Part shown: positions 1 to 64,000 of the stretch, in pieces | Position numbering within the stretch: position 1 is the stretch's first letter | Layout of the letters: the number at the start of each line of letters is the position of its first letter | NCBI GenBank assembly: GCA_024403275.1 | Contig: JAKSSD010000006.1 | Coordinates: forward strand, 821 to 64,820 | From: Lachnospiraceae bacterium | Lineage (GTDB): Bacteria; Bacillota; Clostridia; Lachnospirales; Lachnospiraceae | Length of the DNA stretch: 64,000 nucleotides | Direction of reading: 5' to 3' | Notes under the pieces: model-generated | The model's input: the letters and a program-made list of their open reading frames with translations, nothing else | Told to the model about the DNA's origin: nothing | Databases searched by the model: none | Made by a program: the position numbers and the translations under genes

Positions 1-740
1 GTGTTCCAATTAAGAAGATGGTAGCTGGTATCAGCTGTGGTCTTGTAACTGGTGATACAGATGATGATTTCGTACTTCTTACAGATATCCAGGGTCTCGA
101 AGATTTCTTCGGTGATATGGACTTCAAGGTAACAGGTACTAAGGATGGCATCACAGCTATTCAGATGGATATTAAGATTCATGGTCTTACACGTCCTATC
201 GTTGAAGGTGCTATTGCAAGATGTCGTGAAGCTAGATTCTTCATTATGGACAACTGCATGAGCAAGGCTATTGCTGAGCCACGTAAGGATGTTAATGAAT
301 ATGCTCCTAAGATTCTTCAGATTACAATTGATCCTGAGAAGATCGGTGATGTTGTAGGTCAGAAGGGTAAGACAATTAATGAGATTATCGCTCGTACAAA
401 TGTTAAGATTGATATTACAGACGATGGTAGAGTAAGCGTTTGCGGTACTGATTTAAATAAGATCAACGAAGCTATCGATATGATTAATACAATCGTTACA
501 GATTATACAGAAGGTCAGATTCTTAAGGGCGAAGTAGTTTCAATCAAGGAATTTGGTGCATTCGTTGAATTTGCTCCTGGTAAGGAAGGTATGGTTCATA
601 TTTCTAAGATTGCTAAGCAGCGTATCGACCATGTTGAAGATGTACTTACACTTGGTGACAAGGTTACAGTAGTATGTCTTGGCAAGGATAAGATGGGCAG
701 AATGAGCTTCTCAATCAAGGATGTTCCAGCACAGCAGTAA
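1..740 (+). CDS. pnp: polynucleotide phosphorylase (PNPase), C-terminal part; 5' end outside window
   Basis: The frame is open from the window edge to TAA at 738-740. The translation shows the end of the RNase PH core (DIQGLEDFFGDMDFKVTGT), a KH module (GQKGKTINEI) and an S1 module (GEVVSIKEFGAFVEF). Confidence 0.92.
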   Translation, partial: VPIKKMVAGISCGLVTGDTDDDFVLLTDIQGLEDFFGDMDFKVTGTKDGITAIQMDIKIHGLTRPIVEGAIARCREARFFIMDNCMSKAIAEPRKDVNEYAPKILQITIDPEKIGDVVGQKGKTINEIIARTNVKIDITDDGRVSVCGTDLNKINEAIDMINTIVTDYTEGQILKGEVVSIKEFGAFVEFAPGKEGMVHISKIAKQRIDHVEDVLTLGDKVTVVCLGKDKMGRMSFSIKDVPAQQ

Positions 741-762
741 TTTAAACATTTAATGATATAAG

Positions 763-800
763 ACATCACATAGACCTTAATTGGTTTATGTGATGTTTTG
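763..800 (+). terminator. rho-independent terminator after pnp
   Basis: Inverted repeat acatcacatagacc / ggtttatgtgatgt followed by a T-rich run. It also overlaps the TTG start given by the ORF track at 781, which argues against that start. Confidence 0.6.
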
Positions 801-816
801 TTTAAGGGGGATAAAA

Positions 817-1170
817 ATGGAAAATATGCTTAATGATCAGAAAAAGAATAATATAATTCCTAAATGGATTACTATTTTAAATTATGTATTTTCTGCATAT
901 TTATTGTTTTATGGTGTTAATGGAATTATTGTTGTCTTTTCCTGGGTAAAAACTTTACCCTATGGATTTTTTACATTTTTTCTATTAGGTATAATTCCAA
1001 CTATCATCATTGTTACATTTGAGCATTTTTGCATTTTAAAGCACTACAAAGGGATTGTATTTTTGGTGTCAAGAATTGCATCTATAGTTTCAATAATAAC
1101 GATTTTGGTTTTTGTTATTCAGATTATTATGATTTTCCATGGTTTATCGTCTATGGTAGGAATCTGGTAG
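817..1170 (+). CDS. small hydrophobic membrane protein, function unknown
   Basis: ATG at 817 is preceded by AAGGGGG. The translation (MENMLNDQKK...) has 3-4 predicted hydrophobic helices and no recognisable family. Confidence 0.55.
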   Translation: MENMLNDQKKNNIIPKWITILNYVFSAYLLFYGVNGIIVVFSWVKTLPYGFFTFFLLGIIPTIIIVTFEHFCILKHYKGIVFLVSRIASIVSIITILVFVIQIIMIFHGLSSMVGIW

Positions 1171-1248
1171 TAGTAAAATAAGTTTAAATTTTAGTGCATT
1201 TTGTTATAATTAAATTAATATGGTTTTGTATTTATTATGGGGGTAAGT

Positions 1249-2400
1249 ATGAAGAGAGTATTTTTAATTGTATTAGATAGCTTTGGCATTGGTTATGAAC
1301 CAGATGCTGATTTATTTGGTGATATGGGTACTAATACCCTTAAATCATGTATGACTAGTCAGTTCTTTGATATGCCTAATATGAGAAGCTTAGGTTTATT
1401 TAATATTGATGGTGTAGAAACTGATTTGGCTGTTGATAAGCCTCAGGCAATGATTGCCAGAATGAGGGAGAAATCCATGGGAAAGGATACTACTATTGGA
1501 CATTGGGAGATAGCAGGTATGGTATCGCCTAATCCTATGCCGACTTATCCAAATGGTTTCCCTAAAGAGGTTATTGAAGAGTTTGAAAGACTTACTGGTC
1601 GTAAAGCTATCGTAAATAAAACATATTCAGGTACACAGGTTATTAATGATTATGGTGATGAGCATGTAAATACTGGAGCTTTGATAGTATATACATCAGC
1701 AGATTCAGTATTTCAGATAGCGGCTCATGAGGAAATAGTTCCACTTGAGACTCTGTATGAGTATTGTAGAATTGCTCGTAAAATGTTAGTTGGAGAACAT
1801 GGTGTAGGAAGAGTTATTGCCAGACCTTTCTTAGGAACAAGTGGTAACTATTATAGAACTCCACACAGACATGATTTTTCATTAGTACCACCCAAGGATA
1901 CTATGCTTAATATTCTTAATGGGGCAGGTAAGGATGTATTATCTATTGGTAAAATATATGATATTTTCGCCGGTAGTGGAATTACTGAATATACATATAC
2001 TTCTTCAAATGAGGATGGTATTAATAAGACGATAGAGTGGATGGATAAGGATTTTGAAGGTCTTTGTTTCACTAATTTAGTGGATTTTGATATGCTTTAT
2101 GGTCATAGAAGAGATATTGATGGATATGCTAAGGCTCTTGCTTATTTTGACTTAAGACTTCCAGAGATACTCAGTAAATTAAAAGATGATGATTGTCTTA
2201 TGATAACTGCAGATCATGGTTGTGATCCTGGATACACTAAGACAACAGATCATACAAGAGAATATATTCCTTTTGTAATTTATGGTAAAAATATAGAACC
2301 ATGCAATATGGGTACCAGAGAGACCTTCGCAGATATTGGTGCTACTGTGCTTAAATTGTTAAATGTTGAAGGCAAGCTTGATGGAACCTCAATGGTTTAA
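1249..2400 (+). CDS. deoB: phosphopentomutase
   Basis: MKRVFLIVLDSFGIG... and the C-terminal ITADHGCDP motif are typical of metal-dependent phosphopentomutase. ATG at 1249 follows a GGGGG Shine-Dalgarno. An extended -10 (TGTTATAAT, 1202-1210) lies upstream. Confidence 0.9.
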   Translation: MKRVFLIVLDSFGIGYEPDADLFGDMGTNTLKSCMTSQFFDMPNMRSLGLFNIDGVETDLAVDKPQAMIARMREKSMGKDTTIGHWEIAGMVSPNPMPTYPNGFPKEVIEEFERLTGRKAIVNKTYSGTQVINDYGDEHVNTGALIVYTSADSVFQIAAHEEIVPLETLYEYCRIARKMLVGEHGVGRVIARPFLGTSGNYYRTPHRHDFSLVPPKDTMLNILNGAGKDVLSIGKIYDIFAGSGITEYTYTSSNEDGINKTIEWMDKDFEGLCFTNLVDFDMLYGHRRDIDGYAKALAYFDLRLPEILSKLKDDDCLMITADHGCDPGYTKTTDHTREYIPFVIYGKNIEPCNMGTRETFADIGATVLKLLNVEGKLDGTSMV

Positions 2401-2425
2401 TCAATATAGAAAGTAGGATTTTAAA

Positions 2426-4018
2426 GTGGGACAATACGACAAAGAGATTAACAGAAGACGTACATTTGCTATTATTTCGCACCCTGATGCTGGTAAGACA
2501 ACTCTTACAGAGAAATTTCTTCTCTATGGTGGAGCTATTAATCTTGCTGGTTCAGTTAAGGGTAAGGCTACAGCAAGACATGCGGTATCTGACTGGATGG
2601 AAATCGAGAAGGAAAGAGGTATTTCAGTAACTTCATCAGTTCTTCAGTTTGAATATGATGGCTTCTGTGTAAATATTCTTGATACACCTGGACACCAGGA
2701 TTTCTCTGAGGATACATATAGAACACTTATGGCTGCAGACTCTGCAGTAATGGTTATTGATGCATCAAAGGGTGTTGAGGCACAGACTAGAAAGTTATTT
2801 AAGGTATGTGGAATGAGAGGTATTCCTATCTTCACATTTATTAACAAGCTTGATAGAGATGCTCTTGATACATTTGAACTTCTTGATCAGATTGAGAATG
2901 AACTTGGTATTGCCACCTGTCCTGTTAACTGGCCAATTGGCTCGGGTAAGGGATTTAAGGGTGTATATGATCGTAAAAATGAAAAGGTTGTTCTTTTCTC
3001 AGATACTGAAAAGGGTACTAAGGAAGGTACAACTACAGAGATTATGAAATCTGACACTGATGAGCTTACAAAGGTTATTGGTGAGGATGCATTATCTCAG
3101 CTTAATGATGAAATCGAGCTTCTCGATGGTGCAGCTGCAGAATTTAATCTTGATGAGGTTAGAGCAGGTAAATTGACTCCTGTATTCTTTGGTTCTGCTC
3201 TTACTAACTTTGGTGTTGAAATTTTCTTGAATAATTTCCTTCAAATGTCAACAACACCACTTCCAAGAAAGAGTGATGCTGGAATGATTGATCCATTGGA
3301 GAATGAGTTCTCAGCATTTGTATTTAAGATTCAGGCTAACATGAATAAGGCTCATAGAGATAGAATTGCATTTATGCGTATTTGCTCTGGTAAATTCGAT
3401 GCAAGCAAGGAAGTTTATCATATGCAGGGTGGTAAATCAATGAGACTTTCACAGCCCCAGCAGATTATGGCTGATGATAGAAAGATTCTTGATACTGCAT
3501 ACGGTGGTGATATTATTGGTGTATTTGATCCAGGTATCTTCTCAATTGGTGATACACTTACTGTAGCTAATAATAAATTTAACTATGAAGGTATTCCTAC
3601 ATTCGCACCAGAACATTTTGCAAGAGTAAGACAGGTTGATACGATGAAGAGAAAACAGTTCATGAAGGGTATCACTCAGATTGCGCAGGAAGGTGCTATT
3701 CAGATTTTCCAGGAATTTAATACTGGTATGGAAGAAATCATTGTAGGTGTAGTTGGTGTACTTCAGTTTGAAGTTTTGAAATACAGACTTGAGAATGAAT
3801 ACAATGTTGAAATCAGAATGGATTCACTTCCATATGAACATATCAGATGGGTTGAGAGTAAGGATATTGATGTTTCTAAGATTATTGGTACATCAGATAT
3901 GAAGAAGGTTAAAGACATGAAGGGTAATCCTTTGTTGTTATTTGTAAATTCATGGTCTGTAGGTATGACACTCGACAGAAATGAAGGTCTTGTACTTTCT
4001 GAATTCGGAAGGGAATAA
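2426..4018 (+). CDS. prfC: peptide chain release factor 3 (GTPase)
   Basis: RRTFAIISHPDAGKTTLTEK, DTPGHQDF and NKLD GTPase motifs; the length (530 aa) fits RF3. GTG start at 2426. Confidence 0.93.
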   Translation: MGQYDKEINRRRTFAIISHPDAGKTTLTEKFLLYGGAINLAGSVKGKATARHAVSDWMEIEKERGISVTSSVLQFEYDGFCVNILDTPGHQDFSEDTYRTLMAADSAVMVIDASKGVEAQTRKLFKVCGMRGIPIFTFINKLDRDALDTFELLDQIENELGIATCPVNWPIGSGKGFKGVYDRKNEKVVLFSDTEKGTKEGTTTEIMKSDTDELTKVIGEDALSQLNDEIELLDGAAAEFNLDEVRAGKLTPVFFGSALTNFGVEIFLNNFLQMSTTPLPRKSDAGMIDPLENEFSAFVFKIQANMNKAHRDRIAFMRICSGKFDASKEVYHMQGGKSMRLSQPQQIMADDRKILDTAYGGDIIGVFDPGIFSIGDTLTVANNKFNYEGIPTFAPEHFARVRQVDTMKRKQFMKGITQIAQEGAIQIFQEFNTGMEEIIVGVVGVLQFEVLKYRLENEYNVEIRMDSLPYEHIRWVESKDIDVSKIIGTSDMKKVKDMKGNPLLLFVNSWSVGMTLDRNEGLVLSEFGRE

Positions 4019-5356
4019 ATGAAGAATTTAAAATATATTGCAGCGGTTTTAGGACTGGTATTGGTCTTAGTAATAGTTGCAAGCCTTGTTTTAGATAAAA
4101 AACTTGAAGAGGATTCTACATTTGTTTCTGATATTGTTGATTTTGATAAATTAAATGTAACTTCTTCTAATAATGAATCTAATAAAAAGGATTTAAAACT
4201 TAGTGATAATACTGTATTTTCAGAGAATCCGGAGGACAATAGTGATTCTTCTGAGAATGGTATGTTCATGAAAGCTACACTTACTAGAGAAGAGTGGCAA
4301 AATAGAATAGATAATGGCATTAATTCATCAGGCCTTAGAGAAGCAGATATAAAGTGTAAGAAGCTTTATTATTATTCTCATCTTGATGATTTTAAGAAAC
4401 AGCTTTATTTGGAGATTTATATTTGTCTTAGAGATTTAAAGACAGGTATTCCTCTTTGCTCAACTAGTACAGATGAGATAGATGAAGCTTTTAACTGCGT
4501 TATGTATGATCATCCTGAGATTTTCTATGCAGATGGATACCTTGTTACCAGATATTCATTAAATGATGAGATAGCTCTAATTGAGATTTCACCTGCATTT
4601 ACGATGACTAAGGAAGAGATTAATGAACAACAAAAATATGTAGATGCTTATGCTAAAGCGTTTTTAGATAATCTTCCTAAAAATTCTTCAGAATATGAGA
4701 AGATAAAATTCGCTTATGAATTTGTTATTCTAACTACCGATTATGATACTAATGCAGTAGAAAATCAGAATATTATATCTGTTTGCAGGTATCAAAAATC
4801 AGTGTGTAAGGGCTATGCGAAAACCTTTCAGTATTTGACTTCTTTAGTTGGAGTAAAATCCACAGTGATTTCTGGTACAGTAGGCAATGGTGATGGTCAT
4901 GCCTGGAATCTGGTTGTATGCAATGATCAGTATTATTATGTTGATTGCACATGGGGTGATTCTTCGTATATGGCCAATTATCAGAGTACTCATAACAGTG
5001 ATGATATTAATTATGATTATTTAAATATTACAACAGTTGAGCTTCAAAAAACTCATACAATCTCAGATTTTGTTGAAGTTCCACTTTGTAATGCAACAAA
5101 GAATAATTACTATGTTAGGGAAGAATTGTATTTTACTTCTGTTGATGAAGAACAGCTAAAGAAAGCTTTTAAGTTCGCATCTTATTCAGACAGAAATACA
5201 GTTGAAATCAAATGTTCTAATCAGTCGGTCTACAACAAAATGGGACAGTATTTGTTTGATGAACAGAATGTATTTTATTATCTTCCTTCAAAAAGTAGTT
5301 CAATGAAGGTTTTTAAGAATCCTGATTTGCTTATTTATTCCATTCCTTTGGAATAA
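4019..5356 (+). CDS. membrane-anchored transglutaminase-like (Cys-His-Asp) domain protein
   Basis: N-terminal TM helix (IAAVLGLVLVLVIVASLVL). The core CKGYAKTFQYL ... GHAWNLV ... YYVDCTWGD resembles the transglutaminase-like cysteine protease fold. The ATG directly abuts the prfC stop (TAAATG). Confidence 0.7.
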   Translation: MKNLKYIAAVLGLVLVLVIVASLVLDKKLEEDSTFVSDIVDFDKLNVTSSNNESNKKDLKLSDNTVFSENPEDNSDSSENGMFMKATLTREEWQNRIDNGINSSGLREADIKCKKLYYYSHLDDFKKQLYLEIYICLRDLKTGIPLCSTSTDEIDEAFNCVMYDHPEIFYADGYLVTRYSLNDEIALIEISPAFTMTKEEINEQQKYVDAYAKAFLDNLPKNSSEYEKIKFAYEFVILTTDYDTNAVENQNIISVCRYQKSVCKGYAKTFQYLTSLVGVKSTVISGTVGNGDGHAWNLVVCNDQYYYVDCTWGDSSYMANYQSTHNSDDINYDYLNITTVELQKTHTISDFVEVPLCNATKNNYYVREELYFTSVDEEQLKKAFKFASYSDRNTVEIKCSNQSVYNKMGQYLFDEQNVFYYLPSKSSSMKVFKNPDLLIYSIPLE

Positions 5357-5366
5357 AAAGCCTATC

Positions 5367-5395
5367 TTGTTGAAGAATATAAATTATGTTATAAT
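5367..5395 (+). promoter_or_regulatory. sigma-70-type promoter (TTGTTG-17-TATAAT with TGn extension) for the asp23-nusB operon
   Basis: -35 TTGTTG at 5367-5372, 17-nt spacer, TGTTATAAT with -10 at 5390-5395. Confidence 0.5.
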
Positions 5396-5419
5396 TCGAT
5401 TTATGTGGAGGTATATATT

Positions 5420-5764
5420 ATGAATTCTACTAATAATGAGAAAATCGGTTCTGTTAGAATTGCAACAGATGTAGTTCCTTTGATTGCTGCTTTAGCTGCA
5501 CAGGATGTTGAAGGTGTTGCTCCTATTCAGGATAAGAAAAGTTCCGCATTTAAGATTAATACAAAGAGAACAACTAAAGGAATTAAGGTAGATATCAAGG
5601 GTAAGAAGGTTAAAGTTGATATGTCTATCGGTATTATTTATGGATACCAGGTTCCAGAAATTAGTGCAAAGGTTCAGACTTCAGTTAAGACTGCAATTGA
5701 AACAATGACAAATCTTGAAGTTACAGATGTTAATGTCAGAATTAATTCTGTAAATAATTTATAG
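5420..5764 (+). CDS. Asp23/Gls24-family alkaline shock protein
   Basis: GSVRIATDVVPLIAALAAQDVEGV is typical of Asp23. GGAGG lies upstream of ATG 5420. The position before nusB is conserved in Firmicutes. Confidence 0.85.
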   Translation: MNSTNNEKIGSVRIATDVVPLIAALAAQDVEGVAPIQDKKSSAFKINTKRTTKGIKVDIKGKKVKVDMSIGIIYGYQVPEISAKVQTSVKTAIETMTNLEVTDVNVRINSVNNL

Positions 5765-5771
5765 GTGAAAT

Positions 5772-6221
5772 ATGAGCAGAAAATCTGAAAGAGAATTAAC
5801 ATTTAAATTACTTTATATGTCTAACTTTTATGAAGAGAAGGATTTGACAGAGGAATTATTATTATATTTCGATGCACCATATCCATATCCAGAGAGTGAA
5901 GATGATAATATTATCGATTTTTCATCTTTAAAGGATGCTCTTAATGATGTTGAGAGACAAAAAGTAGTTGCTAAATATGTTGAAGTACTTGAGAAAATTG
6001 CTGAAATCGATGAGAAGATTTCAGAGGTTTCCAAAGGTTGGACAATTGACAGAATGGGAAAAGTAGAGCTTGCTATATTGAGACTTGCAATATTTGAAAT
6101 TCTGTATGATGACGAAGTTCCAACAGGAGTGGCTATTAATGAAGCGGTTGAACTTGCAAAGAAGTTTGGCCCTGATGAGTCATATGCCTTCGTCAATGGT
6201 GTTTTGGCTAAATTTGCGTAG
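5772..6221 (+). CDS. nusB: transcription antitermination factor NusB
   Basis: RELTFKLLY..., [13 protein letters not shown] and [11 protein letters not shown] motifs; synteny with asp23 and xseA. Confidence 0.9.
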
Positions 6222-6229
6222 GGTGTTTT

Positions 6230-7444
6230 GTGAAAAGCATTTATTCCGTATATCAGTTAAATACATATATTCATAATATGTTTGGAGAAGATATTTTGTT
6301 ATCTGATGTTTCTGTATCAGGAGAGATTAGTAATTTAAAGTATCATTCCTCCGGACATATTTATTTTACCCTAAAAGACTCTCAGTCTGCTGTTTCTTGC
6401 GCCATTTTCCGTTCGTCCGCCAGCAAACTGAGTAAACCATTAAAGGATGGTGATAAGATTATCGCCACCGGATCTGTTAACAATTATATTCCCAATGGAT
6501 CAATTACATTTAATGTTACGTCAGTTAAAGCTCAAGGAGTTGGTGAACTTACAGTTAAATTTGAGGAACTGAAAAATAAACTTAAGGAACAGGGACTTTT
6601 TGACCAGGAATTTAAACAACCTATTCCTAAATTCCCTAAGACTGTAGGAATTGTAACAGCACCTACTGGAGCAGCTATTAGAGATATTATTTCTGTTTCA
6701 AAGAGACGTAATCCATATATATCGCTGGTTCTTTATCCTGCAATAGTTCAGGGGGCTGATGCGGTACCTTCAATTGTTGCTGGCATTAATGCCTTAGAGG
6801 CATATGGTGTAGATGTTATTATTGTGGGCCGAGGCGGTGGAAGTATTGAGGATTTATGGGCATTTAATGAAGAAGAAGTTGCTTATGCAATTTTCCAATC
6901 CACAATACCAATAATTTCTGCTGTAGGACATGAAATTGATTTTACAATTGCGGATTTTGTTGCAGATATGAGAGCGGCTACGCCATCAGCAGCTGCAGAG
7001 CTTGCAGTTCCAGATATAGTTTCTGTTATAAATGACATAGATAAGCTTGATAAAAGATTAAATCAGGCCATTCTTAATAAACTTGATTTAAATAAGAGTA
7101 AGGTAAAGGTCTTAGAGGCTAAGCTTGATAAAGTATCGCCTGAAAATTCTCTTAAGAATAAAAAACTTCTTATTGAGAATTATGAGAAGAGACTTGATTA
7201 TCTTATGAAAAATTCTATAGCGAATCAAAGACATAGGCTTGATAAGCTTAGTGAGAGATTAAAGGGTGTATCGCCTCTTGAGAGATTATCACAGGGTATG
7301 GCATATGTGACAGATATAAATGGTTTACGAATTTCAGGAGTGGCAAATCTTAATGCTAATGATGAATTAAAAGTCATTATGAAGGATGGTATTGCTACAG
7401 TTTCAGTTAAGAGTGTTCAGAAGGAGACTTATGATGGACAGTAA
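6230..7444 (+). CDS. xseA: exodeoxyribonuclease VII large subunit
   Basis: N-terminal OB fold (VSGEISNLKYHSSGHIYFTLKD) and catalytic core (VGIVTAPTGAAIRD, IIVGRGGGSIEDLWAFN). GTG start. Confidence 0.9.
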   Translation: MKSIYSVYQLNTYIHNMFGEDILLSDVSVSGEISNLKYHSSGHIYFTLKDSQSAVSCAIFRSSASKLSKPLKDGDKIIATGSVNNYIPNGSITFNVTSVKAQGVGELTVKFEELKNKLKEQGLFDQEFKQPIPKFPKTVGIVTAPTGAAIRDIISVSKRRNPYISLVLYPAIVQGADAVPSIVAGINALEAYGVDVIIVGRGGGSIEDLWAFNEEEVAYAIFQSTIPIISAVGHEIDFTIADFVADMRAATPSAAAELAVPDIVSVINDIDKLDKRLNQAILNKLDLNKSKVKVLEAKLDKVSPENSLKNKKLLIENYEKRLDYLMKNSIANQRHRLDKLSERLKGVSPLERLSQGMAYVTDINGLRISGVANLNANDELKVIMKDGIATVSVKSVQKETYDGQ

Positions 7445-7664
7445 TTCTTTAGAAGAGAAGTTTCAAAGTATTGAAACAATTATTGCGAATCTTGAAAAAG
7501 ATGATATTCCACTCGAAACTGCTTTAGAAGATTATGCTAAAGCTAAAGTAATGATTGAAGAGTGTAAAAGTAAAATAGATATGGTTGAAAAAGAGGTATT
7601 AAAGCTTACTAAAGGAAATGATGTCGTAGCCTTTGATAATAGTGAGGATGAATTACCTTTTTAG
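7431..7664 (+). CDS. xseB: exodeoxyribonuclease VII small subunit
   Basis: Short helical protein (LEEKFQSIETIIANLEKDDIPLETALEDY) directly after xseA. AAGGAG at 7421-7426; ATG at 7431 or 7434. Confidence 0.85.
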   Translation: MMDSNSLEEKFQSIETIIANLEKDDIPLETALEDYAKAKVMIEECKSKIDMVEKEVLKLTKGNDVVAFDNSEDELPF

Positions 7665-7672
7665 GAGTTTAA

Positions 7673-8575
7673 ATGGAATTTAAAGAAGAACTTAAGATTA
7701 AAATTGATGAAGTAATGAAGCTTATTACTCCATATATTCCAAAAGAATCAGGTTATCAGAAACTCGTTATGGAAGCTATGAATTATTCTTTTCTTGGCGG
7801 TGGTAAGAGATTAAGACCTATGTTTATTCTTGAAAGCTATCGCTTCTTTGGAGGCAAAAATCCAGAAGAAGTGGCTGTATTTATGGCAGCCCAGGAGATG
7901 ATTCATACATATTCTCTTATTCATGATGATTTGCCAGCAATGGATAATGACGATTATAGAAGAGGAAGGTTAACCTGTCATAAGAGATTTGATGAGGCAA
8001 CTGCAATTCTTGCAGGTGATGGTCTTCTTAATTATGCATTTGAAATTGTTGCTGACAAAATGGATAAGGAAGAAGACACTGACAGACTTAAGAGAATGGT
8101 TAAGGCCAATAAGATTTTATCAGCCAAAGCTGGTATAAATGGTATGATTGGTGGTCAGGTTGTTGATCTTATCAGTGAGAATAATCCTAATACAGATAAG
8201 GAAACACTTTTATTTATACATGAGTGTAAAACAGCTGCTCTCATTGAATCAGCTCTAATGATAGGTGCCATTATGGCAGGAGCCTCTGATGAAGAGGTTT
8301 CAAAGATTGAAAAGGTTGGATCAAATGTTGGTTTAGCATTTCAGATTCAGGATGACATCCTTGATGTCATTGGCACACAGGAAGAACTTGGCAAGCCTAT
8401 TGGAAGCGATGCTAAGAATGAAAAGGTTACATATGTAACTATGGAAGGTCTTGAAAAAAGTAAAAAGGATCAGGAAGACCTTACTAAACAGGCAATCGAA
8501 CTTCTTGATGGAATGAATCATAGTAATGAGTTTTTAAAAGAACTCTTGCTTGATCTTGTAACGAGGAAAAAATAA
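7673..8575 (+). CDS. ispA: farnesyl diphosphate synthase (polyprenyl synthetase)
   Basis: First and second Asp-rich motifs (LIHDDLPAMDNDDYRRG and FQIQDDILD). Confidence 0.9.
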   Translation: MEFKEELKIKIDEVMKLITPYIPKESGYQKLVMEAMNYSFLGGGKRLRPMFILESYRFFGGKNPEEVAVFMAAQEMIHTYSLIHDDLPAMDNDDYRRGRLTCHKRFDEATAILAGDGLLNYAFEIVADKMDKEEDTDRLKRMVKANKILSAKAGINGMIGGQVVDLISENNPNTDKETLLFIHECKTAALIESALMIGAIMAGASDEEVSKIEKVGSNVGLAFQIQDDILDVIGTQEELGKPIGSDAKNEKVTYVTMEGLEKSKKDQEDLTKQAIELLDGMNHSNEFLKELLLDLVTRKK

Positions 8576-10440
8576 TGTATCTTGAGAAAATTAATCATCC
8601 AAATGATATAAAAAAAGTACCAAGAGCTAAATTAAATGTACTTGCTCAGGAAATTAGAGAATTTCTTATTGAATCTATATCTGAAACAGGTGGACATCTT
8701 GGTGCAAATCTTGGAACTGTTGAACTTACGATGGCATTACATCTTTGTTTGGATTTCCCAGAAGATAAACTGATTTTTGATGTTGGACATCAGAGCTATA
8801 CACATAAGATTTTAACAGGTAGAAGAGAAGAATTTCCTACTCTTAGAAAACATGGTGGAATTGCAGGATTCCCTAAAACTTCTGAGAGTGATTGTGATGC
8901 ATTTAATACTGGACATTCTTCTACATCTATTTCTGCAGGACTTGGTATGGCTACTGCCAGAACCTTAAATGGTAAGAATAATACTGTTGTATCAGTAATT
9001 GGTGATGGAGCTCTTACTGGTGGTATGGCTTATGAAGCGTTAAATAATGCAGGTAAATCGAATACTAAATTTATCGTTGTTTTAAATGACAATAATATGT
9101 CTATTTCTGAAAATGTCGGTGGTGTTAGTCAGTATCTTGATAATGTCAGAACAACAGAAAAATACCTTGAATTAAAGGAAGGCGTTAAGGGTAAGCTTTC
9201 ACATGTTCCAAGAGGAAATGAAATGATTTCAAGAATTCAGAAGGCTAAGGCTTCTCTTAAATCTTTTGTTATTCCTGGAATGTTTTTCGAGGAAATGGGA
9301 CTTACTTATTTAGGCCCTATTGATGGACATGATATTTCCGCAATGGTTAAAGCTTTAAATGAAGCTAAAAGATGTAAAACTCCAGTTCTTGTACATGTGC
9401 TTACCAAAAAGGGCAAAGGATATCTTCCTGCTGAAAGACATCCTGCAAGATTCCATGGTGCAGAGCCATTTGAAATCGAAACAGGATTACCTAAATATAA
9501 AAGAGTTGACCCTAATTACACAGATGTTTTCTCAACAGTTATGTGTAAAATGGGAGAGAGAGATAAAGATGTATGTGCTATTACAGCTGCTATGCCTGAT
9601 GGTACTGGTCTTAAAAGATTTAGAAGCATGTATCCTGATAGATTCTTTGATGTTGGTATTGCAGAAGAGCATGCGGTTACTTTTGCTGCAGGACTTGCAA
9701 TGGGAGGTTTAAAGCCTATTGTATGTATTTATTCTTCATTCCTTCAAAGAGCTTATGATCAGATGATTCATGATGTTTGTATTCAGAATCTCCATGTTGT
9801 ATTTGCAATAGACAGAGCTGGTATTGTTGGAAGTGATGGTGAAACTCATCAGGGTATATTTGATTTATCCTTCCTTTCTACAATTCCTAATATGTGTGTA
9901 ATGGCTCCAAAGAATAAATGGGAACTTTCAGATATGATGAAATTTGCTGTTAATTATGATGGACCAGTTGCAATCAGATATCCTCGTGGTAAGGCTTATG
10001 ATGGCTTAAGTGAATTCAGAGCGCCTATTGAATATGGTCAGGCTGAGTGGATTAATATGGAGTCTGATATATGTCTGCTTGCTGTTGGTAGTATGGTTAA
10101 GACAGCTGTTGAAGTCAGAGATAAATTAAAGGGAATGGGTAAAAATGTATCTATTCTCAATGTAAGATTTGTTAATCCTTTTGATAAAGAAATGATACTT
10201 GATGCTTTGAAAACTCATAAACACCTGGTTACTATGGAAGAGAATGTTAAGGCTGGTGGATTTGGTGAGAATATAGCTGAGTTTTTAAGTTCTCAGGGAA
10301 GATTTGCAAAGCTTACTAATATTTCTATTCCTGATATTTATGTTGAACATGGAAATGTTGATATATTGAAGAAAGAAATTGGCCTTGATGCTGATTCAAT
10401 AGTTGATAAGATTTTAAAAGATGGAGAGGGACTTTCGTGA
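8575..10440 (+). CDS. dxs: 1-deoxy-D-xylulose-5-phosphate synthase
   Basis: GGHLGANLG, GHSSTSISAGLG and GDGALTGGMAYEALN (ThDP binding) motifs; 621 aa. TAATG overlap with ispA. Confidence 0.95.
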   Translation: MYLEKINHPNDIKKVPRAKLNVLAQEIREFLIESISETGGHLGANLGTVELTMALHLCLDFPEDKLIFDVGHQSYTHKILTGRREEFPTLRKHGGIAGFPKTSESDCDAFNTGHSSTSISAGLGMATARTLNGKNNTVVSVIGDGALTGGMAYEALNNAGKSNTKFIVVLNDNNMSISENVGGVSQYLDNVRTTEKYLELKEGVKGKLSHVPRGNEMISRIQKAKASLKSFVIPGMFFEEMGLTYLGPIDGHDISAMVKALNEAKRCKTPVLVHVLTKKGKGYLPAERHPARFHGAEPFEIETGLPKYKRVDPNYTDVFSTVMCKMGERDKDVCAITAAMPDGTGLKRFRSMYPDRFFDVGIAEEHAVTFAAGLAMGGLKPIVCIYSSFLQRAYDQMIHDVCIQNLHVVFAIDRAGIVGSDGETHQGIFDLSFLSTIPNMCVMAPKNKWELSDMMKFAVNYDGPVAIRYPRGKAYDGLSEFRAPIEYGQAEWINMESDICLLAVGSMVKTAVEVRDKLKGMGKNVSILNVRFVNPFDKEMILDALKTHKHLVTMEENVKAGGFGENIAEFLSSQGRFAKLTNISIPDIYVEHGNVDILKKEIGLDADSIVDKILKDGEGLS

Positions 10441-11282
10441 AAGAACGTCTTGATGTGCTACTCGTAAGTAAAGGCCTGGCACCTTCAAGAGAGAAGGCAA
10501 AGGCTTTGATTATGAGCGGTATTGTATATGTTGATGGACAAAAAGAAGATAAAGCTGGTTCTGTATTTGAAGATGATAAGCTTATTGAAGTAAGAGGTAA
10601 TGTACTTCCATTTGTGTCCAGAGGTGGCTTAAAACTTGATAAGGCTGTTAGAGAGTATAATCTTAATTTCAAAGATATGATTTGCCTTGATATAGGAGCT
10701 TCCACAGGTGGATTTACAGATTGTATGCTTCAAAATGATGCATCAAAGGTCTATGCAGTTGACGTAGGTCATGGTCAGCTTGACTGGAAGCTTCGAAATG
10801 ATGAAAAAGTTGTCTGCATGGAAAAATGTAATTTCAGATATGTTACTGAAAAAGAAATCCCAGAGAAAATTGATTTCGCAGCTACAGATGTATCATTTAT
10901 TTCCTTAACTAAGATATTAATTCCTGCTTATAACCTATTAAAAAAGGACGCCTTGATGGTTTGTCTTATTAAACCTCAATTTGAAACAAGCAGAGAAAAG
11001 GTTGGTAAGAAGGGTGTTGTAAGAGAACCAAAGGTTCATGAAGAGGTAATTGAAAAAGTAATTTCGTTCTGTTTAGGTCTTGGTTTTGCTATTGAACATC
11101 TTAATTTTTCTCCTATCAGAGGACCTGAAGGAAATATTGAATATTTGCTTGTAATTAAGAAACTGGAAGATGATATTAAGACTATTGAAAGCTCTGAGGT
11201 AGTTAGTCAGAGCCTTTCGGATGAAATGATGAAATTAATTAAAGAGACTGTAAAATTGTCTCATGAAGATTTGGATAAATAG
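10437..11282 (+). CDS. tlyA: TlyA-family rRNA 2'-O-methyltransferase
   Basis: S4-like N-terminus (RLDVLLVSKGLAPSREKAKALI), FtsJ-type SAM motif (LDIGASTGGFTD), and canonical position after dxs. GTGA overlap with dxs. Confidence 0.88.
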   Translation: MKERLDVLLVSKGLAPSREKAKALIMSGIVYVDGQKEDKAGSVFEDDKLIEVRGNVLPFVSRGGLKLDKAVREYNLNFKDMICLDIGASTGGFTDCMLQNDASKVYAVDVGHGQLDWKLRNDEKVVCMEKCNFRYVTEKEIPEKIDFAATDVSFISLTKILIPAYNLLKKDALMVCLIKPQFETSREKVGKKGVVREPKVHEEVIEKVISFCLGLGFAIEHLNFSPIRGPEGNIEYLLVIKKLEDDIKTIESSEVVSQSLSDEMMKLIKETVKLSHEDLDK

Positions 11283-11290
11283 AGGATGCT

Positions 11291-12136
11291 ATGAGAGTTC
11301 TTGTTTGTGTAAATGTACAAAAGGATAGAGAATTAAAGGCCTGTAATCGAATCTGTGATTATTTGGCATCACAGAATGTTGATTATGATAAGGAGATTCT
11401 TGTTAATAAGGACTCTGCTATAGATAAGGATAAGCTTTCAAAGGCTGATGCTGTTATAGTTCTTGGTGGTGATGGTACTTTGATGAGAGTATCAAAGAAG
11501 TCTTCTGTATATAATGTTCCAATTCTTGGTGTAAATACTGGACATCTTGGTTTCCTTGCTCAAACTGGTGTTGATGGATGCGAAGAGACACTTTCAAGAC
11601 TTATTAAAGGTGATTACCTTCTTGAGAAAAGAATGATGGTTGCCGGAAGAGTACTTAGAGGCAATGAGGTTATTTATGAAGGTGAAGCTTTGAATGATAT
11701 ATGTATCAACAGAGCTGGAGTACTTCAGATTCTTAATTTCGATGTATGCGTTAATGAACAAAATCTTAAGTCATATTCTGCCGACGGTGTTATTATTTCT
11801 ACACCTACTGGTTCAACGGGCTATAATCTTTCTGCAGGAGGCCCTATAGTAGAGCCATCAGCAGATATGATAGTATTAACACCGATTTGTGCTCATACAT
11901 TTATGAACAGAAGTATTTTGTTTAAGGCTGAAGATGTTGTATCGATTATTATAGGCGAACCTCATGATGCTATTACAGGTCAGACAGTAACAGCAAGCTT
12001 TGATGGATTTGATAATATTGAACTTAAGAAGGGTGATATCGTTGAGATTACAAAATCTAATTCAATTGTTAGTTTTGTTCAGCTTAACAATGTTAATTTC
12101 CTTGAAACACTTAATAGAAAGTTACGAGAATACTAA
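11291..12136 (+). CDS. nadK: NAD kinase
   Basis: GGDGTLM and TPTGSTGYNLSAGGPIV motifs. Confidence 0.9.
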   Translation: MRVLVCVNVQKDRELKACNRICDYLASQNVDYDKEILVNKDSAIDKDKLSKADAVIVLGGDGTLMRVSKKSSVYNVPILGVNTGHLGFLAQTGVDGCEETLSRLIKGDYLLEKRMMVAGRVLRGNEVIYEGEALNDICINRAGVLQILNFDVCVNEQNLKSYSADGVIISTPTGSTGYNLSAGGPIVEPSADMIVLTPICAHTFMNRSILFKAEDVVSIIIGEPHDAITGQTVTASFDGFDNIELKKGDIVEITKSNSIVSFVQLNNVNFLETLNRKLREY

Positions 12137-12174
12137 AATTCTTTTGTGTTTGGGAAGGCACAAGAGGAGGATAA

Positions 12175-13857
12175 ATGCTACTTAATTTACATGTTAAAAA
12201 TTTTGCGCTAATAGATGAAGCGGATGTTGATTTTGATAAAGGATTAAACATTCTGACTGGTGAAACTGGAGCTGGTAAATCAATTATTCTTGGCTCTATG
12301 AATTTGGCTCTTGGTGCAAAAGCAGATAAAGATTCAATTAGAAATGGTGCAGAGTTCGCACTTGTTGAAATGACATTTTCGATAGAGAATGATATTCAAA
12401 AAGAAATTCTAAATTCCATGGATATTTATCCTGAAGATGGAATTCTTGTCATTCAAAGGAAGATTCTTCCAACAAGAAGCGTATTTAAAGTTAATGGTGA
12501 GACCGTAAATGCTTCTTTGGTTAAGGATATTGCAAATATTCTTATTGATGTTTATGGTCAGCATGATTATCAGTATCTTTTGAAGCCTCAAAAACATATA
12601 GAAATACTTGATTCTTATGCAGATGATTCCTTTACAAAATTACTTAAAGACTACAGGGATTTATACAAGGAATATCTGTCAGTTAAGGAAGAATTAAATG
12701 CTCCTGAGATTGATGAAGTAAAAAGAGAAAGAGAAGTGTCTCTTTTGAAATATCAGATTAATGAAATAGAATCTGCCTCGCTTAAGGAAGGAGAGGAAGA
12801 AGAGATTCAGGATAGATTAAAGGTTTTGGAAAATTCAGCAAAGATTCAAAGCACTTTAGGGAATATTAAGGAACTGCTATTTGAAATGAATTCATCTGCT
12901 TCAGAAAATGTCGATATGGCATTGAGAGAAAGTCTTCAGATTTCGAATGTAGATGATAGATTAGCAGGTCTTTCTGAAGAGATTGGAGATATATCCAATT
13001 CTCTGTCCGAGATTTCAAGAGAAATCAATGATTGCCTTGACGATTATACTCTTGATGAGGAAAGTCTTGATATTATGAGAGAAAGATATGAACTCATAAA
13101 TGATTTAGAGAGAAAATATGGTAAGACAATAAAGGATATTAACATATATTATGAAGAAAAGGTTGCAGAACTTGAAGTGCTTCAGAATATGGATGAAAAG
13201 AAAGCCAGATTGACTAAAGAATTTGAAAGATTAGAAAAGCTTCTTAAAGATAAGGCTTCGAATATTACAAAAGCCAGAAATAAGAATGCGAAAGAGTTCG
13301 AGAAATCAATTATTAAGAGTCTTGCGGATTTGAATTTTAATCAGGCGGATTTCAAGGTTGAAATAAAAGAACTTCCTGAATTTGGAATTAATGGACTTGA
13401 TAAAGTTGGCTTTACGATTTCAACTAATCCAGGTGAAACAAGAAAGCCACTTGAAAATGTAGCAAGTGGTGGTGAATTATCCAGAATTATGCTTGCTATT
13501 AAGGCTGTGGCTGCTAATAGTGAGCAGAAGGCCACACTTATATTTGATGAAATCGATGCAGGTATCTCGGGTGTAACTGCATGGAAGGTAGCTGAAAAAT
13601 TGGCAAGCTTATCCTTTAATCATCAGGTTGTTTGTATTACTCACTTACAACAAATTGCTGCTATGGCTGACAGACATTTTGAGATTAAAAAATCAGTGTC
13701 TAATCAAAGAACTGAAACTTCAATATCAGTACTTGATGAGGAAGGTCAGATTAAAGAGATTATAAGAATGTTAGGAGATGAAACTTCTTCTGAAACATTT
13801 AGGGAAAATGCTCTTGAATTAAAGAAAAGAGCAAGTAATTACAAATTGCAAAAATAA
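12175..13857 (+). CDS. recN: DNA repair protein RecN
   Basis: MLLNLHVKNFALID..LTGETGAGKSI Walker A, coiled-coil middle region, C-terminal ASGGELSRIMLA signature and LIFDEIDAGISG Walker B. GAGGAGG Shine-Dalgarno. Confidence 0.93.
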   Translation: MLLNLHVKNFALIDEADVDFDKGLNILTGETGAGKSIILGSMNLALGAKADKDSIRNGAEFALVEMTFSIENDIQKEILNSMDIYPEDGILVIQRKILPTRSVFKVNGETVNASLVKDIANILIDVYGQHDYQYLLKPQKHIEILDSYADDSFTKLLKDYRDLYKEYLSVKEELNAPEIDEVKREREVSLLKYQINEIESASLKEGEEEEIQDRLKVLENSAKIQSTLGNIKELLFEMNSSASENVDMALRESLQISNVDDRLAGLSEEIGDISNSLSEISREINDCLDDYTLDEESLDIMRERYELINDLERKYGKTIKDINIYYEEKVAELEVLQNMDEKKARLTKEFERLEKLLKDKASNITKARNKNAKEFEKSIIKSLADLNFNQADFKVEIKELPEFGINGLDKVGFTISTNPGETRKPLENVASGGELSRIMLAIKAVAANSEQKATLIFDEIDAGISGVTAWKVAEKLASLSFNHQVVCITHLQQIAAMADRHFEIKKSVSNQRTETSISVLDEEGQIKEIIRMLGDETSSETFRENALELKKRASNYKLQK

Positions 13858-13905
13858 GCAAAAATGTCTATAATATTCATATATTGACAATTGGAGGGTA
13901 ATACA

Positions 13906-15351
13906 ATGAAAAATATACTTTTTGTAGCTTCTGAAGGTGTTCCATTTATTAAAACAGGAGGTCTCGCCGATGTTGTTGGATCACTTCCTAAATGCATTGA
14001 CAAGAGATATTTTGATGTCAGAGTAATGATTCCTAAATACACATGTATTAAGCAGGAATTAAAAGATAAAATGGTTTATAAAACCAGCTTCTATATGGAT
14101 TTCCATTGGGGAAATGAGTACGTAGGAATTCTTGAAGCAGAAGTAGATGGTGTTAAGTATTATTTCATTGATAATGAATCAAAATTTGGTGGAGATCATC
14201 CATATAGTTCTAATGTATATGATGATATCGAGAGATTTGCTTTCTTCTCAAAGGCTGCCTTATCAGCCATGCCACTTCTTGATTTCAGACCTGATGTAAT
14301 TCATTGCCATGACTGGCAGACAGGACTTATTCCTGTATATCTTAAAGAGCGTTTCCAGGGTAATGATTTCTTCCATGGAATCAAATCAGTTATGACTATT
14401 CATAACCTTAAGTTCCAGGGTAAATGGGATGTTCCTGCAGTACAGGATATTACAGGCCTTCCAGATTATTTCTTTACACCTGACAAGCTTGAGTCATATA
14501 AGAATGCTAACCTTTTAAAGGGTGGTCTTGTATACGCAGATGCTATTACAACTGTATCTGATACATATGCTAAGGAGATTATGACTGAATTCTATGGCGA
14601 GAGTCTTGATGGACTTATGCGTGCCAGAGAGAATGATTTAAGAGGTATTGTAAATGGTATCGACTATACTGATTACAATCCTACTACAGATAAGTATATT
14701 GATTATCCTTATACAGCTGCTAATTACAGAAAAGAAAAGATTAAAAATAAGAGAAAACTTCAGCAGGAACTTGGTCTTGAAGAGAACGATAAGATTATGA
14801 TGATTGGTATTGTTTCAAGACTTACAGATCAGAAGGGATTTGATCTTATTGCATATATTATGGATGAACTTTGCCAGGATGCGGTACAGATTGTTGTGCT
14901 TGGTACTGGTGAAGAGAGATATGAAAATATGTTTAGACATTTTGACTGGAAATATAACAACAAAGTGTCAGCAAATATTTATTATTCAGAGGGATTGAGC
15001 CATAAGATTTATGCAGCATGTGATGCATTCCTTATGCCATCATTATTTGAGCCTTGCGGACTTAGTCAGCTTATGGCTTTAAGATATGGTACTATTCCAA
15101 TTGTTCGTGAAACAGGTGGACTTAAGGATACAGTTGAACCATATAATGAATATGAATCAACAGGTACCGGTTTCAGCTTCACTAATTACAATGCTCATGA
15201 AATGCTTGCTACAATCCGTTATGCTGAGAAGATTTATTACGACAAGAAACGTGAATGGAACAAGATGATTGACAGAAGTATGGCTGTTGACTTCTCATGG
15301 GAAGTATCTGCTAATAAATACCAGGAAATGTATGACTGGTTGATTGGTTAA
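13906..15351 (+). CDS. glgA: glycogen synthase (ADP-glucose type)
   Basis: MKNILFVASEGVPFIKTGGLADVVGSLP N-terminus and the C-terminal EPCGLSQLMALRYGTIPIVRETGGLKDTV motif. GGAGGG lies upstream of ATG 13906. Confidence 0.92.
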   Translation: MKNILFVASEGVPFIKTGGLADVVGSLPKCIDKRYFDVRVMIPKYTCIKQELKDKMVYKTSFYMDFHWGNEYVGILEAEVDGVKYYFIDNESKFGGDHPYSSNVYDDIERFAFFSKAALSAMPLLDFRPDVIHCHDWQTGLIPVYLKERFQGNDFFHGIKSVMTIHNLKFQGKWDVPAVQDITGLPDYFFTPDKLESYKNANLLKGGLVYADAITTVSDTYAKEIMTEFYGESLDGLMRARENDLRGIVNGIDYTDYNPTTDKYIDYPYTAANYRKEKIKNKRKLQQELGLEENDKIMMIGIVSRLTDQKGFDLIAYIMDELCQDAVQIVVLGTGEERYENMFRHFDWKYNNKVSANIYYSEGLSHKIYAACDAFLMPSLFEPCGLSQLMALRYGTIPIVRETGGLKDTVEPYNEYESTGTGFSFTNYNAHEMLATIRYAEKIYYDKKREWNKMIDRSMAVDFSWEVSANKYQEMYDWLIG

Positions 15352-15374
15352 TTACTGATTATAAATCTATTGAT

Positions 15375-15402
15375 GGCGTCGTCTTGTTGCGACGCCTTTT
15401 TT
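15375..15402 (+). terminator. rho-independent terminator after glgA
   Basis: GGCGTCG / CGACGCC stem followed by TTTTTT. Confidence 0.75.
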
Positions 15403-15409
15403 ATAGGAT

Positions 15410-16300
15410 ATGAGTAAGAAAAAGAATAAGAAAAAATATAAATTAAATAGTTTTGATAATTCTATTAATTCAAATGATCCTAAATATGCACCACAACTTG
15501 CTGATATGGAATTTAAAGAGAAAATAATAATTCCTTATATTATGTCTAATGATACCGGTGGATTTAGATTCTTTATGATTTTTATGTCGGTTTTGTTTTT
15601 GGTTACTGATATTGTAATGTTTTTTGTTTATGGAATTAAAGATTCATTTATTTTTGCTATAGGTTATTTAGGATTTATATTATTCTTAATTTTAGTAATA
15701 AAATTTGCGCCATTACTAAATGTTTGGCGTATTAGAAAGCAAAAAATATATTATAAAATAGTTGATTTTTGCTATTTTTCTTCAAATCATGTTCACACTA
15801 CCAAATATGACTATAATGTTCCTGCAATGGTGGTTTATGAAAGATTTGATTATAAAGATGCGCAGATTATCAACTATGGATGTTCTTATAAGGATTCAAA
15901 CTCCAAACTAGGTAATAAGTCTAGTAGGAAACTAAAAAAGAATGATAAGGTATATAAGATAACAAATGAAAAAGGTAAGGTGTTAATGCTTATTGGTGAG
16001 GGCACTGGTGATTTTAGTAAGGATAAATTCTCATTTAACAAGGTAAAATTAGTATTAATTAAAATGTTATTGTTTTTCATTAAGACGGAGATAGGCGTTT
16101 TATTATTACAAGCTTTGCTGACTCTATTATTTACTTTGTTTTCATGGATTCAAAGACCTGATTTGATGTTTAAGTACTTTGAGTGGTATTGTATTTTTGG
16201 CTCGGTTGATGGATTCTTGGAATTTATGATTTTTGGTTCTATATTACCATTTTTACTGACTCTTTTTTATCCATTATTTAATGTAAGGGATTTGAAATAA
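15410..16300 (+). CDS. hypothetical multi-pass membrane protein
   Basis: Long ORF with a Lys-rich N-terminus, two N-terminal and several C-terminal hydrophobic helices, and no recognisable family. The Shine-Dalgarno is weak, so the start is uncertain. Confidence 0.5.
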   Translation: MSKKKNKKKYKLNSFDNSINSNDPKYAPQLADMEFKEKIIIPYIMSNDTGGFRFFMIFMSVLFLVTDIVMFFVYGIKDSFIFAIGYLGFILFLILVIKFAPLLNVWRIRKQKIYYKIVDFCYFSSNHVHTTKYDYNVPAMVVYERFDYKDAQIINYGCSYKDSNSKLGNKSSRKLKKNDKVYKITNEKGKVLMLIGEGTGDFSKDKFSFNKVKLVLIKMLLFFIKTEIGVLLLQALLTLLFTLFSWIQRPDLMFKYFEWYCIFGSVDGFLEFMIFGSILPFLLTLFYPLFNVRDLK

Positions 16301-16320
16301 TAATTTATAGGTGTTTTATT

Positions 16321-18102
16321 ATGGCTTACGATGGTTTTTGTATAGGTAAAATAGTTAAAGAATATAAGGAATTACTTGTGGATGCAAAGATTTCAAAAAT
16401 AATTGAACCTGCATCTCATGAGGTGATTCTTGTTATTAAAAGTTATAAGGGATCGTTTAATATTCTCTGTTCAGCTAATCCGGCTGTTCCATATACCTTT
16501 GTGGTTGAGGATAAGCCAGAGGCTCCAATGCAGGCACCTATGTTTTGCATGGTGCTTAGAAAATATATCTTAAATGGTAAGATCCTTGATGTGTATCAGA
16601 CTGGAAATGAGAGAATTATTACCTTTGATATCGAGCATATGAATGAGATGGGAGATAAGTCTGTTAAAAAACTTATTCTTGAACTCATGGGTAAGTACAG
16701 TAATGTTATTCTTGTGGAAGAGGATGGTACGATAATTGATAGTATCAAGCATGTCAATGCTATAACAAGCTCTATTCGTGAGGTTGGTCCTGGAAAGAAA
16801 TATTTTGTACCTGATGAGATTACAAGAATATCTCCTTACAACGAAGGTAAAATTGACGAAGCTTATTTAAAAGATAAATTAATATATATTAAAGATAATA
16901 ATAAATCAAATTCTAATATTGTAAATGTTATCGCAAAAGAATTCGAAGGTGTCTCAAAGGTCACAGCAAAGGAAATAGTAAAAAGGTCTGAGATTGATTC
17001 TTTATTAACCTTTGCAGATTTAAATGAAGAGTCTTTGAATGATTTACTTAAGGGCTTTATTTCGCTCCTTAAAGATATGGAAAATGAGGAATTAGTTTAT
17101 TTATACAAGGATGATGCAGGATTTGTTGAATATACTAATACGCCATATGAATCTCTTGAAGACTATTCTTATGTAACTGAGAATAGAATGATTTTTGCTC
17201 TGTCAAAATTCTATAAATCCAAGCAGGTAAGAACTACTAACAATCAAAAGAGTGGTGAACTTGCAAGATTTGTAAAGAATATTTTAGAGAAAGACAAAAA
17301 TAAAATGCTTCTTTGGGAGAATGACCTTAAGGATTGTGAGAATAAGGAAGAGTTAAAGATTAAGGGAGAGCTTCTTAAGGCTTATGCTTATTCACTTACT
17401 AAGGGAAAGGAAGCAAAGGTATTAAACTATTATACAAATGAAGAAGAGATAATAGAACTTGATGAGAGACTAACTATAATCGAGAATTCAAATAAATATT
17501 TCAAACTATATAATAAAGCTAAAAGATGTGAAAATGCAGTCACAGAATTGATGCTTAAGACAGAAGATGAGATTGATTATTTAGAGGAAATTCTTTTGTT
17601 CTTATCACTTGCTGAAAATGCATCTGATATTGATGAGATTAAAGCCGAATTATCTCAAAAGGGATATTTAAGAAAGAAAAATATCAAAACATTAAAGAAG
17701 ACTAAATCAAAGATTAAGCATTATTTATACAAGGATAATTATCATATTTATGTGGGTAAGAATAATGTTCAAAATGAGGAGATTTCATTTAAGAAGGCTG
17801 TAGGTAATGACTGGTGGTTCCATGCTAAAGGAATTCCTGGCTCTCATGTAATTGTTAAATCAGACTCAGATAATCCAGCTACAGAATGGGATATGCCGGA
17901 TGATGTCTTCGAAGTTGCAGGAGCATTGGCGGCTGCGAATTCAAAGCATTCTGATATGACAAAGGTAGAGATTGATTATACTAGAAAGAAACATTTGAAG
18001 AGACCTGCAGACGGAAATATGGGTATGGTTATATATCATACTAATTATTCTTTGGTAGCGAGTCCTGACCTTTCAAGGTTTGAATTGACTACTATCAGCT
18101 GA
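16321..18102 (+). CDS. rqcH: NFACT-family ribosome quality control protein (fibronectin-binding protein A-like, RqcH)
   Basis: N-terminal NFACT-N pattern (MAYDGFCIGKIVKE...ISKIIEP), coiled-coil middle region, C-terminal NFACT-R (WWFHAKGIPGSHVIV). Confidence 0.85.
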   Translation: MAYDGFCIGKIVKEYKELLVDAKISKIIEPASHEVILVIKSYKGSFNILCSANPAVPYTFVVEDKPEAPMQAPMFCMVLRKYILNGKILDVYQTGNERIITFDIEHMNEMGDKSVKKLILELMGKYSNVILVEEDGTIIDSIKHVNAITSSIREVGPGKKYFVPDEITRISPYNEGKIDEAYLKDKLIYIKDNNKSNSNIVNVIAKEFEGVSKVTAKEIVKRSEIDSLLTFADLNEESLNDLLKGFISLLKDMENEELVYLYKDDAGFVEYTNTPYESLEDYSYVTENRMIFALSKFYKSKQVRTTNNQKSGELARFVKNILEKDKNKMLLWENDLKDCENKEELKIKGELLKAYAYSLTKGKEAKVLNYYTNEEEIIELDERLTIIENSNKYFKLYNKAKRCENAVTELMLKTEDEIDYLEEILLFLSLAENASDIDEIKAELSQKGYLRKKNIKTLKKTKSKIKHYLYKDNYHIYVGKNNVQNEEISFKKAVGNDWWFHAKGIPGSHVIVKSDSDNPATEWDMPDDVFEVAGALAAANSKHSDMTKVEIDYTRKKHLKRPADGNMGMVIYHTNYSLVASPDLSRFELTTIS

Positions 18103-18149
18103 TGAAGTATAATTCTTATGTATGCAAAAAATTCAAAGGGTGGGAAATT

Positions 18150-19028
18150 ATGGTTAAAAGTATGACTGGCTACGGCCGCTCGGAGAAGATTACTACTACG
18201 GGTAAATGTACAGTTGAAATTAAATCTGTAAATCACAGATATCTTGATTTATCAATTAAGCTTCCTCGTAAGTTTAATTGTTTTGAAAGTGAAATCAGAG
18301 AAATTCTTAAGGATTATATTCAAAGAGGCAAGGTTGATGTATATGTCTCATATGAAGATTATTCCAAGGACAGTGTAAATATTAAGTATAATTCACAGAT
18401 TGCTGCTGAATATATGAAATATTTAAGAGAGATGGCAGACGAGTTTGATCTTGATGATGATATCAGAGTATCTACTATTTCAAGAATGCCAGATGTTCTT
18501 GTACTTGAGGATGAAAATATTAACGAAGATGAGGCTTGGAAACTTCTTAAAGAATGTTTACATGAGGCTTGTGATGTATTCGTTGTTTCAAGAATCAAGG
18601 AAGGTGAGAATCTTAAGAAAGATCTTATTGAGAAGCTTGAGGTTATTCGTTCTAATGTTGAATTTATCGAAGAGAAGAGCCCTCAGGTGATTGAAGATTA
18701 TAAGAATCGTCTTACAAATAAGATTAAAGAAGTTTTAGAAGATCGTCAGATTGATGAAGCTAGAATCCTTACTGAAGTTTGTATTTATTCAGACAAGGTT
18801 TGTGTGGATGAAGAGATTGTAAGACTTAAGAGTCATATTGATACAACTATTGAAACTCTCAATAATGGTGGTGCAGTTGGCAAGAGACTTGATTTTGTTG
18901 CGCAGGAGCTTAATAGAGAAGCCAACACAACTTTATCAAAATCTAACAATATTGAGATATCAAATGTTGCTATCAGCATAAAGACAGATATTGAGAAAAT
19001 CAGAGAGCAGATTCAGAATATTGAATAA
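18150..19028 (+). CDS. yicC: YicC-family stress-induced protein
   Basis: MVKSMTGYGR N-terminus and C-terminal DFVAQELNREANT motif; canonical position before gmk-rpoZ. Confidence 0.85.
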   Translation: MVKSMTGYGRSEKITTTGKCTVEIKSVNHRYLDLSIKLPRKFNCFESEIREILKDYIQRGKVDVYVSYEDYSKDSVNIKYNSQIAAEYMKYLREMADEFDLDDDIRVSTISRMPDVLVLEDENINEDEAWKLLKECLHEACDVFVVSRIKEGENLKKDLIEKLEVIRSNVEFIEEKSPQVIEDYKNRLTNKIKEVLEDRQIDEARILTEVCIYSDKVCVDEEIVRLKSHIDTTIETLNNGGAVGKRLDFVAQELNREANTTLSKSNNIEISNVAISIKTDIEKIREQIQNIE

Positions 19029-19037
19029 GGAGTTCTT

Positions 19038-19670
19038 ATGAACAATAATGGAATATTGGTTGTAATATCAGGATTTTCAGGAGCAGGCAAAGGTACTTTG
19101 GTTAAGAAGCTTCTTGCAGATTATGATAATTATGCGTTGAGCATATCAATGACAACGAGAAAAAGCCGAGAAGGTGAAGAAGATGGTGTACATTATTTCT
19201 TTGTAGACCATGAGAAATTTGAAAAGACTATCGCAGAAGATGGACTTCTTGAATACGCTTCATATTGTGGCAATTATTATGGCACACCAAAGGCTTATGT
19301 TGAGGAAATGATTTCTAAGGGAAAAGATGTAATTCTTGAAATTGAAGTTCAGGGAGCATTACAGATTAAGAAGAAATATCCTAATTCATTATTGTTATTC
19401 GTAACACCTCCGAGTGCTCAGAATCTGTATGACAGACTTAAAGGAAGAAATACAGAGACAGAGGAACAGATAAATAAGCGTATTTCAAGAGCTGTAGAGG
19501 AAGCAGACTGGATTGAAAAGTATGATTTCCTTGTAATAAATGACACGCTTGATGAATGTGTTAAGAATCTGAATGACATGATTACTGCTGCTCATTATTC
19601 ACCAGATAGACAGCAGGAATTGATTCATAAATTAAAAGAAGATTTAGATTTAATATCGAAAGGAGAATAG
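19038..19670 (+). CDS. gmk: guanylate kinase
   Basis: VISGFSGAGKGT P-loop and TTRKSREGEEDGVHYFF motif. Confidence 0.93.
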   Translation: MNNNGILVVISGFSGAGKGTLVKKLLADYDNYALSISMTTRKSREGEEDGVHYFFVDHEKFEKTIAEDGLLEYASYCGNYYGTPKAYVEEMISKGKDVILEIEVQGALQIKKKYPNSLLLFVTPPSAQNLYDRLKGRNTETEEQINKRISRAVEEADWIEKYDFLVINDTLDECVKNLNDMITAAHYSPDRQQELIHKLKEDLDLISKGE

Positions 19671-19672
19671 AA

Positions 19673-19900
19673 ATGTTACATCCGTCTTATACTGATTTGA
19701 TGAACGTTGTTAACTATGATGCAGTGGAGGCAGGAGATTCACCTGTTGTTAATTCACGTTATTCAATTGTTATGGCAACATCACAGAGAGCTCGCCAGAT
19801 TATTGATGGCGCTGAACCACTTGTTAATAATGCAAAAGAAAAGCCCTTATCTATAGCTGTTGAAGAATTAAACAGTTCTAAAATTAAAATTGTGGGCTAA
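19673..19900 (+). CDS. rpoZ: DNA-directed RNA polymerase subunit omega
   Basis: 75 aa, NSRYSIVMATSQRARQI motif, position after gmk. Confidence 0.88.
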   Translation: MLHPSYTDLMNVVNYDAVEAGDSPVVNSRYSIVMATSQRARQIIDGAEPLVNNAKEKPLSIAVEELNSSKIKIVG

Positions 19901-19913
19901 TATATGTGAAATT

Positions 19914-19942
19914 AAGCCCTTGAGTATCTCAAGGGCTTTTTT
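19914..19942 (+). terminator. rho-independent terminator after rpoZ
   Basis: AAGCCCTTGAG / CTCAAGGGCTT stem followed by TTTTT. Confidence 0.8.
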
Positions 19943-19951
19943 AGGAGTTAT

Positions 19952-21271
19952 ATGAAGATATATTTTGTATCCCTTGGATGTGATAAGAATCTTGTTGATT
20001 CTGAACATATGCTTGGAAGATTATCAAAAAAATATGAAATCATTAATGATCCGGAAGAAGCAGATATTGCTGTAGTAAATACCTGTGCTTTTATCAATGA
20101 TGCCAAAGAAGAAAGTATAAATACAATTATTGAGCTTTCTGGTTTGAAGACAGAGAATTTAAAGCATTTATTTATTACAGGATGTCTTTCTCAAAGATAT
20201 CATGAAGATCTGGAAGGTTTAATTCCGGAAATTGATGGATTTATTGGTATTAGTGCAATTGACAGGATCGTTGAAGATATAGACAGAGTAGTAGAAGGCG
20301 AGAAGGTTAAGGATTTTCCTGATATTAATGACCCTCAAAATATTACAGCTTTTAGATATATGACTCCGCCATATCATAGCTCTTATCTTAAGATTGCAGA
20401 AGGTTGTGATAAGAATTGTACTTATTGCTCGATTCCTTCTATCAGAGGAGCTTTTAGATCAATTCCTATGGAAGAGCTTGTTGATGAAGCTAAGTACCTT
20501 GCAGATAATGGTGTTTCAGAAATAATTTTAATTGCTCAGGAAACTACTGTTTATGGTACTGATTTGTATGGAAAGAAAAGTCTTGTTGAGCTTGTTGAAA
20601 AAATCTCAGAAATTGATGGAATTAAGTGGATTAGACTTATGTATTGCTATCCAGAAGAGATTGATGATGCTTTAATTGATCTTTTGGCTAAGAATAAAAA
20701 GGTTTGTCATTATCTTGATATTCCAATTCAACATTCTTCTGATTTGATTTTGCAAAGAATGGGAAGAAGAACTTCCAGAAAAGATTTAGTGGATATTATT
20801 ACTAAGCTTAGAAATAAAGTTCCAGATATTTCTCTTCGTACTTCTTTAATTGCTGGTTTCCCAGGAGAAACACAAGAAGACTTTGAAGATTTATTAGCAT
20901 TTGTAAAGGAAATTAAATTTGACAGACTTGGAGTATTTGCATATTCGAGAGAAGAAGGTACTCTTGCTTATAAGTTTAAGAATCAGGTTCCTCAAAAGAT
21001 TAAGAAAGAGCGAAGAAATAAGATTATGGAAGAACAGTCAAAGATTTCTGAGTATAAAAATTCTTTGATGGTTGATAAAGTCTTTACGGCTATTATTGAT
21101 GGTTTTGATCCTGAAAATGAAGTTTATGTTGGTCGTCTTTATAAGGATGCTCCAGATGTGGATGGAGTAGTATTTATTAAGGGAGATAGAAACCTTATGA
21201 GCGGTGATTATGTTGACGTATTAATTACTGACTATAATGAATATGATTTAATTGGAGAAATTAAAGAATGA
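19952..21271 (+). CDS. rimO: ribosomal protein S12 methylthiotransferase RimO
   Basis: N-terminal MTTase domain (VSLGCDKNLVDSE), radical SAM CDKNCTYCSIP motif, C-terminal TRAM-like region. Confidence 0.92.
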   Translation: MKIYFVSLGCDKNLVDSEHMLGRLSKKYEIINDPEEADIAVVNTCAFINDAKEESINTIIELSGLKTENLKHLFITGCLSQRYHEDLEGLIPEIDGFIGISAIDRIVEDIDRVVEGEKVKDFPDINDPQNITAFRYMTPPYHSSYLKIAEGCDKNCTYCSIPSIRGAFRSIPMEELVDEAKYLADNGVSEIILIAQETTVYGTDLYGKKSLVELVEKISEIDGIKWIRLMYCYPEEIDDALIDLLAKNKKVCHYLDIPIQHSSDLILQRMGRRTSRKDLVDIITKLRNKVPDISLRTSLIAGFPGETQEDFEDLLAFVKEIKFDRLGVFAYSREEGTLAYKFKNQVPQKIKKERRNKIMEEQSKISEYKNSLMVDKVFTAIIDGFDPENEVYVGRLYKDAPDVDGVVFIKGDRNLMSGDYVDVLITDYNEYDLIGEIKE

Positions 21272-21801
21272 ATATAGCAAATAAACTTACACTTGGCAGA
21301 GCGATTGCAATTCCGTTTTTTATATTTTTTCTTATGACGGAATATGTGCCAGGAAGTAAATGGATTGCACTTGGATTATTTATAGTAGCATCATTTACAG
21401 ATTTCCTTGATGGTTATATTGCCAGAAAATATAACATGGTATCTAATTTTGGTAAATTTATGGACCCTCTTGCAGATAAGCTTTTGGTTTGTTCAGCGCT
21501 TATTGGCTTATTAGCTCTTGGTAAAATTAACGTATATCTTGTAATTATAATTATTGCCAGAGATTTTATTATTTCAGGCTTTAGACTTATTGCTTCTGAT
21601 AAGGGAGTTGTAATCGCGGCTAATATGCTCGGTAAGATTAAGACAACTTTGCAGATGGTTATGATTGGATTTATGATTGCTGATATTGCTTATATTAAGA
21701 TTGTATCGATTATTCTTGCATGGGCAGTGCTTATAATGACGCTTGTATCGTTAGTTGATTATATTTATAAGAACAGAAGTGTTTTGAAAGATACTAAATA
21801 G
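21268..21801 (+). CDS. pgsA: CDP-diacylglycerol--glycerol-3-phosphate 3-phosphatidyltransferase
   Basis: CDP-alcohol phosphatidyltransferase motif (DFLDGYIARK...G..MDPLADK) in a polytopic membrane protein. ATGA overlap with rimO. Confidence 0.9.
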   Translation: MNIANKLTLGRAIAIPFFIFFLMTEYVPGSKWIALGLFIVASFTDFLDGYIARKYNMVSNFGKFMDPLADKLLVCSALIGLLALGKINVYLVIIIIARDFIISGFRLIASDKGVVIAANMLGKIKTTLQMVMIGFMIADIAYIKIVSIILAWAVLIMTLVSLVDYIYKNRSVLKDTK

Positions 21802-21818
21802 TATATTGGAGAATTATT

Positions 21819-23024
21819 ATGGTTATAGAATATATTGCTGTAGGAACTGAACTTATTCTTGGTGACATTAGTAATACAAATAGCGCTTTTCTTGGTGAAC
21901 AATTTTCTAAAATAGGACTTAATTGTTATTACCATATAAATGTCGGAGATAATCGTGTAAGAATAGTAGAGTCTGTTGCACTTGCTGCTCAAAGAGCGGA
22001 TATTATTCTTTTATCTGGTGGTATTGGACCTACTGCTGATGATCTTACTATTGAGGCTATTTCTGATTATACAGGATTAGAAATGATTAAGAACGAAGAT
22101 GGTACTCAGAGCATAAAAGGGGCGATTCTTCTTAATAATGAGGTTGGAACTTCTCCAGGACAGATTGTAGAAGTAGATGATAAGAAAATTATTTTACTTC
22201 CAGGACAGCCTGCAGAACTTAAGTCTATGTTCTTAAATCATGTTGTTGATTATCTTGATAAATTAACAGATTCAACAATTATTACACGTACAGTTAAGCT
22301 TGTAGGTATTACTAAATCAGAGCTTGAGGAAAGGATAGCTGTTTTATTAACTGAGTATTCTAATCCTTCGATAGCTATTTGTACTAAGATTGGTGAAATT
22401 CATATTCATGTTACAGCAAAGGCATCTGATGAAAAAGAATGTGAAAGACTTATTAAACCAATTATCAAGGAACTGAAAACTTTAGTAGGTGAATATATAT
22501 TTACAACTGAGGATGATATTACGCTTGAACAGGCGGTTGTAGATTTACTTAAAGCTAATAATCTTACGGTTACTACTATTGAATCATGTACTGGTGGTAT
22601 GGTTTGCTCAAGACTTATCAATGTACCTGGTGTATCAGAGGTAATTAGAACAGGATATATTACATATTCAGATAAGGCTAAGCATCGTCATCTTGGCGTT
22701 AAGCGTTCTACATTGTCAAAATATACTGCAGTTTCTGCTCAGGTTTGCGAGGAAATGGCACAGGCACTTGCTCTTTTATCTAAAGCTGATGTTATCTGTT
22801 CAGTAACAGGAATGGCTGGTCCCGATGGTGGTACAGAAGAAATACCTGTAGGTACTGTATTTATTGGCTGTAATGTAAAAGGGAAAATAAAAGTCAACGA
22901 ATATCATTTTAAGGGTGACAGACAGGCAGTTAGAGAAGCTGCTACTACAGAAGCTATCAATCTTATGAGATTGTGTATCCTTAAGTATGTTAGCGAGACT
23001 ACATTTGGAATGAAGGAGAAATAA
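21819..23024 (+). CDS. cinA: competence/damage-inducible protein CinA (MoCF-type plus PncC-like deamidase domains)
   Basis: IAVGTELILGDISNTNSAFL N-terminus and C-terminal ESCTGGM motif; canonical position after pgsA. Confidence 0.9.
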   Translation: MVIEYIAVGTELILGDISNTNSAFLGEQFSKIGLNCYYHINVGDNRVRIVESVALAAQRADIILLSGGIGPTADDLTIEAISDYTGLEMIKNEDGTQSIKGAILLNNEVGTSPGQIVEVDDKKIILLPGQPAELKSMFLNHVVDYLDKLTDSTIITRTVKLVGITKSELEERIAVLLTEYSNPSIAICTKIGEIHIHVTAKASDEKECERLIKPIIKELKTLVGEYIFTTEDDITLEQAVVDLLKANNLTVTTIESCTGGMVCSRLINVPGVSEVIRTGYITYSDKAKHRHLGVKRSTLSKYTAVSAQVCEEMAQALALLSKADVICSVTGMAGPDGGTEEIPVGTVFIGCNVKGKIKVNEYHFKGDRQAVREAATTEAINLMRLCILKYVSETTFGMKEK

Positions 23025-23025
23025 T

Positions 23026-24450
23026 ATGAATTCTACACTTACTTTTTGTCCAAGGTGTGGAGCTGCTACTGAGCCTACAGTATGCAGTAATTGTGGTTAT
23101 ACCTTTCCAACGCTGGATTCTACTGAAACAAAAGAGGAAGAATTCCTTGTTGAACAAGAAGATAAAAGAGAAAATAAACATAATTTTGGCTGGATTATAG
23201 CAATCATACTCACAGTTCTTTTCCTATTGTTTTTATTGCTTGCTATTTTAGGCTTTGGAGGAATTGTTGGGTATTTGGTGTTTGCATCTAATAACGTAAA
23301 TCCATCTACTAATACTCCTAATATTGTTAATAATAGTACACTTCATTTTGGGGATGATGACGAAGAAGATGATGAAGATGAAGATGAAAATGAAAATGAA
23401 AATGAAAATGATGGCGATAAAGATAATGATATAGAGCCGGATGAAGATAATAATAAGGTTCATGATGATTCTATTAAATTTTCATCGGGAGTAAGTCCAT
23501 ATACAGATTTGATTGTTGAGTATGATTATGATGTACTTGAGGATTATCTTGCTTCAGGTAATGAATATTATGATGAAGTAGCTAATTTTAAAAATGATAT
23601 CTTCAAGCAGAAGAATTATTATTCATATATTGGTGCGACACATGATACATATGGAAGGGATAATTTCCCGACACCTTATTATGAGCCTATTCAGGATTCT
23701 ATTGAATATGCTAAAAATTATGATATCGAAAGACGTATTGTTAAATACGAATCTGATGTAAATGGCATTCTTGTTAATATGTATTGTGCTTATTATCAGA
23801 TTATTTCTGATGATGAAGATTTTTCTGAAGTAAATGATACATTACGCAATCAGTCTTTAATGTATGTAAATAATTTCATCAATGATTACAGTGCTAATTT
23901 AACTGATTATAGCTATGATATTTTCATAGATTCATTTGTTACTTATAATGACGAAGATATTGTTAGTGTTTTATACGATATAACATCATATAACGAGAGA
24001 AATGAACTTGATGAAATTCTTTTATTTAGTGTCAATGTAGATGTTAAAAACTGTGCAGTTATGGATAATACAAAAATTGTGAATATAGATAAAGATTTCG
24101 CAAACTTTTTTGTTGATCGTTGTACAGCCCAGATGGGTTCACATGTATATGTAAATAATTTATCGAATGAAGAAATTCAATATATGTTGACTAATGAAGA
24201 TACTCTTATTGTATACTTTAGCCCACTTGGACTTGAAATTGGATATCAGTATCTTTACCAGGGCAGTAAGGGCTGGATAACATGTACAATTAATGATTTT
24301 GATGAATATATAACTGATGAGTATGATTATGATACAAGTTTTGGATTAGGATATGATGTATTTGAATATGAAAAATCCTATGGTACTTATGAAGAACAAA
24401 ACGGAAAGATGAGTGATTATACTGAAATTGAATATGAGGATTCATTCTAA
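23026..24450 (+). CDS. zinc-ribbon / single-pass membrane protein with acidic linker and a large extracytoplasmic domain, function unknown
   Basis: N-terminal CPRCG...CSNCG zinc ribbon, TM helix (WIIAIILTVLFLLFLLLAILGFGG), D/E/N-rich low-complexity linker, then a roughly 330-aa Tyr/Asp-rich domain. AGGAG Shine-Dalgarno. Confidence 0.6.
   Translation: MNSTLTFCPRCGAATEPTVCSNCGYTFPTLDSTETKEEEFLVEQEDKRENKHNFGWIIAIILTVLFLLFLLLAILGFGGIVGYLVFASNNVNPSTNTPNIVNNSTLHFGDDDEEDDEDEDENENENENDGDKDNDIEPDEDNNKVHDDSIKFSSGVSPYTDLIVEYDYDVLEDYLASGNEYYDEVANFKNDIFKQKNYYSYIGATHDTYGRDNFPTPYYEPIQDSIEYAKNYDIERRIVKYESDVNGILVNMYCAYYQIISDDEDFSEVNDTLRNQSLMYVNNFINDYSANLTDYSYDIFIDSFVTYNDEDIVSVLYDITSYNERNELDEILLFSVNVDVKNCAVMDNTKIVNIDKDFANFFVDRCTAQMGSHVYVNNLSNEEIQYMLTNEDTLIVYFSPLGLEIGYQYLYQGSKGWITCTINDFDEYITDEYDYDTSFGLGYDVFEYEKSYGTYEEQNGKMSDYTEIEYEDSF
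23386..23409 (+). repeat. (GAAAAT)x4 in-frame hexanucleotide microsatellite
   Basis: Four perfect tandem GAAAAT units encode (EN)4, within a longer GAT/GAA-rich acidic tract (about 23353-23460). Confidence 0.9.
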
Positions 24451-24474
24451 TATATTTTAGAAAGGAGAAGCATT

Positions 24475-25092
24475 ATGAAGGGTAAAGAAAAGTGTAAAGC
24501 ATTAAAGGAAATCAGAAAAAAGATTGCAGACGAAAATGATATTCCATACGTGGTAGAAGAGTGTTCGCATAAAGGAGAATGCAAGGGTACTTGTCCAAAA
24601 TGCGAAGCTGAGCTTAGATACCTTGAAAGAGAACTTGAAAGAAAAGAAAAAATAGGCAAAAAACTTGCTGTTGTGGGTGTTTCTATGGGTATTGCAGCTT
24701 CTTTTGCGGGCTGTGATTTCGATGATGCAATGGAAGTTATTACATATCCAGGAGTTGTTGCTATTGAAACAGTTGAGAATATATTTGGCTTGAATCAACC
24801 AACATTAGAAGGAGATGTTCAGTATGTTGATGGTGATATGGGTTATATAGATGTTCCTGAACTTGAAGGAGAGCCAACATATCCAGATTATGAAATTGGT
24901 GGAGATGTTGATTATATAGATGTTCCTGAACTTGAAGGAGAGCCAACAATACCAGATTATGAAATTGATGGAGATGTTGATTATATAGATGATGGTACAG
25001 ATGGTTGTAAAGTTGAAGATGGAGATTTAGAAGAAGACAATACAGGCAATATAGAAGAAGATATAGAAGAAAATATTGATTTGGCTGAATAA
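24475..25092 (+). CDS. Cys-rich (C-x-H-x3-C-x3-C-x2-C) single-pass membrane protein with acidic tandem-repeat ectodomain, function unknown
   Basis: AAGGAGA Shine-Dalgarno. The N-terminus ...EECSHKGECKGTCPKCEAEL is followed by a charged helix, a TM helix (LAVVGVSMGIAASFAG) and an extremely acidic C-terminus carrying 23-aa repeats. Confidence 0.6.
   Translation: MKGKEKCKALKEIRKKIADENDIPYVVEECSHKGECKGTCPKCEAELRYLERELERKEKIGKKLAVVGVSMGIAASFAGCDFDDAMEVITYPGVVAIETVENIFGLNQPTLEGDVQYVDGDMGYIDVPELEGEPTYPDYEIGGDVDYIDVPELEGEPTIPDYEIDGDVDYIDDGTDGCKVEDGDLEEDNTGNIEEDIEENIDLAE
24841..24993 (+). repeat. 69-bp tandem repeat, about 2.2 copies, in-frame
   Basis: Copy 1 is 24841-24909, copy 2 is 24910-24978 (about 5 mismatches in 69 bp), and a partial copy 3 starts at 24979. 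Each copy encodes (G/D)YIDVPELEGEPT(Y/I)PDYEI(G/D)GDV. Confidence 0.9.
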
Positions 25093-25101
25093 GGATTATT
25101 A

Positions 25102-25791
25102 ATGGAAAGTACGATAGAAATAGCTAATATCGGCAGAATAAGAACAGATACAGACGGCGAGGGTGTTACAACCCTCGTTGTTTCTATGGGATGTCCTTTA
25201 AGATGCGCTTACTGCCTTAATCCTTTTACCTGGGATGGTACAAAAATAAAAACACTTAAGATGAGTGTTGATGAATTATATAATGAACTTAAAATAGATC
25301 ATTTGTATTTCATCTCGACAGGTGGTGGCATAGTATTTGGTGGCGGTGAACCACTTCTTAATTCTTCTTTTCTCAAAGAATTTATTTTAAAATACAAAAA
25401 CACAGGTTGGAAGTTTTCGTTAGAAACATCGCTAAATGTTAATAGAGAAAATCTAAATGATGTTCTTAATCTGGTGGATAAATATATAATTGATGTTAAA
25501 GACATGAACAAAGCCAGATATGAAGCTTATACAAAAGCTGATTATGATAGGTTTTATGAAAATCTAATATATTTAAAGGATAAAGTTGATCAGGATAAGA
25601 TTTTAATTAAGGTTCCAAAAATTTATGGCTTTCATAAAAATGATGAGTGGAAGGAAAGCATAAGAGTATTAAAGGAACTAGGCTTTAAGAATATAGCGCT
25701 ATTTGAATATATTGATGTTAGTAAACATAAACAAATATCAGATATGGCTATTAAGAACAGAGATGAATTTGTTGAAAAATATATAAATTAA
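25102..25791 (+). CDS. radical SAM enzyme of the glycyl-radical-enzyme-activase (PflA/NrdG-like) type
   Basis: DGEGVTTLVVSMGCPLRCAYCLNPFTWDG (CX3CX2C directly after a DGxG segment, as in PFL activase) and GGGEPLL SAM motif. 229 aa, with no SPASM or extra ferredoxin domain. Confidence 0.75.
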   Translation: MESTIEIANIGRIRTDTDGEGVTTLVVSMGCPLRCAYCLNPFTWDGTKIKTLKMSVDELYNELKIDHLYFISTGGGIVFGGGEPLLNSSFLKEFILKYKNTGWKFSLETSLNVNRENLNDVLNLVDKYIIDVKDMNKARYEAYTKADYDRFYENLIYLKDKVDQDKILIKVPKIYGFHKNDEWKESIRVLKELGFKNIALFEYIDVSKHKQISDMAIKNRDEFVEKYIN

Positions 25792-25928
25792 TGTTATTAT
25801 CAGTACATCCTTGTATCGAAGATAATCTACTTCGATTTTCCCCACATTGAAATAAATTGTGAATGGAGCTGATGTATTTGATTTGATGTTTTTTCTTTGT
25901 TTATTGTCAGAAATATTAATATATTTTA

Positions 25929-25957
25929 TTGACAAGAACAAATGTTTGGGTTAATAT
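25929..25957 (+). promoter_or_regulatory. recA promoter, TTGACA-17-TAATAT
   Basis: -35 TTGACA at 25929-25934, 17-nt spacer, -10 TAATAT at 25952-25957; 34 nt upstream of the recA ATG region. Confidence 0.7.
25935..25948 (+). promoter_or_regulatory. LexA (Cheo/DinR-type) operator 1, inside the recA promoter spacer
   Basis: AGAACAAATGTTTG matches the Firmicutes GAAC-N4-GTT(C/T) SOS box and sits between -35 and -10. Confidence 0.7.
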
Positions 25958-25963
25958 ATAAAC

Positions 25964-25977
25964 AGAACAAATGTTTG
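25964..25977 (+). promoter_or_regulatory. LexA operator 2, just downstream of the recA -10
   Basis: An identical 14-mer AGAACAAATGTTTG is repeated 29 bp downstream of operator 1, immediately before the GGAGG Shine-Dalgarno of recA. Confidence 0.7.
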
Positions 25978-25990
25978 AGTGGAGGTTTAA

Positions 25991-26992
25991 ATGGAAAGAG
26001 AAGATAAGTTAAAAGCACTTGAAGCTGCTTTAGGACAGATTGAGAAGCAATTTGGTAAGGGAGCCGTAATGAAACTCGGTGATCCTTCAAGTCAGATGAA
26101 TGTAGAAACAATTCCAACAGGATCTATTAGTCTTGATATTGCTCTTGGACTTGGTGGTATTCCAAAGGGAAGAATTGTAGAAATATATGGACCTGAATCA
26201 TCAGGTAAAACAACTGTAACTCTTCATATGATTGCTGAGGTACAGAAGAGAGGTGGCATTTGTGGATTTATTGATGCAGAACATGCCCTTGATCCAGCTT
26301 ATGCTAAGGCAATTGGTGTAGATGTAGATAATCTTTATATCTCTCAGCCAGATAATGGAGAACAGGCTCTTGAAATTACAGAAACTATGGTTAGATCAGG
26401 CGCCATTGATCTTGTTGTAGTTGACTCTGTTGCAGCATTAGTTCCTAAGGCTGAACTTGAAGGTGATATGGGTGATGCTCATGTAGGTCTTCAGGCTAGA
26501 CTTATGTCACAGGCTCTTAGAAAACTTACAGGTGCAATTGGTAAGACTAATTGTACAGTTGTATTTATTAACCAGCTTCGTGAGAAGGTTGGTGTATTCT
26601 ATGGTAATCCACAGGTTACTACAGGTGGTAATGCACTTAAGTTCTATTCTTCAGTTCGTATGGAGATTAGAAAGACAGATCAGATTAAGGTTAATGGCGA
26701 AATTGTTGGAAACAGAACTAAGGCTAAGATTGTTAAAAATAAGATTGCTCCTCCATTTAAGGAAGCAGAATTTGATATTATGTTTGGTGAAGGTATTTCT
26801 TATGTAGGAGATTTGCTTGACCTTGCAACAGAAGTTAATATTATTAATAAATCTGGCGCATGGTTTGCTTATGAAAGCAACAAGATTGGTCAGGGACGTG
26901 AGAATGCTAAGCAGTACCTTATTGATAATCCTGAAGTACTTGCTGAAGTTGAGAAGAAAGTTAGAGAGCATTACAATATTCAGGGAGAGTAA
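25991..26992 (+). CDS. recA: recombinase RecA
   Basis: [27 protein letters not shown] Walker [13 protein letters not shown] and [11 protein letters not shown] motifs. Confidence 0.97.
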
Positions 26993-27003
26993 TTATATAG
27001 GTT

Positions 27004-27612
27004 ATGGAAGTATTAGAGATTAATAACTTCAAAACCAGCAGAGTAAAAGTAATATTAGATAATGGAATCGCCTTTGTTTTATACAAAGGCGATTTAATTA
27101 AATATGGAGTTTCTGTTGGTGAAGTAGATGATAAAGATATTAATTACATTTTAGAAGAAATATTGCCTAAAAGAGCAATTAATAGGTCTGTTAATATATT
27201 AGCTGAGAGAGATATGACTAAAGGTATGCTAAGAGATAAATTGACAGGTGATGGTTATCCGGAATTTATAATAGATAATACAATAGATAAACTTGAAGCA
27301 AACAGACTTATTAATGATGAAAGATTTATTAGAGGATATATTGAAGCCAAAAGTAATAAAAAGAGTAAGAATGATATTATGCGTGACCTGTCTTCAAAAG
27401 GCGTTGATATGGATCAGGTAGAAAGTATATATGAAGAACTTAAAAGCAATGATTTATTGAAAGATGAGAAAGAATTAATAGTTGAAATTTTGAATAAAAA
27501 GCATTTTGTCTTTGATGAGGCCGATGTTATTCAGATTAATAAAATGGTACAGTATCTGGCACGTAAAGGCTTTGCTTATGACTCTATTCGTAGTGCAATG
27601 AAGGAGCAATAA
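27004..27612 (+). CDS. recX: RecA regulator RecX
   Basis: About 200-aa helical-repeat protein directly after recA, with RAINRSVNILAERDMTKGMLRDKL and LINDERFIRGYIE motifs. Confidence 0.85.
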   Translation: MEVLEINNFKTSRVKVILDNGIAFVLYKGDLIKYGVSVGEVDDKDINYILEEILPKRAINRSVNILAERDMTKGMLRDKLTGDGYPEFIIDNTIDKLEANRLINDERFIRGYIEAKSNKKSKNDIMRDLSSKGVDMDQVESIYEELKSNDLLKDEKELIVEILNKKHFVFDEADVIQINKMVQYLARKGFAYDSIRSAMKEQ

Positions 27613-27656
27613 TACTTTATTTAGTGGTTTTCAGTCTCTATGGTTTACAATAATTC

Positions 27657-27685
27657 TTGACATAGTATTGCAAACGATATATGAT
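27657..27685 (+). promoter_or_regulatory. rny promoter, TTGACA-17-TATGAT
   Basis: TTGACA at 27657-27662, 17-nt spacer, TATGAT at 27680-27685. Confidence 0.6.
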
Positions 27686-27767
27686 AGATATGTTGTAGTT
27701 TGATATATAGGGGATACCCTGTAAAAATATTGTACAATGATAACTTAATAAGGAGGTACGACTGTAA

Positions 27768-29333
27768 ATGTTTGGAACAATTCCCGTTTTTGTACTTGTT
27801 CTAGCCATTGTTGTTTCTGTTATAGTTGCAGCCGTAATTTCTTGTTTGATTACTTGCTTTGTTTACAAGAAAAGAAGCGATAAGAAGATTGGTAATGCTG
27901 AAGAAGAAGCTAGAAAGATATTAGATAAGGCTTTTGAAGCAGCTGAAGCTAAAAAACGTGAAGGTTTACTTGAAATCAAAGAAGAATCCATTCGTTATAA
28001 GAATGAGATTGAAAAGGAAAACAAGGAAAGACGAGCAGAATTGCAGCGTTCAGAGAGACGTATCCAGCAGAAAGAAGAGAGTGTCGATAAGAAACTCGAT
28101 CAGATCGAGAAGAGAGAACAGTCTCTTGCTGCAAAGGAAGATAATTTGGCTAAAGAAAAAGAAAACGTTGCTAAATTGAACGAGCAAAGATTACAGGAGC
28201 TTGAACGTATTTCAGGTTACACCTCTGAAGAAGCGAAAGAGTACTTATTAAAAATTGTTGAAGATGATGTAAAACATGAGAAGGCAGTCCGAATCAAAGA
28301 GATGGAAGCTCAGATTAAGGATGAAAGTTCTCAGAAAGCTAAGGAATGTGTTGTTAACGCTATTCAAAGATGTGCAGCTGATCATGTATCAGATGTAGCT
28401 ATCTCTGTAGTTAACCTGCCTAATGATGATATGAAAGGACGTATCATTGGTAGAGAGGGTAGAAATATTAGAACTCTCGAACAGATGACAGGTGTTGAAT
28501 TTATTATTGATGACACTCCAGAAGCTGTTGTATTATCTGGCTTTGATGCAGTTAGAAGAGAAGTTGCAAGAATTGCACTTGAAAAACTTATTCTTGATGG
28601 ACGTATTCATCCAGCCAAGATTGAAGAATCTGTAGAAAAAGCTCAGAAAGAAGTTGAGAATATTATGAAAGAAGAAGGAGAGAATGCTGCACTTGAAGCT
28701 GGTGTACATGGTGTTTCTCCAGAACTCATAAAGATTCTTGGTAAATTACATTTCCGAACAAGTTTCGGACAGAATGCACTTAAACATTCAATTGAAGTTG
28801 CGCATATTGCAGGCTTATTAGCTAGTGAAATAGGTGTTGATCCTAAGATGGCTAAGAGAGCTGGTCTTCTTCATGATGTAGGCAAGGCAGTTGATCATGA
28901 CCAGGAAGGTACACATGTTACACTTGGTACAGAACTTTGTAGAAAGTTCCATGAACCAGCTGTTGTTATTAATGCAGTTGAATCACATCATGGAGATGTA
29001 GAACCTACTTCACTTATTGCTCGTATTGTTCAGGCTGCTGATGCTATTTCAGCTGCAAGACCTGGTGCAAGAAGAGAAACATTAGGTGCTTATACTACAA
29101 GACTTACAGAACTCGAAGAGTTATCCAACAATTTTGAAGGTGTAGAAAAATCTTTTGCTATTCATGCAGGTAGAGAAATACGTGTTATGGTAATACCAGA
29201 GAAGATTTCAGATGATGATATGGTATTACTTGCTCATGACATTTCAAAGAAGATCGAGGATGAATTGAAATATCCTGGTCAGGTTAAAGTAAATGTTATT
29301 AGAGAAACAAGAGTAACTGATTACGCTAAGTAA
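27768..29333 (+). CDS. rny: ribonuclease Y
   Basis: N-terminal TM helix, coiled coil, KH ([12 protein letters not shown]) and HD domain ([13 protein letters not shown]...LLHDVGK). AGGAGG Shine-Dalgarno. Confidence 0.94.
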
Positions 29334-29338
29334 TATTA

Positions 29339-29371
29339 ATCCCTTACGAATATATTTCGTAAGGGATTTTT
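29339..29371 (+). terminator. rho-independent terminator after rny
   Basis: ATCCCTTACGAA / TTCGTAAGGGAT perfect stem followed by TTTTT. Confidence 0.85.
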
Positions 29372-29393
29372 AATGTAAATTAATAGCTTTTTC

Positions 29394-29421
29394 TTGAAGA
29401 TTATTATAAATGGTATATAAT
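29394..29421 (+). promoter_or_regulatory. promoter TTGAAG-16-TATAAT
   Basis: TTGAAG at 29394-29399, TATAAT at 29416-29421; upstream of the aminotransferase gene. Confidence 0.5.
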
Positions 29422-29453
29422 AAAAATAATGTTTATATATAGAGGTTAATAAG

Positions 29454-30737
29454 ATGAATAACTACGCGTCAATGTCAAAAGAAGAATTAAAAACATTAAA
29501 GGATTCTTTACAGAAAGAGTATGATTCTTTTAAAGCAAAGAATCTTAAGTTAAACATGGCAAGAGGATTACCTAGTAACGAACAGTTAGATATGGAAGCT
29601 GATTTCTTCAATACTTTATATCCAGATTCAGAATTTAAGTCTGAACTTGGTATCGATTGTAGAAACTACGGACAGCTTGATGGTATTAGCGAAGCTAGAC
29701 AGCTTATGGGAGATATGATGGAAATCCCAGCTGAGAATGTAATAGTTTTTGGTAATTCAAGTCTTAATATTATGTATGACACAGTATGTCGTTCAATGAT
29801 ACTTGGCGTTTGTGGTTCTACACCATGGTGTAAACTTGATAAAATTAAGTTCTTATGTCCTGTTCCTGGATATGATAGACATTTTGCTATTACAGAACAG
29901 TTTGGTATTGAAATGATTAACATTCCTCTTAATGAAGATGGTCCGGATATGGATATGGTGGAGGAATATGTTAATAATGATCCAACAGTTAAGGGTATTT
30001 GGTGTGTTCCTAAATATTCAAATCCATCAGGTATTTCATATTCAGATGAGGTTGTTACTAGATTTGCTAAATTAAAGCCAGCTGCTGAAGATTTTAGAAT
30101 TTTCTGGGATAATGCTTATACAATTCATCATTTATATGATGATAAACAGGATGAATTACTTGAGATTTTTGCTGAATGTCAAAAATATGGCAATGAAGAT
30201 ATGGTATATAAGTTCTGTTCAACATCAAAGGTTTCTTTCCCAGGTAGTGGTATAGCTGCATTTGGTGCATCAAAGAAGAATATTGATTTCGTTAAGAGTA
30301 TTATTACAATTCAGACAATTGGTCATGATAAGCTTAATCAGTTAAGACATGTAAGATATTTCAAAGATATTAATGGTATGAAGGAACATATGAAAAAGCA
30401 TGCTAATATCTTAAGACCTAAATTTGAACTTGTATTGAATAAACTTGATTCTGAGCTTTCTGGACTTGAAATTGGTACATGGACAAGACCTTATGGAGGA
30501 TATTTCATTTCATTCAATGCAATGGAAGGCTGTGCTAAGAAGATAGTAGCATATTGTAAGGACGCTGGTGTTACACTAACAGGTGCTGGTGCTACTTATC
30601 CTTATAAGAATGATCCAATGGATTCAAATATTAGAATTGCTCCTACATTTCCACCAATAGATGAGTTAGCTCAGGCTATTGATATATTTGTACTTGCAGT
30701 AAAACTTGTTAGTGTTAATAAGCTTTTAGGTGAATAA
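29454..30737 (+). CDS. PLP-dependent aminotransferase, class I/II fold
   Basis: 427 aa, with a CSTSKVSFPGSGIAAF segment containing a candidate PLP lysine and an overall fold-type I pattern. The specific substrate cannot be called. Confidence 0.75.
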   Translation: MNNYASMSKEELKTLKDSLQKEYDSFKAKNLKLNMARGLPSNEQLDMEADFFNTLYPDSEFKSELGIDCRNYGQLDGISEARQLMGDMMEIPAENVIVFGNSSLNIMYDTVCRSMILGVCGSTPWCKLDKIKFLCPVPGYDRHFAITEQFGIEMINIPLNEDGPDMDMVEEYVNNDPTVKGIWCVPKYSNPSGISYSDEVVTRFAKLKPAAEDFRIFWDNAYTIHHLYDDKQDELLEIFAECQKYGNEDMVYKFCSTSKVSFPGSGIAAFGASKKNIDFVKSIITIQTIGHDKLNQLRHVRYFKDINGMKEHMKKHANILRPKFELVLNKLDSELSGLEIGTWTRPYGGYFISFNAMEGCAKKIVAYCKDAGVTLTGAGATYPYKNDPMDSNIRIAPTFPPIDELAQAIDIFVLAVKLVSVNKLLGE

Positions 30738-30740
30738 TTA

Positions 30741-31280
30741 ATGGAAAAATTCGAAAGACTATCAAGAGAATTAAAGTTTAAAGGTTCTATTATAGATTTC
30801 TATCAGGATCAGATACAGATACCTAATGGGAATGTAGCCACATGGGATTTTATTGAGCATAAAGGAGCTGCAGGAGTTGTTCCAGTGCTTCCTGATGGAA
30901 GAATTGTTATGGTTAAACAGTATAGAAATGCTTTAAATAGATTTACTCTTGAGATTCCCGCTGGTGGAAGAGAGTCTGTAAATGAAGATTTTTATGATTG
31001 TGCTTATAGGGAACTCACTGAGGAGACAGGCTTTACCTGTGAGAGGCTTGAAAAACTTATAGAGATTAATACTACTGTAGCATTTTGCAATGAGATGATT
31101 CATGTATTTGTTGCACATGTTGATGCTAATCAGGGCTTGCAGCATTTGGACGAAGATGAGTATGTAAATGTAGAACTTGTTGAGCTTGATGATTTGCTTA
31201 AGATGATATATGATTGCAAAATTACAGATGGTAAGACAATTGCTTCTATTATGGCCTATAAGAATTTGATTAATAAATAA
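30741..31280 (+). CDS. NUDIX hydrolase (ADP-ribose pyrophosphatase-like)
   Basis: Complete Nudix box GGRESVNEDFYDCAYRELTEETGF (GX5EX7REUXEEXGU). Confidence 0.85.
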   Translation: MEKFERLSRELKFKGSIIDFYQDQIQIPNGNVATWDFIEHKGAAGVVPVLPDGRIVMVKQYRNALNRFTLEIPAGGRESVNEDFYDCAYRELTEETGFTCERLEKLIEINTTVAFCNEMIHVFVAHVDANQGLQHLDEDEYVNVELVELDDLLKMIYDCKITDGKTIASIMAYKNLINK

Positions 31281-31307
31281 TGACCTGTACGGTCAAAGAG
31301 ATATTAA

Positions 31308-31350
31308 TTGACATAAGTGTATTTTCAAATACATTTATGTCAATTTTTTT
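31308..31350 (+). terminator. rho-independent terminator after the nudix gene
   Basis: 17-bp arms TTGACATAAGTGTATTT / AAATACATTTATGTCAA (one G-U pair) followed by TTTTTTT. Confidence 0.8.
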
Positions 31351-31485
31351 AATTTACATAATGAAGTGAATAATATATTATGTCTACATTTTGTGCTGAA
31401 TATTTGTTCGTCCCCATATATAGACAGTGTATAAAAAAATGCCGAAAAATAGGCAATTTTTACTCTATTTATTTAATTAATTTAA

Positions 31486-31514
31486 TTGATTTTTATATTA
31501 AGGTTTCGTATAAT
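31486..31514 (+). promoter_or_regulatory. xerD promoter, TTGATT-17-TATAAT
   Basis: TTGATT at 31486-31491, TATAAT at 31509-31514. Confidence 0.55.
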
Positions 31515-31576
31515 AACTATTGCAGTCAATGATTTACATAAATTGATTACGTATTATAATGTTTGGTAGGTTGTCA

Positions 31577-32461
31577 ATGGAAGAGCAGATTCTACTCTTT
31601 ATCGAGTATATTCATAATAATAAAAAAACATCAAATAATACTGAGATGTCATATAAGAGAGATTTGCTCAAAGCGGTTGATTATCTTAAGAGCAAAGGTG
31701 TAAAAGCCTGGGATAAAGTAACTTATGAAATGTTACAGGATTATATTCAGACTATGTTTGATAATAATTTTGCGAATTCATCTATTTCAAGAAGTATTGC
31801 TTCACTTAAGGCTTTATTTGGTTTCTTAACATTAACAAATGTTATTAGTGAAGATGTATCTAAGAATTTAAAGGCTCCAAAGATTGAAAAGAAAATGCCA
31901 AGCATTTTATCTAAGAATGAAGTTAGCCTACTTTTGTCTCAGCCTACAGGAAAGAATCCTAAGCAGGTTCGTGATAAGGCTATGCTTGAATTGCTTTATG
32001 CTACAGGTATTAGGGTAAGTGAGCTCATTTCACTTAAGGTTTCTGATATTAATCTTAATATGGATTTTATTAAGATTACAGATTCTAAGAAAGAAAGACT
32101 TATTCCATTTGGTACAAAGGCTCATAATGCTTTATCAGAATATATTTTAAATTCAAGAGATATTCTTCTTGAGAATAATCAATCCTCTTATTTTTTTGTC
32201 AATTGTTCAGGATCACAGATGAGCAGACAGGGATTTTGGAAGTTGATTAAGTCTTATACAAAGATGGCTGGTATTGAAGCGGATATTACTCCTCATACCT
32301 TACGCCATTCATTTGCTGCGCATTTAGTAGAAAATGGTGCAGAACTTAAGGCTGTTCAGGAAATGTTAGGACATTCAGATATTTCTACAACCCAGATTTA
32401 TTTGAATAATTCACAAAATCATTTGAGAGAAGTTTATAATAAGGCTCATCCAAGAAGCTAA
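31577..32461 (+). CDS. xerD: site-specific tyrosine recombinase XerD
   Basis: N-terminal SAM-like domain (LFIEYIHNNKKTSNNTEMSYKRDL). Catalytic residues fit the pattern ATGIRVSEL (R), HTLRHSFA (H-x-x-R), LGHSDISTTQIY (H..Y). ATG 31577 has GGTAGG upstream. Confidence 0.88.
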   Translation: MEEQILLFIEYIHNNKKTSNNTEMSYKRDLLKAVDYLKSKGVKAWDKVTYEMLQDYIQTMFDNNFANSSISRSIASLKALFGFLTLTNVISEDVSKNLKAPKIEKKMPSILSKNEVSLLLSQPTGKNPKQVRDKAMLELLYATGIRVSELISLKVSDINLNMDFIKITDSKKERLIPFGTKAHNALSEYILNSRDILLENNQSSYFFVNCSGSQMSRQGFWKLIKSYTKMAGIEADITPHTLRHSFAAHLVENGAELKAVQEMLGHSDISTTQIYLNNSQNHLREVYNKAHPRS

Positions 32462-32484
32462 TTAATTTATGGTTGGTAGTCGTC

Positions 32485-33840
32485 ATGAAAAAAATTATTG
32501 GGGTTTGTTTGACGGAGACACGTTCCGAATATTCAAGAGAATTTATTAAATTCATATATAAACATAGTAAAATTAATGATGTAAAAGTCATTATTTATAA
32601 TTCAATTTGCAATTTTTCCGCGGATAATTTACGTGGGGCAAGAGCAGTCTATTATAATATTCCATATGAAAAATTAGATGCAATAGTTATAGTTCACGAA
32701 TGTTTCGCGGACTCTTCTTTGGTTGATAAGATTTTAAGATATGCTAAAGCGGCTAATACACCAGTTATTATGGCTGGTAAATATGATCCTCGTTGTTATT
32801 CAATCGTTGGTGATTACGAGGATGTTTATACTGATATGCTAAAAAAGATTATAAAGGATAGAAATGTATCTGAAAGTCTTTATATTGCTGGTCGTAATGA
32901 ACCAGAAATTGATTTTGGTTCAAAAATTAGAATTCAATGCTATAAAAATGCTTTGGAAGAATGTGGATATGAATTTAAAGTAAAAAATGTCTATTTTTGT
33001 GGATATGATGAAGCAAAGGTACATCATCTAATTGATAAGATGATTAAAAATAATCAGGATATTCCGAGGGCTATCTTTTGTGCAAATGATCGAATGGCAC
33101 AGACAGTAATGGATGTATTGAAGGAGCATGATTATAAAATACCTCAGGATTTTATTGTAGCGGGCTTTGATGGAATGGAATGCTTTAAATGCTCTGCTCC
33201 TAATTTATCTACCTGTCAGAATTCTTTGGATGATTTATGTTTAAAGATTTTTGATGCCTTTAATGAGCTTAAAGGAGAGGGCACATTAGATAATACATTT
33301 TATTATAACTATAATGCTATATTTTCTGAATCTTGCGGGTATTCTAAACCATCTGATTTGAATAATGATATTATGGTAAATGATTTGTATTCAACAATTA
33401 AGAGTATGGATATACAGATGCTAGAATCTAGCAGATGGTCAGGATTTATGCTTTACAAGGCCTCTCTTAATAAGTTTTATAGTCAGATTGATACATATTT
33501 GAAAGCAAATTTTCAGGTTGCCTTGACTCCTCTTGAAGTGGCAAAGGTTATAAATAAAAAATACCATGCCTTAGAGGATAGCATGGTATTATATTCTATA
33601 GATTCTGAAACAGGAATGCCAAAAACTGAGAATTATATTACAAAACAGATAGTTCCTAACTTAGAAGAGTGGATGGTAGATGACACAATGTATTTTGTAA
33701 CTTCTCTTATGGTTGATGGCATTTGTTATGGTCTTATATACGAAAAAGGTTCAGGAAATGTTTCATCTACAGGTTATAGCGTAAATGACCATGCAGGAAC
33801 CTTAATTAAGGTATTAACAGCCAGTGCTAATGAAGATTAA
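32485..33840 (+). CDS. LacI-type periplasmic-binding-fold (sugar-sensor-like) domain protein without HTH, plus an unknown C-terminal domain
   Basis: Residues about 1-270 resemble the LacI/PurR ligand-binding core (IFCANDRMAQTVMDVLKEHDYKIPQDFIVAGFDG), but no N-terminal helix-turn-helix is present. The C-terminal 170 aa are unassigned. Confidence 0.6.
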   Translation: MKKIIGVCLTETRSEYSREFIKFIYKHSKINDVKVIIYNSICNFSADNLRGARAVYYNIPYEKLDAIVIVHECFADSSLVDKILRYAKAANTPVIMAGKYDPRCYSIVGDYEDVYTDMLKKIIKDRNVSESLYIAGRNEPEIDFGSKIRIQCYKNALEECGYEFKVKNVYFCGYDEAKVHHLIDKMIKNNQDIPRAIFCANDRMAQTVMDVLKEHDYKIPQDFIVAGFDGMECFKCSAPNLSTCQNSLDDLCLKIFDAFNELKGEGTLDNTFYYNYNAIFSESCGYSKPSDLNNDIMVNDLYSTIKSMDIQMLESSRWSGFMLYKASLNKFYSQIDTYLKANFQVALTPLEVAKVINKKYHALEDSMVLYSIDSETGMPKTENYITKQIVPNLEEWMVDDTMYFVTSLMVDGICYGLIYEKGSGNVSSTGYSVNDHAGTLIKVLTASANED

Positions 33841-34651
33841 TGAAAGCAGGTTTTCTTTTATCGAACACAGTTAGATATTTGAAACCTGCTTCTTTTAAAA
33901 GCTCATAGGCTTCGCTAGAGTGACTTGCAATACTAAGCGTATCGTGAGCGTCACTTCCGAAAGTGATGATTTCTCCACCCATTTCTTTGTATAATTTGAT
34001 ATATTCAAAAGATGGATTGAAAACTTTATTTTTCTTTCGCATTCCACCTGAATTGATTTCGATTCCTTTTCCATTATTAATAAGAATTTTAAAGATTTCC
34101 TCAATAATATCTCTGTAATTAGATAATGAAAGGTCTTCATTAGTAGCTTCTACATATCTTAAACAGTAATCGATATGCCCATAAACATCGAAATTATTGA
34201 AATTTTGAACGTTTGTAAGAATTTCTTTAAAATAAATTCTTGCTCCTTCGACAGGAGTGCGATTTAACCAAAAATCCGGATAATATGGATCAAGTTTATT
34301 AACAACGTGTGATGAACATATAATGAAATCAAATTCGTTACTATTAGTTATTTCCTTACATTTATCATATATTCCAGGATATACGCCAAGTTCCATACCG
34401 AATAAAACCTTAATTTTAGACTGAATTGAATCGTTGGATTTTATTGATTTAGCATATTCTAAATATTTAGGTAAATCCAAGTCAAACATCCCTTCTTCAC
34501 CAGTTTTGTAGCAAGGAAAGAGTGGATCAAAATGCTCTGTGAAACATATTGTATTAAGCCCTTTATCAATGGAGGAATTAATCATATCCATTGTCGGAGC
34601 ATCAGAATCACCTGAAAAATATGAATGCATATGGAAATCGCTTTTAATCAT
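33827..34651 (-). CDS. PHP-family histidinol-phosphatase (HisJ/HisK type)
   Basis: MIKSDFHMHSYFSGDS N-terminus, internal ...EH... and C-terminal FGSDAH metal-ligand motifs. GAGG Shine-Dalgarno on the minus strand. 14-bp convergent overlap with the preceding gene. Confidence 0.85.
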   Translation of the reverse strand: MIKSDFHMHSYFSGDSDAPTMDMINSSIDKGLNTICFTEHFDPLFPCYKTGEEGMFDLDLPKYLEYAKSIKSNDSIQSKIKVLFGMELGVYPGIYDKCKEITNSNEFDFIICSSHVVNKLDPYYPDFWLNRTPVEGARIYFKEILTNVQNFNNFDVYGHIDYCLRYVEATNEDLSLSNYRDIIEEIFKILINNGKGIEINSGGMRKKNKVFNPSFEYIKLYKEMGGEIITFGSDAHDTLSIASHSSEAYELLKEAGFKYLTVFDKRKPAFINLH

Positions 34652-34782
34652 AATTTAACCTCGTTAATGTTATATTTATGTATTTTAGCATTATGATGGT
34701 TTTAAATCTATATTTATTGATTTTTTTGTATTTTGAAGTTATTATTTATTAGTTGAATTAAATTAAAAAGGAGAGTTTATAA

Positions 34783-36246
34783 ATGGATAAATTAAGAACC
34801 AGATTTGCTCCTTCTCCAACAGGAAGAATGCATGTAGGTAATCTTAGAACAGCTTTATATGCATATCTTATTACAAAGCATGAAAATGGTGATTTTATTC
34901 TTAGAATAGAAGATACTGACCAGGAAAGATATGTTGAAGGCGCAGTAGATATTATCTATCGTACTATGGAGAAGACAGGTCTTATACATGATGAAGGTCC
35001 TGATAAGGATAAAGGTTACGGCCCTTATGTTCAGTCAGACAGACAAAAGAGCGGTATTTACCTTGAATATGCCAAGAAGCTTATTGAAAAAGGTGAAGCA
35101 TATTATTGTTTCTGCGATAAAGAAAGACTGGCAACTCTTAACAGAGTAGAAGGCGGTAAAGAAATCAATGTTTATGACAAGCATTGTCTTTCTCTTTCAA
35201 AGGAAGAGGTTGAAGCTAATCTTGCTAAGGGCATGCCTTATGTAATTAGACAGAATAATCCTAATACAGGTACTACAACATTCCATGATGAGATTTACGG
35301 CGATATTACTGTAGATAATTCTGAGCTTGATGATATGATTCTTATTAAGTCAGATGGATTCCCTACATATAATTTTGCAAATGTTGTTGACGACCATCTT
35401 ATGAAGATTACTCATGTTGTAAGAGGTAATGAATATCTTTCTTCATCACCTAAATATAATAGATTATATGAAGCATTTGGCTGGGAGGTTCCAGTTTATG
35501 TTCATTGTCCACTTATTACAGATGAGAATCATACTAAATTATCTAAGAGATGCGGACATTCTTCATATGAAGACCTTATAGATCAGGGATTTTTAACTGA
35601 AGCTGTAGTTAATTTCGTAGCATTATTAGGTTGGAGCCCTGAAAACAACCAGGAAATTATGTCCCTTGATGAGCTTATTGCTAATTTTGATTATAGACAT
35701 ATGTCAAAATCACCAGCTGTATTTGACTATACAAAGCTTAAGTGGATGAATGGTGAATACTTAAAGGCAATGGATGAAGATAAGTTCTATGAAATGGCTC
35801 TTCCTTACCTTAAAGAAGTTATTACTAAGGATTATGATCTTAAGAAGATTTCTAATATGGTAAAGACTAGAATTGAGATTTTCCCAGATATTAAGGATCA
35901 TATTGATTTCTTTGAGAGTGTACCAGAATACTCAATTGAAATGTATACACATAAGAAGATGAAGACAGATGCACAGATTTCTCTTACTGTATTGAAAGAA
36001 CTTCTTCCAGTACTTAAGGATTTTGACGCTGCTTCATATAATAATGATGCATTATATCAGCTTCTTGTTGATTTTGCTCAAACACATGAATTAAAGAACG
36101 GTACAGTTCTTTGGCCAATCCGTACTGCTTTATCAGGAAAGCAGATGACTCCTTGTGGAGCAACTGAAATTCTTGAAGTATTAGGAAAGGATGAGTCGCT
36201 TGCTAGAATTGAAGCGGCTATAGCTAAATTAGAGAGTGAGTCTTGA
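34783..36246 (+). CDS. gltX: glutamate--tRNA ligase
   Basis: [22 protein letters not shown] (HIGH-type) and KLSKR (KMSKS-type) motifs. AAGGAGAG Shine-Dalgarno. Confidence 0.95.
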
Positions 36247-38008
36247 TCAGAATCAGATTAAGGCTGTGGAGTTTGATAAAGGACCTGCACTAATAATTGC
36301 AGGTCCTGGCTCCGGTAAAACTACAGTATTAACAAAGAGAGTAGCTTATCTTATTGAGCAAAGGAATGTGTCTCCCCACAGGATTCTTGTTATTACATTT
36401 ACCAAATCAGCAGCCCTTCAGATGAAGGAACGTTTTTTAAAAATAACAAATGGCTTTTATCCAGTGACTTTTTGTACCTTTCATTCGTTATTCTATTCGA
36501 TAATCAGAGAGTCGGTTAATAATCGTTATTCAATTATTTCCCCAGAAGAAAAATTAAATATTATCAAAGAAAGTCTTTTATATAATGGCATAGATATTGA
36601 TTTGGTTAATATTCAGGCTTTGGCTGATGAATTTTCTAAGATTAATAATAGTCATGTTAATTTGCATGAATTTATATCTTTATGCCTTCCAAAAGAAGAC
36701 TTTATTAAGGTTTATGTATCCTATATAAAAGAAAAAAATAGTCTTATGAAAATAGATTATGATGATTTTGCATATCTGGCTTTAGATATTTTAAAGGATA
36801 GAAATACCTTAAATAGATGGAAAAATATGTATGATTATCTATTGATTGATGAATTTCAGGATATTAATTCGATTCAGTATGAATTGATTAAGACTATTTT
36901 TAATGAAAATATTTATGCAGTTGGAGATGAGGATCAATCTATATATGGCTTTAGGGGTTCGTCGCCAGAAATATGTTTTAGATTTGTAGATGAATTTAAT
37001 GCGAAAAAGTTTTATCTGACCAATAATTATAGATCTTTTAGTGAAATTGTATCTATTGCATCTATGCTAATAAAGAATAATAAAAACCGCTTTGATAAGG
37101 ATTTTAATGCGAATAAATTTGATAATAAAGAACATGTTTTTATAAGTAAATTTAATAATTATGAAAATATGTATAAGGAAATGGCACAAAAAATAAAAGA
37201 AAGTCTTAATAATAAAGAGTCGACAGTTATTCTTGCAAGAACTAATTCGATTACTCCTATATTTTTAAAAGAATTGGATAAATGTGGAATTGATATAGAT
37301 AGAGATAATTGCAAGTGTACTGTAAATAAAGAGATTCTAAAAGATATTTGTACATATATGAAAATGGCTTTTGGTGAGCTTAATATTAGCAATTTATTAA
37401 GAATTTATAATAAACCTAACAGGTATATATCCAGAGCTTTTATTAATGATTTAAACATAATTGCCAATGAAGAATTTACCTTTACAAATGCATTAAAGGC
37501 AGCGAAAGGTAAAAATTACATTGTTAAGGCCTTGTTTGTTCTTGAAAAGAATTTAAGTCAGATTAAAGCTATGGATTCCTATCAGGCTCTTATTTTCATA
37601 TTAAAGGTTATTGGATATGAGGATTATTTAAAGAAAACGAAAAAACAATATGATGAGGATATTAAAATAATTAAAGAATATGCCAGAGAATTTAAAGATA
37701 TTAAAGATTTTATAGAAAATGTTGAACTAATAGATGGAATTGAAATAAAAGCAAGCAAGAAGAGATTAATGGTTGAGTATACAACTATGCACTCGTCTAA
37801 AGGCTTAGAGTGGGATAATGTATTTATAGCAGATTTGCAGGAGGGCATTATTCCTCATAAAAGATGTTCAACAATACATGAATTGGAAGAAGAAAGAAGG
37901 CTTTTATATGTAGCAATGACCAGGGCTAGAAAAAGATTGTGGCTAGGGTTTGTTGAAAATGAAAAGGCAGGGATTTTACCATCAATATTTATTGAGGAAA
38001 TATCTTAA
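36236..38008 (+). CDS. compact UvrD/PcrA-family (SF1) DNA helicase
   Basis: AGPGSGKTT Walker [10 protein letters not shown] motif [16 protein letters not shown] and [11 protein letters not shown] motifs. Only 590 aa. The GTG start overlaps the gltX end by 11 nt. Confidence 0.85.
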
Positions 38009-38025
38009 AAATAAGTCTATATTTA

Positions 38026-38054
38026 TTGAAAGCTAAAAATAAGGGATGTATAAT
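38026..38054 (+). promoter_or_regulatory. pta promoter, TTGAAA-17-TATAAT
   Basis: TTGAAA at 38026-38031, 17-nt spacer, TATAAT at 38049-38054. Confidence 0.65.
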
Positions 38055-38097
38055 ACTATGGTTGAAATAAAAATATTTTAAAAGGAGATAATAAAAA

Positions 38098-39099
38098 ATG
38101 GCATTTGTAGACAGAATTAAAGAGAGAGCTAAAACAATGTGTAAGACAATTCTTCTTCCAGAGACAATGGACGACAGAACTTATTACGCAGCAGAGGGTG
38201 CAATCAAGGAAGGTCTTGCTAATATCGTATTAATCGGTAGTCAGGCTGAAATTGATGAGCATGTAAAAGCTACAGGAGTAGATATTTCTAAGGCTACAAT
38301 CGTAGATCCTGCAACATATGAGAAGTTTAACGACTATGCTAATCTTTTATATGAGACACGTAAAGCTAAAGGTATGACAGAAGAGCAGGCTAAAGAGATT
38401 CTTTTAAAGGATACAATTACATTCGGTATTGTAATGCTTAAGGCTGGCGATGCTGATGGTCTTGTTGCTGGTGCTTGTCACTCAACAGCTGATACACTTC
38501 GTCCATCACTTCAGATTCTTAAAACTAAAGCAGGCAGCAAGCTTGTTTCTGCATTCTTCGTTATGGATGTTCCAAATTGTGAATATGGTGCAAACGGAAC
38601 ATTTATCTTTGCAGACTCTGGTCTTAACCAGGATCCAAATCCAGAAGAGCTCGCAGCTATCGCAGCTTCATCAGCAGAAAGCTTTGAAAGCCTCGTAGGA
38701 GAGAAAGCTATCTGTGCAATGCTTTCACATTCTACAGTTGGTTCAGCAAAGCATGCACTTGTTGACAAGATGGTTGAAGCTACAAGAATCGCTAAAGAGC
38801 AGTATCCAGACATTACAGTTGATGGTGAATTCCAGCTTGATGCAGCTATCGTTCCATCAGTAGCTAAATCAAAAGCTCCTAACTCAGAGGTTGCTGGTAA
38901 GGCTAACGTTCTTATCTTCCCTAACCTTGATGCTGGTAACATTGGTTACAAGCTTACTCAGAGACTTGCTAAGGCAGATGCTTATGGCCCTATCCTTCAG
39001 GGTATTGCTAAGCCAGTTAACGACCTTTCAAGAGGATGTTCATGGCAGGATATCGTTGGTGTTATTGCTATCACAGTATGCCAGGCAGCTAACAACTAA
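38098..39099 (+). CDS. pta: phosphate acetyltransferase
   Basis: 333 aa, with ILLPE...D.R, GLVAGA.HSTADTLRP and DLSRGCS motifs typical of short-form Pta. AAGGAGA Shine-Dalgarno. Confidence 0.93.
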   Translation: MAFVDRIKERAKTMCKTILLPETMDDRTYYAAEGAIKEGLANIVLIGSQAEIDEHVKATGVDISKATIVDPATYEKFNDYANLLYETRKAKGMTEEQAKEILLKDTITFGIVMLKAGDADGLVAGACHSTADTLRPSLQILKTKAGSKLVSAFFVMDVPNCEYGANGTFIFADSGLNQDPNPEELAAIAASSAESFESLVGEKAICAMLSHSTVGSAKHALVDKMVEATRIAKEQYPDITVDGEFQLDAAIVPSVAKSKAPNSEVAGKANVLIFPNLDAGNIGYKLTQRLAKADAYGPILQGIAKPVNDLSRGCSWQDIVGVIAITVCQAANN

Positions 39100-39123
39100 T
39101 TTTTTTGATAGTATATTATTAAA

Positions 39124-39149
39124 GGCGTTCCTTTCGGAGCGCCTTTTTT
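39124..39149 (+). terminator. rho-independent terminator after pta
   Basis: GGCGTTCC / GGAGCGCC stem, TTTC loop, TTTTTT tail. Confidence 0.8.
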
Positions 39150-39198
39150 GATATAAACTCTAGATATAATGAGAGAGTAGAGAAGCTAACATTTGGAC

Positions 39199-39228
39199 AA
39201 AAAAATAGCGGGTAATTAATTACCCGCT
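39199..39228 (-). terminator. rho-independent terminator of rpmF (minus strand)
   Basis: Perfect 22-nt palindrome AGCGGGTAATTAATTACCCGCT (39207-39228). The A-run on the + strand gives a T-tract on the - strand. Confidence 0.8.
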
Positions 39229-39234
39229 AGAACA

Positions 39235-39417
39235 TTAATCTTCAGATTTGATGATTTCTTTCTTATTGTAGCATCCACAAGCTTTGCATACTCTGTGAGG
39301 AACTGTTAAAGCACCGCACTTAGAACACTTAACTAATGTTGTGGCTCCCATCTTCCAATTTGCTCTTCTTTTATCTCTATGGCTTTTGGATGATTTGTTC
39401 TTAGGACAAATAGACAT
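39235..39417 (-). CDS. rpmF: 50S ribosomal protein L32
   Basis: MSICPKNKSSKSHRDKRRANWK...CSKCGALTVPHRVCKACGCY (Cys4 zinc-ribbon form of L32). GGAGGTG Shine-Dalgarno upstream of ATG at 39417. The ORF-track start at 39498 is an artefactual extension. Confidence 0.9.
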   Translation of the reverse strand: MSICPKNKSSKSHRDKRRANWKMGATTLVKCSKCGALTVPHRVCKACGCYNKKEIIKSED

Positions 39418-39466
39418 ATCTTTACACCTCCAATTCCCTAAATCTTTATTAATCCGTACTTTTAAG

Positions 39467-39495
39467 AGTATATAGATAAAAAATAACTTTGTCAA
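39467..39495 (-). promoter_or_regulatory. rpmF promoter (minus strand), TTGACA-17-TATACT
   Basis: The reverse complement reads TTGACA (39495-39490), 17 nt, TATACT (39472-39467). Confidence 0.6.
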
Positions 39496-39520
39496 CAAAA
39501 ACTTTTATATGTGGTTAAAC

Positions 39521-39549
39521 TTGATTTTTGTCTTCGATTTTAGTATATT
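39521..39549 (+). promoter_or_regulatory. putative plsX operon promoter, TTGATT-17-TATATT
   Basis: TTGATT at 39521-39526, TATATT at 39544-39549. Confidence 0.4.
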
Positions 39550-39597
39550 TAAAGTTGTATTTTTATGTAATTTTACATTAAATGTGAGGGATTTACA

Positions 39598-40623
39598 ATG
39601 GCTGAATTAATTAAAGTAGCAGTTGATGCTCATGGTGGTGATAATGCTCCTACAGAGGTTGTTAAAGGAGTTGTTATGGCTTTGAATGAGCTTGATAATT
39701 TAAAAGTATATCTTGTAGGCATGGAAGATATTATTAATAAGGAACTTGAAGGAAAGACTTATGATAAGGATCGTCTTGAGATAGTAAATGCTACTGAGAT
39801 TATTCAGATGGCTGAGCCTCCTGTAGCTGCTATTAGAAGAAAAAAAGATTCTTCTATAGTAAAAGGAATGCATCTTGTTAGAAATGGTGAAGCGGATGCT
39901 TTTGTTTCATGCGGTAGTACAGGTGCTGTTCTTGTTGGCGGCCAGGTCATTGTTGGCAGATTAAAAGGAGTTGAAAGACCACCTCTTGCTCCTCTTATTC
40001 CTACTGCAAAAGGATTTACTCTCTTAATAGATTGTGGTGCGAATGTAGATGCCAAGCCTTCAAACCTTGTTCAGTTCGCTAAAATGGGAACTGTATATAT
40101 GAAGAAAATGATGGGAATAGAGAATCCTACAGTTGGTATTGTTAATATTGGAGCAGAGGAAGAAAAGGGTAATATGCTTGTTAAAGATACTTTTCCTATG
40201 CTTAAAAACTGCCCTGATATTAATTTTATCGGTAGTGTTGAAGCCAGAGACATTCCTTCTGGATATTGCGATATAGTAGTATGTGATGCGTTTGTAGGTA
40301 ATGTTATTCTTAAATTATATGAAGGATTAAGCTCAATGCTTGTTTCTGAGATTAAGGGTGCAATGATGTCTAGTACAAGAAGCAAAATTGGTGGAGCATT
40401 AGTTAAGCCTGCAATCAAGAACAAAATGAAATCCTTTTCTTCATCTGAATATGGTGGAGCACCTCTTCTTGGCCTTAAAGGCCTTGTTGTTAAGGGACAT
40501 GGTAGCTCTGATGATGTAGAGATTAAAAATGCGATTAGACAGGCTGTTCAGTATACTGAGAGCGGCATGTTGAATATTCTTAGTGAGAGTTTTGCTATCA
40601 CTGAAGCGCAGGAGGAAGAGTAA
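39598..40623 (+). CDS. plsX: phosphate acyltransferase PlsX
   Basis: IAVDAHGGDNAP N-terminus, SCGSTGA and KGHGSSD motifs. Confidence 0.93.
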   Translation: MAELIKVAVDAHGGDNAPTEVVKGVVMALNELDNLKVYLVGMEDIINKELEGKTYDKDRLEIVNATEIIQMAEPPVAAIRRKKDSSIVKGMHLVRNGEADAFVSCGSTGAVLVGGQVIVGRLKGVERPPLAPLIPTAKGFTLLIDCGANVDAKPSNLVQFAKMGTVYMKKMMGIENPTVGIVNIGAEEEKGNMLVKDTFPMLKNCPDINFIGSVEARDIPSGYCDIVVCDAFVGNVILKLYEGLSSMLVSEIKGAMMSSTRSKIGGALVKPAIKNKMKSFSSSEYGGAPLLGLKGLVVKGHGSSDDVEIKNAIRQAVQYTESGMLNILSESFAITEAQEEE

Positions 40624-40629
40624 CATATA

Positions 40630-40866
40630 ATGGTACTTGATGTTTTAAAAGAAAATATAGTAGAAATACTAAATGTTGATCCCAATGAAATAACAGAATC
40701 AACATCCTTTATAGGAGATTTATGTGCCGATTCTCTTGATTTATATCAGATTATTCTTGGTGTTGAGAGTAAACTTAATATTTCATTAAGAGATGAAGAC
40801 TTTGAGCAGATTACCAATGTTGGTGATGCGGTTCAACTAATTGAAAAGGTTATGGGTCAGAAATAA
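40630..40866 (+). CDS. acpP: acyl carrier protein
   Basis: 78 aa, DLCADSLDLYQII phosphopantetheine attachment motif (DSL). Confidence 0.85.
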   Translation: MVLDVLKENIVEILNVDPNEITESTSFIGDLCADSLDLYQIILGVESKLNISLRDEDFEQITNVGDAVQLIEKVMGQK

Positions 40867-41576
40867 TGAACATAGAAGAAAAACTTACAGAATTACAAAA
40901 GGTTATTGGATTGTCATTCAATAATTTATCTAATCTAAAATGTGCAATTTCACATTCTTCCTATGTTAATGAATTAAAGGTTAATAAATGGGAGAATTAT
41001 GAAAGATTGGAATTTCTTGGAGATGCAGTTCTCGAACTTATCACAAGTAATTTCCTTTATACAAATCATCCAGACATGCCTGAAGGTGAAATGTCAAAAT
41101 TAAGAGCATCTTTAGTATGCGAGTCATCGCTTGCATTTACTGCTAAAAAGATGGAGATTGGTAAATATATTTTATTAGGTAAGGGAGAAGATTCCAGTGG
41201 TGGAAGAAATAGAAATTCTCTTTTATCAGATGTATTCGAAGCAATCATTGGTGCTGTTTACCTTGAATTTGGATTCGAAACTGCCAAGGAATATGTAGAA
41301 AGAGTTCTTCTTAATGATATTTCAGAAAATCAGATTTTCGTTGATTCTAAGAGCAGAATGCAGATTTACGTTCAGGCTCGTGGCGGAATGGAATTAGAGT
41401 ATAGAGTAATTGAAGAAAAAGGTCCTGATCATGACAAGCACTTTGTTGTAGGTCTCTTTATCAATAAAGAAGAGTTTGGTCGTGGTGAAGGTCATAATAA
41501 GAAGGAAGCCGAGCAGATTGCTGCTTATAATGCAATTAAATTTCTTGAATTTAAAGGAAAAACAACATGTATTTAA
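40866..41576 (+). CDS. rnc: ribonuclease III
   Basis: ERLEFLGDAVLEL signature and a C-terminal dsRBD (GPDHDKHF...GEGHNKKEAEQIAA). Confidence 0.93.
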   Translation: MNIEEKLTELQKVIGLSFNNLSNLKCAISHSSYVNELKVNKWENYERLEFLGDAVLELITSNFLYTNHPDMPEGEMSKLRASLVCESSLAFTAKKMEIGKYILLGKGEDSSGGRNRNSLLSDVFEAIIGAVYLEFGFETAKEYVERVLLNDISENQIFVDSKSRMQIYVQARGGMELEYRVIEEKGPDHDKHFVVGLFINKEEFGRGEGHNKKEAEQIAAYNAIKFLEFKGKTTCI

Positions 41577-44500
41577 AAAGTATTGAAGTGCAGGGATTTA
41601 AGTCTTTTGCGCAGAAAACTGTTTTACAATTTAATAATGGTATTACGGGTATTGTTGGTCCTAATGGTTCAGGTAAAAGTAATGTTGCGGATGCTGTAAG
41701 ATGGGTTCTTGGCGAACAAAGAATCAAACAGCTTCGTGGTGCCTCCATGCAGGATGTTATTTTCTCGGGTACAGAACTTAGAAAACCTGTAGGAAGTGCA
41801 TATGTAGCAATTACACTTGATAATTCAGATCATTCTTTAGCAATTGATTTTGATGAAGTTACTGTAGCTAGAAGAATTTATCGTTCTGGTGAGTCAGAAT
41901 ATCTTATAAATGGTACTGTTTGTCGTTTGAAGGACGTTAATGAGCTCTTCTATGATACTGGTATTGGTAAGGAAGGCTATTCTATCATAGGTCAAGGTCA
42001 GATCGATAAGATTCTTAGTTCTAAGCCAGAAGACAGACGTGAGCTTTTTGATGAAGCTGCAGGTATTGTTAAGTTTAAGAGAAGGAAAAATGAAACCTTA
42101 AAGAAACTTGAAAATGAAAGAGCAAATCTTTTGAGAGTTACAGATATTTTATCTGAGCTTGATAGACAGATTGGTCCTTTGGAGAAACAGTCGGAGAAGG
42201 CTAAGATTTATCTTTCTAAGAAAGAGGAATTAAAGAAACTCGATATTAATGTGTTCCTTCTTGATTCTCAGGTTATTGATAAGAAGATTAAGGAGCTTGC
42301 AGAAAAAGAAGCTATTGCTCGTAAAGATTTCGATGATACAACTTTGCTTTCAGAGAAATTAAAGCGTGATTATGAAGAAGTTGAGAATATTCTTGCTCAT
42401 CTTGATGAGGAAATCGAAAAGAATCGTTCTATGCTTGCTAATACAGATGTATTAAGAGAAAAGCTTGAAGGTGAAATCAAAGTTATCAATGAGCAAATTC
42501 TTGCTGCTACTGATCATATTGAACATCTTAATGAGAGAATGAATAATCTTGATACTTCTATTTCTGGTAAGAAGGATGAAGCTGAGAAGGTTCTTGAATT
42601 AAAGAAGCAGATAGATACAGAGATTAATGATAAATTCCTTGTATTAGAAGCTTTGAAGGCAGAACTAGATAATGTTCAGTCTGATATAGAGACTGCATCA
42701 GCTACTGTTGAGAAGGGTAATAGTTATATCATTGAACTTCTTAATGAAAGAGCTGGTATTAAAGCTGATATTTCTGGTATTGATACTAATATTTCACAGA
42801 AGAATATCAGATTATCTGAAATAAATGCTAAACTTCTTGCTGCTAAATCTGTTGAACAGAAGCAGAATATGGAAGTTAAGAGACTTGAGGATGAGTTTAA
42901 TCTTATTACAGAAGAGATTCAAAAACTCAATACTTATGGTAAAGAACTTGATAAAAAGACAGTTGCTTTCCATGAAGAACTTACAGTTTTAGATGATAAA
43001 CTTAAGGAAGTTCAGACAAGTTTCCATAGAGAAAAATCAAAACTTGATGCTATTTCAAACCTTTCTGAAAGATATGATGGATTTAACTCATCTATTAAGA
43101 AGGTTATGGAGCATAAGGCTTCTGACAAGAAGATTCTTGGTGTAGTAGCAGATTTAATTAAGGTTGACTCAAAATATGAGACAGCCATTGAGATTGCTCT
43201 TGGTGGTAACATTCAAAATATTGTAACTGAGGATGAAGAGACAGCTAAAAAGCTTATTAATGTTCTGAAGACTGAAAAAGCTGGTAGAGCTACATTTCTT
43301 CCTCTTACATCACTTACTAATCCACAGGAATTTAAGCAGCCTGAATCTCTTGAAGAGAAGGGCGTGATTGGTATGGCTGATGAAATCGTTGAGTGTGATG
43401 ATAAGTACAGACCAGTTGCTAAATCACTTCTTGGAAGAATCCTCGTGGTTGATAATGTGGACAATGCATTAAAGATTGCCAGAAAATATGAATATGGTAT
43501 CAGAATGGTTACTCTTGAAGGTGAACTTTTAGTTCCAGGTGGTGCCATTAGTGGTGGTAATTTTAGGAATAACTCTAACCTTCTTGGTCGTCGTCGTGAA
43601 ATTGATGAACTTGATAAAAAGGTTAAAGAGCTTATTAAAGAACAGGACAAGATTCTTGAAGATATTGAGAATGTTAAGCTTAAGAGAAATGAAAACAGAA
43701 ATGAGATTATAAAGAATAAGGATAATCTTCAGGATGCATTTATCAGACAGAATTCAGCTAGAATTAACTGCCAGAATGCTAAGGAGAAGATGGGATCTAC
43801 TTTATCAGATTTTGAAGCCTTAAGAGAAGAAGTAGATATTATCAAGTTGGATCTTGAGACTCTTGAGAAAGAAAAGACTGCCAAAGAAAATCTCTTCAAA
43901 GAATCAATCGAAAATGAAAAGAATGAAAAGAAGCTTATTGATACTAAACAGGCTGAACTTGTTTCATTAAGAAGTGTTGAGACAGGAAAGCTTGAAAATG
44001 TACAAAATGCTAATCTTGTTCTTGAAAAATTATATCAGAAGCAGGAATTTGAGCAGGCTAATCTTGATCGAATCAAGTCTGAAATTACCAGATTTGAAAA
44101 TGATAAGAATGAAATTATTAATTCTCGTTCATTGTCAGATGATGAGATTGAGAGAAAGAAAGTTAATCTTGAAGAAATAAGAGAGACTATTAAAGCAAGC
44201 TTTACATCGCAGTCAGAAGCTGAAAAACAGCTTGAGGATGATGTTAAGAAGAGGGATGAACTCCTTACTAAACGTAAATCATATTTCGATGAAAGAGATT
44301 CTATTACAAATAGAATCGCAGAATATGATAAGGAGTTATTCAGACTTAAGACCGCAAGAGAAAAGCAGGAAGAAAATCTTGCAGGCTTCTCATCATATAT
44401 TTGGCAGGAATATGACATTACACTTCAGGATGCCAAGCAGTTTAGAGATGAAGAACTTAATGACTTAAGTGCTATGAAGAAGCAGGTTTCATCTATAAAG

Positions 44501-45154
44501 GATGATATTAAGAAGTTAGGTGATGTTAATGTAAATGCAATTGAAGAATATAAAGAAGTATTTACAAGACATTTCTTCTTATCAAGTCAGCATAAGGATT
44601 TACAGGATGCAGAAAGAGACCTTGTTAAGATTATTGATGAACTTGATAACAATATGAGAAAGCAGTTCGCTGAACAGTTTGGTCGTATTTCAAATGAGTT
44701 TGATAAGGTATTTAAGGAGTTGTTTGGTGGTGGTAAGGCTACTTTGGAGCTTCTTGATGATGAGGATATTCTTGAAGCAGGTATTAGAATTATTGCACAG
44801 CCTCCAGGAAAGAAGCTTCAGAATATGATGCAGCTTTCGGGTGGTGAAAAAGCATTAGCAGCTATTTCTCTTTTATTTGCTATTCAAAACCTCAAGCCTT
44901 CACCATTCTGTCTTCTTGATGAAATCGAAGCAGCCCTTGATGAAAGCAATGTAGATAGATTTGCCAAGTATCTTATCAAGATGACAAAGAATACTCAGTT
45001 CATTGTAATCACACATAGACGTGGTACTATGAACAAAGCTGATCAGCTTTATGGTATTACTATGCAGGAAAAGGGTGTATCTGCTCTTGTATCTGTAGAT
45101 CTTATTGATAAAGAATTAGAAAAAGAAGAAAAAAAGACTAAGGAACGTAAATAA
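41567..45154 (+). CDS. smc: chromosome segregation protein SMC
   Basis: MYLKSIEVQGFKSF...GPNGSGKSN Walker A, long coiled coils with a central hinge (GVVADLIKVDSKYETAIEIALGG), and C-terminal LSGGEKALAAISLLFA plus CLLDEIEAALD. Confidence 0.96.
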   Translation: MYLKSIEVQGFKSFAQKTVLQFNNGITGIVGPNGSGKSNVADAVRWVLGEQRIKQLRGASMQDVIFSGTELRKPVGSAYVAITLDNSDHSLAIDFDEVTVARRIYRSGESEYLINGTVCRLKDVNELFYDTGIGKEGYSIIGQGQIDKILSSKPEDRRELFDEAAGIVKFKRRKNETLKKLENERANLLRVTDILSELDRQIGPLEKQSEKAKIYLSKKEELKKLDINVFLLDSQVIDKKIKELAEKEAIARKDFDDTTLLSEKLKRDYEEVENILAHLDEEIEKNRSMLANTDVLREKLEGEIKVINEQILAATDHIEHLNERMNNLDTSISGKKDEAEKVLELKKQIDTEINDKFLVLEALKAELDNVQSDIETASATVEKGNSYIIELLNERAGIKADISGIDTNISQKNIRLSEINAKLLAAKSVEQKQNMEVKRLEDEFNLITEEIQKLNTYGKELDKKTVAFHEELTVLDDKLKEVQTSFHREKSKLDAISNLSERYDGFNSSIKKVMEHKASDKKILGVVADLIKVDSKYETAIEIALGGNIQNIVTEDEETAKKLINVLKTEKAGRATFLPLTSLTNPQEFKQPESLEEKGVIGMADEIVECDDKYRPVAKSLLGRILVVDNVDNALKIARKYEYGIRMVTLEGELLVPGGAISGGNFRNNSNLLGRRREIDELDKKVKELIKEQDKILEDIENVKLKRNENRNEIIKNKDNLQDAFIRQNSARINCQNAKEKMGSTLSDFEALREEVDIIKLDLETLEKEKTAKENLFKESIENEKNEKKLIDTKQAELVSLRSVETGKLENVQNANLVLEKLYQKQEFEQANLDRIKSEITRFENDKNEIINSRSLSDDEIERKKVNLEEIRETIKASFTSQSEAEKQLEDDVKKRDELLTKRKSYFDERDSITNRIAEYDKELFRLKTAREKQEENLAGFSSYIWQEYDITLQDAKQFRDEELNDLSAMKKQVSSIKDDIKKLGDVNVNAIEEYKEVFTRHFFLSSQHKDLQDAERDLVKIIDELDNNMRKQFAEQFGRISNEFDKVFKELFGGGKATLELLDDEDILEAGIRIIAQPPGKKLQNMMQLSGGEKALAAISLLFAIQNLKPSPFCLLDEIEAALDESNVDRFAKYLIKMTKNTQFIVITHRRGTMNKADQLYGITMQEKGVSALVSVDLIDKELEKEEKKTKERK

Positions 45155-46078
45155 ATGGAAAAGGAAAAATTGGGTTTCTTTTCGAAGCTTAAAAATGGCC
45201 TTAACAAAACAAGAATTAATCTTTTGGATGGTCTTGATAGTGTAATACATGGTTTTTCAGAAATTGATGATAGCTTTTACGAAGAACTTGAAGAAGTTTT
45301 AGTTATGGCTGACATTGGTGTATATACATCTGAGGAGATTATTGAAGAGCTTAAAACATCAGTAAAGATTGAGCATATTAAGAATCCAGAAGAATGTAAA
45401 AGCTTTCTTATTGATTCACTTTCTAAGAGATTATATGTTTCTGAAGATAATTATCAATTTGAAAATAAGCAGTCTATTATATTTGTAATTGGCGTTAATG
45501 GAGTAGGAAAGACAACAACGATAGGAAAACTTGCTTCTAATTTTAAGAATGACGGCAAGAGAGTTCTTATTGCTGCTGCTGATACATTTAGAGCTGCAGC
45601 TACTGAACAGCTTGAAGCCTGGGCTAATAGAGTTGGGGTTCAGATGATTGGTGCTTCTGAGGGCGCTGATCCTGCAAGTGTTATCTATGATGCTTTACAA
45701 TCTGCTAAATCAAAGGATGTTGATATTCTTCTTTGTGATACAGCTGGAAGACTTCATAATAAGAAGAATCTTATGGAAGAACTCAAAAAGATGAATAGAA
45801 TCATAGACAGAGAATTTCCTAATGCTCATAGAGAGAATTTCCTTGTATTAGATGCTTCAACTGGTCAGAATGCCCTGAATCAGGCCAAAGAATTTAAAGA
45901 TGCCTGTGATATTACAGGTATAATTCTTACTAAAATGGATGGAACTGCCAAAGGTGGTATTGCAATAGCTATTCAGTCTGAGCTTGGAATTCCAGTTAAG
46001 TACATAGGTGTGGGTGAAGGAGTCGAAGATCTTCAGAAATTTGATCCAAAAGCCTTTGCAAAAGCTATTTTTGAATAA
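45155..46078 (+). CDS. ftsY: signal recognition particle receptor FtsY
   Basis: NG domain with GVNGVGKTTT, DTAGRL and TKMDGTAKGG. Confidence 0.93.
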   Translation: MEKEKLGFFSKLKNGLNKTRINLLDGLDSVIHGFSEIDDSFYEELEEVLVMADIGVYTSEEIIEELKTSVKIEHIKNPEECKSFLIDSLSKRLYVSEDNYQFENKQSIIFVIGVNGVGKTTTIGKLASNFKNDGKRVLIAAADTFRAAATEQLEAWANRVGVQMIGASEGADPASVIYDALQSAKSKDVDILLCDTAGRLHNKKNLMEELKKMNRIIDREFPNAHRENFLVLDASTGQNALNQAKEFKDACDITGIILTKMDGTAKGGIAIAIQSELGIPVKYIGVGEGVEDLQKFDPKAFAKAIFE

Positions 46079-46082
46079 TTTT

Positions 46083-46124
46083 AAGGGTGTCAAGATATTT
46101 TACTTGACACCTTATTTTTATTTT
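46083..46124 (+). terminator. rho-independent terminator after ftsY
   Basis: AAGGGTGTCAAG / CTTGACACCTT stem (one bulge) followed by a T-rich tail. The 3' arm also supplies a TTGACA (46104-46109) that sits 17 nt from TATATT (46127-46132), a possible ylxM-ffh promoter. Confidence 0.65.
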
Positions 46125-46160
46125 GGTATATTATGTACGTTGTGTTTTGTGAGGCGTATT

Positions 46161-46499
46161 ATGGATAAAATTGTAGAAAGATCTCTTTTGTTTGATGTAT
46201 ATGGAGATTTACTTACAGAACATCAAAGAGAAATATATCAGAATCTTGTAGATAATGATTATTCTTTATCTGAAATTGCTGAAGAACTTGGTATTTCAAG
46301 ACAGGGTGTTCATGATGCTATCAAACGAATTGACAAGATTCTTATTGATTATGAGGATAAGCTTCATTATGCAGCCAAATATCAGCTTAATATTAGTAAG
46401 ATAGAATCAATTCTTTCTGAAATAGATGAGCTTAAGAAACAAAATGTTGACTGCAGCAGACTAGAAGCTTTAATTAAGAGTTTATCAGAGGATATATAA
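46161..46499 (+). CDS. ylxM: YlxM/p13-like putative DNA-binding protein (UPF0122)
   Basis: LLFDVYGDLLTEHQREIYQNLVDNDYSLSEIAEELGISRQGVHDAIKR, conserved position before ffh. The ORF-track start at 46008 overlaps ftsY and the terminator. Confidence 0.85.
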   Translation: MDKIVERSLLFDVYGDLLTEHQREIYQNLVDNDYSLSEIAEELGISRQGVHDAIKRIDKILIDYEDKLHYAAKYQLNISKIESILSEIDELKKQNVDCSRLEALIKSLSEDI

Positions 46500-47873
46500 A
46501 TGGCTTTTGAAAGCTTAACAGATAAATTAACCAATGTATTTAAGAAGTTAAAGTCAAAGGGTTTACTTACTGAAGCTGATGTTAAAGAGGCTTTAAAGGA
46601 AGTTAAATTTGCTTTACTTGAAGCAGACGTTAATTATAAGGTTGTTAAAAATTTCATAAAATCAGTTGAAGCCAGAGCTGTTGGTTCGGAAGTTTTAGAA
46701 GGTCTTAATCCAGGACAGGCGGTTATTAAGATTGTTAATGAAGAACTTACAAATGTTCTTGGTTCTGAAACTACAGAACTTAAATTTGAACCAGGTCAAG
46801 CCACTACAGTTATTATGCTTTGTGGTCTTCAGGGTGCTGGTAAAACAACAACAGCTGCTAAGCTTGCAGGTAAATTCATGCAAAAGGGTAAAACTCCGCT
46901 TCTTGTTGCTCTCGATGTTTACAGACCCGCTGCTATTAAACAGTTACAGGTAAATGGAGAGAAGCAGGGCGTTGAAGTATTTACAATGGGTGATTCAGTT
47001 AAGCCTGTTGATATTGCCAAAGCCAGTATTGAATATGCAAGTAAGAATAAGAAAAACGTTGTAATCTTTGATACCGCAGGTCGTTTACATGTTGATGAAG
47101 CATTGATGGATGAACTTGTAGAGATTAAGTCAAATATTAATGTAAATAAAACTATTCTTGTAGTTGATGCCATGACAGGTCAGGATTCAGTTAATGTAGC
47201 TACTGAATTCAATGAAAAGATTGGTGTTGATGGTCTTATCTTAAGTAAGATGGACGGCGATACAAGAGGTGGTGCAGCATTATCAATTAAAGCTGTTACT
47301 GGTGTTCCAATTCTTTATGTTGGTATGGGTGAGAAGCTTTCAGATCTTGAACAGTTCTATCCAGATCGTATGGCTAACAGAATTCTTGGAATGGGCGATG
47401 TTCTAACACTTATCGATAAGGTAATGGAAGAGAAGATCGACATCGACAAGGATAAAGAAAAGGATATGATGGCACGTCTCAAGAAAGGTAAGTTTGATTT
47501 CAATGACTATCTTGAGAGCATGCAGCAAATGAAAAAGATGGGTGGTCTTGGTTCATTACTTGGACTTATGCCAAATCTTGGAATCTCAAAGGATGATCTT
47601 GAAGGTGCTGTTGATGAGAAACAGTTAAAGCAGATGGAAGCAATCGTTCTTTCGATGACTAAGAAGGAGAGAACTAATCCTAAGATTCTTAATCCACAGA
47701 GAAAACATCGTATTGCAAAGGGTGCCGGTGTTGATATAGCTGTTGTAAACAGATTTATCAAACAGTTTGAACAGACACAGAAGATGATGAAACAAATGCC
47801 TGGACTTATGGGAGGCAAGAAACACAGAGGCTTTGGCGGCCTTGGCGGATTCGGTGGTAAGTTTCCGTTTTAA
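46500..47873 (+). CDS. ffh: signal recognition particle protein Ffh
   Basis: GLQGAGKTTT, DTAGRL, SKMDGDTRGGAALS and a Met-rich M domain. Confidence 0.96.
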   Translation: MAFESLTDKLTNVFKKLKSKGLLTEADVKEALKEVKFALLEADVNYKVVKNFIKSVEARAVGSEVLEGLNPGQAVIKIVNEELTNVLGSETTELKFEPGQATTVIMLCGLQGAGKTTTAAKLAGKFMQKGKTPLLVALDVYRPAAIKQLQVNGEKQGVEVFTMGDSVKPVDIAKASIEYASKNKKNVVIFDTAGRLHVDEALMDELVEIKSNINVNKTILVVDAMTGQDSVNVATEFNEKIGVDGLILSKMDGDTRGGAALSIKAVTGVPILYVGMGEKLSDLEQFYPDRMANRILGMGDVLTLIDKVMEEKIDIDKDKEKDMMARLKKGKFDFNDYLESMQQMKKMGGLGSLLGLMPNLGISKDDLEGAVDEKQLKQMEAIVLSMTKKERTNPKILNPQRKHRIAKGAGVDIAVVNRFIKQFEQTQKMMKQMPGLMGGKKHRGFGGLGGFGGKFPF

Positions 47874-47949
47874 ACAAGTCAATATCTTCCTTTCGGAAGC
47901 TTTTGAATATAAATTTAAATTAATATATTTATTTATGGAGGAATTAAAA

Positions 47950-48195
47950 ATGTCAGTTAAAATCAGATTAAGCAGAATGGGTTATAAGAGAAATCCTATT
48001 TACAGAATCGTAGTTTCAGATTCACGTACAGCTAGAAATGGTGGTTGCATCGCAGAAATCGGAACATATGATCCAAACAAGAACCCATCAGAGTTCAAGG
48101 TTGATGCAGAAAGCGCTAAGAAGTGGTTAAATAATGGTGCTCAGCCTACAGAAACTGTTGCTAAGATTTTCAAACTTGCTGGTATTGAGAAATAA
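47950..48195 (+). CDS. rpsP: 30S ribosomal protein S16
   Basis: MSVKIRLSRMGYKRNPIYRIVV. GGAGG Shine-Dalgarno upstream of ATG 47950. Confidence 0.94.
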   Translation: MSVKIRLSRMGYKRNPIYRIVVSDSRTARNGGCIAEIGTYDPNKNPSEFKVDAESAKKWLNNGAQPTETVAKIFKLAGIEK

Positions 48196-48221
48196 TTGAT
48201 TGATACACAGGAGGTGGATTC

Positions 48222-48449
48222 ATGAAAGAATTAGTTGAAGTAATCGCTAAAGCTCTTGTGGATCATCCTGATGAAGTAGTTGTTACCGAAACGGTTAACG
48301 GCAAAAATGTTGAAGTAAATCTTCACGTTGCTCAGTCAGATATGGGCAAGGTAATCGGAAAGCAGGGCCGCATTGCAAAGGCTATTCGTCTTGTAATAAA
48401 GGCAGCATCCGTTAAGGATGATTTGCAGGTTGATGTAAATATCGAATAA
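48222..48449 (+). CDS. KH-domain RNA-binding protein (YlqC-like)
   Basis: 75 aa, GKVIGKQGRIAKAIR KH motif, conserved position after rpsP. Confidence 0.87.
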   Translation: MKELVEVIAKALVDHPDEVVVTETVNGKNVEVNLHVAQSDMGKVIGKQGRIAKAIRLVIKAASVKDDLQVDVNIE

Positions 48450-48477
48450 AAAAAGCGGCGAATATTCGCCGTTTTTT
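48447..48477. terminator. bidirectional rho-independent terminator
   Basis: Perfect palindrome CGGCGAATATTCGCCG flanked by an A-run upstream and a T-run downstream. It serves the KH gene (+) and the convergent 88-aa gene (-). Confidence 0.85.
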
Positions 48478-48487
48478 AACGAGATTA

Positions 48488-48754
48488 TTAATCTTCTTCG
48501 AGAATCTGTATTTCCAAATAATCAAACTCTATTGATTCGATAAAAGAATCTTTGTTGAATCTGGTTTTGGAGACAGATTTAAACTCGTGTATATTTTTAT
48601 CGAGCCAGATTGGAACTGTTATATCAAATTCAGAACAGGCTTTTTCTAAAGAAGAAAAGATTTTATGGGTTCTTGTTTCTGATGAAGAATCGGAAATAGT
48701 AGTGTCCATTATTAAATGATTGTCTTTGATTTCTTTAACCCAAAGTCTAAACAT
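48488..48754 (-). CDS. hypothetical 88-aa acidic protein
   Basis: Intact ORF (MFRLWVKEIKDNHLIMD...FDYLEIQILEED) between a bidirectional terminator and an AT-rich upstream region. GAGG lies upstream (reverse complement of ...cctcg at about 48762). No family recognised. Confidence 0.55.
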   Translation of the reverse strand: MFRLWVKEIKDNHLIMDTTISDSSSETRTHKIFSSLEKACSEFDITVPIWLDKNIHEFKSVSKTRFNKDSFIESIEFDYLEIQILEED

Positions 48755-48957
48755 ATCTGTACCTCGATAAAACGGAATATTATGATTTTATCATATTATT
48801 ATAAGAATTTACATTAAATATACTGATTACAATAAAATTTCTTAAATCTATTGCAAATCTTGTATATTTATGTTAATTTATACTAGTTGCGTGTAAAGAG
48901 ATGGTCCGCTGGGTAGTTAACTTAAGAACATCCGATGAAAACAAAAGGAGAAATACA

Positions 48958-49302
48958 ATGAACGAAATCATTAAAGAAATCGAAGCTGCTCAGTTAAAAG
49001 AGTCAGTACCTGCATTTGAAGTTGGTGATACAGTTAAGGTTCACAACCTCATTCAGGAAGGTAACAAGTCAAGAATTCAGATCTTTGAAGGTACTGTAAT
49101 TAAAGTACAGGGTGGTTCAAACCGTCAGACATTCACAGTTCGTAAGATTTCAAACGGATGTGGTGTTGAAAAGACTTGGCCAATTCACTCACCTAACGTA
49201 GTAAACGTTGAAGTTGTTCGTAAGGGTAAAGTAAGAAGAGCTAAATTATTCTACTTAAGAGACAGAGTTGGTAAGAAAGCTAAGGTTAAAGAAAGAATTT
49301 AA
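48958..49302 (+). CDS. rplS: 50S ribosomal protein L19
   Basis: [29 protein letters not shown]...[16 protein letters not shown] upstream of ATG 48958. Confidence 0.94.
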
Positions 49303-49308
49303 TGCTTC

Positions 49309-49339
49309 AAGGGACAGGATGAAAATCTTGTCCCTTTTT
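49309..49339 (+). terminator. rho-independent terminator after rplS
   Basis: AAGGGACAGGA / TCTTGTCCCTT stem (one G-U pair) followed by TTTTT. Confidence 0.75.
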
Positions 49340-49374
49340 GTAATTTATAGTTTATTGTAATTAATGGTAAATTT

Positions 49375-49962
49375 ATGGGTAAAAAGAAACAACATGAATT
49401 AACATTTTATCAAAAAGAAAAGAAAATAAAGCCTAAACATTTTAAGTCCCTTTTCTGGATTATGTTTTCCATGGTAGCTGCTTCTTTTATTGCATTTGTT
49501 ATTGTGCTTGTTTTTGGTACAAGAACAACAGTTATAGGAGAAGGTATGGAACCAACCTTATATAATTCGCAGATGGTACTTATTAATAAGGCTTCATATA
49601 TATTGTTTCCACCTAAATCGGGAGATATAGTTGCATTTTATCCAAATGGTAACAAAAAGGCTCATTATTATTTAAAAAGAGTTGTTGCTGTTCCTGGTGA
49701 CCGAGTGGTTATTAAAGATGGACATTTATATGTAAATGATGAAATTTATAAGGATGAAGCCCAATATGATTATATTGAATTTGCTGGATTGGCTCAAAAT
49801 GAGCTTACTCTTCAGAAGAATGAATTTTTTATATTAGGTGATAACAGGAATTCATCAGAAGATTCCAGAGATGGTAATATAGGTCCTGTAAATAAGAATC
49901 AAATTGATGGCAGAGTTTGGTTTCATTTTAAATGCGAACAGGCTGATATGGGTTTTAATTAG
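49375..49962 (+). CDS. signal peptidase I-like protein with the catalytic Ser position occupied by Gly
   Basis: S26 fold: TM anchor, box B reads GEGMEPT instead of G-x-SM-x-PT, box D YLKRVVAVPGD (Lys retained), box E GDNRNSSEDSR. Confidence 0.8.
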   Translation: MGKKKQHELTFYQKEKKIKPKHFKSLFWIMFSMVAASFIAFVIVLVFGTRTTVIGEGMEPTLYNSQMVLINKASYILFPPKSGDIVAFYPNGNKKAHYYLKRVVAVPGDRVVIKDGHLYVNDEIYKDEAQYDYIEFAGLAQNELTLQKNEFFILGDNRNSSEDSRDGNIGPVNKNQIDGRVWFHFKCEQADMGFN

Positions 49963-49973
49963 AGGTAAAATAT

Positions 49974-50807
49974 ATGCAGATTCAGTGGTATCCAGGTCAT
50001 ATGACCAAGGCCAGAAGAATGATGGAAGAGAATATCAAGCTTATTGATTTGGTTATTGAGCTTATTGATGCAAGAGCACCACTTTCAACAAGAAATCCAG
50101 ATATTGATACTCTCGCAAAAAATAAATTCAGATTAATTCTTCTTAACAAATCAGATATGTCTGATAAGGCAGCTAATAAAGAATGGATTGAATATTTTAA
50201 AAATTTAAATATTACTTGTATAGAGATTAATTCAAGAAATGGTAATGGTGTTAAGAATCTTGATAAAACCATTCGTGAAGTGTGCAAGGAAAAAATCGAA
50301 AGAGATTTAAGAAGAGGCATTAAGAATCGTCCTATAAGATGTATGGTTGTAGGTATTCCAAATGTTGGTAAATCGACTTTTATTAATGCACTTGCAGGTA
50401 AAGCCTGTACAAAGACAGGAAATAAACCTGGTGTTACTAAAGGTAAACAATGGATTTCTATAAAAAAAGATCTTGAACTTCTCGATACTCCTGGTATTTT
50501 ATGGCCAAAATTTGAGGATGAGGAAATAGGAATTAAACTTGCTATTATTGGTTCTGTAAATGATGAGATTTTGGATATTTCAGAGCTTGCAGTTAATCTC
50601 ATAAGACTCCTTAAGGTTAAATATCCTGGTATTATTAACGATAAATATGGTATTGATGAGAACAATAGCGATTATGAGATTCTTGAAAATTATGCATCTG
50701 TTAGAAATCTGTTAAAGGCGGGTGGAGAATTTGATATTAACAGAGCTTCTAAGATGCTCGTAGATGATTTTAGAAATAATCGAATTGGTTATCTTACTTT
50801 GGATTAG
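49974..50807 (+). CDS. rbgA: ribosome biogenesis GTPase A (YlqF/RbgA)
   Basis: MQIQWYPGHMTKARR and circularly permuted GTPase motifs (LNKSD...GIPNVGKST...DTPG). Confidence 0.93.
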   Translation: MQIQWYPGHMTKARRMMEENIKLIDLVIELIDARAPLSTRNPDIDTLAKNKFRLILLNKSDMSDKAANKEWIEYFKNLNITCIEINSRNGNGVKNLDKTIREVCKEKIERDLRRGIKNRPIRCMVVGIPNVGKSTFINALAGKACTKTGNKPGVTKGKQWISIKKDLELLDTPGILWPKFEDEEIGIKLAIIGSVNDEILDISELAVNLIRLLKVKYPGIINDKYGIDENNSDYEILENYASVRNLLKAGGEFDINRASKMLVDDFRNNRIGYLTLD

Positions 50808-50818
50808 AGGTATTGTAA

Positions 50819-51361
50819 ATGAATGATAAATTAAAGGAAGTTCTTAAAATGAGCATCTACCTTTTAGTAGTTCTTCTTCTCTCATTGTTTATTGTTACAT
50901 TTATTGGACAGCGAACAATTGTAGATGGACCTAGCATGGAGGATACACTTTTTAATAATGATAATCTGGTAGTTGATAAGCTTACTTATAGATTTAAAGC
51001 TCCTAAGAGATTTGATGTTATTGTATTTCCTTATCAAAATGCAAAGAGAACATATTTTATTAAAAGAATTATTGCCCTTCCTGGTGAAACTATATATATC
51101 GATGGTGATGGAAATATTTTCATTGATGGTGAATTGTTAGAAGAAGAATATGGTACAGAAGTAACTAATTATGCAGGAAGAGCAGCTACTCCAATTACTT
51201 TAGGAGAAGATGAATACTTTGTTATGGGTGATAATCGTAATAATTCTACTGATTCTAGATTTGAAAGTGTTGGTAATATTAAGAAAAATAATATTATTGG
51301 CCGAGCATTTATAAGATTGTATCCATTTAATAAGATAGGTTTTGTTAAGAATATTAAATAA
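50819..51361 (+). CDS. lepB: signal peptidase I (canonical catalytic motifs)
   Basis: TM anchor, GPSMEDT (Ser box), FIKRIIALPGE (Lys box), GDNRNNSTDSR. Confidence 0.88.
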   Translation: MNDKLKEVLKMSIYLLVVLLLSLFIVTFIGQRTIVDGPSMEDTLFNNDNLVVDKLTYRFKAPKRFDVIVFPYQNAKRTYFIKRIIALPGETIYIDGDGNIFIDGELLEEEYGTEVTNYAGRAATPITLGEDEYFVMGDNRNNSTDSRFESVGNIKKNNIIGRAFIRLYPFNKIGFVKNIK

Positions 51362-51372
51362 ATGGTGATTGT

Positions 51373-52011
51373 ATGAGAGAATTGAAGGGCGAAAAGCTTG
51401 AAGCTGAATTAAAAAGGCTTGATGCCATGCATGAATATGAAAGAATGTATAGTGAGTATTCATATATTGGCGGAATAGATGAGGTTGGAAGAGGACCTTT
51501 TGCTGGACCTGTAGTTGCAGCATGCGTAATAATGCCGAAGGATTGCAACATTTTATATGTTAATGACTCTAAGAAAGTATCCGAAAAAAGAAGAGAAGAG
51601 TTATTTGATATAATAATGGATAAGGCAATTGCCGTTGGAATTGGTATCAAAGACAATGAGAGAATTGATGAAATCAATATTCTTCAGGCAACTTATGAAG
51701 CTATGCAGGATGCCATTAAGAAAATGGATATTAAACCTGATATTCTTTTAAATGATGCGGTTACTATTCCAAAGGTTGAAATCAAGCAGGTGCCTATTAT
51801 TAAAGGAGATGCCAAAAGCTTTACAATTGCCTGCGCAAGTATTGTAGCCAAGGTTACAAGAGACAGGATGATGTGTGAATATGACGCTATTTATCCTGGT
51901 TATGATTTTGCAAGCAATAAAGGATATGGTTCACAAAGACATATTGCTGGTTTAAAAGAATTAGGACCAACACCAATACATAGAAAAACGTTTATACATA
52001 ATTATATTTAG
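51373..52011 (+). CDS. rnhB: ribonuclease HII
   Basis: GIDEVGRGPFAGPVVAA, DSKK and ASIVAKVTRD motifs. Confidence 0.93.
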   Translation: MRELKGEKLEAELKRLDAMHEYERMYSEYSYIGGIDEVGRGPFAGPVVAACVIMPKDCNILYVNDSKKVSEKRREELFDIIMDKAIAVGIGIKDNERIDEINILQATYEAMQDAIKKMDIKPDILLNDAVTIPKVEIKQVPIIKGDAKSFTIACASIVAKVTRDRMMCEYDAIYPGYDFASNKGYGSQRHIAGLKELGPTPIHRKTFIHNYI

Positions 52012-52032
52012 GAAAATTCATGAGGAGGCTTT

Positions 52033-53769
52033 ATGGATAACATAAATTTAAATGTTCAAAACGTAAATGCCAACTCATTTCCTGGCAATTTACAATATTC
52101 GAATATTTCTAATCTCGATAATGCGGGATTGGATCTCTTAAAACAGATGGCTAACGGAGAAACTCTTCGTGGCACTGTTTCTGACATTTCTAATCAGGTC
52201 GCAACTATTTCTGTTGGCGACACAGTTATTAATGCTCGAATTAATCCAGATGTCAATTTAAATATAGGTCAGACTGTTGTATTTGAAGTTAGTAAGGATG
52301 GCTCTGATGAAATAGCTTTAAGAGCTTTATTTACGAACCTTGCTTCTGAAAATATAGCGAATAATGCCATTTCTCAGGCTGGAATTCCAACTAATAATAC
52401 TTCACTTGCACTTGTTTCAACACTAATGCAAGAGGGTATGAGTATTGATAAGGAATCTCTTTCTGCTGTTTATAGACAGATAATGGCGAATCCTAATATA
52501 GAACCAAGTGAGATTATTAATATGCAAAAGCTTGGACTTGAATTAAGTGCTGATAATATTGCAAGATTTGATGCAGTTCTTAATTTTGAGAACAAATTAT
52601 CAGATTCTATCGAAACTCTTATTAAGCAATTGCCTATGGAACTAAGTAATATGGCGGATTCTGATTTATCAGCATCCATTGATATGGCTAAGGATTTTAT
52701 AGGTTCTTCTTTGGAAGGTGAAACAGGCGTATTTATTTCTCTAGGAAATAATGGATTAGATAATGAGAATCTCATGGGTAATGAAGAGGGCGAGCTTTTA
52801 AATGAAAATGCTAATCCTGAGGGTAATGGTACAAGTCAGCTTTCCTCTGAAAACGCCCCAATTGCAGATAGTATTATTAAGGAAATAGCAGATGGAAACC
52901 TTTTAGATGGAGAACAGATTCAAATCGAAGTTCCAAAGCATCATTTAAGCGATGAAATAACTCTTACGAATAAGGATTTTGACTTTATTAATGGTCTTAC
53001 TTCAAAAGATAATGAAATCGCCAATTCTTTGATTGATAAATTATCAGATGGTCAGAAGGTTGATCTAGAAGATATTTTAAAGACTTTTGATTCTATTCTA
53101 AAAGACCCTGATATATCAGATCAGGATAAAGGCGCATTGATTAAATCAGCCTTGTTTAAAAATCTTCTTACAGATAAATTTAGTGAGAAGTGGCTTTTAG
53201 AGCCAGAAGAAATTAAGGATCCTGGAAAAATAAGTGATCATTACAATAAGCTTATTAACAATACAAATGATATTCTTGATTCTATGAGCAATGTCGTAAA
53301 GGGAAGTGATAATCTCACTAATTCCATTAATGGCTTCAGAGAAAATGTTCAGTTTTTACAGAATTTAAATGACTTAACCCCTTATGTACAGCTTCCTATG
53401 ATGCTAAATAATCAGTCTAATACTGGGGATTTATATGTATATGCCAATAAGAAAAATCTTTTGGCTCATAAGGATAATATATCAGCGGTTTTAAGACTTG
53501 ATATGCAAGCTCTTGGAATGATGGAAGTGTATATTAGATTAAATAATTCAACTAATGTTTCAACAGATTTTACCTTTGAAGATGAGGATGCTTTGAAATT
53601 TATTGAATTAAATATTGATAAATTAAATTCTAAATTAGAAAAATTAGGATACAATGTTACAAATAGCTTTAATACGAAGAGTTTTGCACCAGCTATGTTT
53701 TCAGGCGAAGATGAGAATAATGATAAAGGTGATGCTATTAGTTTTTACAGATTTGATGTGAGGGCATAA
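52033..53769 (+). CDS. hypothetical protein with a FliK-like (hook-length-control-like) C-terminal domain; YlqG-position protein
   Basis: 578 aa, Asn/Ser/Asp-rich. The C-terminal segment (GDLYVYANKK...AVLRLDMQALGMMEVYIRL...LNSKLEKLGYNV) resembles the FliK C-terminal fold pattern. It is followed by an FlhB-C-like gene, as in the B. subtilis ylqG-ylqH arrangement. GAGGAGG Shine-Dalgarno. Confidence 0.5.
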   Translation: MDNINLNVQNVNANSFPGNLQYSNISNLDNAGLDLLKQMANGETLRGTVSDISNQVATISVGDTVINARINPDVNLNIGQTVVFEVSKDGSDEIALRALFTNLASENIANNAISQAGIPTNNTSLALVSTLMQEGMSIDKESLSAVYRQIMANPNIEPSEIINMQKLGLELSADNIARFDAVLNFENKLSDSIETLIKQLPMELSNMADSDLSASIDMAKDFIGSSLEGETGVFISLGNNGLDNENLMGNEEGELLNENANPEGNGTSQLSSENAPIADSIIKEIADGNLLDGEQIQIEVPKHHLSDEITLTNKDFDFINGLTSKDNEIANSLIDKLSDGQKVDLEDILKTFDSILKDPDISDQDKGALIKSALFKNLLTDKFSEKWLLEPEEIKDPGKISDHYNKLINNTNDILDSMSNVVKGSDNLTNSINGFRENVQFLQNLNDLTPYVQLPMMLNNQSNTGDLYVYANKKNLLAHKDNISAVLRLDMQALGMMEVYIRLNNSTNVSTDFTFEDEDALKFIELNIDKLNSKLEKLGYNVTNSFNTKSFAPAMFSGEDENNDKGDAISFYRFDVRA

Positions 53770-53770
53770 T

Positions 53771-54049
53771 ATGAAACAGGTTAAAAGAAGACAGGCTATA
53801 GCCCTTGAATATGATCCAAATGAAGATAATGCGCCAAAGGTAATAGCTTCAGGAAAAGGAGCTTTGGCTGATAGAATTATAGATATGGCAAAGGATAATA
53901 AGATTCCCGTTCATAAGGATTCTAAGCTTGCTAATACTTTATCACGCCTTGAAATCGGCCAGGAGATTCCACCTGAATTATATGAAGTTGTGGCTGAGAT
54001 TCTTGTATTTGTTGATGCTATGGATAAGATTAGGGCCAAGCAGAAATAA
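53771..54049 (+). CDS. FlhB C-terminal-domain-like (EscU/YscU family) small protein, YlqH-like
   Basis: 92 aa, AIALEYDPNEDNAPKVIASGKGALADRIIDMAKDNKIPVHKD...LA..L...EIGQEIPPELYEVVAEIL matches the FlhB/YscU C-terminal region. Confidence 0.8.
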   Translation: MKQVKRRQAIALEYDPNEDNAPKVIASGKGALADRIIDMAKDNKIPVHKDSKLANTLSRLEIGQEIPPELYEVVAEILVFVDAMDKIRAKQK

Positions 54050-54060
54050 GAGGTGTATAT

Positions 54061-54414
54061 ATTAATAAAAGATCTATTGGAAGAGAATACGAAAATACTG
54101 CAAAAGAATATTTAATAGATAATGGTGTTAGAATAGTTGAACAAAATTTCTATTCTAAAAAAGGAGAGATTGACCTAATAGGATGGGACGATAAATATCT
54201 TGTGTTTTTTGAGGTTAAATTTCGAAGCAGTAATGAATATGGTTTAGCATATGAAGCCGTTAATTATAAGAAAATAAAAAACATATGCAGAGTATCAGAT
54301 TATTACAGATTAAAAAATAATATCAGGGAAGATGTATTTATAAGATATGATGTTATCTCAATAGAAGGAGAGAGGATTGACTGGATAAAAAATGCGTTTG
54401 ATTATACGAGATAA
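54061..54414 (+). CDS. yraN: YraN-family (UPF0102) endonuclease-like protein, predicted ATT start
   Basis: The frame is open from 54034. Translation from 54061 (INKRSIGREYENTAKEYLIDNGVRIVEQNFYSKKGEIDLIGWDDKYLVFFEVKFRS...) covers the whole conserved YraN N-terminus, including the GEIDLI and FVEVK-type motifs. The only canonical start (GTG 54202, ORF track) would delete these motifs. AAGAGGTG lies 5 nt upstream of ATT 54061. Confidence 0.65.
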   Translation: MNKRSIGREYENTAKEYLIDNGVRIVEQNFYSKKGEIDLIGWDDKYLVFFEVKFRSSNEYGLAYEAVNYKKIKNICRVSDYYRLKNNIREDVFIRYDVISIEGERIDWIKNAFDYTR

Positions 54415-54449
54415 AAAAATAAGCATCCTTTTTGGAATGCTTATTTTTT
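54413..54449. terminator. bidirectional rho-independent terminator
   Basis: AATAAGCATCC / GGAATGCTTATT stem (one bulge) flanked by an A-run and a T-run, between the convergent yraN (+) and the 127-aa gene (-). Confidence 0.75.
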
Positions 54450-54452
54450 ATA

Positions 54453-54833
54453 TTAGAATAATTTAAATACGTCCTTAAGAAATGCATCCATCTTTTCATC
54501 GGAGATGGTTTGTTCATAATTGATATTGTTATCAGTTTTAGGAAGTCTTGATACAATCTTGTCTTCCTTGGCAGATACCAAAGAGAAATCATCGAGTACT
54601 TCAGGCTCCTTACTGTTTAATACACCAATAGGAGTATATCTGCTATATGTAGCTGAAACAGGCTTGTTGGTAGAATTAGATATTGTAAGTGAATCAACAG
54701 GACCTTCCTTAACAGGCTGGATCTCTTTAAGTTTACTAGCTTCTACAACCTTATCTGCCTGCTTAATTGTATCTGCAGATAATCTTGAATACATATTAAA
54801 TTGTGAACTTAAATTATAAGCACCAATTTTCAT
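54453..54833 (-). CDS. hypothetical 127-aa protein
   Basis: ATG at 54833 with GAGGT Shine-Dalgarno (MKIGAYNLSSQFNMYSRLSADTIKQ...). No family recognised. The ORF-track start at 54875 has no Shine-Dalgarno. Confidence 0.55.
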   Translation of the reverse strand: MKIGAYNLSSQFNMYSRLSADTIKQADKVVEASKLKEIQPVKEGPVDSLTISNSTNKPVSATYSRYTPIGVLNSKEPEVLDDFSLVSAKEDKIVSRLPKTDNNINYEQTISDEKMDAFLKDVFKLF

Positions 54834-54899
54834 ATTAATTACCTCACATGATATATATCGAGTATTATAGCACAATCTTTAGTGATTTCCACTATTTTA

Positions 54900-54929
54900 T
54901 TGACATGATTTTTTTTCATTGTGTATAAT
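54900..54929 (+). promoter_or_regulatory. promoter TTGACA-18-TATAAT upstream of the PilZ gene
   Basis: TTGACA at 54900-54905, TATAAT at 54924-54929. Confidence 0.55.
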
Positions 54930-54952
54930 ATTAACATCTGGAGGGAATTATT

Positions 54953-55288
54953 ATGAATGAGAGACGTAAAACAAAGAGAATTGAACTTGATGCTAAGTTA
55001 TTTGTAAATAGACTGGATAAGCATGAAGAGGAAGAAGTAAATATAGATGTATATGATGTTTCTGTATCAGGTATCGGATTTAACTGTGATGAAGCTCTTA
55101 CTATTGGAGCTGTATATGATGCAGATTTGACACTTTGGACTAAAGATGTAATTCATGCATTTATTGAGATTGTTCGTATTATTAAGGTAGATGATACATT
55201 CCAGTATGGTGGTGTATTTATTGGTATGCCTGAGATGGATTTGAAGAGAATTGAAATTTACGATACAGTAGAAACACTTAGTAAATAG
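54953..55288 (+). CDS. stand-alone PilZ-domain (c-di-GMP-binding) protein
   Basis: RRKTKR (RxxxR) near the N-terminus and DVSVSGIG (D/NxSxxG) about 30 residues later; 111 aa. GGAGGG Shine-Dalgarno. Confidence 0.8.
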   Translation: MNERRKTKRIELDAKLFVNRLDKHEEEEVNIDVYDVSVSGIGFNCDEALTIGAVYDADLTLWTKDVIHAFIEIVRIIKVDDTFQYGGVFIGMPEMDLKRIEIYDTVETLSK

Positions 55289-55365
55289 TTATTATTGTAA
55301 ATATATACAATGAAATATACATAATATTGTATTTTTGTACAAATGTAACATAGAATCTTGTATAG

Positions 55366-55409
55366 TCAACCCGTATTTAGTAAAATATACTAAATGGGGT
55401 TGATTTTTT
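55366..55409 (+). terminator. rho-independent terminator after the PilZ gene
   Basis: Long interrupted stem TCAACCC-GT-ATTTAGTA / TACTAAAT-GG-GGTTGA followed by TTTTTT. Confidence 0.75.
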
Positions 55410-55471
55410 ATTTTGTTTTACAAAGTATTGGGGCTATTCGACTTCAAATAACAAATTCGGAGGGTTACAAC

Positions 55472-57562
55472 ATGAATATTTACACAACTGACAAAATACG
55501 AAACGTGTGTCTGTTAGGACATGGTGGTGCTGGTAAAACTTCACTTGCAGAGGCTATGGCATATCTTGCAGGACTTACATCTCGTATGGGTAAAGTTACT
55601 GATGGAAACACAGTAAGTGATTTTGGTAAAGAAGAGATTAAGAGACAGATTTCTGTTTCTACATCAATGATTCCGCTCGAGTGGAATGGATGCAAGATAA
55701 ATATACTTGATACTCCTGGATTTTTTGATTTTGTAGGTGAAGCAGAGGAAGCTGCTTCAGCAGCGGATGCAGCTATTATCGTTGTTTCAGGTAAAGCCGG
55801 AGTAGAAGTTGGTACTGAAAAGGCATGGGATATATGTGAGAAGTATAAACTTCCAAGAATGTTCTTTGTTACTGATATGGATATTGATAATGCATCATAT
55901 AGACAGGTTGTTGAAGATCTTACTGCTATGTATGGTAAGAAAATTGCTCCTTTCCATTTACCAATAAGAGAGAATGAGAAATTTGTCGGATATATTAATG
56001 TAATTGCAGAACAAGGTTACAGATGGGAAGGCAAGGAAGTTAAGGAATGTGAGATTCCTGAAGCTAATAAGGAATATCTTGAAAATTATAGAGAAACACT
56101 TATGGAAGCTGTTGCTGAATCAAGTGAAGATCTTATGGAAAGATATTTTGGTGGAGAGAAATTCTCTGAGAATGAAATTCGTCAGGCTTTAAGAGTATCT
56201 GTTAATGATGGAAGCATTATTCCTATTTCTATGGGTTCAAATATTCTCTGTCAGGGTATTTATACACTTATGGATGATATTGTTAAATACCTTCCAGGAC
56301 CAGATTCAAGACAGGTTGCTGGTATTGATTTGAAGACAAATGATATTTTTGAAGCTAATTATGATTTTGCAAAGACTAAATCAGCTTATATCTTTAAGAC
56401 AATTGTTGATCCATTTATTGGTAAATACTCAATGATTAAGGTTATGTCAGGTGTTCTTAAGACTGATGACCTTATGTTTAACGATGAGAAGCAGGTTGAA
56501 GAGAAGATTGGTAAGATTTATCTCTTACAGGGTAATAAACCAATTGAAGTATCTGAGCTTCATGCTGGTGATATTGGTGCTTTAGCTAAGATTACTGCGG
56601 CAAGAACTGGTAATACATTATCAACTAAGTCTCATATTATCAGATATGGTAAGGTTGATTTACCTAAGCCATATACATATAAGAGATATCATGCAGTTAA
56701 TAAGGGCGATGTAGATAAGATTGCTCAGTCATTACAGAAGATGATGCATGAGGATCAGACTCTTAAGGTAGTAAATGATGTTGAGAACAAGCAGACTCTT
56801 ATTTATGGTATGGGAGATATGCATCTAGAACTTGTTCAGTCAAGACTTGAAAATGAGTATAAAGTTAAGATTGATTTGACTAAGCCAAAGGTAGCTTTCA
56901 GAGAAACTGTTAAGAAGAAATCAGATGTTGAATATAAGTATAAGAAACAGTCTGGTGGTCATGGTCAGTATGGTCATGTAAAGATGAGATTTGAAAATTC
57001 AGGAAATCTTGAGGCTCCATATACATTTGAAGAAGAGGTTGTTGGTGGTGCAGTACCTAAGAACTATTTCCCAGCTGTTGAAAAAGGTCTTCAGGAATCA
57101 GTTCTCAGAGGACCACTTGCTGCATATCCAGTTGTTGGTATTAAGGCAACTTTATACGATGGTTCATATCATCCAGTAGATTCTTCTGAAATGGCATTTA
57201 AGATGGCAACAATTCAGGCCTTCAAGAAAGGTATTATGGAAGCATCTCCAATTCTTCTTGAGCCAATCGAAACTCTTAAGGTTACTGTACCAGATAAGTA
57301 TACAGGTGATATTATGGGTGACCTTAACAAGAGAAGAGGTCGTGTACTTGGAATGAATCCTACAGCTAATGGTAAGACAGTTATTGAAGCAGAGATTCCT
57401 ATGTTAAGCCTCTATGGATACTGTACAGATTTAAGATCTATGACTGGTGGACGTGGTGATTTTGAATATGAATTTGTAAGATACGAACAGACACCATCAG
57501 ATATCCAGGATGCTCAGGTTAAGGAAAGAGCAGAAAAGGTTGCTGAAAATAATATAGAATAA
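55472..57562 (+). CDS. elongation factor G paralog (EF-G2-like translational GTPase)
   Basis: IRNVCLLGHGGAGKTSL G1, DTPGFFDF G3, five-domain length (696 aa), located outside the str operon. GGAGGG upstream of ATG 55472. Confidence 0.88.
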   Translation: MNIYTTDKIRNVCLLGHGGAGKTSLAEAMAYLAGLTSRMGKVTDGNTVSDFGKEEIKRQISVSTSMIPLEWNGCKINILDTPGFFDFVGEAEEAASAADAAIIVVSGKAGVEVGTEKAWDICEKYKLPRMFFVTDMDIDNASYRQVVEDLTAMYGKKIAPFHLPIRENEKFVGYINVIAEQGYRWEGKEVKECEIPEANKEYLENYRETLMEAVAESSEDLMERYFGGEKFSENEIRQALRVSVNDGSIIPISMGSNILCQGIYTLMDDIVKYLPGPDSRQVAGIDLKTNDIFEANYDFAKTKSAYIFKTIVDPFIGKYSMIKVMSGVLKTDDLMFNDEKQVEEKIGKIYLLQGNKPIEVSELHAGDIGALAKITAARTGNTLSTKSHIIRYGKVDLPKPYTYKRYHAVNKGDVDKIAQSLQKMMHEDQTLKVVNDVENKQTLIYGMGDMHLELVQSRLENEYKVKIDLTKPKVAFRETVKKKSDVEYKYKKQSGGHGQYGHVKMRFENSGNLEAPYTFEEEVVGGAVPKNYFPAVEKGLQESVLRGPLAAYPVVGIKATLYDGSYHPVDSSEMAFKMATIQAFKKGIMEASPILLEPIETLKVTVPDKYTGDIMGDLNKRRGRVLGMNPTANGKTVIEAEIPMLSLYGYCTDLRSMTGGRGDFEYEFVRYEQTPSDIQDAQVKERAEKVAENNIE

Positions 57563-57644
57563 AGTACTTGAAAGCTTAGTCTCTTAAGATGCTTTTCTGT
57601 TAGATTTTCGTATTTGTTTTTTTATCCATTTTAGTTAAATTTAT

Positions 57645-57679
57645 ACCGATTGCTTTCTTTTTGAAGGCAATCGGTTTTT
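57645..57679 (+). terminator. rho-independent terminator after the EF-G paralog
   Basis: ACCGATTGCTTTC / GAAGGCAATCGGT stem followed by TTTTT. Confidence 0.8.
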
Positions 57680-57715
57680 AATTACACTGAACTAAAGACT
57701 ATTTGCCCATAATCA

Positions 57716-57744
57716 TTGACTTTTTAATATATGCTTATTAAAAT
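57716..57744 (+). promoter_or_regulatory. leuS promoter, TTGACT-17-TAAAAT
   Basis: TTGACT at 57716-57721, 17-nt spacer, TAAAAT at 57739-57744. The leader to the ATG is only about 30 nt. Confidence 0.65.
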
Positions 57745-57775
57745 TAATGGGTATGATTTTTTATTGGAGGCTAAT

Positions 57776-60196
57776 ATGAATAAAACATATAATCATCGCG
57801 AGATAGAAGCGAAATGGCAGAAATACTGGGAGGAGAATGAGACATTTAAGACAGATGTTTGGGATTTTTCAAAACCTAAATTCTATGCTCTTGATATGTT
57901 CCCATATCCATCAGGTGTAGGACTTCATGCAGGTCATCCTGAAGGATACACAGCAACAGATATTTCTTCACGTATGAAGAGAATGCAGGGATATAATGTA
58001 CTTCATCCAATGGGATATGATTCATTTGGTCTTCCTGCTGAGCAGTATGCTGTAAATACAGGTAATAATCCTAATGGTTTTACACAGAAGAATATTGAGA
58101 CATTTACAAAGCAGTTAAAGGAACTTGGCTTTGATTATGACTGGTCAAAGATGATTGCTACATCAGACCCTTCATTCTATAAATGGACTCAGTGGATTTT
58201 CAAGAAATTATATGAAAAAGGATATGCAAAGCTTGTAGATATGCCTGTTAACTGGTGTGAGGAGCTTGGTACAGTACTTTCAAATGATGAAGTTATTGAT
58301 GGTAAGTCAGAGCGTGGTGGTTTCCCTGTTGTTCGTAAAAATATGAAACAGTGGGTAATTGATCAGGTAGCATTTGCAGATCAGCTTCTTGATGGTCTTA
58401 ATGAGATTAACTGGCCAGAATCAACTAAGGATATGCAAAGACACTGGATTGGTCGTTCTGAAGGTGTTGAAGTTAAATTCCAGATTGTTGGTGGTGGAGA
58501 ATTCTCAATTTATACAACATGTATTGAAACAATCTATGGTATTACATTTATGGTTCTTGCTCCAGATGGAGAAATCGTTAAGAACTTGATGCCAAGAATT
58601 GAAAATAAAGAAGAGGTTCAGGCTTATATCGATGAAACAATTAAGAAGAATGATATGGATCGTACTGAACTTAATAAGACTAAGTCTGGATGTGAATTAA
58701 AGGGTGTAACATGTATTAACCCTGTTAATGGTAAGGAAGTACGTATGTTTATCGGTGATTTCGTACTTGCTAACTATGGTACAGGTGCTGTTATGGCTGT
58801 ACCTTCACATGATCAGAGAGACTTCGAATATGCTATTGTACATAATATTGATATGATTCAGGTTATCGAAGGTGCTGATGTATCAGAAAAAGCATTTGAG
58901 AAATATGATTACCTTGGTAAAGGATTTAAGCTTATTAATTCTGAAGAATTCAATGGCTTAACAGTTGAAGAGGCTAAGGAAGCTATTACAGTTAAACTTG
59001 AAGGAATGGGAGTAGCAAAGAGAACAGTTAATTATCATTTCAGAGAGTGGATTTTTGCTCGTCAGCGTTACTGGGGTGAACCAGTTCCTGTATGGTATGA
59101 TGAAGAAGGTAATGTACATGTTCTTGCTGATGAAGAATTACCACTTGTTCTTCCAGAACTTGAGGATTATAAGGGCAAGAATGGACAGGCACCTCTTGAA
59201 AATGCTACAGAATGGAAAGTATACAATAAGGACGGCGTAAAGGGTAAGAGAGAAACTTCTACAATGCCTGGTTCAGCTGGCTCTTCATGGTATTACATGA
59301 GATATATTGATCCTAACAATGATAAAGAGTTAGCAGATCCAGAACTTCTTAAGCATTGGCTTCCTGTTGACCTTTATATTGGTGGCCCTGAGCATGCAGT
59401 TGGTCATCTTATGTATTCAAGAATATGGAACAAATTCCTTTATAATGAAGGTATTTCACCAGTTAGTGAGCCATTTAAGAAACTCGTTCATCAGGGTATG
59501 ATTCTTGGTGAAAATGGAATTAAGATGGGTAAGAGATTCCCTGAATTTGTAATTAATCCTTCAGACATTGTAAGAGATTATGGTGCTGACACACTTAGAT
59601 TATATGAAATGTTTATGGGACCACTTGAGGTTTCTAAACCATGGAGCTCATCAGGTGTAGAAGGTGCTCGTAAATTTATAGGTCGTGTATGGAATTACTT
59701 CACAAATGAAGAGAACATTGTTGATACAGATGATGGAAGACTTACAAAGCTTTATCATCAGACAGTAAAGAAGATTACTTCTGACTTTGAAACACTTGGC
59801 TTTAATACAGCTATTGCTCAGATGATGATTTTCATGAATGAGGCAACAAAGGGCAAATGTCCTAAGGAATTCGCTGAAGGCTTTGTAAAGATGATTTCTT
59901 GTATTACACCTCATGTTGGTGAAGAAATCTGGCAGATTCTTGGACATGATAATACTATTGCTTATGAAGCATGGCCAGTATTTGATCCTGAAGCAATCAA
60001 AGAGAATGAAATCGAGATTGGTGTTCAGGTAAATGGTAAGGTTAAAGGCCTTGTTGTTCTTGGTGTTAACGAAGATAAGGATTCTGCTCTTGCCAAGGCT
60101 AAGGAAGTTGATGGTGTTAAGAGAGCAATGGAAGGTAAAACAGTCGTTAAGGAGATTTATGTTCCTGGAAAGATTGTTAATATTGTAGTTAAATAA
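57776..60196 (+). CDS. leuS: leucine--tRNA ligase
   Basis: MNKTYNHREIEAKWQKYWEE, FPYPSGVGLHAGHPEGY (HIGH-type), editing-domain insertion, KMGKR-type KMSKS region, 806 aa. GGAGG Shine-Dalgarno. Confidence 0.96.
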   Translation: MNKTYNHREIEAKWQKYWEENETFKTDVWDFSKPKFYALDMFPYPSGVGLHAGHPEGYTATDISSRMKRMQGYNVLHPMGYDSFGLPAEQYAVNTGNNPNGFTQKNIETFTKQLKELGFDYDWSKMIATSDPSFYKWTQWIFKKLYEKGYAKLVDMPVNWCEELGTVLSNDEVIDGKSERGGFPVVRKNMKQWVIDQVAFADQLLDGLNEINWPESTKDMQRHWIGRSEGVEVKFQIVGGGEFSIYTTCIETIYGITFMVLAPDGEIVKNLMPRIENKEEVQAYIDETIKKNDMDRTELNKTKSGCELKGVTCINPVNGKEVRMFIGDFVLANYGTGAVMAVPSHDQRDFEYAIVHNIDMIQVIEGADVSEKAFEKYDYLGKGFKLINSEEFNGLTVEEAKEAITVKLEGMGVAKRTVNYHFREWIFARQRYWGEPVPVWYDEEGNVHVLADEELPLVLPELEDYKGKNGQAPLENATEWKVYNKDGVKGKRETSTMPGSAGSSWYYMRYIDPNNDKELADPELLKHWLPVDLYIGGPEHAVGHLMYSRIWNKFLYNEGISPVSEPFKKLVHQGMILGENGIKMGKRFPEFVINPSDIVRDYGADTLRLYEMFMGPLEVSKPWSSSGVEGARKFIGRVWNYFTNEENIVDTDDGRLTKLYHQTVKKITSDFETLGFNTAIAQMMIFMNEATKGKCPKEFAEGFVKMISCITPHVGEEIWQILGHDNTIAYEAWPVFDPEAIKENEIEIGVQVNGKVKGLVVLGVNEDKDSALAKAKEVDGVKRAMEGKTVVKEIYVPGKIVNIVVK

Positions 60197-60216
60197 TATA
60201 AGTTATAATTTTTTGA

Positions 60217-60247
60217 AATAGGTCTCAGTAAATGAGGCCTATTTTTT
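60217..60247 (+). terminator. rho-independent terminator after leuS
   Basis: ATAGGTCTCA / TGAGGCCTAT stem (one G-U pair) followed by TTTTTT. Confidence 0.8.
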
Positions 60248-60334
60248 ATGTGAAATTTAGTAAATTATTATCCTAAAATAATAAGATATATTAGTATATT
60301 TTTCTAATTATGAGATGTTTAATATTTAGATTTT

Positions 60335-60343
60335 TGATATAAT
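60335..60343 (+). promoter_or_regulatory. extended -10 promoter element (TGATATAAT) for the TIR gene pair
   Basis: TG at 60335-60336 and TATAAT at 60338-60343, 41 nt upstream of ATG 60384. The -35 is weak. AAGGGAA Shine-Dalgarno at about 60371. Confidence 0.5.
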
Positions 60344-60383
60344 TATTTTGTTCGATAATTTTTAATAGAAAAGGGAATAAATT

Positions 60384-62147
60384 ATGGCGGTATTTAAGTG
60401 TAAAATGTGTGGAGCAAATCTGAATGTTGATTCAGATAAAAAGGTTTGTACTTGCGAATATTGTGGAAGTACACAAACTGTTCCTTCTGTTCATTCAGAC
60501 AGAATTGAAGGAATGTATGAAAGAGCTAATCAGTTCAGAATTAATTATGAATTTGATAAGGCTTTAAGTATTTATGAATTGATACTTGAAGAAGAAAATG
60601 GTGATGCTGATATTTACTGGTCAGTATTCCTTTGCAAATACGGTGTTAATTATGTTGAGGATGCTTTAAGTGGAAAGAGAATTCCTACAATAAATAGATT
60701 CCAGTATGCTTCTGTGTATTCTGATCTTGACTATAAGGCAGCTATTGAGAAGGCTACAGATGAGCAAAGAGCTGTATATGAAGAAGAGGTTAAGAGAATT
60801 GCTGAAATCCAGAAAACATTTATGGAGATTTCAGAGAAGGAAGAACCATTTGATGTATTTATCTGTTACAAGGAAACAGATGATATGGGAAGAAGAGCTG
60901 TAGATAGTGTTCTTGCAAATGAGATTTACCATGCTCTCGATAAAAAAGGTATTAAAACATTTTTCTCTAGAATTACACTTGAAGATAAGCTTGGTGTAGA
61001 TTATGAACCATATATATTTGCTGCTTTGAATTCTGCTAAGATTATGATTGTTCTTGGCACAAAACCTGAATTTTTCCAGGCAGTTTGGGTTAAGAATGAA
61101 TGGGCAAGATTTATTTCTCTTATTAAAAATGGTGCAGAAAAGACACTGATTCCTGCTTTTAAAGGAATGGATCCATACAGCCTTCCAGAAGAATTTGCAC
61201 ACCTTCAGGCTCTTGATATGTCAAAGCTTGGCTTTATGCAAGATCTTATTCGTGGTGTAGAGAAGATTTTAGGTAAAGATAAAATAGTTAATGAAGAAGT
61301 TCAACCTGTTCAAAGCCAGTCACCTCAAGGTGTAGAGGCTGTTAATTTGATGGCATACAATTTCCTTGTTTTAGGAACATATGAGAAAGCTAATGAATTG
61401 TACGAACAGATATTAAATTATGATAGTTCAAATTTAGATGCTTATTTAGGCGAAATATATGTTAAGTATCAGGTTAAAAATATGGAAGAGCTTGAACAGA
61501 AGCTAATTAGTACAACTGACAAAATTATTGCCGAAAAAGAAAAGATTCCTACATATGCATGTGATGATAAAAGTTATCAGCTTGCAAATCAGTACTTTGT
61601 TGAAGGGTATTATTCAAAAGAAGATATTGTTAAAACCTTACAGTTCAACAGAGCTTACGAGCAAAAGATCGATGATATTGAATTGTATATTAAAGAACTT
61701 GAGCAGTATGAAAAGACAGTATTTAAATATTATTTAAAGTTTGCTTCAGATGAAAAGAAATCAGAAATTCATGACATGATGGACAGAGTAATTGATGAAG
61801 TTAAAAAGATTTACGATAATCGTGTTGAATATGAGAAAGAACTGATTGAAGGAAGAACTAAAGCTTACAATGTATTTATTGATAATAAGTTTAATGACAT
61901 TGTTAAGAAAAATCAACAAGCTTTAAATACACGTAATGTTGATTATTTAGGTGCTGTTCGTACAATAAAGACATCAATAAGTGTTTATGAATTAAACAGC
62001 GCAGTGAATACTCTTAAAAACATGGGTGATTATGAACAGTCTGGCTTATACATTATAAAGGGTGAAGAGAAGATGAATACTATTGGAAATGTTCAAAGCT
62101 TTGTGGCTGGTGTTTCAGAAGAGTTACTTAAAAGCAATCGTTATTAA
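60384..62147 (+). CDS. zinc-ribbon + TIR-domain protein with helical (TPR-like) C-terminal half; soluble paralog
   Basis: N-terminal CKMCG-x12-CTCEYCG zinc ribbon. TIR-type block at residues about 155-295: PFDVFICYKETDD ... YEPYIFAALNSAKIMIVLGT ... AVWVKNEWARF. Helical C-terminus with no hydrophobic anchor. Confidence 0.8.
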   Translation: MAVFKCKMCGANLNVDSDKKVCTCEYCGSTQTVPSVHSDRIEGMYERANQFRINYEFDKALSIYELILEEENGDADIYWSVFLCKYGVNYVEDALSGKRIPTINRFQYASVYSDLDYKAAIEKATDEQRAVYEEEVKRIAEIQKTFMEISEKEEPFDVFICYKETDDMGRRAVDSVLANEIYHALDKKGIKTFFSRITLEDKLGVDYEPYIFAALNSAKIMIVLGTKPEFFQAVWVKNEWARFISLIKNGAEKTLIPAFKGMDPYSLPEEFAHLQALDMSKLGFMQDLIRGVEKILGKDKIVNEEVQPVQSQSPQGVEAVNLMAYNFLVLGTYEKANELYEQILNYDSSNLDAYLGEIYVKYQVKNMEELEQKLISTTDKIIAEKEKIPTYACDDKSYQLANQYFVEGYYSKEDIVKTLQFNRAYEQKIDDIELYIKELEQYEKTVFKYYLKFASDEKKSEIHDMMDRVIDEVKKIYDNRVEYEKELIEGRTKAYNVFIDNKFNDIVKKNQQALNTRNVDYLGAVRTIKTSISVYELNSAVNTLKNMGDYEQSGLYIIKGEEKMNTIGNVQSFVAGVSEELLKSNRY

Positions 62148-62161
62148 TAAGGGGATTAAAA

Positions 62162-63934
62162 ATGATAAATTATACTTGTAAGATGTGCGCTGGCACACTT
62201 GAAATAGAAGATAATAAAAAAATCTGTACTTGTAAATTCTGTGGTACATCTCAGACAGTTCCTAATCTTTCTAATGAAAAAAGAGCAAGACTTTATGAAA
62301 GAGCTGAACATTTAAGAAAGAATAATGAATATGACAAGGCAATTGCTGTTATTGATGAAATTTTAAATGAGGATATTACTGATTCAGAAGCTTATTGGCT
62401 TAGAACTTTATGTTCTTATGGTATTGAGTATGTTGATGATACTAAGACTACTAAGAAGGTTCCTACAGTAAATAGAACTCAGTATAAATCTATTTTCTCA
62501 AATGAAGATTATAAATCTGCTATTAAGTATGCTGCAACTGAGCAGATTGATATTTACCAGCAGGAAGCAAAGAATATTGATTATATTCAAAAGGGTATTC
62601 TTAGAATAGCAGAGAAGGAAAAGCCTTTTGATGTATTTATCAGTTATAAGAGTAGTGATGAAAATGGTAACAGAACAAATGATAGTGTTCTTGCTAATGA
62701 TCTTTATCATCAGTTAGTTCAGGAAGGCTTTAATGTATTCTTTTCTGAAATTACTCTTGAAAACAAATTAGGTAAGGATTATGAACCATATATTTTTGCT
62801 GCATTAAATAGTGCTAAGGTAATGATCGTTCTTGGTACTAAGATTGAGTATTTTAACGCTGTATGGGTTAAGAATGAATGGAGCAGATTCATTAATATTA
62901 TGGCTGAAAAAGGTGACAGACTTCTTATTCCTTGTTATAAGAATGTTGATCCTATTAATCTTCCTGATGAATTTGCTCATCTTCAATTACAGGATATGAA
63001 TAAGCTTGGTTTTGTTACAGATCTTATTAGAGGTATTAAAAAGATTGTTAATAAACCAAAGGCTATTGACGCTGTTAATCCTGCTATGCTTGCTCAAATG
63101 CAGACAGTATATCTTTCTCCTAAGTATGAAGAAGTATTTAAAAGAGGTTTACTTGCTCTTGAATTCGAAGAGTATAATAAGGCCTGTGAGTTCTTTAGAT
63201 TTGCACAGAATATTGATTCTAAGGAGATTAATCCGCATGTTTACGAAGTAATGGCCAATATGCAGTATAAAAATATAGATCAATATGAGGAGTATTATAA
63301 AAGACTTATAGATAAAGAAAATAAGACTCCTGATAATAGTATAATGAATATTACAAAGTATTTTAATGAGCTTCGTACACAATATGAATCAGATAATTAC
63401 TTTAATATAAATGCTTTGAGTGAGGAATTTATAGATACAATTCATCTTTGGCTGTTAAAACCTTATAAGGAGAAAGTTTTAAAAGAATTACAATCTCAAA
63501 AATGGGTTAAGTTAATTGAGGGATATCCTGAAAAGGAACCAGAATTGACTGAATTTTATAATAGATTAAAAGATTATTGTAATGATAAGATTGCCGAAGC
63601 TGAAATAGAAGATAAAAATGCCCTTGAGGCCTACAATAAAGCTTATGAAAAGAAAGTAGAGATTCTTAAGGAAAAAATTAAAGAAATGCAGGCAGAAGCA
63701 GACGAAAGAAAAGAGAAGGATTATATTGCTGCCAAGAATAAACTTAAATCCTTATGGGTTAGAAAGGTATCTGAATCAAAAGGCAATTTTAAATTTATCG
63801 GTGAATACAAAGATGCACCAAAGCTTTATTATAAAGCTCAGTTTAAAGAGAGACTATTGTATGCCATTACAATTGCGGTACCTATATTGATTGCAATTGC
63901 TGCGATTATTACAATTATAATTGTTTGGGGTTAA
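62162..63934 (+). CDS. zinc-ribbon + TIR-domain protein with helical C-terminal half and a C-terminal transmembrane anchor; paralog of the preceding gene
   Basis: CKMCA-x12-CTCKFCG zinc ribbon. PFDVFISYKSSDE ... YEPYIFAALNSAKVMIVLGT ... AVWVKNEWSRF. The last 26 aa (LLYAITIAVPILIAIAAIITIIIVWG) are hydrophobic. GGGGA Shine-Dalgarno. 14-nt gap from the upstream gene. Confidence 0.8.
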   Translation: MINYTCKMCAGTLEIEDNKKICTCKFCGTSQTVPNLSNEKRARLYERAEHLRKNNEYDKAIAVIDEILNEDITDSEAYWLRTLCSYGIEYVDDTKTTKKVPTVNRTQYKSIFSNEDYKSAIKYAATEQIDIYQQEAKNIDYIQKGILRIAEKEKPFDVFISYKSSDENGNRTNDSVLANDLYHQLVQEGFNVFFSEITLENKLGKDYEPYIFAALNSAKVMIVLGTKIEYFNAVWVKNEWSRFINIMAEKGDRLLIPCYKNVDPINLPDEFAHLQLQDMNKLGFVTDLIRGIKKIVNKPKAIDAVNPAMLAQMQTVYLSPKYEEVFKRGLLALEFEEYNKACEFFRFAQNIDSKEINPHVYEVMANMQYKNIDQYEEYYKRLIDKENKTPDNSIMNITKYFNELRTQYESDNYFNINALSEEFIDTIHLWLLKPYKEKVLKELQSQKWVKLIEGYPEKEPELTEFYNRLKDYCNDKIAEAEIEDKNALEAYNKAYEKKVEILKEKIKEMQAEADERKEKDYIAAKNKLKSLWVRKVSESKGNFKFIGEYKDAPKLYYKAQFKERLLYAITIAVPILIAIAAIITIIIVWG

Positions 63935-63940
63935 TTATTT

Positions 63941-63975
63941 AAATCCATGTATTAGAAATTAATACATGGATTTTT
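63941..63975 (+). terminator. rho-independent terminator closing the TIR gene pair
   Basis: Perfect 14-bp arms AAATCCATGTATTA / TAATACATGGATTT, GAAAT loop, T-tract. Confidence 0.85.
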
Positions 63976-64000
63976 CTTTTGTAAATTTACTGAATATTGA

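Follow-up and report, generated by a model that had tools for sequence, protein, structure and literature searches.

The BcTir/BcTpr operon of Bacillus cereus consists of two genes and has been reported to deplete NAD+ and to restrict phage, with TIR and TPR on separate proteins and NADase activity residing in a glycosidase domain at the N terminus of the TPR protein (10.1101/2023.05.26.542521). In multicellular bacteria, putative antigen sensors have been described that are varied by a diversity-generating retroelement (DGR) and carry TIR or peptidase effector domains, which use STAND NTPase or MoxR/vWA modules and were found in Proteobacteria and Cyanobacteria (Dore et al., PNAS 2024, PMC10907252). 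The window analyzed here, a stretch of 64,000 nucleotides from a rumen/gut Lachnospiraceae genome, contains a pair of TIR genes, A and B, whose features are collected in Table 1.

Both genes lie on the same strand, flanked by strong terminator hairpins. The leuS hairpin reached −17 kcal/mol (z = −6.26) and that located 3' of gene B −15.5 kcal/mol (z = −5.79), and in neither case did any of 200 shuffles fold as well, in agreement with the two-gene unit between terminators proposed in the first-pass annotation, whose intergenic spacing was also borne out. The short spacer carries a ribosome-binding site for gene B, and thus co-transcription of both genes is implied. The products are paralogues, as had been proposed (BLASTP, 40% identity across 567 aa, E = 4e-130). 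The extended −10 element that had been placed upstream of gene A was indeed present, and its location shortly before the ATG and after the terminator makes a promoter plausible; promoter-like matches in this AT-rich stretch were, however, no more common than in shuffles (20 found versus 22.6 expected), so that the element stands statistically at background level and the promoter is undemonstrated. The codon usage richer in A/T endings than that of leuS could not be confirmed, since GC3 values were 0.23 for A and 0.215 for B versus 0.249 for leuS and 0.228 for EF-G, with no anomaly.

Table 1. Coordinates of the features of the TIR gene pair in the window
Feature	Position	Strand	Description
leuS intrinsic terminator	60215..60250	+	Upstream edge of the unit; 13-bp hairpin followed by a U-run
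Candidate extended −10 element	60335..60343	+	TGATATAAT, read directly; 41 nt 5' of the gene A ATG
Gene A	60384..62147	+	ORF, 587 aa
TIR domain of gene A	60855..61229	+	Residues 158-282, Pfam TIR_2
Glu239 codon of gene A	61098..61100	+	In WVKNEW
A-B spacer	62148..62161	+	14 nt; gene B ribosome-binding site AAGGGGA
Gene B	62162..63934	+	ORF, 590 aa
TIR domain of gene B	62633..63001	+	Residues 158-280, Pfam TIR_2
Glu239 codon of gene B	62876..62878	+	In WVKNEW
Transmembrane tail anchor of gene B	63866..63922	+	aa ~569-587, ~3 residues beyond
Unit-ending intrinsic terminator	63941..63973	+	3' of gene B; matched in consensus terminator scan

Both products passed the Pfam TIR_2 gathering cut-off of 28 bits (41 bits for A and 45.6 for B). 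The AF2 model of gene B (pLDDT 86.8) had a TIR fold, matching L7, SNC1, RPS4, and AbTir with a Foldseek probability of 1.0 and target-normalised TM-scores of 0.57 to 0.72, and the matches also included the TIR domains of SARM1 and SPARTA. Glu239 was found at the coordinates first assigned to it, within a WxxxE motif, and a phmmer comparison with solved TIR domains paired it with the Glu in SKWCLMEL, the motif of L6, and with that of 7ylf_A, a TIR chain of the TLR type whose deposited name is Toll-like receptor 15 / Toll-like receptor 2. We take the WxxxE motif of AbTir, at the catalytic Glu position, to be the counterpart of the Glu239 motif. Among members of the family described below, WV[KR]NEW was present in 101 of 101, and further invariant residues were visible in the alignment; all family-invariant residues, including the zinc-ribbon Cys and the WxxxE Glu, were kept in A and B. 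The data support both products being genuine TIR proteins with a Glu at the catalytic position, although the conserved Glu239 alone does not prove catalysis.

In gene A, a zinc ribbon (C6, C9, C24, and C27) is followed by a TPR-like N-domain with a beta-hairpin (aa ~35 to 152), the TIR domain, and a TPR/helical C-terminal half. Gene B shows the same layout plus a long coiled-coil helix (aa 460 to 528) and a C-terminal tail-anchor helix (Kyte-Doolittle mean of 3.01 in a 19-residue window). This terminal helix had been missed in the first reading. The hydropathy scan found no transmembrane helix in gene A, whose product is therefore predicted to be soluble; that of gene B is held at the inner face of the membrane via its predicted tail anchor. 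Across 86 family sequences, C9, C24, and C27 were invariant and C6 was present in at least 90%. Given that only these four Cys are conserved in the family, the ribbon corresponds to CxxC-x14-CxxC, instead of the CxxC-x12-CxCxxC initially assigned, which included the nonconserved Cys22.

On sequence grounds, the pair is a divergent, lineage-specific, ectodomain-less branch of a huge Clostridial TIR receptor family, which comprises at least 2,000 clusters at 50% identity and at least 597 genome loci, is labelled 'TIR domain-containing protein' by PGAP, and is otherwise unnamed and uncharacterised. Its members are composed of a zinc ribbon, a TPR-like N-domain, TIR, TPR, one transmembrane helix, and a variable ectodomain of DUF6273 C-type-lectin-like, LRR, RCC1, or PASTA type, the predicted topology being TIR inside and binding domain outside. 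The N-terminal 300 aa of A and B were homologous to the family throughout (520 to 540 bits to the profile; score of gene A, 541 bits), and their TPR/helical region aligned with it up to the start of the transmembrane helix. In the family tree, A and B formed their own clade on long branches. The ectodomain present in the family (e.g., in Ruminococcaceae bacterium YRB3002, L007) is missing from both. A stand-alone new architecture was ruled out, the pair being a 'headless' branch of these Clostridial single-pass membrane proteins.

In about 70% of the well-covered family loci, the TIR gene was accompanied by a 4-TM gene and by one encoding an SPFH(Band_7_1)-zinc-ribbon protein, and the slot between these and the TIR gene often held defence-type cargo (DUF4365 REase, DUF2971/PDC-S31, stand-alone ThsB-like TIR, and HEPN genes). 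In at least five loci, a DGR targeted the ectodomain, with adenine-biased TR/VR pairs and a reverse transcriptase. The pair had been regarded as self-contained without a partner; the family norm is, however, an operon with both partner proteins. No DGR was found in the window, and neither were SPFH or 4-TM partner genes, so that the pair, lacking these partners, may be incomplete alone.

Within the family, non-identical tandem paralogues were frequent (arrays in 17 of the 79 loci outside the window's own lineage), and a divergent 'type-2' clade always adjoined a canonical copy (11 loci). Tail-anchored short forms recurred in other lineages; one tail-anchored homologue had adjoining SIR2_2 and DUF4917 genes, and tail-anchored homologues also lay next to full-length TIR and SPFH/4-TM genes. 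These arrangements, together with the retention in A and B of all interface-candidate invariant residues, would suit a headless pair that senses nothing and serves as an adaptor or regulator of full-length receptors and/or an SPFH/4-TM module elsewhere in the genome, amplifying or dampening TIR signalling like the TIR-only adaptors of animal TLRs. Such a role is rather unlikely, as neither the 64-kb window nor the 8 kb downstream contained a further family member and one tail-anchored homologue (L090) stands alone.

The operon context of the family could also point to envelope or membrane-stress signalling instead of immunity. The family would then be the Clostridial counterpart of the SPFH YdjI/YdjGH surveillance complex of B. 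subtilis, its TIR an oligomerisation or second-messenger module reporting envelope state or extracellular ligands, and the pair a reduced version. YdjI with YdjG/H brings PspA to the membrane (PMC8581546). In accordance with this reading, the family occurred very widely among Clostridial genomes but not on mobile elements, with no members in the phage or plasmid collections and almost none in IMG/VR, and the genes just outside its modules were mostly non-defence, with sporadic matches among 145 genes and no defence-model enrichment. Nevertheless, we judge it distinctly unlikely: the SPFH and 4-TM genes are missing beside the pair, the pair is dispensable in close relatives, the 4-TM protein is only a candidate YdjH counterpart, and DGR hypermutation and defence-type cargo suit conflict better than homeostasis.

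The pair is accessory at the leuS locus and is missing from close relatives. The comparison of the leuS-downstream region suggested in the first-pass annotation showed, in relatives with leuS 90 to 91% identical, a slot that was empty or filled with other genes. Thus, leuS was directly followed by the sortase gene in L087 and L088 (leuS 90% identical), an unrelated 436-aa gene occupied the slot in L086, and L089 (isolate G41) carried other cargo. The neighbours of the pair are the housekeeping genes EF-G and leuS and a sortase/LRR surface-protein operon, and no defence island was found at the locus.

The order TIR-A, TIR-B, sortase, 1429-aa LRR protein, 515-aa LRR protein is shared by L001 and L004, and the LRR_5 repeats are similar to the ectodomains of some family members (L010, L050, L059, and L061), as might be expected if the downstream sortase and giant LRR_5/Flg_new surface proteins provided in trans the extracellular binding that other members have fused to them as an ectodomain. 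This link is highly unlikely, given that the sortase/LRR operon is intact without the TIR pair in L086, L087, and L088, that the pair forms its own terminator-bounded unit, set off by the leuS terminator on one side and the sortase promoter on the other (separate and conserved 3' of the gene B terminator in L001), and that so little of gene B lies outside the membrane. Similarly, the missing ectodomains, the lack of even a transmembrane helix in A, and the long branches could suggest truncated, functionless relics of full-length receptors, a proposal that is barely credible considering that both ORFs are intact with every invariant residue retained and that tail-anchored short forms recur elsewhere. 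Moreover, L004 keeps the same soluble and tail-anchored pair (gene A ortholog 65% identical and likewise without a transmembrane helix; anchor conserved in the gene B ortholog), and synonymous differences exceeded non-synonymous ones within the species (8:6 in A and 20:9 in B). The pair is therefore maintained by selection.

Since members of the family join a TIR on the inner side to an external binding domain that is hypermutated in some cases, a role of the pair in an NAD+-cleaving conflict or defence system is most likely; NADase activity and phage defence are what we infer for it from sequence. That A and B form a membrane-tethered TIR hetero-oligomer, which would cleave NAD+ as a conflict module, has, in our estimation, a nearly even chance of being correct. 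Both proteins would come together near the membrane by way of their TPR/coiled-coil and TIR domains, and, with an ectodomain and a local SPFH partner both lacking, the TPR-like modules would sense a cytoplasmic or membrane cue, possibly a phage protein or envelope damage. TIR-TIR packing could then complete an NAD+ site around Glu239, and hydrolysis of NAD+ or production of an ADPR-derived signal would arrest the infected or stressed cell, an outcome of the abortive-infection type. The conflict reading is favoured by the variable ectodomains, DGRs, defence-type slot cargo, SIR2_2/DUF4917 neighbours, and tandem arrays of the family, and by the fact that TIR plus TPR two-gene operons can give phage defence (10.1101/2023.05.26.542521). 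Against it stand the lack of a PADLOC system model, with only gene B partially matching PDC-S66, the housekeeping and sortase/LRR neighbours, the unenriched family flanks, and the scarcity of the family in the phage, plasmid, and IMG/VR collections.

None of the PADLOC and NCBIfam system models fitted the pair, which gave domain-level matches only; in this respect the claim that it fits no described TIR system stood, but the pair is a branch of a large PGAP-labelled family. No ThsA-type SIR2/Macro/SLOG, STING, SAVED, CD-NTase, Argonaute, or NTPase gene or domain adjoined it, in concordance with the absence of a Thoeris, CBASS, SPARTA, or NLR partner noted earlier. With Thoeris (ThsB plus ThsA), the pair has in common a bacterial TIR with a Glu at the catalytic position in an accessory gene unit; it differs in lacking an adjacent ThsA-like effector gene (SIR2/Macro) and in its zinc ribbon, TPR, and tail anchor, which are foreign to ThsB. 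Neither A nor B matched the PADLOC ThsB models, and the NCBIfam 'Thoeris type III ThcB4' model gave scores of 14.5 and 30 bits versus a cut-off of 220. PDC-S66, a PADLOC single-gene TIR candidate, partially matched gene B (3e-8, profile positions 108 to 244 of 282) and not gene A, the resemblance being at the TIR-domain level only, whereas true PDC-S66-like proteins are small stand-alone TIRs that occupy the cargo slot elsewhere in the family (8e-40). The best structural matches of the gene B model were the self-activating TIR NADases AbTir, SARM1 TIR, and plant L6/L7, RPS4, and SNC1, which share the WxxxE/catalytic Glu position with the pair but show a sequence identity of only 14 to 18% and differ in flanking domains and regulation. 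Like the sensors of Dore et al., the family couples a DGR-mutated C-type-lectin-like variable domain to TIR; unlike them, it has no NTPase and presents a single-pass membrane topology and an SPFH partner, and the pair itself has neither lectin domain nor DGR. Finally, compared by description, BcTir/BcTpr is likewise a two-gene Firmicute operon combining TIR and TPR modules, whereas each protein of the pair bears TIR, TPR, and zinc ribbon together.

The same-strand two-gene unit claimed in the first-pass annotation was found downstream of leuS, with genes A and B separated by 14 nt and a GGGGA ribosome-binding site inside this spacer. Their products are clear paralogues, showing 40% identity across 567 residues (E = 4e-130). 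The unit had been placed between two terminators, and both hairpins folded far better than shuffled controls, that beyond leuS at -17 kcal/mol (z = -6.3) and that beyond gene B, also found by a consensus terminator scan, at -15.5 kcal/mol (z = -5.8). This arrangement implies that A and B would be co-transcribed. For its part, the promoter element TGATATAAT was present as read in the sequence, and did not stand above background: promoter-like matches in the region showed no excess over shuffled sequence, and the element is therefore only plausible as a promoter. The more A/T-ending codon usage attributed to the pair was not found either, since GC3 was 0.23 for A and 0.215 for B, the same as in EF-G (0.228) and close to leuS (0.249). 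The GC content of the pair was 30-32%, compared with 36-37% in leuS and EF-G, within the window's own range. A recent transfer was rejected on composition, with GC inside the window range and GC3 indistinguishable.

Positions of the features discussed (L numbers denote the genome loci compared; other positions are those of the window)
Feature	Sequence	Position	Strand	Remark
Gene A	window	60384..62147	+	ORF, 587 aa
Gene B	window	62162..63934	+	ORF, 590 aa
Candidate promoter element TGATATAAT	window	60335-60343		read in sequence
Direct repeat	window	24827-24991		inside ORF 24475..25092
SPFH/4-TM/TIR-receptor operon, typical	L005	7760-12592	always one strand	also L015, L016, L020, L029, L036, L038 and ~45 more loci
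Cargo-slot example	L016	6206-6715
Cargo-slot example	L033	8418-9086
Cargo-slot example	L066	2063-2488
Cargo-slot example	L034	9408-10001
DGR	L005	VR 12446-12570 / TR 13178-13302		RT 13450-14535
DGR	L015	VR 12424-12550 / TR 13117-13243
DGR	L018	VR 6520-6646 / TR 7213-7339
DGR	L021	VR 8376-8535 and 12161-12316 / TR 12853-13012
DGR	L034	VR 12422-12543 / TR 13129-13250
Cluster with tail-anchored TIR	L091	398-12852		in order, PLDc_2, resolvase, Band_7_1, 4-TM, DUF4917, tail-anchored TIR, 127-aa DUF6273 ORF, SIR2_2, second 808-aa TIR gene
Sortase (389 aa)/LRR cluster	L001	13685-20693		same species
Sortase (389 aa)/LRR cluster	L087	12561-19994
Unrelated protein in slot after leuS	L086	12468-13778		436 aa, no family match
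Other genes in slot after leuS	L089	12485-20369		isolate G41, ~8 kb

Some further features of the window were recorded. The mechanical ORF of leuS started at 57731 (821 aa), compared with 57776 (806 aa) in the deposited MCQ2543178.1, and that of EF-G at 55394, compared with a deposited start at 55472. A T-box leader might have been expected upstream of leuS; an Rfam scan of all 64 kb, including that region, gave no family at gathering score. A 96-nt direct repeat (69-nt offset, 91% identity) is probably an in-frame tandem repeat in coding sequence.

Both products had been read as TIR proteins, and both passed Pfam TIR_2 (PF13676) over residues 158-282, with 41 bits for A and 45.6 bits for B against a gathering cut-off of 28. 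The predicted TIR fold was borne out in the one product modelled, that of gene B. Its AlphaFold2 model, built from an 86-sequence alignment (mean pLDDT, 86.8), matched the TIR domains of flax L7, SNC1, RPS4, AbTir, SARM1 and SPARTA in the PDB with a Foldseek probability of 1.0 and target-normalised TM-scores of 0.57-0.72, and the region after the TIR domain was modelled as TPR plus coiled coil. A PDB profile search with the whole-family alignment was dominated by TPR repeats and gave no information on the TIR domain. The assignment of Glu239 to the catalytic position (WxxxE / SxWCxxEL, alpha-C helix) agreed with phmmer alignment, in which the Glu of 'AVWVKNEW' fell on the Glu of L6 'SKWCLMEL', and likewise on that of the TLR-type TIR chain 7ylf_A; in plant TIR NADases, this column is the catalytic glutamate position. 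In gene A, the same column was aligned to the Gln of the non-catalytic adaptor TIRAP. The WV[KR]NEW motif was present in all 101 family members from genomes. By these motifs, A and B would be catalytically active, with an NADase-type activity.

As the first-pass annotation had stated, none of the usual TIR partners accompanies the pair, flanked as it is by EF-G, leuS, sortase and LRR-protein genes. No ThsA-type effector domain (SIR2, Macro or SLOG) was found in A or B or among the neighbours listed for the same-species locus L001; PADLOC ThsB models gave no match to either protein, and NCBIfam ThcB4, with a cut-off of 220 bits, scored 14.5 and 30. Similarly, Pfam and PADLOC scans gave no SAVED, STING or CD-NTase/cyclase match of the CBASS/Pycsar kind (TIR-SAVED, TIR-STING) and no P-loop NTPase (NACHT/NB-ARC/STAND) of the TIR-NLR or Avs-like STAND kind. 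There was no APAZ domain or short Argonaute partner; the TIR fold is the sole resemblance to SPARTA (short pAgo-TIR). The candidate model PDC-S66 of PADLOC matched B in part (3e-8, profile positions 108-244 of 282) and did not match A. In all, PADLOC and NCBIfam gave domain-level or sub-threshold matches only, and no system model fits either protein.

The pair had been proposed as an undescribed stand-alone module. No paper on the family was found in the incomplete literature searched; the stand-alone part did not hold, since the pair is an offshoot of a huge Clostridial family. A word-indexed search with gene A returned at least 8,000 matches, and an exhaustive search with the N-terminal 155 residues of B gave 2,016 clusters (50% identity) at a threshold of E <= 1e-30 and 3,370 when this was relaxed to E <= 1e-10, the match starting within the first nine residues in all but two of the best 150 matches listed. 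A one-genome-per-species scan confirmed at least 597 loci in Oscillospiraceae, Lachnospiraceae, Acutalibacteraceae, Anaerovoracaceae and other Clostridia, mostly from gut/rumen MAGs. The window comes from a Lachnospiraceae MAG with NCBI proteins MCQ2543177-80, in which PGAP already names A and B 'toll/interleukin-1 receptor domain-containing protein'. The family was absent from 50,697 phage and 72,556 plasmid records and had only 2 loci among the 2.9 million viral contigs of IMG/VR; a mobile-element origin is thus unsupported.

A typical member has 750-1,000 aa. The first ~300 residues, comprising a CxxC...CxxC zinc ribbon, a helical/beta-hairpin N-domain (YW..C.YG) and the TIR domain, share ~55-60% identity throughout the class and include dozens of invariant positions. 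Behind them lie a TPR segment and a helical stretch, then exactly one TM helix at about residue 480-650 (104 of the 120 top matches) and a C-terminal variable domain of 200-400 aa of the DUF6273, RCC1_2, PASTA or LRR type. DUF6273 has been described as a C-type-lectin-like domain and a DGR target in phage receptor-binding proteins (PMC10743442). Modelled alone, the conserved N-terminal 155 aa reached a pLDDT of 89 and a pTM of 0.84, and Foldseek recognised no enzymatic fold in it, giving only a weak TPR-like resemblance (best E = 0.16).

A and B belong to this family by profile score (541 and 524 bits, respectively) and share its invariant residues. The zinc ribbon reported for them was present, its family-wide ligands being C6, C9, C24 and C27; the CxCxxC form was not upheld, as Cys22 is not conserved. 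The two proteins are distinguished by ending at the point where the rest of the family crosses the membrane. The last feature of gene B is a tail-anchor helix of strong hydrophobicity (aa 569-587) with ~3 residues beyond it, gene A has no TM helix and ends ~34 residues past the conserved 'G(D/E)Y(K/E)' motif, and neither has an ectodomain of >100 aa after a TM helix, which 78 of 101 family members possess. The pair consists of TIR proteins with an intact Glu at the catalytic position, one predicted to be membrane-anchored and the other soluble.

When the N-terminal 300 residues were placed in a neighbour-joining tree, A, B and their orthologs from a second species (L004) formed a long-branch clade of their own, in which the A/B split is older than that of the two species. 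Gene A is 65% identical to its L004 ortholog, and the soluble plus tail-anchored arrangement is kept there. Within the species, synonymous and non-synonymous differences numbered 8:6 in A, 20:9 in B and 14:3 in leuS. The differences are mostly synonymous, and A and B are therefore maintained, under a constraint that looks looser than that on leuS; decay of the pair is extremely improbable. Tail-anchored short forms recur in other lineages, one standing alone (L090) and two adjoining SPFH/4-TM genes, one of the latter together with DUF4917, a separate DUF6273 ORF, SIR2_2 and a second TIR gene. In the L091 cluster, the presence of a TIR gene beside a SIR2 gene is reminiscent of Thoeris.

Clustering of all ORFs from 79 genome loci revealed two gene families in close linkage with the TIR gene, whose strand they share and which they mostly precede directly. 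The first encodes proteins of 380-480 aa with an SPFH domain (Band_7_1, 1.9e-36) and double zinc ribbons at the C terminus, and the second encodes proteins of ~233 aa with four TM helices and no Pfam match. Both occurred in 22 of the 32 loci with at least 4 kb on each side, with a median gap between them of 9 nt, so a self-contained, partnerless unit is not the norm among relatives. By analogy, the SPFH/4-TM/TIR operon may parallel the B. subtilis YdjGHI membrane-stress complex, in which recruitment of PspA to the membrane by the SPFH protein YdjI depends on the membrane proteins YdjG/H (PMC8581546). Extended to the pair, the analogy would make it part of envelope-stress signalling, which we consider quite unlikely; tblastn with all sequences of both partner families found neither gene in the window.

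The space between the 4-TM and TIR genes held unrelated small genes in 19 loci, among them a DUF4365 REase-like gene, DUF2971 (PDC-S31, down to 6e-27), a stand-alone ThsB-like TIR (PDC-S66, 8e-40) and HEPN (pEK499_p136). Genes of these types are common in defence islands. Upstream of the SPFH/4-TM genes, a tyrosine recombinase was found in 10 loci. Outside the modules, PADLOC matches among the 145 nearest flanking genes were only sporadic (raw counts).

In five loci (L005, L015, L018, L021 and L034), the final ~125 nt of the TIR gene recurred as a diverged copy ~0.6 kb downstream, and 81% to 95% of the VR/TR mismatches lay at adenines of this downstream copy, the template. In L005, the next gene encodes a reverse transcriptase. 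Adenine-biased repeats together with a reverse transcriptase are the signature of a DGR, here predicted to act on the ectodomain. In L021, a single template matched both tandem paralogues at their 3' ends. Paralogues stood in tandem arrays of two or three at 17 of the 79 loci outside the lineage of the window. A divergent 'type-2' clade (~390-500 bits with the family profile, compared with ~600 for canonical copies) occurred only in tandem with a canonical copy (L007, L017, L021, L028, L031, L039, L055, L057, L061, L076 and L082), which suggests obligate hetero-pairs. The window contained no further family member and no DGR repeat (VR/TR). Full-length receptors encoded elsewhere might use A and B, which lack the ectodomain and keep the catalytic-position Glu, as an adaptor or regulator; we regard this as unlikely.

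The accessory status of the pair was examined by presence and absence at the leuS locus, among relatives whose leuS is 90-91% identical (90% between the window and isolate Lachnospiraceae bacterium G41, L089). What lies after leuS differs between genomes of this Lachnospiraceae lineage, a variable slot that the pair occupies in the window. In L087 and L088, leuS is followed by the sortase gene after a 140-nt spacer; in L086, an unrelated protein occupies the slot; and G41 carries acetyltransferases, DUF6348, dCTP deaminase-like and methyltransferase genes there. None of the four has the pair, which is thus accessory at this locus. At the leuS/sortase junction, examined for insertion scars, the intergenic DNA of filled and empty sites was too different for boundaries to be drawn.

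Past the window end, same-species contigs and L004, whose contig starts at gene A, carry a sortase gene, a 1,429-aa LRR_5/Flg_new protein, a 515-aa LRR_5 protein and an HMGL-like gene. The LRR_5 repeats of this cluster resemble the ectodomains of family members at L010, L050, L059 and L061. A functional link between the pair and these adjoining genes is very unlikely: the cluster possesses a separate conserved promoter and is kept in relatives with or without the TIR pair (G41 lacks the cluster). All three arrangements conserve the sortase promoter region, which lies downstream of the gene B terminator, and the pair is therefore an independent unit of ~3.6-3.7 kb and does not belong to the surface-protein operon.

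Taken as a whole, the first-pass observation was confirmed, and its interpretation was only partly supported. As a joint mechanism, A and B would hetero-oligomerise at the inner membrane face via their TPR/coiled-coil and TIR regions; the TPR-like modules would sense a cue from the cytoplasm or membrane, which would drive TIR packing; and Glu239-dependent NAD+ cleavage would then lead to depletion or a signal and to growth arrest. We give this sequence of events slightly less than an even chance. Rather less probable, and offered tentatively, is that the pair represents, in minimal and purely intracellular form, an undescribed class of bacterial 'Toll-like' immune receptors widespread in gut/rumen Clostridia. 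In such receptors, which would be single-pass membrane proteins, a variable, sometimes DGR-hypermutated extracellular binding domain would signal across the membrane to a cytoplasmic catalytic TIR domain, within an SPFH-organised membrane complex. If so, the headless pair would demonstrate that no ectodomain is needed to trigger the zinc-ribbon/TPR/TIR core, and would be the simplest entry point for reconstitution.

TIR domains are the enzymatic core common to animal, plant and bacterial immunity. Should the family serve in immunity or conflict, bacterial TIR immunity would gain transmembrane, possibly extracellular, sensing, and bacteria would offer a case of TIR signalling coupled to a diversified receptor. 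The pair is the smallest natural version of the family, and its small size, with no ectodomain and no partner genes nearby, therefore makes it a convenient construct for asking whether the core is an NADase, what switches it, and whether the soluble and tail-anchored proteins form a hetero-oligomer. We consider the pair a variant of TIR-based conflict modules, valuable chiefly as the minimal representative of a large and unstudied TIR family of receptor-like proteins.

The closest known concepts are the B. cereus BcTir/BcTpr two-gene anti-phage operon (preprint 10.1101/2023.05.26.542521) and the DGR-diversified lectin sensors with TIR or peptidase effectors of multicellular Proteobacteria and Cyanobacteria (PMC10907252). 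The latter are built on STAND or MoxR modules, whereas the Clostridial family consists of single-pass membrane proteins. Thoeris, CBASS effectors, SPARTA and TIR-NLRs are built on cytoplasmic partner modules, none of which lies beside the pair. The topology of the family is that of an animal Toll-like receptor, with an outer binding domain, a single membrane-spanning helix and an inner TIR domain.
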